Assembly: GCF_050920415.1 (NCBI RefSeq)
Contig: NZ_CP169309.1
Source of the DNA: Escherichia coli
Lineage (GTDB): Bacteria > Pseudomonadota > Gammaproteobacteria > Enterobacterales > Enterobacteriaceae
Length of the DNA: 64,000 nucleotides
Strand: one strand, 5' to 3'
Positions within the stretch are counted from its first letter, which is position 1, and the number at the start of each line of letters is the position of its first letter. The notes under the pieces are model-generated. The model saw nothing but the letters and a program-made list of their open reading frames with translations, searched no databases and was not told where the DNA came from. Position numbers and translations under genes: made by a program. Below are positions 1 through 64,000 of this stretch, piece by piece.

Positions 1-23630: not shown

Positions 23631-23981
23631 ATGCACTCCTGCTAACTTCTTATCGTTTTAACAACTGCTGTGTATTAACCGCATGACCGCTACAAAGAAT
23701 CAGCCAAATGAAACCGCCCATTGTGACCCATAGCAAGGCGCATAGTTCGCCAGCCTGACCATAAGAATTGTTTCGACGGATTTCACAAACCAAAGATTAT
23801 TTACATTAGCGGATTAACACGCGCAGGATCACAAATGCAGGCATTGGTGAGCAGGAAAAAGATCGTGTTTACGCGCCGTTAGGTTTTTAACACTATTATT
23901 GCACTAATTCGCCCTTTGCAATCCATCAATGAGTAGTATAAATACGCTCAGTTACCTTCATTCAATCTATGGACACCACCG

Positions 23982-25139
23982 TTGAAACGTAGTCTGCTTT
24001 TTTCTGCCGTGCTTTGTGCGGCGTTATTGACCCCCGTCCATGCGGCGCAGCCGATCACTGAACCGGAGTTCGCCTCTGATATTGTCGATCGTTATGCCGA
24101 TCATATTTTTTATGGCAGTGGTGCCACGGGGATGGCGCTGGTTGTTATCGACGGTAACCAGCGCGTCTTTCGCAGTTATGGCGAAACGCGCCCGGGTAAT
24201 AACGTTCGCCCGCAGCTGGATTCGGTCGTGCGTATTGCTTCGCTCACCAAGCTAATGACCAGTGAGTTGCTGGTGAAATTGCTCGACCAGGGGACCGTGA
24301 AGTTAAACGATCCGCTAAGTAAATATGCTCCACCAGGCGCACGTGTGCCGACTTACAATGGCACGCCTATTACCCTGGTGAATCTGGCAACCCATACCAG
24401 TGCCTTGCCACGTGAACAGCCGGGAGGCGCGGCACATCGTCCAGTGTTTGTCTGGCCAACGCGCGAGCAACGCTGGAAATACCTTTCTACGGCGAAGCTG
24501 AAAGCCGCGCCAGGCAGTCAGGCGGCATACTCTAACCTTGCGTTCGACCTGCTGGCAGATGCACTGGCGAATGCTTCTGGCAAGCCTTATACCCAGTTGT
24601 TTGAAGAGCAGATTACCCGTCCGTTGGGGATGAAAGACACGACCTATACTCCATCGCCGGATCAGTGCCGACGTTTAATGGTTGCTGAGCGCGGTGCCAG
24701 TCCATGCAATAACACGCTGGCGGCAATTGGCAGCGGCGGCGTCTATTCCACGCCTGGCGATATGATGCGCTGGATGCAGCAGTATTTGTCATCTGATTTT
24801 TATCAGCGCAGTAACCAGGCAGATCGCATGCAGACGTTGATTTATCAGCGAGCGCAGTTTACAAAAGTGATTGGCATGGATGTCCCCGGCAAAGCGGATG
24901 CGCTTGGTTTAGGCTGGGTATATATGGCCCCGAAAGAGGGTCGTCCAGGGATTATTCAGAAGACAGGTGGTGGTGGCGGTTTCATTACCTATATGGCGAT
25001 GATCCCGCAGAAGAATATTGGCGCATTTGTGGTGGTCACTCGTTCGCCATTGACGCGCTTTAAAAATATGAGCGATGGCATCAATGACCTGGTGACCGAA
25101 CTGAGCGGGAATAAACCGTTGGTCATCCCCGCGTCCTGA
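23982..25139 (+). CDS. ampH: Penicillin-binding protein AmpH (385 aa)
   Basis: Signal peptide and SxxK motif (SLTK); matches AmpH. Confidence 0.93.
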   Translation: MKRSLLFSAVLCAALLTPVHAAQPITEPEFASDIVDRYADHIFYGSGATGMALVVIDGNQRVFRSYGETRPGNNVRPQLDSVVRIASLTKLMTSELLVKLLDQGTVKLNDPLSKYAPPGARVPTYNGTPITLVNLATHTSALPREQPGGAAHRPVFVWPTREQRWKYLSTAKLKAAPGSQAAYSNLAFDLLADALANASGKPYTQLFEEQITRPLGMKDTTYTPSPDQCRRLMVAERGASPCNNTLAAIGSGGVYSTPGDMMRWMQQYLSSDFYQRSNQADRMQTLIYQRAQFTKVIGMDVPGKADALGLGWVYMAPKEGRPGIIQKTGGGGGFITYMAMIPQKNIGAFVVVTRSPLTRFKNMSDGINDLVTELSGNKPLVIPAS

Positions 25140-25826
<687 letters not shown>

Positions 25827-25827
25827 T

Positions 25828-28836
<3,009 letters not shown>

Positions 28837-29361
28837 TTGTCATCCCTCCTCAGGGACGTAATAAGTTGATCCATCAATTATCAATGCATAGAAAACATAT
28901 TATGTTTCGCGTTTACGATTATGCGGCGTTATAGAGGAATGGTTCAATTATTCTTTCCCCTAAGTCCGATTGCGGACATATATAAAGCACGTGAACACAC
29001 ATAAAGAAATAAATAACAAAAATACATTATTTCAATAGGTTAATGAAAGCGCCAATTTTAAAACATAGACCATAAAAATATAAAACAACCAAACCAGACA
29101 AATAATGTATCAATAAGCAATGAACTTTACGCTATTCACTTTTTGAAAACGTCACCAAATCCCCAAAAACAATAATCTATAGCTATAAATAAAAATTAAA
29201 AATATTTTCAATGAATATAAATTTATTGCTATTTCTATTACAAAGATGTCCTGACCTCTCATTCATTCTCTTCTTGTCAACATCGCGACAACTTTCGTAA
29301 AACATCCCCACCCTGCTTCAGGTATACTATGCCCCTCGATTCCACAAACATCAGGCAGACC

Positions 29362-30336
29362 ATGACAGATTTAATCCAACGCCCTCGTCGCCTGCGCAAA
29401 TCTCCTGCGCTGCGCGCTATGTTTGAAGAGACAACACTTAGCCTTAACGACCTGGTGTTGCCGATCTTTGTTGAAGAAGAAATTGACGACTACAAAGCCG
29501 TTGAAGCCATGCCAGGCGTGATGCGCATTCCAGAGAAACATCTGGCACGCGAAATTGAACGCATCGCCAACGCCGGTATTCGTTCAGTGATGACTTTCGG
29601 CATCTCTCACCATACCGATGAAACCGGCAGCGATGCCTGGCGGGAAGATGGACTGGTGGCGCGTATGTCGCGCATCTGCAAGCAGACCGTGCCAGAAATG
29701 ATCGTTATGTCAGACACCTGCTTCTGTGAATACACATCTCACGGTCACTGCGGTGTGCTGTGCGAGCATGGCGTCGACAACGACGCGACCCTGGAAAATT
29801 TAGGCAAGCAGGCCGTGGTTGCAGCTGCTGCAGGTGCAGACTTCATCGCCCCTTCCGCCGCAATGGATGGCCAGGTACAAGCGATTCGCCAGGCGCTGGA
29901 CGCTGCGGGCTTTAAAGATACGGCGATCATGTCGTATTCGACCAAGTTCGCCTCTTCCTTTTATGGTCCGTTCCGTGAAGCGGCGGGAAGTGCATTAAAA
30001 GGCGATCGCAAAAGTTATCAGATGAACCCAATGAACCGTCGCGAGGCGATTCGTGAGTCACTGCTGGATGAAGCCCAGGGCGCAGACTGCCTGATGGTTA
30101 AACCAGCCGGAGCGTACCTCGACATCGTGCGTGAGCTGCGTGAGCGTACTGAATTGCCGATTGGTGCGTATCAGGTGAGCGGTGAGTACGCGATGATTAA
30201 GTTCGCCGCGCTGGCGGGTGCTATAGATGAAGAGAAAGTCGTGCTCGAAAGCTTAGGTTCAATTAAGCGTGCGGGTGCGGATCTGATTTTCAGCTACTTT
30301 GCGCTGGATTTGGCTGAGAAGAAGATTCTGCGTTAA
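29362..30336 (+). CDS. hemB: Porphobilinogen synthase HemB (324 aa)
   Basis: Translation [27 protein letters not shown]... matches HemB; ORF-track start 29329 is an upstream extension. Confidence 0.95.
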
Positions 30337-30344
30337 TGATCATT

Positions 30345-30368
30345 ATGCCGGGTTATCCAACCCGGCAT
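30345..30368. terminator. Bidirectional terminator hairpin between convergent hemB and tauD
   Basis: ATGCCGGG-TTATCCAA-CCCGGCAT perfect 8-bp stem with T-rich flanks between the two stop codons. Confidence 0.6.
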
Positions 30369-30375
30369 TTCCCCC

Positions 30376-31227
30376 TCACCCCGCCCGATAAAACGGAATA
30401 TCCCCAAGAATCGTCGCCCGATGCATAATCCGCCGCTGTGGCAGGTAATCCGCATTGGCATAGTGCTGAGTCACGCGGTTATCCCAAATCGCGATATCAT
30501 TTGGCTGCCAGCGCCAACGTACCTGAAACTCCGGTTTGGTGATATGGGCAAACAAAAAACCTAACAAGGCTTCGCTCTCTTTCTCGCTGACATCAACAAT
30601 TCGCGTAGTAAAGCCTTCATTCACAAACAGCGCCTGTTTACCGCTCACCGGATGCGTTCGCACCACCGGATGGAGCAACGGCGGATTTTTCGCGACCGCC
30701 TCGCGCCAGCGTTGATGCTCCTCCTCCGTTTTGCGGTATTTGTATTCCGGGAACGATTTACGGAAATCATGCTCCGCACGCAGCCCGCTCAACAGCTGGC
30801 GGAAGGGAACAGAGAGCGCCTCATAGGCCGCAATGCCGCTGGTCCAGAGCGTATCGCCGCCAGTCGAGGGTAACTCTTTCGCCGCCAGAATCGCCCCTGC
30901 GGGTGGCGTTTCAATAAATGTCACATCGGTGTGCCAGTTATCGTTATCCGGCGGATTATCGTTATGAGTATCCAGTACGATGATCTCCTCAACCCCTTCG
31001 GCATGAGGGTAAACAGGATGAATATGCAGTTCGCCAAAACGCTGGGCCAGCGCGCGTTGCTGCTGCGGTGTAATGGCTTGTTCACGCACAAATACCACCT
31101 GATGGCGCAGTACCGCATGGTAAAGCTGTTCAAACTGGTTATCACTTAACGGGCGCGTCAGGTCGACACCCGAAATTTGTGCACCGATATACGGCCCCAG
31201 CGGGGTAATGCTCAGACGTTCACTCAT
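30376..31227 (-). CDS. tauD: Taurine dioxygenase TauD (283 aa)
   Basis: Translation matches TauD (Fe/2-oxoglutarate dioxygenase, HxD...H); start overlaps the tauC stop. Confidence 0.95.
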
Positions 31228-32051
31228 TGTACTTCTCCATGCCAGGGCGTCAGGCGGCGCTGTAACGCGCGCAGACCCAGCTCTAAAAGAAAGGCGATAA
31301 TCGCAATCACCGCGATCCCCGCCAGCACCACGTCAGTCGCGAGAAACTCACCCGCTGACTGAACCATAAATCCTAAACCGCGCGTTGCAGCAATCAGCTC
31401 CGCCGCTACCAGCGTAGACCAGCCCACACCCAGACCAATGCGTAATCCGGTGAGGATTTCCGGCAGCGCGCCGGGTAAAATAACAAACCACAGCACCTGC
31501 GCACGGCTGGCACCCAGCGACTGGGCGGCACGAATGCGAACCTGCTGCGCGCTTTTCACCCCCGCCAGCGCCGACATCGCCACCGGTGCAAAAATCGCCA
31601 AATAGATCAGTAAGATCTTCGAGGTTTCACCAATACCAAACCAGATCACCATCAGCGGCAAATAAGCCAGCGGCGGCACCGGACGATAAAGCTCGATTAC
31701 CGGATCGAGAATGCCGCGCACCGTCGGACTTAGCCCCATGGCGATCCCGACCGGAATACCGATCAACACCGCCGCAATTAACGCCAGCACAATGCGCGTC
31801 AGGCTGGCGGCCAGATGCTGCCACAGGGTGGCGTCCATAAATCCCTGCGGCCCGGCAATGGTGAGCAGTTTTGCCATTACCTGTTGCGGCGGCGGCAGAA
31901 ACAGCGGGCTAATCAGTTGCAGCGCCGCCACCGCCCACCATACCGTGAGTAAAACCGCTAACGTGCCAATGCTTAAGGTCACCTGACGCGAGAGCGGCCA
32001 GCGCCATTTCAGCCGATGCGAATGCAGTTTTTCATTAATGAGCACACTCAT
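31224..32051 (-). CDS. tauC: Taurine ABC transporter permease TauC (275 aa)
   Basis: ABC permease; 4-nt overlaps with tauB and tauD. Confidence 0.93.
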
Positions 32052-32815
32052 GAGAACGCCTCCCGTTGCTCAAATACGCGGCTTAAAACATATTCGCGCA
32101 TGGCGATGAATTGTGGATCGGACTTGATGCTGCGGCTCGGTTCCCCGGCAACAAAGCGGCGGGCGAAGTTGAGCGGCAGGCGTTCCAGCACGCGGCCTGG
32201 GCCGGGTGAAAGCAGAACCAGTTCAGTCGCCATAAACACCGCTTCTTCTATATCGTGGGTAATCAACAGCACCTGCTTGCCCGTCTCCTGCCAGAGTTTC
32301 AGCAGCAGGGTTTGCATCTGGTCGCGGGTGAAGGCGTCCAGCGCGCCAAACGGTTCGTCGAGTAATAACAGCTGGGGATTTGCCGCCAGCGCGCGGGCAA
32401 TCCCCACCCGCTGACGTTGACCACCGGAAAGCTGCCAGATGTAGCGTTTTTCTGCGCCTTCCAGCCCCACTTTTTTCACCATCTGGTGTGCGATTTCCAG
32501 TCGCTGCATTTTCTCTACACCTGCCAGTTGCAGGCCGAACGCCACGTTGTCCTGTACATTGCGCCACGGTAACAGCCCTTCATTCTGAAAAACTACGCCA
32601 CGCTCTGCTCCCGGTCCCTGAATACCCTTACCCGCCAGTTGAATGCTGCCATGCTGATAAGGCACAAAACCAGCAATCAAATTCAGCAACGTAGTTTTGC
32701 CGCAGCCAGACGGCCCCAGCACCACCAGAAGCTCGCCGCTTTCCAGCGTCAGGTTGATATCTTCCAGCGCCGGTTTGCCGCCATAATCGGCATAGAGATG
32801 AGAGACTTGCAGCAT
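32048..32815 (-). CDS. tauB: Taurine ABC transporter ATPase TauB (255 aa)
   Basis: Walker [18 protein letters not shown] signature, Walker B LLLLDEP. Confidence 0.95.
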
Positions 32816-32827
32816 TTTCGTCTCCTT

Positions 32828-33790
32828 TTATTGCACAAAGCGTGAGGTAACGTACTGGCTGTAATCCTTCGCCACAGCGGGAACTTTGCCCTGATCTTTC
32901 AAAAACTGGGCGGTATCGATGATCGCTTTGTTCACCGGTCCAGTCAGTTCTGCCGTTTGTTGCTGCGGCGTCAGATAGGTGTTTCCTTTAACCAGCCCCG
33001 GAACGTCACCTTCCGGCACACCGCTTAAACGCGCCAGTTTGCTGATGTTTTCCGGCTGTTTCAGCCACGCGTCTGGGTTAGCAATGTACGGTTGCTGAGC
33101 ATCGATGGCGCTTTTAGCGAACGCTTTCACTACCTCAGGATGTTTCTCGGCAAAATCTTTGCGCACTACCCAAACATCCAGCGTTGGCGCGCCCCACTGC
33201 CCGACCTGTTCAGAATCGGTCAGCACCTTGCCGTCTTTTTCCAGTGCGTTAACCGCCGGTGCCCAGACATAAGCACCATCAATGTCTCCCCGCTGCCAGG
33301 CGGCGATAATCGCAGGCGGCTGCAGGTTCACAATCTCCACTTGCCCGGGTTTAATGCCCCAGTGTTTCAGCGCCGCCAGCAAGCTGTAATGCGTGGTGGA
33401 GATAAACGGTACGGCAATGCGTTTGCCAATCAGATCTTCCGGTTTGCTGATGGTTTTCTTCACCACCAGCGCTTCGGAGTTACCCAGTTTTGACGCCAGC
33501 AAGAAGACTTCAATCGGCACCTGTTGGCTGGCTGCAACCGCTAATGGGCTGGAACCGAGGTTGCCGATTTGCACATCGCCTGAAGCCAGCGCCCGCACGA
33601 TGCTGGCTCCGCTGTCAAACTTGCGCCAGTCCACCGTCGCCCCGCTCTCTTTAGCAAAGGTGTTATCAGCCTGAGCTACTTTCGCCGGTTCAGCGGAGGT
33701 TTGATAGGCCACGGTGACGTTCACCGCCTGTGCCTGAAAAGCGATGAATGCCAGTGCGGCAAGAAGTGTGTTACGCGATGAAATTGCCAT
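32828..33790 (-). CDS. tauA: Taurine-binding periplasmic protein TauA (320 aa)
   Basis: Signal peptide; matches TauA; first gene of tauABCD. Confidence 0.93.
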   Translation of the reverse strand: MAISSRNTLLAALAFIAFQAQAVNVTVAYQTSAEPAKVAQADNTFAKESGATVDWRKFDSGASIVRALASGDVQIGNLGSSPLAVAASQQVPIEVFLLASKLGNSEALVVKKTISKPEDLIGKRIAVPFISTTHYSLLAALKHWGIKPGQVEIVNLQPPAIIAAWQRGDIDGAYVWAPAVNALEKDGKVLTDSEQVGQWGAPTLDVWVVRKDFAEKHPEVVKAFAKSAIDAQQPYIANPDAWLKQPENISKLARLSGVPEGDVPGLVKGNTYLTPQQQTAELTGPVNKAIIDTAQFLKDQGKVPAVAKDYSQYVTSRFVQ

Positions 33791-34092
33791 GATTGTCTGC
33801 TCCCCTGTCTTGTTATGGGAGCAGTATTTCGTTGCTGGTCAGTTTGATAAAGGAATTAAAACGTCTTGTTAAGAACAAAGCGTTTTTAGAAAAAAACTGG
33901 CAATGGTTAGCGAGTTTACGCATTTTGCAGCTTGGGCGAATGTAGCATGCCGATTCACAAACCAGATCAGATGTTCGCGCTCCGGCAAATTATTGCCATT
34001 TTGTTACATCCATTCCATATCTGTCGCTGGTTGATTGCCAGCGACGCGCCGTGATGCATGATAGGAGAATGAGATAATAAGAGAAGAAAAGT

Positions 34093-34722
34093 ATGATTAG
34101 GGTTGTGCTGGTGGATGACCATGTGGTGGTGCGCTCTGGCTTCGCACAGTTACTCTCTCTGGAAGACGATCTGGAGGTCATTGGTCAGTACAGTTGTGCC
34201 GCGCAGGCATGGTCGGCATTAACTCATAATGACGTTAATGTTGCCGTCATTGATATCGCCATGCCGGACGAAAATGGCCTCAGTCTGCTTAAGCGCCTGC
34301 GTGCACAAAAACCGCAATTTCGCGCCATTATTCTTAGCATTTATGACGCGCCCACCTTTGTGCAAAGCGCGCTGGATGCCGGTGCCAGCGGCTATTTGAC
34401 CAAACGCTGTGGGCCGGAAGAGTTAGTACAGGCGGTGCGCTCGGTCGGGCTGGGCGGGCATTATCTCTGTGCCGATGCAATTCGGGCTTTACGCGGCGGC
34501 GGGCAACCTGCCCAGGCGCTGGAAATTCTCACCCCACGAGAACGTGAAGTGTTTGATTTACTGGTCAAAGGAGACAGCGTTAAAGAGATCGCCTTTAAAC
34601 TCGAACTCAGTCATAAAACGGTACATGTGCATCGCGCCAATGTGCTGGGAAAACTGAACTGCCATAGCACCATTGAACTGGTACATTTTGCGCTCGACCA
34701 CCATCTGCTGGCGGGGCATTAA
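34093..34722 (+). CDS. NarL/UhpA-family response regulator (209 aa), UhpA paralog
   Basis: Receiver domain (VVLVDDH...D) plus LuxR-type HTH (SVKEIAFKLELSHKTVHVHRANVLGKL); resembles UhpA but is not identical to it. Confidence 0.85.
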   Translation: MIRVVLVDDHVVVRSGFAQLLSLEDDLEVIGQYSCAAQAWSALTHNDVNVAVIDIAMPDENGLSLLKRLRAQKPQFRAIILSIYDAPTFVQSALDAGASGYLTKRCGPEELVQAVRSVGLGGHYLCADAIRALRGGGQPAQALEILTPREREVFDLLVKGDSVKEIAFKLELSHKTVHVHRANVLGKLNCHSTIELVHFALDHHLLAGH

Positions 34723-36263
34723 TGTCGCGTAACCTTCGTCATTGGGTGATTTCGCTGTTTATTGTGCTGGCCTGGGGAAGCGGCTGGCTGATGTTGTGGA
34801 CGCTCAGCTTTTATCTGACCAATAACGGTCAACAGGCAGTGTTATTTCTGCCGCACGGAGTTTACCTCGCTCTTCTTATTTTGCTCTCTCGCCGTTACTG
34901 GCCTGCGTTGGTGCACCCCCCTTTGCTGATGATGTTCTGGCTGCACAGCGAGCAACTGTTGAACGGCTATCTCATGCTGGCAACGCCGGTTATTAGCCTG
35001 CTTCCTGCCATCCTTGCACAAAACGTCTGGCACCGTTTTCCACTTTACTGGCAGCGTCTGACGTTGCTGTTAGCCTCAGTAACAGCAGCTTCATTGCTGA
35101 ATACAGCCATGCTAACCCCTTTTATGTCAGGCCCAATAATGCTGCCCGGTCTGACCTCATTTACCGGCAGCGTATTGTTGACGCCGTTTGTCTATCTCAT
35201 CTTTGAGTTTCTGCGCCAGCAGCATCGCTATCAGCTTCTGAGACTCGATACGCATAATCCCCCCTTGCGAACCTCTTTAATCATCTGGTGTAGCCTATTT
35301 TTTATTATTGGTATCGGCACCCAGATGGTGTTGTCGCCTGAAATCGAACGCCTGCTGCTGATCGTGGTATTTCTACCCAATGTGGTCATGGCCTGGAAAT
35401 TTGGCTGGCAAGGTGGCGTACTCTCGGGGCTTTTGGGCAGCATGATGATCACTATTGCCCGCCAGATTGGCGTGGGCTTTAGTAACCTGGTGGAACTGGA
35501 GATTTTTCTCGCAACCCAGGCATTGCTGGGAATTGGCCTGGGCATTGCCATCAGTCGCCAGCAACATCTGGCGCTAAACCTGCATCATTACCGTCAGCGA
35601 CTGGAGGCAGAACTGGCAGCACGGCGGGCATTGGCTGAAAAGCTGATCCACACCGAGGAAGACACGCGTAAAAGCCTGGCTCGCGAGCTGCACGACGAAA
35701 TCGGTCAGAACATTACCGCCATTCAGATCCAGTCGCAACTGGTGACGCGGGCACGCGATCCGGCGCAAGTTCATTCCGCAGCTAGCCAAATCAACGAACT
35801 CGCCCGCCGCATTCATCTCTCCACCCGCCAGTTGCTGCGCCAGTTGCGGCCACCCGCGCTTGATGAACTGACATTCCGCGAAGCATTACTTCATCTGATT
35901 AATGAATTTGCCTTTAGTGAACGCGGCATTCATTGCCAGTTTACCTATCAACTAACCACCACGCCAGAAAACGAAACGGTTCGCTTTACACTGTATCGGT
36001 TATTGCAGGAGTTACTCAATAACGTCTGTAAACACGCCGAAGCCAGCGAAGTGACGATTATTCTGCGCCAGCAGGGAGAGATATTGCACCTGGAGGTCAG
36101 CGACAACGGTATAGGAATCGCCAGCGGGAAAATGACCGGATTTGGCATTCAGGGGATGCGTGAACGCATCAGTGCCCTGGGCGGCGACTTAACGCTCGAA
36201 AAACATAACGGTACGCGGGTAATTGTTAACCTGCCCACATTTTTGCAACAAATCGCCGGATAA
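34722..36263 (+). CDS. UhpB-like sensor histidine kinase (513 aa): MASE1-type membrane domain plus HisKA_3/HATPase
   Basis: H-box LARELHDEIGQ, G-box DNGIGI, multi-TM N-terminal domain; start overlaps the regulator stop (TAATG). Confidence 0.85.
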   Translation: MSRNLRHWVISLFIVLAWGSGWLMLWTLSFYLTNNGQQAVLFLPHGVYLALLILLSRRYWPALVHPPLLMMFWLHSEQLLNGYLMLATPVISLLPAILAQNVWHRFPLYWQRLTLLLASVTAASLLNTAMLTPFMSGPIMLPGLTSFTGSVLLTPFVYLIFEFLRQQHRYQLLRLDTHNPPLRTSLIIWCSLFFIIGIGTQMVLSPEIERLLLIVVFLPNVVMAWKFGWQGGVLSGLLGSMMITIARQIGVGFSNLVELEIFLATQALLGIGLGIAISRQQHLALNLHHYRQRLEAELAARRALAEKLIHTEEDTRKSLARELHDEIGQNITAIQIQSQLVTRARDPAQVHSAASQINELARRIHLSTRQLLRQLRPPALDELTFREALLHLINEFAFSERGIHCQFTYQLTTTPENETVRFTLYRLLQELLNNVCKHAEASEVTIILRQQGEILHLEVSDNGIGIASGKMTGFGIQGMRERISALGGDLTLEKHNGTRVIVNLPTFLQQIAG

Positions 36264-36347
36264 CCAGGAAAAAGTCTTAGGCATCCCGGATTTTCTCTCA
36301 TCCTCTTTCACTTTCATTTTCATATAGTCAGCAACATGGAGACGACC

Positions 36348-37652
36348 ATGCACGCGCGTTCAGCGAGAGAGATTAATCAATGCTACCGGACATTACGTCC
36401 GCGATTGCTGATGTGCATGATTATTGGCTACGCCGCATTTTATCTGACGCGAAAAAGCGTGAATTACGTCCTTCCGGCGCTGCAAACCGACCTCGGACTG
36501 GATAAAGGCGACATTGGCCTGCTGGGTTCGCTGTTTTATCTCAGCTACGGATTGTCGAAATTTACCGCCGGACTGTGGCATGACAGCCACGGACAACGCG
36601 GTTTTATGGGCGTCGGCTTGTTCGCCACTGGGCTATTGAACGTGGTGTTTGCCTTTGGCGAATCACTTACGCTTCTGCTTGTGGTCTGGACACTGAACGG
36701 ATTTTTTCAAGGCTGGGGGTGGCCACCGTGTGCCCGCTTACTGACCCATTGGTACTCCCGTAATGAACGTGGTTTCTGGTGGGGCTGCTGGAATATGTCG
36801 ATCAACATTGGCGGAGCGATTATTCCGCTGATTAGCGCCTTTGCCGCCCACTGGTGGGGCTGGCAGGCCGCGATGCTGACACCGGGGATTATCAGCATGG
36901 CATTAGGGATCTGGTTAACGCTACAGCTTAAAGGCACCCCCCAGGAAGAGGGATTACCGACGGTGGGTCAGTGGCGTCACGATCCGCTGGAATTACGTCA
37001 GGAACAACAAAGTCCGCCGATGGGGCTGTGGCAAATGTTGCGCACCACAATGCTGCAAAATCCGATGATCTGGCTGCTGGGTGTCTCTTATGTACTGGTT
37101 TATGTGATCCGGATTGCGTTAAACGACTGGGGCAATATCTGGCTGACGGAAAGCCACGGCGTCAACCTACTCAGCGCCAACGCCACGGTAATGCTGTTTG
37201 AAGTGGGCGGCTTACTCGGCGCGTTATTTGCCGGATGGGGTTCGGATTTGCTGTTTAGCGGGCAGCGAGCCCCCATGATTTTGCTGTTTACCCTGGGGTT
37301 GATGGTTTCGGTCGCTGCACTCTGGTTGGCACCGGTTCATCACTATGCCCTTCTGGCTGTGTGCTTTTTTACTGTGGGCTTTTTTGTCTTTGGCCCGCAA
37401 ATGCTGATTGGACTTGCGGCAGTGGAATGTGGACACAAAGCTGCGGCGGGTTCAATCACCGGATTTCTCGGTCTGTTCGCCTATCTCGGTGCGGCGCTGG
37501 CAGGCTGGCCATTGTCGCTGGTTATCGAACGCTACGGCTGGTCAGGAATGTTCAGTTTACTCTCGGTCGCCGCAGTACTTATGGGTTTACTGCTGATGCC
37601 GTTACTGATGGCGGGCATCACCACCACTCACGCTCGAAGGATAAAACAATGA
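36348..37652 (+). CDS. UhpC-like MFS sugar-phosphate sensor/transporter (about 434 aa)
   Basis: Strong similarity to UhpC/UhpT-family motifs (FFQGWGWPPCARLLTHWYSRNERG; FFVFGPQMLIGLAAVECGHKAAAG); start chosen at the second ATG, which has a GGAG RBS; the ORF track starts at 36336. Confidence 0.85.
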   Translation: MHARSAREINQCYRTLRPRLLMCMIIGYAAFYLTRKSVNYVLPALQTDLGLDKGDIGLLGSLFYLSYGLSKFTAGLWHDSHGQRGFMGVGLFATGLLNVVFAFGESLTLLLVVWTLNGFFQGWGWPPCARLLTHWYSRNERGFWWGCWNMSINIGGAIIPLISAFAAHWWGWQAAMLTPGIISMALGIWLTLQLKGTPQEEGLPTVGQWRHDPLELRQEQQSPPMGLWQMLRTTMLQNPMIWLLGVSYVLVYVIRIALNDWGNIWLTESHGVNLLSANATVMLFEVGGLLGALFAGWGSDLLFSGQRAPMILLFTLGLMVSVAALWLAPVHHYALLAVCFFTVGFFVFGPQMLIGLAAVECGHKAAAGSITGFLGLFAYLGAALAGWPLSLVIERYGWSGMFSLLSVAAVLMGLLLMPLLMAGITTTHARRIKQ

Positions 37653-38680
37653 AAATGCCCCTTACCTCTACTCTGATTGCTTCTGCCGTTGCGCTGGCAA
37701 CCTTAACGGGTGCCGCACAAGCGAAAGGTCGACTGGTGGTCTATTGCAGCGCCACCAATGAAATGTGTGAGACCGAAACCAAAGCGTTTGGCGAGAAATA
37801 TGATGTGAAAACCTCGTTTATCCGCAACGGCTCCGGTAGCACCCTGGCAAAAGTCGATGCTGAAAAGAAAAACCCACAGGCTGACGTCTGGTACGGCGGC
37901 ACCTTAGACCCGCAGTCGCAGGCCGGCGAGATGGGTCTGTTACAGGCATATAAATCGCCTAACCTTGAACAGATCATGGAAAAATTCCGCGATCCGGCAA
38001 AAGTGAAAGGAAACCTTTCCTCCGCCGTTTATGTGGGGATCCTCGGGTTTGGCGTCAACACAGAGCGTCTGAAAGAGAAAAACCTGCCTGTGCCGAAGTG
38101 CTGGAAAGATCTCACCAAACCTGAATATAAAGGCGAAATTCAGATTGCCGATCCACAAAGTTCCGGTACCGCCTACACCGCGCTGGCTACCTTTGCGCAG
38201 CTGTGGGGGGAAGATCAGGCCTTTGATTATCTAAAACAACTTAACACCAACGTCTCCCAGTACACCAAATCAGGCATTGCCCCGGCACGTAACGCCGCCC
38301 GCGGCGAAACGGCGATTGGTATTGGTTTCCTGCATGACTACTCGCTGGAAAAAGAACAGGGCGCACCACTGGAGTTGATTTCCCCGTGTGAAGGTACGGG
38401 CTACGAAATTGGCGGCGTCAGCATTCTGAAAGGCGCGCGCAACCTCGACAACGCCAAACTGTTTGTGGACTGGGTATTATCAAAAGAAGCTCAGGAACTG
38501 GCGTGGAAGAAAGGGAAGTCTTATCAGATCCTGACCAATACCACCGCCGAAACGTCGCCAAATTCGCTGAAGCTCGACGACCTGAAATTAATCAACTACG
38601 ACATGGATAAATACGGTTCCACGGATGTTCGTAAGGCATTGATTAATAAATGGGTCAGCGAAGTGAAGATGGGTAAATAA
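37649..38680 (+). CDS. Periplasmic substrate-binding protein of an Afu/Fbp-type ABC transporter (AfuA-like; about 343 aa)
   Basis: Signal peptide MKMPLTSTLIASAVALATLTGAAQA; Fbp/Afu-family SBP size and composition; ATG overlaps the uhpC-like stop (ATGA); the long upstream extension in the ORF track overlaps the previous gene and is rejected. Confidence 0.8.
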   Translation: MKMPLTSTLIASAVALATLTGAAQAKGRLVVYCSATNEMCETETKAFGEKYDVKTSFIRNGSGSTLAKVDAEKKNPQADVWYGGTLDPQSQAGEMGLLQAYKSPNLEQIMEKFRDPAKVKGNLSSAVYVGILGFGVNTERLKEKNLPVPKCWKDLTKPEYKGEIQIADPQSSGTAYTALATFAQLWGEDQAFDYLKQLNTNVSQYTKSGIAPARNAARGETAIGIGFLHDYSLEKEQGAPLELISPCEGTGYEIGGVSILKGARNLDNAKLFVDWVLSKEAQELAWKKGKSYQILTNTTAETSPNSLKLDDLKLINYDMDKYGSTDVRKALINKWVSEVKMGK

Positions 38681-38748
38681 ACCCGCATTGCGTGCATTTG
38701 CCGGGCGCAGCACAAACGCCTGCCCCGGCCAACCATACCGGAACTGCT

Positions 38749-40827
38749 ATGTCACAGACACTTGCACTCCATCCCGTGAAAAAGCGGGATGCGATTTTCC
38801 TTTGGGTTTTGCTGGGCTGGCTGGCATTTATCCTGTTGCCGAGCTGGAGTCTCGATTATGGTCTGCTGGAGTCCACGAGTGATGAGATCCTCGAGGCGTA
38901 CAGCTGGTCGCATTTTAATATCAGCTGGCTGTGGTATTTACTCCCGAGTTTGCTGCTGGTTCGCCCGTTTAATGAGGCCAAACGCGAGCAGCGTAGCCGT
39001 CATTATTTTGATGCCGGCTGGGCATTGCTTTGTTTAGCGTTTATGGTCATCAGTGCCACCATCGTTGGCCGCGGTCTAGGCTACGCCGCCATCGTGCTGT
39101 TTATCGAATTAAGCGCGATAATGACGCTGGCCTTAACCCGCCTCGAATGGCTGGGTGGCGACCGCTTTGTGATCGGCTCGCTGATTGCGATTGTGGCGCT
39201 GATTGGCATTTTTATCGTCTGGCCGAGCATCGCCATTTTTATCCCGATGTTCACCAACGACGCGGGAGGGTTCGCCCCACTGGCGTTTATGAATGTGCTC
39301 TCGCAGGCACATATTGTTCAGGTGATCGTCAACTCCATCGTCTTATCGATAGCGGTGGGTATTGGCTGTACTTTCTTCGGTCTGGTGCTGGCGATATATA
39401 CCACGCGCATCGCCAAACGCAGCGCCGTAATCGGCCGCATCTTTTCCATTCTGCCAATTGTCACGCCACCGTTTGTGGTCGGCTTAGGCGTTACGCTCAT
39501 GATGGGGCGCTCCGGCTACATAACGGAATTTATGGTGGAGTGGTTTGGGCTGACCAACACCAACTGGCTGTATGGTTTTACCGGGATCTGGCTGGCACAG
39601 GTCCTGGCATTCACGCCAATGGCTTTTATGATCCTTGATGGGGCCATTAAAACCATTCATCCCTCGCTGGAAGAGGCCTCCTACACCCTGCGTGCCAGCC
39701 GCTGGCAAACCTTTAACGGCGTGTTTGTGCCGTTGCTAAAGCCCGCGCTCGCCAATGCCTTTTTAATCGTCGTGGTACAGTCACTGGCTGATTTCAGTAA
39801 CCCGCTGGTGCTTGGCGGCAACTTCGACGTACTGGCGACGCAAATTTACTTCTACATTACCGGCTCGCAGCTGGATTATCAGGCCGCCAGCACCCTTGGC
39901 GCTTTCCTGCTGCTGTTCTCGCTACTGGTGTTCTGCGTCCAGTATATGTGGATTGGTAAACGCTCTTACGTCACGGTTTCCGGAAAGTCCTACCGCGGCG
40001 ATGTCCAGCCACTACCGGTCACCCTGGTGTGGAGCGTGGTCGCCATACTTGCGATATGGATTGTCTTTAACGCCCTGCTCTATGGCAGCATTTTCTACGG
40101 CAGCTTCACCGTGAACTGGGGCGTAGACTACACCCTAACGCTGGATAACTTTATCAAGTTATTTGGTCAGGGGATGAGCGACGGCGCGTGGCCTTCACTG
40201 TTAGATACCTTGCTCTACGCCGGGATTGCCGCACCCATTACCGCTATCTTTGGCCTGCTCATCGCCTGGGTGGTGGTGCGCCAACAATTCAAAGGCAAAA
40301 AGACCATCGAGTTCACCACCATGTTGTGCTTTGCCGTACCGGGTACGGTGGCGGGCGTCTCGTATATTCTCGCCTTTAACAGCGCTCCGGTTTATCTCAC
40401 CGGAACGGCGGCAATTGTGATTATCTCGATGGTGATGCGTAACGTTCCGGTGGGTATTCGCGCCGGGATTGCGGGTCTGGGGCAGATCGACAAATCGCTG
40501 GATGAAGCCTCACTTAGCCTGCGTGCGGGTTCCCTGCGAACCATTACGCACATTTTACTGCCGTTGTTACGCCCAGCTATTCTCTCGGCCCTGATTTACA
40601 GCTTTGTGCGGGCTATCACGACGGTCAGCGCCATCGTCTTTCTCGTCACGCCGGACACACGCGTGGCAACCGCCTACATCCTTAACCGCGTAGAAGACGG
40701 CGAATATGGCGTAGCCATCGCCTACGGTTCGATTCTGATCGTGGTGATGCTGGCGATTATTTTCCTCTTTGACTGGCTGATCGGTGAAGCACGTATTTCC
40801 CGTTCTAAAGCCAAAAACCAGGCGTAA
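38749..40827 (+). CDS. Fused two-domain ABC permease (AfuB/FbpB-like, about 692 aa)
   Basis: Two tandem permease domains each with an EAA-like loop; size typical of FbpB/AfuB/ThiP. Confidence 0.85.
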
Positions 40828-40838
40828 TGGAGCGCACT

Positions 40839-41885
40839 ATGAGTCAGAAAAATTTTGTGGAACTGCGCAACGTCACTAAACGATTCGGCAGTAATACGGT
40901 TATCGACAATATCAATCTCACCATCCCACAAGGGCAAATGGTGACGCTGCTCGGTCCTTCCGGATGCGGCAAAACCACCATTCTGCGTCTGGTTGCCGGG
41001 CTGGAAAAACCGAGCGAAGGGCAAATTTTTATAGATGGCGAAGATGTCACGCATCGTTCCATTCAGCAACGCGATATCTGCATGGTGTTTCAGTCATACG
41101 CTCTGTTCCCACATATGTCGCTGGGCGAAAACGTTGGCTATGGGCTGAAAATGCTTGGCGTGTCGCGTAGTGAAGTGAAGCAGCGGGTGAAAGATGCGCT
41201 AGCAATGGTGGATCTGGAAGGATTCGAAGACCGCTATGTCGACCAGATTTCCGGTGGTCAGCAACAGCGTGTGGCTCTGGCCCGTGCGTTGATCCTTAAG
41301 CCTAAAGTGCTGCTGTTTGATGAGCCGTTAAGTAACCTCGATGCCAACCTGCGTCGCAGCATGCGCGATAAAATCCGCGAGCTGCAAAAGCAATTTAACA
41401 TCACTTCGCTCTATGTGACTCACGATCAAAGTGAAGCTTTCGCGGTGTCCGACACCGTGTTGGTGATGAATAAAGGTCACATCATGCAGATTGGTTCACC
41501 GCAGGATCTCTATCGTCAGCCCGCCTCCCGCTTTATGGCAAGTTTTATGGGCGACGCCAACCTGTTCCCGGCGAACTTTAGCGAAGAGTATGTCGATATC
41601 TACGGTTATCGCCTGCCGCGCGCGGCGCATTTCCCGGCGCAAGGTAGCGGCACCGTCGGCGTTCGCCCGGAAGCCATCACCTTAAGCAATCACGGCGAAG
41701 AGAGTCAGCGTTGTGTTATTCGCCATGTCGCCTACATGGGGCCGCAGTACGAAGTGACCGTAGAATGGCATGGTCAGGAGATTTTATTGCAAGTCAACGC
41801 CACCCGTTTACAGCCCGATATTGGTGAGCACTATTACCTCGAAATCCATCCTTACGGGATGTTTGTTTTAGCGGATGCGGCATAA
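40839..41885 (+). CDS. ABC transporter ATPase (AfuC/FbpC-like, about 348 aa)
   Basis: Walker [25 protein letters not shown] signature, Walker B LLFDEP, C-terminal TOBE-like domain; GGAG RBS before this ATG (alternative ATG at 40827). Confidence 0.9.
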
Positions 41886-41897
41886 AAATAGCAGATA

Positions 41898-41926
41898 AAC
41901 GGTCCCAACCTGTCTTGAGGGACCGT
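41898..41926 (+). terminator. Putative terminator after the ABC transporter operon
   Basis: AACGGTCCC-loop-GGGACCGTT hairpin 13 nt after the stop; weak T tract. Confidence 0.4.
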
Positions 41927-41967
41927 TCACCTGTTTAAACGTCGGACAACAATTATTCTCCGGCGTT

Positions 41968-42020
41968 ATATACTATAGGGGGGTATGCATTGACATATAG
42001 CATACCCCCCTATAGTATAT
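41968..42020. promoter_or_regulatory. frmRAB operator-promoter: 20-bp perfect inverted repeat with G6/C6 tracts flanking a TTGACA -35
   Basis: ATATACTATAGGGGGGTATG - 13 bp - CATACCCCCCTATAGTATAT; TTGACA at 41990-41995 and TAGTAT -10 in the right arm; matches the RcnR/FrmR-type TACT-G6-N-AGTA operator class. Confidence 0.75.
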
Positions 42021-42044
42021 TGCGTGCAGATGATGAGGTGCGAA

Positions 42045-42320
42045 ATGCCCAGTACTCCGGAAGAGAAGAAAAAGGTCCTTACTCGAGTTCGTCGTATTCG
42101 GGGGCAAATTGATGCTCTGGAACGGTCGCTGGAGGGTGATGCCGAATGCCGTGCCATACTCCAACAGATCGCTGCCGTTCGGGGCGCGGCTAACGGGCTG
42201 ATGGCAGAAGTGCTTGAAAGCCATATCCGGGAAACGTTTGACCGAAATGACTGCTACAGCCGCGAAGTCAGCCAATCCGTTGACGACACTATTGAACTGG
42301 TTCGTGCCTATCTTAAATAG
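42045..42320 (+). CDS. frmR: Formaldehyde-responsive repressor FrmR (91 aa)
   Basis: Translation [30 protein letters not shown]... (CsoR/RcnR family). Confidence 0.93.
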
Positions 42321-42324
42321 CTGA

Positions 42325-43464
<1,140 letters not shown>

Positions 43465-43556
43465 TTTCCCGCTGATTTCGCCCCGTCCAGTTCAGACGGG
43501 GTTCTCAATACCGTCCCCGGGCAGCCGTCCGGGGATTAACCGTGAGATAATGACTG

Positions 43557-44390
43557 ATGGAACTCATTGAAAAACATGCCAGCTTTGGCGGCTGGCAAAA
43601 TGTGTATCGGCATTATTCCCAATCACTGAAATGTGAAATGAATGTCGGCGTCTATCTCCCACCAAAAGCCGGGAATGAAAAATTGCCGGTACTGTACTGG
43701 CTTTCGGGCCTGACCTGTAACGAGCAGAATTTCATTACTAAATCGGGGATGCAACGTTACGCGGCTGAGCACAACATTATTGTTGTTGCGCCAGACACCA
43801 GTCCGCGAGGCAGTCATGTCGCAGATGCCGACCGTTACGATCTCGGACAAGGTGCCGGGTTTTACCTGAACGCAACGCAAGCGCCGTGGAATGAACATTA
43901 CAAAATGTATGATTATATCCACAACGAGCTGCCGGATTTAGTGATGCAACATTTTCCGGCAACGGAAAGAAAGTCAATCGCGGGTCATTCAATGGGCGGG
44001 CTGGGCGCGCTGGTGCTGGCGTTACGTAACCCAGATGAATATGTCAGCGTCTCGGCGTTTTCGCCCATTGTCTCCCCATCGCAAGTACCGTGGGGACAGC
44101 AAGCCTTTACCGCATATCTTGGTGAAAATAAAGATGCCTGGTTGGATTACGATCCGGTGAGTCTTATTTCACAAGGTCAACGCGTTGCGGAAATCATGGT
44201 TGATCAGGGGTTGAGTGATGATTTTTACGCAGAACAGCTGCGGACTCCAAATCTTGAAAAGATCTGCCAGGAGATGAATATCAAAACGTTAATCCGTTAT
44301 CACGAGGGTTATGATCACAGCTATTATTTTGTCTCCAGTTTTATTGGCGAGCATATTGCCTACCACGCCAATAAACTGAATATGCGTTGA
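43557..44390 (+). CDS. frmB: S-formylglutathione hydrolase FrmB (277 aa)
   Basis: Esterase D family; GHSMGG nucleophile elbow. Confidence 0.93.
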   Translation: MELIEKHASFGGWQNVYRHYSQSLKCEMNVGVYLPPKAGNEKLPVLYWLSGLTCNEQNFITKSGMQRYAAEHNIIVVAPDTSPRGSHVADADRYDLGQGAGFYLNATQAPWNEHYKMYDYIHNELPDLVMQHFPATERKSIAGHSMGGLGALVLALRNPDEYVSVSAFSPIVSPSQVPWGQQAFTAYLGENKDAWLDYDPVSLISQGQRVAEIMVDQGLSDDFYAEQLRTPNLEKICQEMNIKTLIRYHEGYDHSYYFVSSFIGEHIAYHANKLNMR

Positions 44391-44394
44391 GCAT

Positions 44395-44500
44395 CCGCGC
44401 ACGCCAGCCGGATGCGGCGTGAACGCCTTATCCGGCCTACATTTCGCCCATGAGCCGTAGGCATGATAAGACGCGCAAAGCATCGCATCAGGCATCTGTG
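44395..44500. repeat. REP/BIME elements between frmB and yaiL
   Basis: GCCGGATGCGGCGTGAACGCCTTATCCGGCCTAC and GTAGGCATGATAAGACGCGCAAAGCATCGCATCAGGC motifs. Confidence 0.65.
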
Positions 44501-44516
44501 CACGGCTTATCGATGA

Positions 44517-45056
44517 TTACCACATCAAATCATCAGGCACTTTAAAGTCGGCATACGGATCGTCTTCATCCTGCTCTTCGGCGCTGAGCGCGCTGTGCAA
44601 CACAATACTGCTGGCGTCACGCTGAGCAATTTTATCGGCAACGCTGGCGGGAATAATGGCGTATTCACCTTCGCTATTGTTATCGACCAACAAGCGGGCA
44701 ATCGCCAGACGACCATTAATCAACTGCGTTTGTGTGAGCTTATCGACAAAAATCTTCTTAATCAGATTGCTATCGGTAAAGTTAAAACCGATATCGCCAT
44801 TGGCAATGGTGATCCGGTTCATTTCAATAAGCTGCTTCACCTGAGCTTTATATTCTTTCGCCAGTGCCGCTTGTTTTTGCTGCTCGCTAAGCTGTTTATC
44901 ACGCTCAAGCTGTGCCTTTTTATTTTCTTCTACCGCCGCCCGAGCCTCACGCGCCTGAACGCGCGATTTTTTCGCCGTTCTCTCGACCTTCGCCGCTTTT
45001 TTGCTGGTGACTAATCCTGCTTTGAGCAACTGCTCTTGTAAGGTAAGTTTTGCCAT
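44517..45056 (-). CDS. yaiL: DUF2058 protein YaiL (179 aa)
   Basis: Translation MAKLTLQEQLLKAGLVTSKKAAKVERT... matches YaiL; ORF-track start 45128 is an upstream extension. Confidence 0.8.
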   Translation of the reverse strand: MAKLTLQEQLLKAGLVTSKKAAKVERTAKKSRVQAREARAAVEENKKAQLERDKQLSEQQKQAALAKEYKAQVKQLIEMNRITIANGDIGFNFTDSNLIKKIFVDKLTQTQLINGRLAIARLLVDNNSEGEYAIIPASVADKIAQRDASSIVLHSALSAEEQDEDDPYADFKVPDDLMW

Positions 45057-45158
45057 CTTTGTTTCCAAACCCGCTGAATAATTTTTAGCGAGTATACCTG
45101 TAAACGCCGTGGGTGTATTGGGGGGCAAGTCCCTTTCGCCCCGGCTTAATAAGGCGCG

Positions 45159-46370
45159 TCAGGCATCAGCGCACGGCTGCATTCGTGATTTTCGACTCAT
45201 CAAAATAAACACCGCTAATCCAGCAACAAGAATACCCGGCGCAGATGCGGCCATTACGCCAACCGTGCCAGTGCCTAATGCCAGCATTTTCCCTGCCAGC
45301 AACGGGCCGCTCATGGCACCCAGACGCCCAATCGCCACGGCGGTTCCCACGCCGGTTGCGCGGATCTGCGAACTGTAAAACAACGGAGCCAATGCATACA
45401 AAACGCTTTGCCCACCTGTTGCAAACAACCCTGCGACGAATCCCGCCAGCAACATACCGTTAAATGATGACACCGTTCCCAGCGCTAACAGCGAAGCTAA
45501 CATACCGCTATAAATCAGTAGCGACATGGTCATTGGACGCAGTTTATCCATCAGTGCGCCCAATATTAACGTCCCGCTTGCCGCCCCCATTTGTAGTGCA
45601 AACATCACCCCTGCCGCCTGCGATGGCTGGAATCCTTGTTCCACTAAAAGCAGCGGTAGCCAGTTGATCAACATGTAGACCACCAGCAAAGTGAAGAAAT
45701 AACACAACCACAGCAGCAGCGTTGCGGTTGCCGTGTCGGGCGCAAATAACGCACGCAGCGGCGGCGCGGCCTGTTTTTCGCCAGCGAACACCGCCGACTC
45801 CGGCAGCCAGCGCATTAACAGTGGCACCAGAATCAACGGCACCACACCACCTACCCAAAACACCGTTTGCCAGGCTAAGTTTGCCCCGGCAAAACCCAGT
45901 GTCGCCGCCAGCGCCGCGCCAATGGGAACCCCGCAATACATCAGGCTCACCGCCGTTCCACGAAAACGTGGCCCCGCCGCTTCAGACGTCAGGGCGATAA
46001 GATTCGGCAACGCCGCCCCCAGCCCGACACCGGTCATTAGCCGCGCAAAGACCAGTGAGGGGAAATCCCAGGCAATAGCCGTTGCCAGCGAGAACAAACC
46101 AAACAGCGCAACTGAACCAATCAAAATGCGTTTACGACCATAACGGTCCGCCAGCATTCCGCCAACCAGCGCGCCGGGTAGCAAACCGAGTATTCCGGCA
46201 CTGAATATCCAGCCCATTTGCATTTTATCGAGTGCAAAAGCCTGGGCGATGCCACCCGCCGCAATGCCAGCCGCCTGAAGATCCAGTCCTTCCATCAGAG
46301 CGACTAAAAAACAAAGCCCGATGGTCAGCATCAGGCGGGATGAAGATGATGAAGGGGTACGAGTCGACAT
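45159..46370 (-). CDS. mhpT: 3-(3-hydroxyphenyl)propionate MFS transporter MhpT (403 aa)
   Basis: Translation MSTRTPSSSSSRLMLTIGLCFLVALMEGLD... MFS. Confidence 0.9.
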   Translation of the reverse strand: MSTRTPSSSSSRLMLTIGLCFLVALMEGLDLQAAGIAAGGIAQAFALDKMQMGWIFSAGILGLLPGALVGGMLADRYGRKRILIGSVALFGLFSLATAIAWDFPSLVFARLMTGVGLGAALPNLIALTSEAAGPRFRGTAVSLMYCGVPIGAALAATLGFAGANLAWQTVFWVGGVVPLILVPLLMRWLPESAVFAGEKQAAPPLRALFAPDTATATLLLWLCYFFTLLVVYMLINWLPLLLVEQGFQPSQAAGVMFALQMGAASGTLILGALMDKLRPMTMSLLIYSGMLASLLALGTVSSFNGMLLAGFVAGLFATGGQSVLYALAPLFYSSQIRATGVGTAVAIGRLGAMSGPLLAGKMLALGTGTVGVMAASAPGILVAGLAVFILMSRKSRMQPCADA

Positions 46371-46444
46371 AAGATGAACCTCGTTGCGAATGCAGGTGAA
46401 TCGCGGCTGATACATTGCCAGCCGCGTAATCAAAACCATTTAAT

Positions 46445-46755
46445 GACTGCCTACGGACGAAAGTAGGCCGGATAAGGCGTTTATGCCGCATCCGGCTGTC
46501 GTGCGCCATTGCCTGATTCGACGCTGACGCGTCTTATCATGCCTACAAATTCCCGCGCCATCCGTAGGCCGGATAAGACGTTTACGCCGCATCCGGCAGT
46601 CGTGCACAGATGCCTGATGCGACGCTGACGCGTCTTATCATGCCTACAAATTCCCGCGCCATCCGTAGGCCGGATAAGGCGTTTATGCCGCATCCGGCAG
46701 TCGTGCGCCATTGCCTGATGCGACGCTGACGCGTCTTATCAGGCCTGGGATGGGT
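46445..46755. repeat. BIME array: about three tandem units of paired REP palindromes between mhpT and mhpE
   Basis: Repeated units of ...GTAGGCCGGATAAGGCGTTTATGCCGCATCCGGC...GCCTGATGCGACGCTGACGCGTCTTATCATGCCTAC... roughly 100 bp apart. Confidence 0.8.
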
Positions 46756-46779
46756 ATACAAAATGCACGTTGCCAGCAG

Positions 46780-47795
46780 TCAACATGATTTGTTGTTGCA
46801 CAGATCCAGCGCCACGTCGACGATCATATCCTCCTGGCCGCCGACCATCCGGCGTTTACCCAGCTCAACGAGAATATCCACCGCGCTTAAACCATAACGC
46901 GCCGCCGCCGTTTCACAGTGACGCAAAAAGCTTGAGTAAACACCAGCGTATCCCAGCGCCAGCGTTTCGCGGTCGACACGTACCGGACGATCCTGCAACG
47001 GACGCACCAGGTCGTCAGCGGCATCCATTAACGCATAGAGATCGGTCCCATGCTGCCAGCCCAGTTTATCCGCGGCGGCAATAAACACTTCCAGCGGTGC
47101 GTTACCTGCACCCGCGCCCATCCCCGCGAGGCTGGCGTCAATGCGGTCACAGCCCTCTTCCACCGCCGCGATAGAGTTCGCCACGCCAAGACTCAAGTTA
47201 TGGTGAGCATGCATGCCGGTTTGCGTTTCCGGTTTGAGCACCGCTTTCAGGGCGCGGAAACGGTCACGGATATCGCTCATGTTCATCGCACCGCCAGAAT
47301 CCACCACATAAATACAGGTCGCACCGTAGCCTTCCATCAGCTTTGCCTGTTTTGCGAGATTCTCTGGCGTGGTCATGTGGCTCATCATCAGAAAGCCAAC
47401 GGTATCCATTCCGAGTTCGCGGGCATACTGAATATGCTGAGCGGAAACATCAGCTTCGGTGCAGTGCGTAGCCACACGAACCACCCGCGCGCCAGCCTGC
47501 CAGGCATTTTTCAGATCGTGAATAGTGCCAATTCCTGGCAGCAACAATGTCGCGATTTTGGCGTGCTTCACCACATCCGCCGCAGCTTCAATCCATTCAA
47601 GGTCGCTATGCGCACCGAAACCATAGTTAAAGCTGGAACCCTGCAAACCATCCCCATGGGCCACTTCAATCGAATCCACGCGGGCATCATCCAGTGCTTT
47701 GGCAATCTGGCGGACATTTTCAAGTGAATACTGATGACGAATGGCGTGCATACCGTCACGCAACGTGACGTCTGAAATATAAAGTTTTTTACCGT

Positions 47796-47799
<4 letters not shown>
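46780..47799 (-). CDS. mhpE: 4-hydroxy-2-oxovalerate aldolase MhpE (339 aa)
   Basis: DmpG-family aldolase; start overlaps the mhpF stop. Confidence 0.93.
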
Positions 47800-49561
<1,762 letters not shown>

Positions 49562-50428
49562 TTAAGGACGTGCGAGGAAATTCAGTACCAGTTGATTGAA
49601 AGCGTCGGCATGTTCCCACTGCGCCCAGTGACCACAGTCGCGGAAGATATGCAGCTCAGAACCGGCGATGCCAGAAAGCAGACGCAGCCCTGCGTCCATC
49701 GGCACAAAACGGTCGTTACGCCCCCAGACAATCAGAGTTTGCGCTTTGATTTCCGCCAGACGTGGGCCAAAATCCGGGAACTGTTTCGGATTGGCTTCCA
49801 GGCTCTTAACGAAGTTTTCCAGGTGATCGCGACGCGACAGCATATTATTCAGGCGCGCTTCAAACAGGGCGTCAGTCAAATCGCTGGTATCGAAAACGAA
49901 GATATCCATCATCAGCTTCAGATTTTCGATAGTCGGCTGGCGATAAAGCTGATTCAGTCGCTTAATGCCTTCAGTTGGCATCGGCGTAAACAAACTCATG
50001 CCACCTGTACCGCCGCCCATCAGCACCAGTTTGCCGACGCGCTCCGGCCAGTTAAGGGTGAACGCCACAGAACTGTGGCCGCCCATCGAGTTGCCCAGCA
50101 GGTGGATTTTGGCGATATCCAGTTGATCCACCACGCTTTTCAGGATGCGCGCATTGAGATCCGATCGCGAACCACTGTTAACGATCGAATCGCTCTTACC
50201 CCAACCAGGACAATCCAGCAGGATCACCCGATAACCAGCTTCTACCAGCGGATCGATATTGCGGCTGAAGTTCGCCCAGCCCGTAGCCCCCGGGCCGGAG
50301 CCGTGCAGCAGGACAACGGTTTCGTCGCCTTGACCGCAGTCATTAAAATGGATGCGCAGCGTTTTACCCGCTTCTTCTACATTCAGAAAACAGCTGGTGG
50401 CGGCTTCGGTTTGTGGCTGATAACTCAT
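49562..50428 (-). CDS. mhpC: 2-hydroxy-6-oxononadienedioate hydrolase MhpC (288 aa; alternative in-frame starts at 50443 or 50491)
   Basis: Alpha/beta hydrolase with GNSMGG nucleophile elbow; translation from [12 protein letters not shown]... Confidence 0.9.
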
Positions 50429-50445
50429 CATCTTCTCCTGCATAT

Positions 50446-51390
50446 TCAGTTCTCTGTTCTGGCGCTTAACGAGCCAAATCCGGCAATCCACTCCGGGATC
50501 GGGCGGTAATAACGCCCTTCGCTACGCCAGTTGCCAAACGCAGAAATAGCGGCAAAAGCAGCGACCCAGGTTTTGATTTCATGTGTCGACTTTCCTGCAA
50601 TGGCGGAAAGCTCTTCGTTACTGACGGCATCCAGTTCCTGTATGCGTCCCTGCTCCAGCAAAGACATGAACTGGTTATCCCAAATCGGGTTGAGCGGATG
50701 CAGAGTTCTCTGATCCTCAACAAACCTCTCAGCGGCGCTAATCACCCGTTGCTGGCGCATTTCGCGCTCATTGGCGGGCAAATCTTTCCCGCTACCCAAC
50801 AGACGATCGCGCATATGGGCATCCGCTTTCGCCAGTTCTGGCACCGGCGGCTGATGGGAAAGCCCACCGGAACCCAGGAACAGCACGCGCTTATTCAGCG
50901 TACTGGTGAAACGTCCAATGGCTTCACCCAACATGCGGGTACGCTGAAAACCAGGTAGCGGCATGGCGACACCGTTGATGAATACAGGCAGGACCGGCAC
51001 CTTATCCAGCCCACCGAGCAAGAACTCCAGCGGCTGGGCGAACCCATGATCCACCTGCATACAGTAAGAAACGGCAAGATCAATCCCGCTCTTCATGACG
51101 GCATGCGCACAAGCCTCCGCCAACTCCACAGGCACAGGAAGCTCTCCTGCCGCACTGCCGAAATCGCCAATTGCCGTCGCCCCAACGCCTAAACAGAAGG
51201 GTGGCATCACGTCATAGAAAAAACCGTTGTAATGATCTGGCGCAAACAGCACCACCAGTTCAGGGGAGAAGGCCGCAATACGCTCGCGGGCACTGGCAAT
51301 CACGCCATTGACCTCATCAAGTATCTCTTGCGCCGGGTCGACATACCCTACCAGCGGCGAGTGGGAAAGACAGTGAAGATAAGCGTGCAT
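50446..51390 (-). CDS. mhpB: 3-carboxyethylcatechol 2,3-dioxygenase MhpB (314 aa)
   Basis: Extradiol dioxygenase; translation [19 protein letters not shown]... Confidence 0.93.
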
Positions 51391-51391
51391 A

Positions 51392-64000: not shown

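Follow-up and report, generated by a model that had tools for sequence, protein, structure and literature searches.

The OI-20 locus between tauA and frmR in Escherichia coli: a predicted Uhp-type sensor linked to an AfuABC sugar-phosphate importer

Introduction

FusKR is widely cited as a model of how a pathogen senses fucose released by the microbiota to time its virulence. The pair is encoded on island OI-20, which contains both afuABC and FusKR (PMC4546632). In the published account, as relayed by secondary sources, the response regulator and histidine kinase form the fucose sensor FusKR and the accompanying MFS protein, Z0461, is a 'fucose transporter'. FusK autophosphorylation in response to L-fucose is reported in secondary accounts of Pacheco et al. 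2012; secondary sources also describe FusR as a repressor, not an activator, of z0461, the fuc genes and ler, and deletion of z0461 as giving poorer growth on fucose.

Two other described systems bear on this locus. In UhpABC-UhpT, a sensor trio has the antiporter UhpT as its output. Afu transporters, as an earlier note on the DNA studied here had correctly stated, bring in sugar phosphates and not iron (Sit et al. 2015, PMC4546632): binding and transport of glucose-6-phosphate (G6P), fructose-6-phosphate (F6P) and sedoheptulose-7-phosphate (S7P) was shown for the orthologues from Actinobacillus pleuropneumoniae and Citrobacter rodentium, and a C. rodentium afuA mutant has a colonisation defect (PMC4546632).

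Here a cassette that joins a trio resembling the G6P sensor to an ABC importer of the Afu type was analysed in a 64,000-nucleotide stretch of E. coli DNA, the whole of which is called the window.

Results

A variant copy of OI-20 at the tauA-frmR junction

Six collinear plus-strand genes lie between tauA and frmR, encoding a response regulator (RR), a MASE1 histidine kinase (HK), a UhpC-type MFS protein and AfuA, AfuB and AfuC. RefSeq annotates the same six open reading frames in NZ_CP169399, a genome with 100% identity. Together with the family models they bear out the earlier reading: a UhpABC-like trio and then an Afu-type substrate-binding protein (SBP), a fused permease and an ATPase, all encoded on the same strand. 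The features are as follows.

32828 to 33790, minus strand: tauA flank, divergent from the cassette (annotation)
33929 to 41952: inserted block of 8024 bp, delimited by core sequence on the tauA side and on the frmR side (flanks compared by blastn with an empty-site strain and K-12)
34093 to 34722, plus strand: RR, NarL/GerE family, orthologue of FusR (Z0463) and paralogue of UhpA; 97.6% identical to O157 WP_000621918.1
34722 to 36263, plus strand: MASE1 HK, orthologue of FusK (Z0462) and paralogue of UhpB; 94.5% identical to O157
36336 to 37652, plus strand: UhpC-type MFS protein, organophosphate:phosphate antiporter family; orthologue of Z0461; 99.3% identical to O157
37649 to 38680, plus strand: AfuA, periplasmic sugar-phosphate SBP; E=3e-170 to PDB 4R72-75 (A. 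pleuropneumoniae AfuA)
38749 to 40827, plus strand: AfuB, fused two-domain ABC permease, 692 aa; two BPD_transp-type halves (NCBIfam models)
40839 to 41885, plus strand: AfuC, ABC ATPase, 348 aa, annotated 'fbpC, ferric'; NF008513 score 698.5
41890 to 41935, plus strand: terminator-like hairpin 3' of afuC, within the inserted block; MFE -19.4 kcal/mol, z=-2.46 against shuffles
42045 to 42320, plus strand: frmR flank (annotation)

The locus is already known: it is OI-20, fusR-fusK-z0461-afuABC, described from EHEC O157:H7 and C. rodentium with the same six genes in the same order at the same tauA-frmR site. Judged by sequence comparison, the cassette is a variant copy of the EHEC O157 island, which the earlier note had not recognised. 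Its proteins are 94.5-99.4% identical to those of the O157 locus (Z0463, Z0462, Z0461, Z0460-58) and its DNA 94.6% identical; WP_000621918.1 and WP_000084161.1 appear as Z0463 and Z0459, respectively, in the supplement of PMC6199705. The window host differs in carrying no O157 annotation, and LEE, the published FusR target, is absent from the window.

Among 5426 complete E. coli genomes, the junction was found in three states: the cassette (518 genomes, 9.5%), the K-12 filler (4818) or neither (about 90), in keeping with the replacement hotspot proposed from the single sequence. The K-12 content, correctly given earlier as yaiO-yaiX-yaiP-yaiS, was found as frmR-yaiO-yaiX::IS2-yaiP-ykiC-yaiS-tauA, and no similarity was seen between this filler and the island. 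The tauA and frmR flanks are identical in the window, O157 and the 518 genomes. By allele, 2 of the genomes match the window at 99% identity or more, 93 at 95-99% and 424 at 90-95% (the O157 type), and the window allele is thus a rare variant distinct from the O157 type. A review statement restricting FusKR to O157:H7 is outdated: O145, O55:H7 and one ST69 O15:H18 strain are among the carriers.

In the empty-site strain the junction holds 75 bp of filler. This was considered as a cassette remnant and rejected, being an unrelated REP-like 75-mer without similarity to the cassette. The annotation of the inserted block contains no mobility genes, and base composition gives no support for a foreign origin (GC 52.9% vs 51.3% for the window).

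The regulator and kinase are paralogues of UhpA and UhpB

Sensor architecture and gene order are those of UhpABC (GerE-type RR, MASE1/HisKA_3 kinase, UhpC-type MFS). The best NCBIfam model for the RR is UhpA, at a score of 193.9 against a cut-off of 258; identity to K-12 UhpA is 47.8%, D54 aligns, and the recognition helix KTVHVHRAN is identical in both. For the HK (Pfam MASE1+HisKA_3+HATPase_c) the best model is UhpB, matched at full length with a score of 369.9, below the cut-off of 408, and identity to UhpB is 33.3% across the full length. Scores below the equivalog cut-offs, together with identities of 48% and 33%, indicate that these two proteins are paralogues rather than true UhpA and UhpB. 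The earlier note had allowed that the trio might be true UhpABC with a uhpT gene at this locus; the three proteins proved to be 48/33/53% identical to K-12 UhpA/B/C, and a search of the window and of 80 flanks of related loci gave no UhpT homologue. Canonical uhpABCT lies elsewhere in the genome and is core (5415 of 5426 genomes, 99.8%), in contrast to the accessory cassette.

A conserved predicted operator at the HK-MFS junction

Overlapping or near-overlapping genes had been claimed throughout the cassette. This stands for RR/HK (1 nt overlap), for MFS/SBP (4 nt overlap, ATGA, the MFS stop with the afuA ATG) and for the permease and ATPase genes (gap of 11 nt), and fails at the SBP-permease gap (68 nt) and the HK-MFS gap (72-84 nt). 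MFS and afuA are translationally coupled, and the gap between them is below about 60 nt in most genera. A hairpin between afuA and afuB was considered as an element for differential expression and was not significant (z=-1.27). Three elements were identified in the HK-MFS gap.

36264 to 36280, plus strand: inverted repeat CCAGGAAAAAGTCTTAG, predicted RR operator, directly 3' of the HK stop codon
36296 to 36303, plus strand: invariant TCTCATCC box (alignment of 21 genera), spanning -39 to -32 with TATAGT taken as the -10
36323 to 36328, plus strand: predicted -10 hexamer TATAGT (TAYAST in 21 genera) of an activator-type promoter without a -35 match

In other genera the repeat is a perfect palindrome, C(C/T)AGGAAT(A/T)ATTCCT(G/A)G. 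It is kept in 79 of 79 loci in which the HK-MFS junction is present and in a further 7 of 7; the window has a single copy, where 0.07 would be expected. All three elements were present at every HK-MFS junction sampled, on one strand only, and afuABC loci without the trio do not have the palindrome. No second operator suggestive of autoregulation was found upstream of the RR gene in the window at up to 1 mismatch.

By geometry calculation the palindrome is centred at -63, compared with -64 for the dyad in the UhpA region of the K-12 uhpT promoter, whose positions were recalibrated from the CRP box at -103.5. Dyads at about -64, an activator-type promoter and CCAGG/CCTGG-type half-sites are thus common to both promoters, as is the identical recognition helix to their regulators. 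The RR is predicted to bind the palindrome. The arrangement differs in that the conserved promoter precedes the MFS gene in the cassette and follows it in Uhp.

A scan of 33700-42100 for consensus sigma-70 promoters and terminators found nothing above shuffled expectation and no full promoter at the junction. Such a null result is compatible with an activator-dependent promoter and is uninformative alone.

The six genes travel together across enteric bacteria

Every one of the 87 sampled loci, which represent more than 40 genera, has the order RR-HK-MFS-SBP-permease-ATPase (80 species loci and 4 further families, both located through AfuA, and 3 taxa through the HK). These include plant pathogens (Pectobacterium, Brenneria), the insect-associated Photorhabdus, and Aeromonas. 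The genes flanking the cassette vary; tauABCD adjoins it in some 30 species of Enterobacteriaceae, drawn from 10 or more genera, and frmRA was never found downstream outside E. coli. Relatives that carry afuABC by itself are less closely related, and the trio is missing from all of them: the closest sampled outside Enterobacterales have afuABC without trio or palindrome, one of them being 73% identical and carrying a tandem second SBP. One review suggests an origin 'possibly from E. faecalis'; this was rejected, since among the best 120 of 306 homologues of the kinase, none below 55% identity, the only named sources are Enterobacterales or Aeromonas.

On balance we favour, with some reserve, the reading that the six genes work as one unit in which a Uhp-type sensor drives the z0461-afuABC operon. 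Weak expression of fusR-fusK, with read-through into the MFS gene, would supply the three-component sensor. The MFS protein is the most likely detector of external hexose or heptose phosphate and would pass the signal to the HK as UhpC does to UhpB; the phosphorylated RR would then bind the palindrome near -63 of the promoter without a -35, directly downstream of the kinase gene, and this promoter, at the HK-MFS junction, would drive z0461-afuABC. AfuA would capture G6P, F6P or S7P in the periplasm, and AfuBC would import it at the cost of ATP. The output thus differs from that of Uhp, an ATP-driven ABC importer taking the place of the UhpT antiporter. Both activation as the direction of regulation and a sugar-phosphate signal through the MFS protein are predictions from the comparisons above.

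Induction of afuB with Z0461-Z0463 in bovine gut contents (PMC6199705) counts in favour of one unit. Against it, A. pleuropneumoniae AfuABC functions without the trio (PMC4546632), and distant afuABC loci lack it; the promoter upstream of the MFS gene puts that gene in the 'transporter' position, and its product might transport instead of sensing; and the reported FusR site at ler is not obviously like the palindrome.

The Uhp-type reading is hard to square with the published account of a fucose sensor. The prediction of hexose-phosphate sensing is well supported by the comparative data and contradicts the experimental literature. The published model, taken whole, holds that FusK senses mucin-released L-fucose, that FusR represses ler, z0461 and fuc, that Z0461 imports fucose and that afuABC is independent and merely co-resident. 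Its support lies in the secondary accounts of Pacheco et al. 2012, in a 2026 study in which fusKR deletion abolishes fucose-dependent LEE repression (PMC12976359), and in the joint up-regulation of fusKR, z0461 and fuc genes in bovine rectal contents. A merely co-resident afuABC is at odds with six genes that were inseparable in all 87 loci, and a conserved predicted operator stands before z0461-afuABC in activator geometry. The MFS protein is a member of the organophosphate:phosphate antiporter family in which the phosphate-binding arginines are retained; fucose has no phosphate. To our knowledge, none of Pectobacterium, Brenneria, Photorhabdus and Aeromonas carries LEE, so control of LEE cannot be the ancestral function. 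UhpB-type MASE1 kinases lack a periplasmic domain and depend on UhpC for sensing; a G6P signal would therefore escape an assay that uses FusK by itself. As a whole, the published model appears unlikely to us.

The fucose model and the Uhp-type model are compatible with each other; EHEC may have added the LEE and fucose outputs.

The MFS protein resembles the sensor UhpC more than the transporter UhpT

The MFS protein scored 588.8 with the UhpC model, above the curated cut-off of 564 of what is a 'subfamily' type model, which upholds the strong UhpC likeness noted earlier. Its likely true start is 36348, where GGAG followed by ATG is conserved across genera; the ATG at 36336 is not. Equivalents of UhpT R46, K82 and R275 are invariant. 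The MFS proteins of Erwinia, Pantoea, Brenneria and Y. nurmii seemed nearer to K-12 UhpC, which was rejected as a tblastn hit-selection artefact; direct alignment to the window protein gave 67-70% identity (Pantoea 67%, Y. nurmii 67%, Rahnella 70%). The name 'UhpC' is misleading for the MFS protein of the cassette.

The MFS protein might instead be a working organophosphate:phosphate antiporter co-induced with AfuABC, the kinase taking its cue from loaded AfuA, from the transport cycle or from the membrane or cytoplasm. The regulated promoter does stand upstream of the MFS gene, as it does for uhpT in the canonical system, all transport-critical residues common to UhpT and UhpC are kept, and UhpC-type proteins of Chlamydia are true G6P transporters according to the work cited as reference 26 of PMC4546632. 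However, the protein is 53.5% identical to the sensor UhpC and 29% to UhpT and passes the curated UhpC model, the order RR-HK-MFS is that of uhpA-uhpB-uhpC, and the MFS gene was never lost in 87 loci although AfuABC alone suffices for uptake, a pattern that a regulatory role fits better than a redundant transporter does. We consider a non-sensing antiporter quite improbable, more so than the published model.

By sequence, AfuABC is of the sugar-phosphate type

The SBP match to 4R72-75 spans residues 25-343, and the match to 8X1A reaches 2.5e-173; identity to the O157 protein is 98.5%. H229, D230 and E253 correspond to AfuA H205/D206/E229 and are invariant in 14 genera. With A. pleuropneumoniae AfuABC the cassette shares a full-length SBP alignment, an identical H/D/E triad, and a fused permease plus ATPase. 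A 439-aa open reading frame starting at 37361 was rejected as the SBP in favour of 37649-38680. AfuB is 97.1% identical to O157 WP_000084161.1 (Z0459, afuB), and for AfuC the identities are 99.4% with the O157 protein and 93.7% with the remnant of afuC in K-12. In K-12 that afuB'/afuC remnant lies at a different locus, among IS elements in the CP4-6 region; its DNA is 85% identical over the afuB 3' end and afuC, and it is IS1-truncated and lacks the SBP, trio and operator. Copies of the remnant type were also found in 45 plasmid places.

Import of ferric iron, thiamine or 2-aminoethylphosphonate, as database names would have it (PGAP names the ATPase FbpC, a family model of that name fits it, and the best NCBIfam hits of SBP, permease and ATPase are the putative 2-aminoethylphosphonate models phnS2/PhnU2/PhnT2), is effectively refuted and has next to no probability: the SBP scores 238 against a cut-off of 392.75 and the permease 248 against 593, ferric binders such as FbpA/HitA match the SBP only at about E=1e-10 compared with E=3e-170 for sugar-phosphate-bound AfuA, the triad is intact, and Sit et al. 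(PMC4546632) demonstrated sugar-phosphate binding and transport for the orthologue from C. rodentium. The SBP does not cluster with ferric binders, the outcome that the earlier note had named as telling against its reading; by sequence it is of the sugar-phosphate AfuA type, and this allele most likely imports G6P, F6P or S7P. The name 'ferric' (fbpC) is misleading for AfuC.

Discussion

That six genes and their control site travel together across enteric bacteria suggests that the published 'fucose sensor' mainly controls sugar-phosphate uptake. In its fullest form the proposal is that FusK-FusR-Z0461 would be in origin, and still primarily, a Uhp-type sensor of extracellular sugar phosphate, whose direct, order-wide target would be the z0461-afuABC promoter, recognised through C(C/T)AGGAA-N3-TTCCT(G/A)G. 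Fucose and LEE control would be a lineage-specific addition or an indirect metabolic effect, and the locus an ancestral enterobacterial module beside tauA that was lost in most E. coli, with no recent acquisition by EHEC. We judge the chances of this combined proposal to be evenly balanced.

FusKR has already been used as a therapeutic lever (PMC12976359). Should its conserved task prove to be the activation of a sugar-phosphate importer, the signal, the sign of the regulation and the ecological account would all have to be examined afresh. A regulator and an operator could then be assigned to AfuABC, a proven colonisation factor of C. rodentium, and one would expect this module to operate in Klebsiella, Citrobacter, Serratia, Yersinia and plant pathogens as well.

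Gene layout and protein identity

The ORF list of the window places six collinear ORFs, all on the + strand, at 34093-41885, flanked by tauA and frmR. Annotation of the six genes was taken from the RefSeq genome of E. coli MFDS1022581 (food, Korea), which is 100% identical across the region. ORFs 37361-38680 and 38692-40827 from the mechanical list were rejected as too long for the substrate-binding protein and permease.

Genes of the cassette and its flanks
32828-33790, -, tauA (flank)
34093-34722, +, response regulator (RR)
34722-36263, +, MASE1 sensor kinase (HK)
36336-37652, +, MFS protein, annotated 'UhpC'
37649-38680, +, ABC substrate-binding protein (SBP)
38749-40827, +, ABC permease
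40839-41885, +, ATPase, annotated 'FbpC'
42045-42320, frmR (flank)

Overlapping or near-overlapping stop and start codons, described in an earlier note for the whole string, were seen at RR/HK (1-nt overlap, TAATG), MFS/SBP (4-nt overlap, ATGA) and permease-ATPase (11 nt apart), but HK-MFS and SBP-permease are separated by true gaps of 72 and 68 nt. The remainder of the window is ordinary chromosome, from phoB to cynS.

Closest NCBIfam models were UhpA for the RR (193.9 bits, below the cut-off of 258) and, over its whole length, UhpB for the HK (369.9, below the cut-off of 408), the latter having the Pfam domains MASE1, HisKA_3 and HATPase_c. The MFS protein scored 588.8, above the cut-off of 564 for the UhpC subfamily model; it belongs to a phosphate-ester transporter family and retains the phosphate-binding arginines. 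The ATPase matched the model named FbpC. Judged by sequence, RR, HK and MFS are paralogues of UhpABC rather than the Uhp system itself, because their identities to K-12 UhpA, UhpB and UhpC are 47.8, 33.3 and 53.5%, and that of the MFS protein to K-12 UhpT is only 29%. With these values, and with no uhpT within the 64-kb window, the trio is not a true UhpABC with a local uhpT, an outcome that the note had allowed for; canonical uhpABCT was found in 5415 of 5426 complete E. coli genomes. For the SBP, E-values were 3e-170 with the solved, sugar-phosphate-bound AfuA from Actinobacillus pleuropneumoniae (4R72-75), 2.5e-173 with 8X1A and only about 1e-10 with ferric binding proteins, which makes a ferric binder very unlikely as well. 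The SBP residues H229, D230 and E253, invariant in 14 genera, correspond to H205, D206 and E229, which define the AfuA family (Sit et al. 2015, PMC4546632). The anatomy read from the sequence alone, a UhpABC-like trio with an Afu-type transporter, was thus right.

Correspondence to O-island 20 and distribution in E. coli

The locus is already known, being a divergent allele of the described OI-20 cassette (fusR-fusK-z0461-afuABC). In O157:H7 the six genes occupy this site too, and identity to them was 97.6% for RR, 94.5% for HK, 99.3% for MFS, and 98.5, 97.1 and 99.4% for AfuA, AfuB and AfuC. In the published EDL933 table (PMC6199705), WP_000621918.1 is Z0463, WP_000084161.1 is Z0459 (afuB), Z0462 is fusK and Z0461 is listed as UhpC/'fucose transporter'; RR is therefore FusR, HK is FusK and MFS is Z0461. 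AfuABC imports glucose-6-P, fructose-6-P and sedoheptulose-7-P, a C. rodentium afuA mutant showed poor colonisation and transmission, and EHEC afuABC lies on O-island 20 adjoining the 'fucose-sensing' FusKR system (Sit et al. 2015, PMC4546632).

The block interior was complete in 518 of the 5426 complete genomes, carriers including O157:H7, O55:H7, O145 and one ST69 O15:H18 strain. Only 2 genomes held the window allele at at least 99% identity and 93 at 95-99%, while 424 held the O157-type allele, 90-95% identical to the window. K-12-type filler was present in 4818 genomes; its order in K-12 (frmR-yaiO-yaiX::IS2-yaiP-ykiC-yaiS-tauA) agrees with the yaiO-yaiS content that the note gave for this site. 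About 90 genomes had neither, and in one such empty-site genome 305 bp separate tauA from frmR, and the place of the block is taken by a REP-like 75-mer unrelated to it. The inserted block is 33929-41952; its GC content is host-like and no mobility genes were found in it. The tauA-side flank (33501-33928, the tauA 5' end and upstream) is unusually divergent among E. coli strains, being 94.4% identical to the empty-site strain and 96% to K-12 as against 98.7-98.9% on the frmR side; this hints at recombination near the junction, or at an old polymorphism there.

Across about 30 species from at least 10 further genera (among them Citrobacter, Klebsiella, Raoultella, Enterobacter, Leclercia, Huaxiibacter, Silvania and Intestinirhabdus), the cassette lies divergent beside tauABCD, as in E. 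coli; frmRA was never downstream of it in the other genera compared. This shared position makes the site beside tauA look like the ancestral one for Enterobacteriaceae; in most E. coli the cassette seems to have been lost or replaced. Reviews describe FusKR as confined to O157:H7 and recently acquired, 'possibly from E. faecalis'. Confinement is ruled out by the 518 genomes of several serotypes, and the shared position beside tauA in many Enterobacteriaceae speaks against recent acquisition. Among the matches listed, no close kinase homologue was found beyond Enterobacterales and Aeromonas.

Other features of the window were also recorded. Just 5' of frmR (~41975-42035), a strong match to a promoter (TTGACA-17-TAGTAT) is overlapped by a long near-perfect palindrome, TATATACTATAGGGGGGTATGC...GCATACCCCCCTATAGTATAT. 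The palindrome is presumably the FrmR operator, and both the empty-site strain and K-12 conserve it. Genes for an MBL-fold metallo-hydrolase and a GlxA-family regulator (~54195-55944) lie between mhpR and lacI, and would be another small accessory insertion relative to K-12, in which mhpR and lacI are adjacent. Between iprA and hemB is an intact 995-aa autotransporter (25849-28836, -), whose K-12 counterpart, yaiT, is an IS-disrupted pseudogene. A DUF2773-domain gene (9227-11506, -) has an internal stop and carries a pseudogene annotation; beside it is an SF0329-family gene (8775-9194, -).

Linkage of the sensor trio and transporter

AfuA relatives were found in 438 species (one genome scanned per species), and the best 80 loci, with 84-99% identity and from about 35 genera, were analyzed. 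Wherever flank exists, these show RR-HK-MFS-SBP-permease-ATPase on one strand, and none of the flanks contains a UhpT homologue. The six-gene block was also reached via AfuA in Pectobacterium, Yersinia enterocolitica, Photorhabdus and Moellerella, and via the kinase in Edwardsiella, Providencia and one Aeromonas; its neighbours differ among these seven extra loci. In more distant AfuA relatives with the triad preserved (73% and 43% identity), afuABC stands by itself. The trio-afuABC fusion is therefore a unit of Enterobacterales that is stable, inherited and mobile, and AfuABC can exist without the trio.

Outside the Enterobacterales block, the nearest AfuA relative sampled (73% identity), in metagenome locus L091 (3550-5781), has no sensor genes upstream and is followed by a tandem second SBP gene, which may encode the pyridoxal-5-phosphate-binding paralogue known from Actinobacillus. 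A second afu lineage (DNA 85% identical, AfuC protein 93.7% identical) consists of the 3' end of afuB plus afuC, with no SBP or sensor genes; it occurs at 45 plasmid places in E. coli and as an IS1-truncated remnant amid IS elements in K-12 (NZ_CP012868, 4362504-4363909).

Conserved control region after the kinase

Alignment of 21 genera revealed four common elements directly 3' of the kinase stop codon.

Elements of the control region
36264-36280, inverted repeat, predicted operator (CCAGGAAAAAGTCTTAG in the window)
36296-36303, TCTCATCC box, invariant in the 21 aligned genera
36323-36328, TAYAST hexamer (TATAGT in the window)
36348, ATG, preceded by GGAG

The repeat is perfect in Pantoea (CCAGGAATAATTCCTGG) and reads CTAGGAAT(A/T)ATTCCTAG in Rahnella, Pectobacterium and Providencia. 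A strict composite pattern was matched in 71 of the 80 loci, always on the coding strand, and a relaxed search recovered the repeat in the remaining 8 junction-holding loci and in each of the 7 extra loci. Within the 64-kb window the repeat is present a single time (0.07 expected), and it was not found in afuABC loci without the trio.

With TATAGT assumed to occupy -12 to -7, the centre of the repeat falls at -63, and the TCTCATCC box spans -39 to -32. For comparison, K-12 uhpT promoter positions were calibrated from the CRP box at -103 (PMC5352689), which puts TACAAT at -12 to -7 and a dyad, centred at -64, within the UhpA-assigned region, followed by CCAGG-N5-CCTGG and TCAGGCCTGA. The recognition helix of the RR (KTVHVHRAN) is identical in UhpA. 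No consensus -35 was seen at the predicted z0461 promoter, whose geometry is, by prediction, that of an activator-dependent promoter. Given the overlap of the MFS stop codon with the start of afuA, a single z0461-afuABC transcript is expected from this promoter; in published RNA-seq from bovine gut contents, afuB was up together with Z0461-Z0463 (PMC6199705).

The predicted transcript start, near 36333-36336, approximately coincides with the annotated MFS ATG (36336), which is unconserved in other genera; the MFS protein is probably 434 aa long (start 36348) rather than 438 aa. In Raoultella planticola (L022, 8415-8691), the kinase and MFS genes stand about 275 nt apart as against about 72 nt; the extra sequence sits 3' of the TCTCATCC box and so may be an insertion disrupting the predicted promoter.

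Sugar-phosphate or fucose sensing

The best-supported reading is a Uhp-type three-component sensor controlling an ABC importer of hexose and heptose phosphates. The present comparison establishes what the parts are, that they are linked and that the predicted operator is conserved, while the AfuA ligand was shown by others; FusR would bind the palindrome at 36264-36280 and would act as an activator, and the signal would be a sugar phosphate read by the MFS protein. The main counter-evidence is published: according to reviews, FusK senses fucose, and FusR represses ler, z0461 and the fuc genes. No paper in the library searched ties FusKR to the UhpAB mechanism or to afuABC regulation. Some block-carrying taxa are not known to carry LEE. 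We consider the fucose account unlikely as the whole story, and it cannot describe the ancestral role, because the block is intact in these presumed LEE-less taxa and the MFS protein is of the phosphate-ester family with its phosphate-binding arginines. Both kinds of sensing could coexist in EHEC. In the Uhp system, UhpB depends on UhpC for sensing. Unlike in that system, the predicted regulated promoter lies ahead of the MFS gene; the MFS protein could therefore be a transporter that is induced together with AfuABC, and not the sensor, which seems to us quite improbable. The order-wide linkage of six genes and the conserved, Uhp-like predicted operator challenge the accepted function of FusKR in a way that can be tested directly.

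Follow-up and report, generated by a model that had tools for sequence, protein, structure and literature searches.

This locus raises the question from where a set of transporter genes is transcribed when the start codon of the first of them overlaps the stop codon of the sensor gene in front of it. The window, a stretch of 64,000 nucleotides of an Escherichia coli chromosome, carries the island that is named OI-20 in EHEC, with FusR/FusK, Z0461 and afuABC. Its regulator, kinase and MFS co-sensor genes have the same order as in the uhpABC-uhpT locus of K-12, where uhpB and uhpC are separated by 9 nt and uhpC and uhpT by 137 nt.

Genes of the locus and their relatives

Six genes were assigned:

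34093-34722, plus strand: response regulator of the NarL/FixJ type, UhpA-like (FusR orthologue), by identity and NCBIfam
34722-36263, plus strand: MASE1 sensor histidine kinase, UhpB-like (FusK orthologue), with a 1-nt overlap with the regulator gene
36348-37652, plus strand: UhpC-like MFS protein (uhpC'; Z0461/ECs_0416 orthologue), by NCBIfam, identity and conserved start
37649-38680, plus strand: AfuA, periplasmic sugar-phosphate binding protein with signal peptide, by structure match and motif
38749-40827, plus strand: AfuB, fused double permease of 692 aa, by two BPD_transp-type halves (NCBIfam) and PGAP
40839-41885, plus strand: AfuC/FbpC-type ABC ATPase, by NCBIfam NF008513 (698.5 versus a cut-off of 496) and PGAP

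The genes overlap or abut throughout, and the neighbours tauA and frmR are common to the window and the Sakai locus. The order of kinase gene and uhpC-like gene is kept in 79 species, and the succession of binding protein, fused double permease and one ATPase is the same in all loci compared.

The regulator has 48% identity with K-12 UhpA and 98% with ECs_0418 of O157 Sakai; the stretch KTVHVHRAN of the C-terminal DNA-binding region is the same in it and in UhpA. Its best NCBIfam match is UhpA with 193.9 bits, under the cut-off of 258, and on sequence grounds it is classed as a UhpA paralogue or sister lineage and not as an equivalog. The kinase, named MASE1 sensor kinase by PGAP, is 33% identical to K-12 UhpB over the full length and 95% identical to Sakai ECs_0417; its best NCBIfam match (UhpB, 369.9 bits) is likewise under the cut-off (408). 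The UhpC-like protein, 53% identical to K-12 UhpC, scores above the cut-off of the NCBIfam UhpC subfamily model NF008661 (588.8 versus 564). Its true start is most likely ATG 36348, with GGAG ahead of it at 36338-36341. GGAG-N6-ATG is conserved, while the PGAP start at 36336 reads ACG, CCG or CTG in most species and falls on the same position as the mapped transcription start. The Sakai annotation begins uhpC' at the downstream ATG, and the start codon in PGAP records should be shifted 12 nt downstream.

AfuA matches A. pleuropneumoniae AfuA (PDB 4R72-4R75) with E = 3e-170 and is 96-97% identical to Citrobacter proteins. The sugar-phosphate motif is present, as H229/D230/E253 of the precursor correspond to mature H205/D206/E229, by which the motif was defined in A. 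pleuropneumoniae AfuA (PMC4546632).

In EHEC the same locus is described as OI-20 with FusKR (Z0463/Z0462), Z0461 and afuABC. In the literature searched, FusKR is regarded as a sensor of fucose and a repressor of ler and z0461, while afuABC is handled separately. The equivalence of Z-numbers and ECs-numbers used here follows Sit et al. (2015, PMC4546632), who further established that AfuABC imports G6P, F6P and S7P. In published work the signal of FusK was assigned as fucose (PMC11644481), and in fucose minimal medium z0461 was reported to be under repression by FusKR (Pacheco, 2012, cited after PMC6199705).

The promoter in the kinase/uhpC' gap

Start sites were taken from the EDL933 Cappable-seq supplements of PMC10469882, which cover eight in vitro conditions without sugar phosphates or fucose, and EDL933 coordinates were moved to the window through an indel-free alignment. 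Kinase gene and uhpC' are separated by a gap of 72 nt (36264-36335). The elements of a promoter, P2, were identified in and around it:

36224-36239, plus strand: CRP-like element TGTTA-ACCTGC-CCACA in kinase codons 501-506, predicted from conservation and spacing
36264-36280, plus strand: 7-3-7 inverted repeat CCAGGAA-AAA-GTCTTAG, proposed regulator site, centred at -64 from the start
36296-36303, plus strand: TCTCATCC element of the -35 region, about -40 to -33, nearly invariant across loci
36323-36328, plus strand: P2 -10 box TATAGT (bTSSfinder box10 'tatagt' for EDL933 start 443688)
36336, plus strand: start of the uhpC'-afuABC operon (EDL933 443688(-), 7/8 conditions)

According to the initial annotation, any regulated promoter must be embedded in the sensor coding sequence or lie upstream of the regulator gene. 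The gap with its start at 36336 is a third place. UhpA-box-like repeats, a search for which had been suggested in 33791-34092 and the 3' end of uhpC', were found in neither of these regions and were found in the kinase/uhpC' gap.

The strength of the P2 start ranged from 0 to 423, with its peak in stationary M9, and was significantly higher in M9 than in LB in both growth phases (logFC +2.4 and +2.5). Simple catabolite control fits poorly, because in the exponential phase P2 is stronger in M9-glucose than in LB. In Sakai, glucose exhaustion in minimal medium raised ECs0416 by +3.55 log2 and afuA by +5.21 log2 (37-fold; PMC2241611), which agrees with the P2 peak in stationary M9.

The spacer is conserved at the nucleotide level in ∼77 loci, and since this conservation extends across all genera it is regarded as a functional signal. 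In every locus the 7-3-7 repeat abuts the kinase stop codon, and distant genera have it in perfect form, as CCAGGAAnnnTTCCTGG or CTAGGAAnnnTTCCTAG. Within the window alone it has 3 mismatches to a perfect palindrome and is insignificant (3 matches versus 2.3 expected). A degenerate 7-3-7 motif, composed after both promoters had been seen, occurred with at most 1 mismatch in the gap in 74 loci and was absent from uhpC' and from the region ahead of the regulator gene. A TAnnnT hexamer follows 51 nt past the repeat centre in 71/76 loci. Upstream, kinase codons 500-510 have a synonymous-codon identity of 0.95 compared with a gene mean of 0.67 (z about 5), and TTGTTAA and TGCCCACA around the CRP-like element are invariant in 75/75 sequences. 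The left half of this element is TGTTA instead of TGTGA. The CRP-like element and the other P2 elements recur at the end of the kinase gene in Proteus and also on a plasmid of Vibrio, where the kinase is only 41% identical; on the V. nigripulchritudo plasmid, which is without uhpC, P2-type elements stand directly after the kinase gene.

When P2 and K-12 PuhpT were aligned on their -10 boxes, the positions of CAP site and repeat matched within 1 nt. Both have the same plan, with a CAP/CRP-like site, a 7-3-7 repeat at -64, TCTCA near -40 and a weak -35 box. The CRP-like element is centred 91.5 nt ahead of the -10 box and at -104.5 relative to the mapped start, and its distance to the -10 box equals that of the CAP site in PuhpT. 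The reverse complement of the repeat, CTAAGACTTTTTCCTGG, matches the PuhpT -64 repeat CTAAGAAATTTTCCAGG at 14/17 positions, and the TCTCATCC element aligns with TCTCA at the same PuhpT position, the bTSSfinder -35 box in EDL933 P2 being 'tctcat'. Both promoters reach with their upstream end into the gene before them, in K-12 with the CAP site over the end of uhpC. The -64 repeat of the uhpT promoter lies in the stretch where UhpA reportedly binds. At uhpT, CAP binds at -103, upstream of the UhpA site (PMC5352689). With its predicted sites, a Uhp-type target promoter (-64 site, CAP near -103) is thus present here at the sequence level, and the gap repeats the plan of the uhpT promoter with deep conservation. 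In the FusKR/AfuABC literature searched, no account was found of a uhpC'-afuABC operon, a uhpT-type promoter in the gap or the -64 repeat, and the P2 start appears as one row of a genome-wide supplementary table (PMC10469882).

It is unlikely that P2 is real and the adjacent regulator not its activator, with the palindrome serving as the site of another factor, a repression operator, part of an antisense promoter or an RNA hairpin. The published repression of z0461 by FusKR speaks for such a reading, as do an antisense start inside the spacer (window 36309, 8/8 conditions), the sigma-38 type score that bTSSfinder also gives P2, and the published 29-nt FusR footprint on ler (PMC11644481), which is unlike the 7-3-7 motif (best match with 4 mismatches). 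Repeat position 2 covaries with position 16 (CCAGG..CCTGG versus CTAGG..CCTAG), as it would in an RNA stem. However, the E. coli/Citrobacter form CCAGGAA/GTCTTAG breaks 2/7 pairs and is yet the commonest and conserved, which fits half-site recognition better, and the repeat is not followed by a U-run. The PuhpT repeat is copied in sequence, 7-3-7 geometry and -64 position, KTVHVHRAN of the regulator is identical to that of UhpA, and across families the repeat keeps a fixed position relative to both the end of the kinase gene and the -10 box. A simple repressor site is disfavored as well, since the repeat, at -64, lies clear of the core promoter. The -64 position is of the activator type, and the published repression of z0461 counts against the activation proposed here.

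Two probable transcription units and the uhpC'/afuA junction

Upstream of the regulator gene, the following elements of promoter P1 were identified:

33979, plus strand: second P1 start, the upstream one of the regulator gene (EDL933 446045(-), 8/8 conditions)
34002-34017, plus strand: CRP-like element TGTTA-N6-TTCCA, centred at about -59.5 from the 34069 start
34035-34062, plus strand: P1 core with -35 TTGCCA (34035-34040), 16-nt spacer and -10 CATGAT (34057-34062)
34069, plus strand: main start of the regulator-kinase unit (EDL933 445955(-), 8/8 conditions)

The core boxes were found by a consensus scan and are conserved across loci, and the position 34069 was predicted from sequence before the Cappable-seq data were read. 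bTSSfinder gives EDL933 start 445955 the same boxes. Almost every locus conserves a block TTTTGTTACATyCrTTACATA ahead of the regulator gene, independently of the flanking genes, and TGTTA-N6-TTCCA may be a CRP site. In none of the loci did the 400 nt ahead of the regulator gene contain a regulator-type (UhpA-type) repeat.

The strong starts at 34069 and 33979 and the close packing of the genes would also be compatible with a single autoregulated operon of all six genes transcribed from 33791-34092, in which 36336 is a minor or processing site. Moreover, no structurally conserved terminator was found between kinase gene and uhpC', so that read-through is likely and probably adds basal expression. 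We nevertheless consider a single operon improbable. Cappable-seq enriches primary 5' ends, and 36336 was recovered in 7/8 conditions behind a canonical -10 box; P1 and P2 responded differently to M9 versus LB (logFC +0.68 and -0.86 for P1); the regulator-type repeat is missing upstream of the regulator gene, and the spacer in front of uhpC' is conserved in all genera. As weak evidence, regulator and kinase genes are missing from the at least 4-fold induction tables that list ECs0416 and afuA (PMC2241611).

At the other end of uhpC', the following features are relevant:

37637-37652, plus strand: junction with Shine-Dalgarno AAGGA (37637-37641) inside uhpC' and ATGA overlap (37649-37652)
38487, plus strand: start inside afuA, 262 nt ahead of the permease gene (EDL933 441537(-))

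The junction reads ...cgaAGGAtaaaacaATGAaaatg... in the window and is identical in EDL933. The uhpC' stop TGA (37650-37652) and the afuA ATG (37649-37651) form a 4-nt overlap, and AAGGA lies 7 nt ahead of the ATG, as described in the initial annotation. ATGAAA with the upstream AAGGA(T) is conserved in all related loci, PGAP and Sakai annotation both start afuA at 37649, and nearly all AfuA homologues among the matches listed have 343 aa. A second ATG at 37655 is unconserved and was ruled out as afuA start. An ATGA overlap is the commonest junction within bacterial operons, and therefore the overlap alone is unremarkable and a special explanation for it unneeded. Like textbook ATGA/TAATG junctions it has a 4-nt overlap and a Shine-Dalgarno inside the upstream gene; it is notable only for the genes joined, one for a membrane co-sensor of low copy number and one for a periplasmic binding protein.

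Spacing between uhpC' and the binding protein gene was compared in 80 loci, the window and 79 Enterobacterales species representatives with the same six genes:

-4 nt: 24 loci
-1 nt: 9 loci
4-20 nt: 34 loci
35-60 nt: 12 loci
160 nt: 1 locus

As the spacing is consistently short (-4 to 60 nt in 79/80 loci, with the single exception of 160 nt), an activator-dependent promoter has no room at the junction. Synonymous-codon identity in the last 120 uhpC' codons (mean 0.65, maximum 0.74, gene mean 0.68) was not raised except over the ribosome site. The 7-3-7 motif with at most 2 mismatches was found in uhpC' or the junction in none of ∼77 loci, and no sigma-70-like site was detected in the 3' end of uhpC'. 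In the eight EDL933 conditions, which lack sugar phosphates and fucose, no sense-strand start mapped between window 36839 and 38487, and thus none to the last 810 nt of uhpC'. Weak 5' ends inside uhpC' at 36802 and 36839 were seen in stationary M9 only.

A promoter embedded in the 3' part of uhpC', driving afuABC as an independent unit with the overlap as a packing feature, is largely refuted and very improbable: the PuhpT CAP site over the uhpC end shows that promoters reaching into coding sequence are usual for this family, the Cappable-seq conditions offered no sugar-phosphate or fucose induction and the 36802 and 36839 ends exist, but these ends come from one condition, carry the authors' flag '< S/N: degradation' and lie >800 nt upstream of afuA, neither start, excess synonymous conservation, 7-3-7 motif nor sigma-70-like match was found, and afuA and uhpC' are induced together.

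Spacing, starts and the lack of repeats hence support the earlier claim that the uhpC'/transporter junction is without a promoter of its own. The short junctions and the lack of promoter signals or starts in the uhpC' 3' end likewise support the co-transcription of the UhpC-like gene with the transporter genes that had been put forward. The internal start at 38487, found in 7/8 conditions, at least one of them with a signal above noise, indicates that the downstream genes have extra inputs.

Proposed circuit and its meaning

The circuit proposed here builds on the observed gene order, overlaps, conservation and start sites with their regulation; from the sequence we infer the control of P2 by the adjacent regulator, and the inducing signal of the system is put forward in the same conditional sense. 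It is probable that the locus comprises two units, with a uhpT-type P2 in the kinase/uhpC' gap driving uhpC'-afuABC and the regulator as its activator. Unit 1 would consist of regulator and kinase, transcribed from 34069 and 33979, starts that were seen in every condition sampled. Unit 2 would consist of uhpC'-afuA-afuB-afuC, transcribed from 36336, with P2 reaching back into the last codons of the kinase gene. The phosphorylated regulator would bind the 7-3-7 repeat at -64 and activate, and CRP may bind the CRP-like site about 104 nt upstream. The TCTCATCC element would stand in for a good -35 box, with TATAGT as the -10 box. Without a promoter of its own, afuA would be translated from the uhpC' mRNA via AAGGA in uhpC' and the ATGA overlap, an arrangement that may allow coupled or independent initiation. 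Because the regulated promoter lies upstream of the uhpC-like gene and not downstream, co-sensor and ABC importer would be induced as one, and positive feedback would act on UhpC' alone. Basal UhpC' for sensing would probably be supplied by read-through from unit 1, which is likely because a conserved terminator is absent.

Vibrio cholerae VCA0682-VCA0687 provides a functional precedent for the control proposed here. There, a UhpA/UhpB/UhpC-like trio adjoins an AfuABC-type hexose-6-phosphate ABC importer, which Moisi et al. (2013, J Bacteriol) reportedly found to be induced by hexose-6-phosphate via the UhpA homologue, with VCA0685-0687 reportedly described as the operon.

Autoregulation thus appears to reach the UhpC-like co-sensor alone, and neither regulator nor kinase. 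Of the autoregulated sensor-transporter unit that had been suggested, the part concerning the UhpC-like co-sensor would hold; regulator and kinase fall outside it, having their own P1 without a UhpA-type repeat. The suggested difference from the uhpABC/uhpT topology is also retained, in neither of the two forms proposed: the order is regulator-kinase, promoter, uhpC'-afuABC. In the classical system the regulated promoter is downstream of uhpC and the target is the UhpT antiporter, whereas here promoter and mapped start are upstream of uhpC' (36264-36336), between uhpB' and uhpC', the target is the ABC importer afuABC, and the co-sensor gene belongs to the regulated operon and overlaps the first transporter gene.

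The locus would therefore be a natural rewiring of the Uhp circuit, in which the promoter plan is kept, the co-sensor is placed among the induced genes and the antiporter has given way to an ABC importer. The predicted positive feedback on the sensor could make induction of sugar-phosphate uptake sharper or hysteretic. The repeat offers a candidate FusR target site beside FusR's own gene, and the circuit would link FusKR signalling with AfuABC uptake, both of which are tied to gut colonization (EHEC, Citrobacter). This raises the question whether sugar phosphates sensed through Z0461 are a signal of the system. More tentatively, FusK/FusR may be, in origin and primary function, a Uhp-type sugar-phosphate module that activates the z0461-afuABC promoter with Z0461 as co-sensor under positive feedback. 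The reported effects on ler and on fucose genes would then be secondary or lineage-specific, and the six-gene cassette would be a widespread Enterobacterales uptake unit and not an O157-specific virulence acquisition.

The cassette and its distribution

The region is occupied by six genes in the same orientation:

34093-34722, + strand, NarL/FixJ-type response regulator gene (UhpA-like FusR orthologue)
34722-36263, + strand, MASE1 histidine kinase gene (UhpB-like FusK orthologue)
36336-37652 as annotated, + strand, gene of a UhpC-subfamily MFS protein, the putative co-sensor (uhpC', Z0461/ECs_0416 orthologue)
37649-38680, + strand, periplasmic binding protein gene (afuA)
38749-40827, + strand, fused double permease gene (afuB)
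40839-41885, + strand, ABC ATPase gene (afuC)

The cassette is flanked by tauA (minus strand) on one side and by frmR/frmA on the other. The region was 100% identical to that of E. coli strain MFDS1022581. Among 5,426 complete genomes of E. coli, 518 carry the full 8.8 kb (33600-42400). Because the regulator and the kinase are 98% and 95% identical to ECs_0418 and ECs_0417 of O157 Sakai, and the position is also shared, the cassette could be identified as the EHEC island OI-20. In this island afuABC was described alongside the FusKR two-component system, and AfuABC was reported to import glucose-6-phosphate, fructose-6-phosphate and sedoheptulose-7-phosphate (Sit et al., 2015; PMC4546632). The genes, the island, the transporter substrates and the two-component system are already known. 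The binding protein matched the solved AfuA structures with E = 3e-170 and retained the His-Asp...Glu sugar-phosphate motif. In the afuC-frmR spacer, Rfam gave a weak match (41892-42020, minus strand; 38 bits, gathering score 63) for the S. aureus sRNA tsr25; this match overlaps the frmR promoter region and is probably spurious.

Relatives of the binding protein are encoded in 438 stretches of the species-representative genome collection. From a scan of one genome per species 80 loci were kept, every one from Enterobacterales genera, including Citrobacter, Klebsiella, Raoultella, Enterobacter, Lelliottia, Leclercia, Serratia, Buttiauxella, Rahnella, Erwinia, Pantoea and Yersinia. The uhpC-like and binding protein genes were both visible in 79 of them, and the order of all six genes was constant in every locus with a sufficiently long contig. 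Binding protein representatives at 37-73% identity were located in unrelated contexts (lone afuA genes, other ABC operons). In a 2024 review FusKR is presented as a laterally acquired system found in EHEC O157:H7, a description that understates how widely the six-gene cassette occurs.

The junction between uhpC' and afuA

The overlap of the uhpC-like stop and the afuA start noted in the initial annotation was confirmed in the sequence (37649-37652): the junction reads cgaAGGAtaaaacaATGAaaatg, in which the TGA at 37650-37652 and the ATG at 37649-37651 form an ATGA, with an AAGGA ribosome site at 37637-37641. The EDL933 junction is identical. Position 37649 is the true start of the binding protein, since every relative retains both ATGAAA and the AAGGA(T) box; an alternative start at the second ATG (37655) was rejected as it is not conserved across loci. 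Nearly all of the homologs listed have a length of 343 aa. As ATGA overlaps are the commonest operon junction, the interest of this one depends wholly on what it implies for transcription. In the window and the related loci, the spacing between the two genes was -4 nt in 24, -1 in 9, 4-20 nt in 34, 35-60 nt in 12 and 160 nt in one. This single long spacer was found in Yersinia nurmii (locus L082, 6841-7000) and contained no 7-3-7 repeat.

Four independent lines agree that there is no promoter at or just upstream of this junction; the first is the spacing given above. Synonymous conservation was determined in ten-codon windows of a codon-aware alignment of 75 distinct sequences, and no excess was seen in the 120 codons at the 3' end of the uhpC-like gene (mean 0.65, maximum 0.74; gene mean 0.68); values up to 0.81 were reached only at the final codons, which bear the ribosome site. 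Codons 168-175 (0.85) were judged to be noise, as this Trp/Met-rich stretch has few informative codons. No locus had the UhpA-type repeat motif in the uhpC-like gene or at the junction, a σ70 consensus scan gave nothing in the 3' part of the gene or at the junction, and an Rfam search of the junction and spacer returned nothing relevant at E <= 1. A Cappable-seq map of primary 5' ends in EDL933 has been published for exponential and stationary cultures in LB, M9, acid and salt (Zehentner et al., 2023; PMC10469882), and its coordinates were carried over to the window via indel-free alignments. In the position-sorted table no sense-strand start was listed between 36839 and 38487 in any of the eight conditions; the entries at 36802 and 36839 occurred in one condition only and were flagged as degradation by the Cappable-seq authors (PMC10469882). 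Because these conditions were without sugar phosphates or fucose, a promoter that was silent in them may conceivably lie elsewhere.

Two further features were observed downstream. An internal start in afuA at 38487 (EDL933 441537, minus strand), 262 nt upstream of the permease gene and present in 7 of 8 conditions, may be an internal promoter setting permease and ATPase levels independently of the binding protein. A terminator-like hairpin of 8 pairs with a T-rich tail (38770-38801), located shortly after the permease gene begins, may reflect attenuation after the binding protein gene, or chance.

A uhpT-like promoter in front of uhpC'

From the overlap it had been concluded that a regulated promoter must lie either within the sensor coding sequence or in front of the regulator gene (33791-34092). 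A third place was missed, namely the 72 nt that separate the kinase stop at 36263 from the annotated uhpC-like start at 36336 (only 9 nt between uhpB and uhpC of K-12); a start has been mapped at the downstream edge of this gap. The elements of this promoter, here called P2, are:

36224-36239, + strand, CRP-like TGTTA-N6-CCACA with invariant bases inside the kinase gene
36264-36280, + strand, inverted repeat CCAGGAAAAAGTCTTAG, beginning directly after the kinase stop codon
36296-36303, + strand, near-invariant box TCTCATCC
36323-36328, + strand, -10 box TATAGT
36336, + strand, transcription start (EDL933 443688), Cappable-seq, 7 of 8 conditions
36338-36341 and 36348, + strand, GGAG and ATG, translation signals of uhpC'

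The start had been predicted from the sequence at 36335 before the Cappable-seq data gave 36336. Its strength was 11.8, 61.7, 0 and 5.1 in exponential LB, M9, acid and salt, and 72.8, 422.9, 65.7 and 83.6 in the respective stationary cultures, and the M9 values significantly exceeded those in LB in exponential as well as in stationary phase (logFC +2.38 and +2.54). The PGAP start codon of uhpC', ATG 36336, coincides with this transcription start and is ACG, CCG or CTG in most species. As GGAG-N6-ATG is conserved, the real start is most likely 36348; the Sakai annotation already uses this downstream ATG, the RefSeq records of EDL933 and MFDS1022581 do not. An antisense start at 36309 (minus strand; EDL933 443715, plus strand), detected in 8 of 8 conditions between the repeat and the -10 box, reads back into the kinase 3' end and could contribute to spacer conservation. 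A further antisense start is listed at EDL933 444093.

The gap is conserved nucleotide for nucleotide in all genera. Buttiauxella, Rahnella and Erwinia have a perfect repeat, CCAGGAAnnnTTCCTGG or CTAGGAAnnnTTCCTAG, and the first base of a TAnnnT hexamer lies 51 nt past the repeat centre in 71 of 76 loci. Conservation extends into the kinase gene, where codons 500-510, at 0.95, form the highest window of synonymous-codon identity (gene mean 0.67, z about 5), and TTGTTAA and TGCCCACA are invariant at the 3' end in the 75 sequences. A terminator-like hairpin with a T-run (36215-36234), found in a consensus scan, was rejected as the cause of this conservation, because pairing fails at two of the six positions, in 29 and 45 of the 75 sequences respectively, without a compensatory pattern. 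A perfect-palindrome search of the window alone gave 3 matches against 2.3 expected, which is not significant, and the case for the repeat therefore rests on cross-species conservation and the comparison with uhpT. The degenerate motif CYWRGAANNNTTCYWRG occurred with at most one mismatch in the gap of 74 loci; as both promoters were already known when this motif was drawn up, the count shows a unique location and no independent discovery. In Raoultella planticola (L016, 5421-5688), and also in L081, an ERIC-type-like insertion of ~190 nt was observed in the spacer. The R. planticola insertion lies between TCTCATCC and the -10 region, with a duplicated TATA box, and would split the repeat from the core promoter.

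One useful plasmid, from Vibrio, came from a tblastn search against plasmids, together with a record from Proteus. In Proteus mirabilis all six genes are present, and the kinase gene is followed by the same elements. On a conjugative plasmid of Vibrio nigripulchritudo (L094, 6346-6952) the kinase is only 41% identical, and P2-type elements are retained after its gene; regulator, kinase and P2-like elements are followed by 607 nt and then afuABC. The uhpC-like gene is missing from this cassette, and tblastn found no UhpC remnant there. The spacer contains a short ORF after a Shine-Dalgarno sequence and, at about 6764-6778, a perfect CRP consensus TGTGATTTCGTCACA.

P2 was compared with the promoter in the K-12 uhpC-uhpT spacer (PuhpT) in an ungapped alignment anchored on the -10 boxes.

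Table. Elements of PuhpT and P2
CAP or CRP-like site: PuhpT, CGTGA-N6-TCACC; P2, TGTTA-N6-CCACA
Centre of this site upstream of the -10 box: PuhpT, 91.5 nt; P2, 91.5 nt
7-3-7 repeat: PuhpT, CTAAGAAATTTTCCAGG, centred at -64; P2, reverse complement CTAAGACTTTTTCCTGG, centred at -64 from the mapped start
Element near -40: PuhpT, TCTCA; P2, TCTCA

The two repeats are identical at 14 of 17 positions. UhpA reportedly occupies about -80 to -32 of the uhpT promoter, according to papers of the Kadner laboratory. The regulator is 48% identical to UhpA, and the KTVHVHRAN stretch of the DNA-binding region is identical. At uhpT, the inverted repeat bound by CRP has its centre at -103 and lies upstream of the UhpA site, and UhpA is essential (PMC5352689).

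Two probable transcription units and the proposed circuit

Upstream of the regulator gene, nearly all loci share a conserved block, irrespective of what lies beyond it. This promoter region (P1) contains:

33979, + strand, transcription start, Cappable-seq, 8 of 8 conditions
34002-34017, + strand, TGTTA-N6-TTCCA, conserved across nearly all loci
34035-34040, + strand, TTGCCA, conserved across nearly all loci
34057-34062, + strand, CATGAT, -10 box after a 16-nt spacer
34069, + strand, transcription start, Cappable-seq, 8 of 8 conditions, exactly 7 nt past the -10 box

The response to M9 differs between the starts at 34069 (logFC +0.68 and -0.86) and 36336 (+2.38 and +2.54). The 400 nt preceding the regulator gene contained no UhpA-type repeat in any locus, and nothing indicates that P1 is controlled by the regulator. 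A conserved TGTTA-N6-(T/C)(T/C)ACA is present in P1 (about -60 from 34069) and P2 (-104.5 from 36336); the shared TGTTA half-site could be a weak CRP site or belong to a different common factor. An internal sense start in the kinase gene (35379; EDL933 444645, minus strand) was detected in stationary M9 only (logFC +6.4 versus LB).

These data suggest two units. The first would supply regulator and kinase, with starts detected in every sampled condition, and the second, uhpC'-afuA-afuB-afuC, would be transcribed from 36336 by a uhpT-type activator-dependent promoter, with afuA translated from the polycistronic RNA via the AAGGA site and the ATGA overlap. Basal co-sensor would probably come from read-through of the first unit, as no conserved terminator lies in between. 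In Sakai, glucose exhaustion in minimal medium raised ECs0416 by 3.55 log2 and afuA by 5.21 log2 (37-fold), both in one expression cluster (PMC2241611). The 36336 start is likewise strongest under that condition (stationary M9). The proposed co-transcription and a topology different from uhpABC/uhpT are thus retained from the initial annotation; its two alternatives for the promoter position are not. In the classical Uhp system the promoter lies between uhpC and the transporter gene, a feature that the cassette lacks. At the sequence level it shares the UhpC-subfamily protein encoded next to the kinase and the promoter plan with a -64 repeat and a CAP-like site; its regulator and kinase are UhpA-like and UhpB-like, with scores below the cut-offs of the NCBIfam UhpA and UhpB models.

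Regulator binding, activation versus repression, CRP involvement and the inducing ligand are deduced from the promoter anatomy and the uhpT precedent. FusKR has been summarized in the literature as a fucose sensor repressing ler and z0461; the -64 centre of the P2 repeat would suit an activator site, in tension with the reported z0461 repression, and the published FusR footprint on ler has no resemblance to this repeat. In addition, the 36336 start is stronger in exponential M9-glucose than in exponential LB, which misfits simple catabolite control via the CRP-like site. Control of P2 by the regulator is considered reasonably probable, confidence being limited by the repression reports, the dissimilar ler footprint, the M9-glucose misfit and the range of Cappable-seq conditions; the operon structure itself is held with higher confidence.

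In V. cholerae, a UhpABC-like trio is reported to control an AfuABC-type importer, in work by Moisi and colleagues from 2013. For the enterobacterial cassette, neither a uhpT-type promoter upstream of the uhpC-like gene, nor the co-sensor as a member of the induced operon, nor P2 as a copy of the PuhpT -64 and CAP plan was found recognised in the searchable literature, where the 36336 start appears only as a row of a supplementary table (PMC10469882). While the junction itself is ordinary, the rewired circuit and the link between FusKR and sugar-phosphate uptake are of moderate interest and merit a direct test.

Follow-up and report, generated by a model that had tools for sequence, protein, structure and literature searches.

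A 53-bp palindrome in the Escherichia coli frmRAB control region read as two opposed FrmR operator sites astride the -35 element

The window analysed here, a 64-kb stretch of Escherichia coli DNA (contig NZ_CP169309.1), carries on its plus strand frmR (42045–42320; 91 aa, the autoregulated repressor), frmA (42355–43464; S-(hydroxymethyl)glutathione dehydrogenase) and frmB/fghA (43557–44390; S-formylglutathione hydrolase). FrmR scored 189 bits (cut-off 133) for NCBIfam NF008464, an equivalog family named “formaldehyde-responsive transcriptional repressor FrmR”, and the two enzymes matched TIGR02818 (743 bits) and TIGR02821 (398 bits), the three reading frames assigned in this way being listed as 42045–42317, 42355–43461 and 43557–44387. 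The annotated gene order is fbpC, frmR, frmA, fghA, yaiL, mhpT, and the locus is annotated in E. coli as frmR-frmA-fghA. These families and annotations place frmR, frmA and frmB directly downstream of the segment discussed below and confirm an earlier reading, made from the sequence only, of that segment as the frmRAB control region. The region was found in 5,415 of 5,426 complete E. coli genomes and is 100% identical in strain MFDS1022581.

We place the frmR start at the ATG at 42045 rather than at the in-frame GTG at 42024 because Pro2 (MPSTPEE...) is the formaldehyde-reactive sensor residue; the functional N-terminus must be Met1-Pro2, encoded from 42045. The GTG and two further ATG codons (42030 and 42033) precede this true start in frame, and a mechanical open reading frame call accordingly gives 98 aa. 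A Shine-Dalgarno-like GAGGTG (42035–42040, plus strand) lies 4 nt 5′ of the ATG, and GAGGT is kept in enterobacterial loci.

Upstream of frmR lies an unstranded inverted repeat of 53 bp (41968–42020), with perfect 21-nt arms at 41968–41988 (ATATACTATAGGGGGGTATGC) and 42000–42020 (GCATACCCCCCTATAGTATAT) around an 11-nt spacer (ATTGACATATA). A repeat finder gave 100% complementarity between the arms, so that asymmetry is confined to the spacer, which contains the -35 element, and 24 nt separate the right arm from the frmR ATG. The element had been described as 20-bp arms separated by 13 bp, which is the same structure one pair short. It includes a G6 tract (41978–41983) and a C6 tract (42005–42010); of the TACT/AGTA flanks ascribed to these tracts, the outer one does read TACT/AGTA and the inner one reads GGTA/TACC.

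Among perfect inverted repeats whose arms lie ≤ 30 nt apart, none in the window is longer than this one. When the window was shuffled 20 times with dinucleotides preserved, perfect arms peaked at 9–12 nt, against 21 nt observed. The palindrome is real, far exceeding what chance would produce. As a single strand it would form a 21-bp stem with a ΔG of -23.5 kcal/mol (z = -8.0 against shuffles). An Rfam search of 41800–42150 at E ≤ 1 returned sub-threshold hairpin matches only (tsr25, scoring 38 bits where 63 were required, and two miRNA precursors), and an RNA element was rejected.

The runner-up perfect inverted repeat in the 64-kb window is a terminator-like hairpin with 16-nt arms at 20286–20318 (AAATGCCCAATAAC-T-GTTATTGGGCATTT); with A and T runs on its flanks, it has the appearance of a standard intrinsic terminator acting in both directions. 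Nearer to frmR, just 3′ of the fbpC stop, an imperfect 15-nt inverted repeat at 41892–41933 (CAGATAAACGGTCCC / GGGACCGTTCACCTG, 87% complementary, without a T-run) may be a transcript-end hairpin of the upstream operon. Homology to most E. coli genomes begins at ~41953, 15 bp 5′ of the palindrome, which sets the frm operator at the very edge of a variable region. The sequence upstream here holds a uhpC-like gene and an ABC transporter cluster that includes fbpC, where K-12 has yaiO.

The spacer contains a consensus -35 hexamer, TTGACA (41990–41995, plus strand), and a -10 hexamer, TAGTAT (42013–42018, plus strand), follows at 17 bp, inside the right arm. A consensus scan found TTGACA-17-TAGTAT to agree at 10 of 12 positions, with a spacing within the 16–18 bp of sigma-70 promoters, and to be the sole sigma-70-like match in 41700–42400. 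Both hexamers stand where the sequence-only reading had put them, and the accompanying distance of 25 nt to frmR holds approximately, since TAGTAT ends 26 nt and the right arm 24 nt from the ATG.

An alternative -10, TATAGT (42011–42016, plus strand), sits at 15-bp spacing. TATAGT is the hexamer found at 17 bp from the -35 in most relatives that carry two repressor sites; the gap in Escherichia is 2 bp shorter, which brings TAGTAT to 17 bp and leaves TATAGT at 15 bp. Denby et al. (2016; Sci Rep 6:38879, PMC5146963) centred the inverted repeat at -29, which would put the transcription start site (TSS) near 42023 and fit TATAGT, whereas TAGTAT predicts a start at ~42025. The TSS is termed “predicted” in that study, and our literature search returned nothing usable on an experimentally mapped frmR TSS. 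We therefore treat the exact TSS and -10 as predictions and keep TAGTAT and TATAGT as alternatives, 2 nt apart in the start that they imply.

Each arm of the palindrome is a complete FrmR site with its own ATAC/GTAT dyad, and the two sites are oppositely oriented. The distal site, ATAC-TATAGGGGG-GTAT, occupies 41970–41986 and stops 3 bp short of the -35; the proximal site, ATAC-CCCCCTATA-GTAT, occupies 42002–42018, spans the promoter spacer and the -10, and contains both candidate -10 hexamers. Neither site is assigned a strand. Their centres are 32 bp apart, and they are the only two matches to ATAC-N9-GTAT in the window. Under the definition of Denby et al. (PMC5146963), a type I operator of the CsoR/RcnR (DUF156) family has a G/C tract of 3–8 bp within an AT-rich inverted repeat. 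The G6 and C6 tracts lie inside the dyads here, the distal site as in Fig. 6a of that paper. The cognate repressor gene adjoins, and the two sites bracket TTGACA-17-TAGTAT, as is characteristic of DUF156 operators.

The palindrome had been likened to the operators of RcnR/FrmR-family repressors. That assignment stands for type I architecture in its FrmR variant, ATAC-N9-GTAT; it does not extend to the exact RcnR motif, and the arms are full sites, not half-sites. The RcnR paradigm consists of two TACT-G6-N-AGTA sites (PMC7055735), which neither arm matches within 3 mismatches, the inner flank being GGTA rather than AGTA, and the exact motif was rejected. The frm sites share with the RcnR operator of the rcnR-rcnA intergenic region a DUF156 repressor, tandem type I sites, a G6 tract in an AT-rich dyad and the TACT-N7-AGTA dyad spacing. 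The RcnR operator is that of Iwig & Chivers (2009). The frm sites differ in that their G tract is off-centre and runs into the flank (TACT-ATAGGGG-GGTA), in that they flank one unidirectional promoter whereas the RcnR sites lie in a divergent intergenic region, and in responding to formaldehyde instead of Ni/Co. The frm sites act like an RcnR site without being one.

The closest known system is the same locus and element in E. coli K-12, where Denby et al. (2016, PMC5146963) interpreted the large inverted repeat of Pfrm as a tandem of type I FrmR sites, with an ATAC/GTAT dyad, around the -35. K-12 Pfrm differs from the present sequence in carrying A at 42001, which leaves 19-nt arms plus a mismatch in place of perfect 21-nt arms, and in lying downstream of yaiO instead of the fbpC cluster. 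The same study measured a Kd of ~220 nM for FrmR on a Pfrm PCR fragment, against ~3600 nM on unrelated promoter DNA (BLItz), and reported that formaldehyde dissociates FrmR from Pfrm and that FrmR inhibits frmRAB transcription in vitro, reversibly with formaldehyde (PMC5146963). The prediction that repressor binding occludes RNA polymerase agrees with these findings, occlusion being the accepted mechanism. Denby et al. (2016) thus already described the palindrome, with its two type I sites, and the mechanism of occlusion, and we do not present them as new.

The orthologous repressor of Salmonella Typhimurium likewise binds at frmRA a C6 tract with a flanking T/A-rich inverted repeat, at ~100 nM, and mutation of one flank abolishes binding (Osman 2015/2016; PMC4528141, PMC5016687). 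The Salmonella operator is described as a single site, and its 33-bp probe takes up two FrmR tetramers (PMC4528141, PMC5016687), whereas the two E. coli sites make up a 53-bp palindrome. In a 2024 biosensor study, J23100 came under FrmR-dependent repression once ATAC-N9-GTAT had been inserted 5′ of its -35 and in its -35/-10 spacer (PMC11127321). In one reporter study, a truncated native PfrmR was no longer repressed although it retained both sites (PMC11127321), which implies that flanking DNA or repressor dosage matters too.

We compared 80 frmR loci, one genome per species, from gamma-, beta- and alpha-proteobacteria (Escherichia to Brucella/Ochrobactrum, Comamonadaceae and Xanthomonadales), searching 130 nt upstream of frmR for ATAC-N9-GTAT with at most one mismatch in the eight specified bases. 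The motif was present in 69 of the 80 loci, with an exact copy in ~64, against a chance expectation of ~0.002 per 130-nt region; conservation 5′ of frmR orthologues is what a FrmR operator should display. The frmR relatives share the fuller consensus ATACT-N7-AGTAT, and frmA lies downstream of frmR in 76 of the 80 loci. The proximal site was 27–51 nt from the start codon in ~52 of the 69 site-bearing loci; it lay 12–33 nt upstream in most Comamonadaceae and Xanthomonadales loci, and up to 57 nt in loci L057 and L080. Counted as they stand, the matches number one in 41 loci, two in 28 and three in one; several of the extra matches are one-mismatch hits far upstream or overlapping with the proximal site, and hence not independent second sites.

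Two-site loci were found in Escherichia, Providencia, Serratia, Erwinia, Aeromonas, Deefgea and a plasmid-type frm cluster (Edwardsiella, Enterobacter, Morganella and Pantoea). All 14 of those examined share one layout, in which the distal site is followed after 2 or 3 nt by TTGAC, a variable stretch and the proximal site over the -10. Twelve of the 14 have TTGAC at one and the same offset after the distal site, the others having TTGAT (Aeromonas) and TTGCA (Deefgea), and the start-to-start spacing of the paired sites is 32–35 bp. Pasteurellaceae, Tatumella, Brucella/Ochrobactrum and Comamonadaceae have a single site only. The widespread unit is the promoter-proximal site over the -10; among the loci sampled, the distal site is confined to Enterobacterales, Aeromonas and Deefgea.

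Rohlhill (2017), in a sort-seq analysis of Pfrm, is said to describe in the abstract two 19-bp repressor sites, one 5′ of the -35 and one over the -10, an arrangement that would fit the anatomy of the palindrome found here.

Three loci from unrelated genera, a Citrobacter freundii MAG (L006), Klebsiella grimontii (L009) and Maribrevibacterium harenarium (L011), share a 91%-identical frmR homologue and a near-identical upstream region, with ATACTCCGATGCAGTAT as the proximal site. In none of the three was a frmA homologue detected within 2 kb 3′ of the frmR homologue. In the Citrobacter locus, the one of the three whose open reading frames were read, a 383-aa frame ~690 bp downstream resembles, by eye, an iron-containing alcohol dehydrogenase. 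Such sharing of sequence points to a mobile cassette.

The sequence-only reading had singled out how perfect the symmetry is. The arms are indeed beyond chance and the longest in the window; function does not need perfection, as the K-12 mismatch at 42001, E. albertii and Erwinia illustrate. In E. coli, Escherichia sp. E1V33, Escherichia sp. MOD1-EC7003 and E. whittamii, one site core is an exact inverted copy of the other, and the same is true of three plasmid-type loci (L008, L010 and L018), there with a different sequence, GTGGAG/CTCCAC. The two cores of E. albertii, Providencia, Edwardsiella, Aeromonas and Serratia depart from such identity at 1–4 positions. The sites of Erwinia endophytica (L016; ATACTGGGATATAGTAT and ATACTGGTGTATAGTAT, 79–30 nt 5′ of frmR) are direct repeats, with 2 mismatches in direct against 7 in inverted alignment, from which it follows that the large palindrome is dispensable.

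Within E. coli, the identical 53 bp occur in 3,554 of 5,135 matching records (~69%). K-12 MG1655 has A at 42001 where this strain has C; outgroups have C, and the perfect form is therefore ancestral and C42001A derived. Other arm polymorphisms are G41978C, G41979A and C41988G in strain 06-00048, C42010A in E110019 and G42000T in HN68, and natural E. coli changes reach both the G6 and the C6 tract. A 2026 paper on methenamine/formaldehyde resistance does not mention promoter or operator mutations. Given the many single-site taxa and the direct repeats in one Erwinia, the palindrome is best read as a by-product of two opposed sites, not as a hairpin that must pair; its hairpin potential follows from the inverted arrangement of the sites, and the large palindrome itself is under no strict constraint.

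We consider it very probable that the 53-bp palindrome is the operator-promoter of an autoregulated frmRAB operon, with two full, opposed FrmR type I sites astride the -35 and repression released by formaldehyde. Our own data cover the motif, where it lies over the core promoter and how far it is conserved; the literature shows that FrmR binds a Pfrm fragment, that formaldehyde releases it and that repression occurs in vitro and in vivo. When formaldehyde is absent, FrmR tetramers would occupy both sites, one per ATAC-N9-GTAT, through putative nucleotide-level contacts. The uptake of two tetramers by the single-site Salmonella probe makes this stoichiometry on E. coli DNA a model only. The proximal tetramer (42002–42018), covering the promoter spacer and the -10, would sterically bar sigma region 2, RNA polymerase binding and open-complex formation. 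The distal tetramer (41970–41986), beside the -35, probably contributes extra occupancy, cooperativity or DNA wrapping. Formaldehyde joins Pro2 and Cys35 of neighbouring subunits by a methylene bridge, which alters the DNA-binding surface; FrmR is released, and frmR-frmA-frmB is transcribed. Since frmR is first in the operon, the circuit would be a negative autoregulatory loop.

A different use of the same repressor, in which the arms are half-sites of one large operator and a single FrmR assembly reads the long-range symmetry, strikes us as very improbable. The 21-nt perfect symmetry of most E. coli would suit it, as would the plasmid-type loci, whose arms are perfect with a different, covarying sequence (GTGGAG/CTCCAC). 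Each arm nevertheless contains its own ATAC/GTAT dyad, and one site is enough in Pasteurellaceae, Tatumella, Brucella/Ochrobactrum and Comamonadaceae, and for Salmonella FrmR in vitro. The spacing of paired sites is also variable (32–35 bp), their orientation may be direct, and the symmetry is broken in natural E. coli variants.

Hardly more or less probable is a latent invertible promoter, in which recombination between the arms or template switching would flip the spacer and redirect the promoter away from frmRAB. A -10-like hexamer is present in each symmetric arm. E. coli FJ_Ec_21 (NZ_CP143627.1, L086) carries an inversion of the 15 bp that the 19-bp perfect arms enclose in the K-12-type allele (GGTAT-TCTATATGTCAATGC-ATACC, corresponding to 41987–42001 of the window). 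The arms being symmetric, this flip points the whole TTGACA-17-TAGTAT away from frmR; a weaker promoter candidate (9 of 12 positions) is kept on the frmR side. The inversion was seen in 1 of 5,426 E. coli genomes, the next-best matches (95.2%) being normal-orientation alleles aligned with gaps. It may reflect inversion via the inverted repeat, template switching or an assembly artefact, and is a curiosity that does not amount to evidence of a switch. Were the flip recurrent and selected, it would amount to a recombinase-independent on/off switch for formaldehyde detoxification, and template switching would also account for arm identity beyond the protein-contact core.

Somewhat less credible still is a primary role in nucleic-acid structure, in which the functional form would be a DNA cruciform, or an RNA hairpin acting as a terminator or insulator of upstream read-through, and the protein sites would be secondary. 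The 21-bp stem and its stability (ΔG -23.5 kcal/mol, z = -8.0) invite this explanation, as does the co-oriented fbpC, which ends at 41885. A terminator scan, however, called none at the palindrome, no T-run follows the stem, and the palindrome lies 5′ of the predicted TSS. Across taxa, conservation attaches to the dyad within each site and not to arm-to-arm pairing: single sites occur in many taxa, the arms carry 1–4 mismatches in E. albertii, Providencia and Serratia, and the Erwinia endophytica sites are direct repeats. The gene upstream also varies by E. coli strain (fbpC here, yaiO in K-12). That the palindrome is a terminal inverted repeat or remnant of a MITE- or REP-like mobile or repeated element, beside frmR by accident, might be proposed from the loss of homology with most E. 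coli at ~41953, ~15 bp upstream, and is refuted by copy number, with a median of one place per genome in 5,134–5,364 genomes, always at frmR, and by retention of the motif at frmR across classes of Proteobacteria.

The operator-promoter reading adds nothing to FrmR biology, and the sites are already in use in synthetic-biology formaldehyde biosensors; what it illustrates is that a genuine operator-promoter can be recognised from sequence alone. The comparative data offer a small refinement, in which the proximal site is widespread, the distal site limited in distribution and the palindrome without strict constraint.

Follow-up and report, generated by a model that had tools for sequence, protein, structure and literature searches.

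The gap between the genes mhpE and mhpT of Escherichia coli raises the question of which kind of repetitive element fills it, how its length compares with that of the same gap in other strains, and what consequences it may have for the genes on either side. It was analysed here within a window of 64,000 nucleotides, i.e. the whole stretch of DNA under study, to which the annotation of the complete genome MFDS1022581 was transferred (99.9-100% match). The resulting gene order is hemB-tauDCBA ... frmR-frmA-fghA, yaiL, mhpT, mhpEFDCBA, mhpR ... lacIZYA-cynX, with mhp transcription running from right to left in the window. The mhpE-mhpT spacer amounts to 409 bp, and the array lies wholly inside it, in an extragenic position. 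As judged from sequence identity, the E. coli lineage of the window is a rare one: an identity of at least 99% to it in frmA, mhpA or the flanks of the array is reached by only 4-18 of 5,426 complete genomes, the others standing at about 95-99%.

A view on the anatomy of the region shows a regular tandem structure. Tandem Repeats Finder, applied to the whole window, reports an array at 46463-46746 with a period of 101, 2.8 copies, 91% matches, 0 indels and a score of 505, against 51 for the runner-up, in agreement with the designation of this array as the largest repeat cluster of the window in a first-pass annotation of the same DNA. A repeat search places the in-register 101-nt copies at 46463, 46564 and 46665, with identities of 100, 92 and 80%. 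The self-comparison recommended in that annotation was run at all offsets and returned the tandem periodicity, with 92% identity at an offset of 101, 96% at 202 and no more than 45% elsewhere. The array is composed of six REPs (three Y and three Z2) in alternating orientations, each unit running from a Y REP of 34 nt over a 14-nt linker to an inverted Z2 REP of 36 nt and a 17-nt linker, AAATTCCCGCGCCATCC; read with GTAG first, the Y REPs lie on the plus strand and the Z2 REPs on the minus strand (Table 1). The earlier description of a tandem BIME between the minus-strand genes mhpT and mhpE, made up of about three copies of a unit of about 100 bp with two inverted REPs each, is thus borne out by the gene positions, the period and the parse into REPs, and the two palindromes quoted there are exactly the Y and Z2 units. 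Its estimate of about 310 bp of repetitive sequence came close to the measured length: the repeat spans 286 bp (46463-46748), and 300 bp when the 6-nt stub GCCTAC at the left end (46449-46454) is counted in. Compared with locus-adapted patterns, the Y REPs carry 2 mismatches each and the Z2 REPs 1-2, and both units also match the published REP consensus. The foot tetranucleotide GTAG/CTAC is kept in five of the six REPs, the terminal Z2 reading CCAG/CTGG instead.

Table 1. Positions of the mhpE-mhpT array, its parts and neighbouring genes, and of other REP sites in the window.
Feature	Positions	Strand	Remarks
Other REP site: Y+Z2 pair	6640-6729		
Other REP site: Z1+Y pair	20331-20418		25-nt linker, without IHF consensus
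mhpT (3-hydroxyphenylpropionate transporter)	45159..46370	-	Downstream gene; start codon 92 nt after last REP
mhpT-leader hairpin	46402..46426	-	Perfect 8-bp stem, 9-nt loop, CGCGGCUG...CAGCCGCG; non-repeat
Left boundary	46449..46462		Stub GCCTAC, then 8-nt linker GGACGAAA; in every allele examined
Y REP no. 1	46463..46496	+	GTAG foot; 2 mismatches to Y consensus; RNA hairpin -19.5 kcal/mol
Short linker, unit 1	46497..46510		14 nt, variant TGTCGTGCGCCATT
Z2 REP no. 1	46511..46546	-	CATGCC replaces CAGGCC; hairpin -13.9 kcal/mol
17-nt linker AAATTCCCGCGCCATCC, unit 1	46547..46563		C-rich on plus strand, G-rich in mhp mRNA
Y REP no. 2	46564..46597	+	Hairpin -18.6 kcal/mol
Short linker, unit 2	46598..46611		14 nt, K-12-like variant AGTCGTGCACAGAT
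Z2 REP no. 2	46612..46647	-	CATGCC variant; hairpin -13.9 kcal/mol
17-nt linker AAATTCCCGCGCCATCC, unit 2	46648..46664		
Y REP no. 3	46665..46698	+	Hairpin -19.5 kcal/mol
Short linker, unit 3	46699..46712		14 nt, variant AGTCGTGCGCCATT
Z2 REP no. 3	46713..46748	-	GGCCTGG replaces GGCCTAC, foot lost; hairpin -20.5 kcal/mol
mhpE (4-hydroxy-2-oxovalerate aldolase)	46780..47799	-	Upstream of array by transcription; stop codon 31 nt before array
Other REP site: degenerate Y	61574-61608		
Other REP site: lone Z1	62255-62283		

The units are similar without being identical. Their pairwise identities range from 89 to 94%, with units 1 and 3 being the closest pair (94%) and unit 2 showing 89-92% to either of them, because the 14-nt linker occurs in two variants that alternate along the array (GCGCCATT, GCACAGAT, GCGCCATT). 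Such an order is not explained by the plain duplication of a neighbouring unit. The stems of two of the three Z2 REPs are weaker than that of the third owing to the CATGCC substitution, which introduces an A.C mismatch, and the foot-less third Z2 forms a lineage-specific right junction of the array, AGGCC/TGGGATGGG.

The classification of these elements into BIME-2 and BIME-1 is reportedly due to Gilson, Bachellier and Hofnung. BIME-2 are defined as consisting of z2 and y REPs with a short linker S, arranged in tandem copies of strain-variable number, and BIME-1 as consisting of z1 and y REPs in single copy with a long L linker that often contains an IHF site (PMC3333891). The mhpE-mhpT repeat is an ordinary, textbook BIME-2. 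It is built from Y and Z2, no Z1 REP being found in the array by REP pattern matching, it follows the order Y(+) Z2(-) three times with linkers of either 14 or 17 nt throughout, its tandem copies are well conserved and extragenic, and alleles with 1, 2, 3, 4, 5, 6, 7 and 9 REPs occur at the locus. It therefore shares with the class the alternating Y and Z2 REPs, the short linker, the tandem amplification, the extragenic site and the copy-number polymorphism, and there is no essential difference between the two. With BIME-1 or RIP elements it has the Y REP and the inverted REP pair in common, whereas the Z1 REP, the single copy and the long L linker with an IHF site are found in BIME-1 only. 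Among the class roles named in the first-pass annotation, those of gyrase target, mRNA stabiliser and partial terminator are indeed documented for the class, but IHF binding is a feature of BIME-1. To see in the array a BIME-1 (RIP/RIB) element that binds IHF, one may draw on the fact that some BIMEs in general do bind IHF (PMC3333891). The sequence refutes this view, which retains hardly any probability: the array contains neither a Z1 REP nor a long L linker, and the spacer (46371-46779) has 0 matches to the IHF consensus WATCAANNNNTTR, as against seven elsewhere in the window.

The length of the array was put in context by searching 5,426 complete E. coli genomes with two joined 350-bp flanks and taking the distance between the flanks as the insert, the allele frequencies being derived from an evenly spaced sample of 58 of the approximately 4,830 full matches. 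Inserts of 44-54 bp with one REP were found in 32 of these 58 genomes, those of 143 bp with three REPs in 6, of 183 bp with four in 1, of 244-246 bp with five in 6, of 345 bp with seven in 2, and of 446 bp with nine in 11, so that the single-REP allele makes up 55% and the K-12-like allele 19% of the sample. The insert lengths seen (44, 80, 143, 183, 244-246, 284, 345 and 446 bp) step by 101 bp within either of two series, which are distinguished by the sequences of 14 alleles as a common series of the form Y(Z2-Y)n, ending in GTCGTGC/TGGGATGGG, and the series of the window haplotype, (Y-Z2)n, ending in AGGCC/TGGGATGGG. About 500 complete genomes lack the flanks altogether, which is consistent with the report that most strains of phylogroup B2 lack the mhp cluster (PMC11728103). 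The (Y-Z2)n series includes a 2-REP allele, found in a group that shares 98.4% identity with the window in the flanks, and among the nine genomes closest to the window, two have four REPs and seven have six. The window thus carries the longest allele of its rare haplotype, one that is mid-range for the locus. The comparison of copy numbers across strains that had been suggested earlier consequently confirmed variation, from 1 to 9 REPs, but not an exceptional length, and the qualification of the array as "unusually long" finds no support: K-12 has 9 REPs, about one fifth of the sampled genomes share this longer allele, and REP325 contains 12 REPs.

Some of the alleles give hints on how the array changes. 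The 4-REP allele of strain 2013C-4282 is the window allele with one unit fewer, the crossover lying inside Y. It was considered whether simple unequal crossing-over had turned the 4-REP into the 6-REP allele, and this was rejected, since the linker order GCCATT, ACAGAT, GCCATT does not fit such an event; the opposite course, in which the 6-REP allele lost one unit through a crossover within Y, does fit. That single-REP alleles would be static through loss of the GTAG needed by TnpA(REP) did not hold in general either, since GTAG is intact in the single-REP alleles of O157:H7, ST131, D3 and JNE151685, and ATAG replaces it only in 20Ec-P-124 and SMS-3-5 among the single-REP alleles compared. The allele of JNE151685 carries a 10-bp tandem duplication at the REP foot of its left junction (GCGAAATGTA twice), through which its insert measures 54 bp rather than 44 bp.

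A BIME at the mhpE-mhpT site of K-12 was reportedly first described by Ferrandez et al. in 1997 (J Bacteriol 179:2573). A later report states that mhpT is "flanked by two BIME", referring to the 1997 description of the mhp cluster (PMC11728103), and the annotation of NC_000913.3 as used here holds no REP features. At this site, K-12 carries 4.4 copies with 9 REPs (5 Y and 4 Z2) in 446 bp. By sequence comparison, the arrays of K-12 and of the window are homologous, having in common the flanking genes, the orientation, the Y and Z2 REPs, the 17-nt linker, the left REP stub and the period of 101 bp. They differ in that the K-12 array ends on a Y REP and that of the window on the foot-less Z2, and in that the latter contains the two alternating short-linker variants, GCGCCATT and GCACAGAT, and CATGCC in two of its Z2 feet.

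In E. coli GZ04-0086, a K-12-like mhpE-mhpT array contains a copy of IS621, a member of the IS110 family with a bridge-RNA recombinase (L013, 4530-5811). The element interrupts the second Z2 REP precisely at ATCAGGCCT^AC, a type of site known as the natural target of IS621 (PMC11208160), and the adjacent mhpT and mhpE genes are still annotated as complete CDSs. The K-12 array offers three exact targets with the allele ATCAGGCCTAC. None of the three Z2 REPs of the window contains the exact 11-nt target (46536-46546, 46637-46647 and 46738-46748), two of them reading ATCATGCCTAC and one ATCAGGCCTGG at the respective positions.

Regarding its possible effects on expression, the array was assessed for RNA structure and transcription signals. 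The spacer is predicted to fold in mhp-sense RNA with -191 kcal/mol (z = -6.5 against shuffled sequences), and the individual REPs form six stable hairpins of -13.9 to -20.5 kcal/mol. A scan of 46200-46950 found no U-tract after any REP hairpin, so none of these represents an intrinsic terminator; the same scan yielded no terminator-like sites inside the array and two weak ones outside of it, a number at the level of shuffled sequence. No sigma-70-like promoter was recognized on either strand of 46200-46950 by a pattern scan that could miss an mhpT promoter of weak consensus, and no second MhpR operator was found upstream of mhpT in a search of the whole window allowing up to 3 mismatches, the sole operator-like site being that of the mhpA promoter (53198-53214). 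Since neither a promoter nor an MhpR operator is apparent upstream of mhpT, this gene may be induced by read-through across the array.

The nearest analogue among the arrays studied is REP325, a BIME-2 array of 12 REPs between yjdM and yjdN and the one such array for which attenuation was demonstrated by experiment; it stabilises the upstream yjdM message and lowers the downstream yjdN about 10-fold, partly via Rho; the Rho dependence requires the full array of 12 hairpins and is not seen with 2-4 hairpins (bioRxiv 10.64898/2026.03.23.713779). Both arrays are BIME-2 located between two co-oriented genes (on the minus strand in the case of mhp), their Y and Z2 units are alike, their periods are about 100 bp, and their 17-nt linkers are nearly identical (AAATTCCCGCACCCTCC in REP325, AAATTCCCGCGCCATCC in mhp). 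They differ in the short linker, which is 14 nt of the type AGTCGTGCGCAGAT in mhp and 13 nt in REP325 (AACGGTGCCGACT), in the length, the mhp array having half as many REPs, and in the orientation to transcription, which is opposite. The 17-nt linker in sense RNA consequently contains two C and eight G in mhp as against nine C and one G in REP325, and the excess of C over G per 78 nt ranges from -10 to +3 in the mhp array and from +1 to +11 in the REP325 repeats. The C-rich linker that REP325 carries in its mRNA, presumably the basis of its partial Rho dependence, is thus missing in mhp mRNA, which owing to the inverted orientation contains G-rich linkers unfavourable for Rho loading. On base composition, the sense strand of mhp appears a less likely place for Rho-dependent termination, which would, if anything, be more likely on antisense RNA.

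The functional roles of the mhp array we infer from the properties of its class. It is likely that the BIME-2 in the transcribed mhpE-mhpT gap acts as a recombining array that protects mRNA by its hairpins, allows partial read-through and provides gyrase sites. In this scheme, the array would lengthen or shorten by recombination or slippage between units, possibly assisted by TnpA(REP). In transcripts from the mhpA promoter, the REP hairpins would halt 3'-to-5' exonucleases and thereby protect the mhpABCDFE message, and would pass only part of the transcription on to mhpT, so setting the ratio of enzymes to transporter. On the DNA level, the three Y REPs, situated downstream of an inducible operon, would be sites preferred by gyrase. 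REP hairpins are known to guard 3' ends against PNPase and RNase II and to define stable 3' ends (PMC6061677), tandem gene pairs separated by REPs show a bias to the upstream gene, and sites of gyrase cleavage are enriched in BIME-2, above all in their Y REPs, regardless of transcription (PMC6379681). The accessible part of the supplements to this gyrase map makes no mention of mhpT or mhpE (PMC6379681). Any influence that the length of the array has is probably slight and dispensable, since most E. coli have one REP at this site, and their share in the sample argues against a strongly selected role for the length of the array.

It is conceivable, if somewhat improbable, that the array is a neutral, selfish or hitch-hiking repeat whose length drifts and which does not meaningfully affect mhp expression or topology. 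The span from 1 to 9 REPs with a single one being commonest, the occurrence of both 4-REP and 6-REP alleles within the lineage of the window, the weakening substitutions in REP stems and the annotation of mhpT and mhpE as complete CDSs next to the IS621 of GZ04-0086 would all fit this view, as would the reported lack of a uniform effect of REPs on mRNA half-lives. However, exonucleases and RNA polymerase are unlikely to be unaffected by six hairpins of -14 to -20 kcal/mol in a transcribed spacer, deletion of REP325 altered the neighbouring genes 3- to 10-fold (bioRxiv 10.64898/2026.03.23.713779), and the enrichment of gyrase cleavage in BIME-2 is independent of transcription (PMC6379681). We are doubtful about the version put forward in the first-pass annotation, according to which the array would separate mhpT expression from mhpABCDFE, here taken as an insulator in the form of a strong, REP325-type and partly Rho-dependent partial terminator that uncouples mhpT and leaves it to a promoter of its own. 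The array does share the repeat family and the tandem-gene context of REP325, which limits yjdN transcription, and a link between REPs and Rho-dependent 3' ends has been described (bioRxiv 10.64898/2026.03.23.713779; PMC6061677), but its orientation and its G-rich mRNA linkers are the opposite of what REP325 presents, it has only six hairpins, fragments of REP325 with 2-4 hairpins having shown no Rho dependence, and it comes without a hairpin followed by a U-tract, without a sigma-70-like promoter in the array or between array and mhpT, and without an MhpR operator upstream of mhpT. Rather unlikely, too, is a more far-reaching reading, by which the number of REP pairs would be a heritable rheostat of the transporter-to-enzyme ratio and the array would mainly block antisense transcription into mhpE in a Rho-dependent manner. 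The inversion relative to REP325 means that the C-rich face is presented to antisense transcripts, and as no promoter or operator of mhpT was found, the 3HPP-induced transporter would in this case depend on read-through; the balance between transporter and catabolic enzymes would then be set anew, lineage by lineage, with each 101-bp unit gained or lost.

Two further readings would turn the array into a gene. All three units score above the gathering threshold (59.5 bits) of the Rfam family RF02564 (naRNA4) on the plus strand, with 70.9, 74.4 and 84.1 bits, and one unit does so on the minus strand (60.0 bits), which might suggest genes for a nucleoid-associated small RNA acting with HU in chromosome compaction, as originally proposed for naRNA4 (PMC4550694). 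Yet RF02564 is in effect one Y-Z2 unit of REP325 and models the BIME-2 repeat unit, so the match shows homology of repeats, not a gene; moreover, the strand with the best match runs antisense to mhp and shows no promoter-like site, and REP325/naRNA4 is without measurable nucleoid compaction according to a 2026 preprint (bioRxiv 10.64898/2026.03.23.713779), all of which leaves this reading very unlikely. Open reading frames of 76 codons (46481-46711) and 94 codons (46225-46509) run through the REPs on the minus strand, and the array might be taken to code for a small protein; the frame of 76 aa is initiated by ATG, and a "hypothetical protein" is annotated under the array in a few genomes. This has practically no probability, as the product is an Arg-rich translation of palindromes without a Pfam match and the frame is impossible in the single-REP majority of genomes; the annotations in question are probably mis-calls derived from the repeat.

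The type of the element, its presence at the locus and its copy-number polymorphism are already known; what is added here are the spectrum of alleles, the second type of junction in a rare lineage, the inversion relative to REP325, and the fact that IS621 has targeted the array in one strain. The element is real but ordinary, and its importance beyond annotation is small. For annotation purposes, the array should be described as gyrase-associated rather than of the IHF type and as unexceptional in length, an Rfam naRNA4 match should be taken as "BIME-2 unit" and not as a gene, and the array should be regarded as a documented landing site of IS621 in at least one strain. The natural allelic series, with 1 to 9 REPs and two junctions, offers a test bed for relating copy number and orientation of REPs to read-through and mRNA stability.

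Some minor features were observed in the surroundings of the array. The mhpE gene comprises 339 codons here versus 337 in K-12, because the K-12 stop codon TAA reads TCA and the frame continues to a TGA two codons on (46780-46788); this stop is overlapped by a weak terminator-like hairpin (46766-46787), which is not conserved in K-12. In the mhpT leader, the inverted repeat CGCGGCTG/CAGCCGCG lies 32-56 nt upstream of the start codon; its hairpin lacks a U-tract and is retained in K-12 with one G-C pair changed to G-U. A second BIME, consisting of one Y and one Z2, is located between fghA/frmB and yaiL (44407-44493) and is polymorphic as well, since K-12 has four REPs there; the CATGCC variant of the first two Z2 REPs of the main array recurs in its Z2. 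Genes for an MBL-fold metallo-hydrolase and a GlxA-family regulator lie in this lineage between mhpR and lacI (54195-55944), which are neighbours in K-12.
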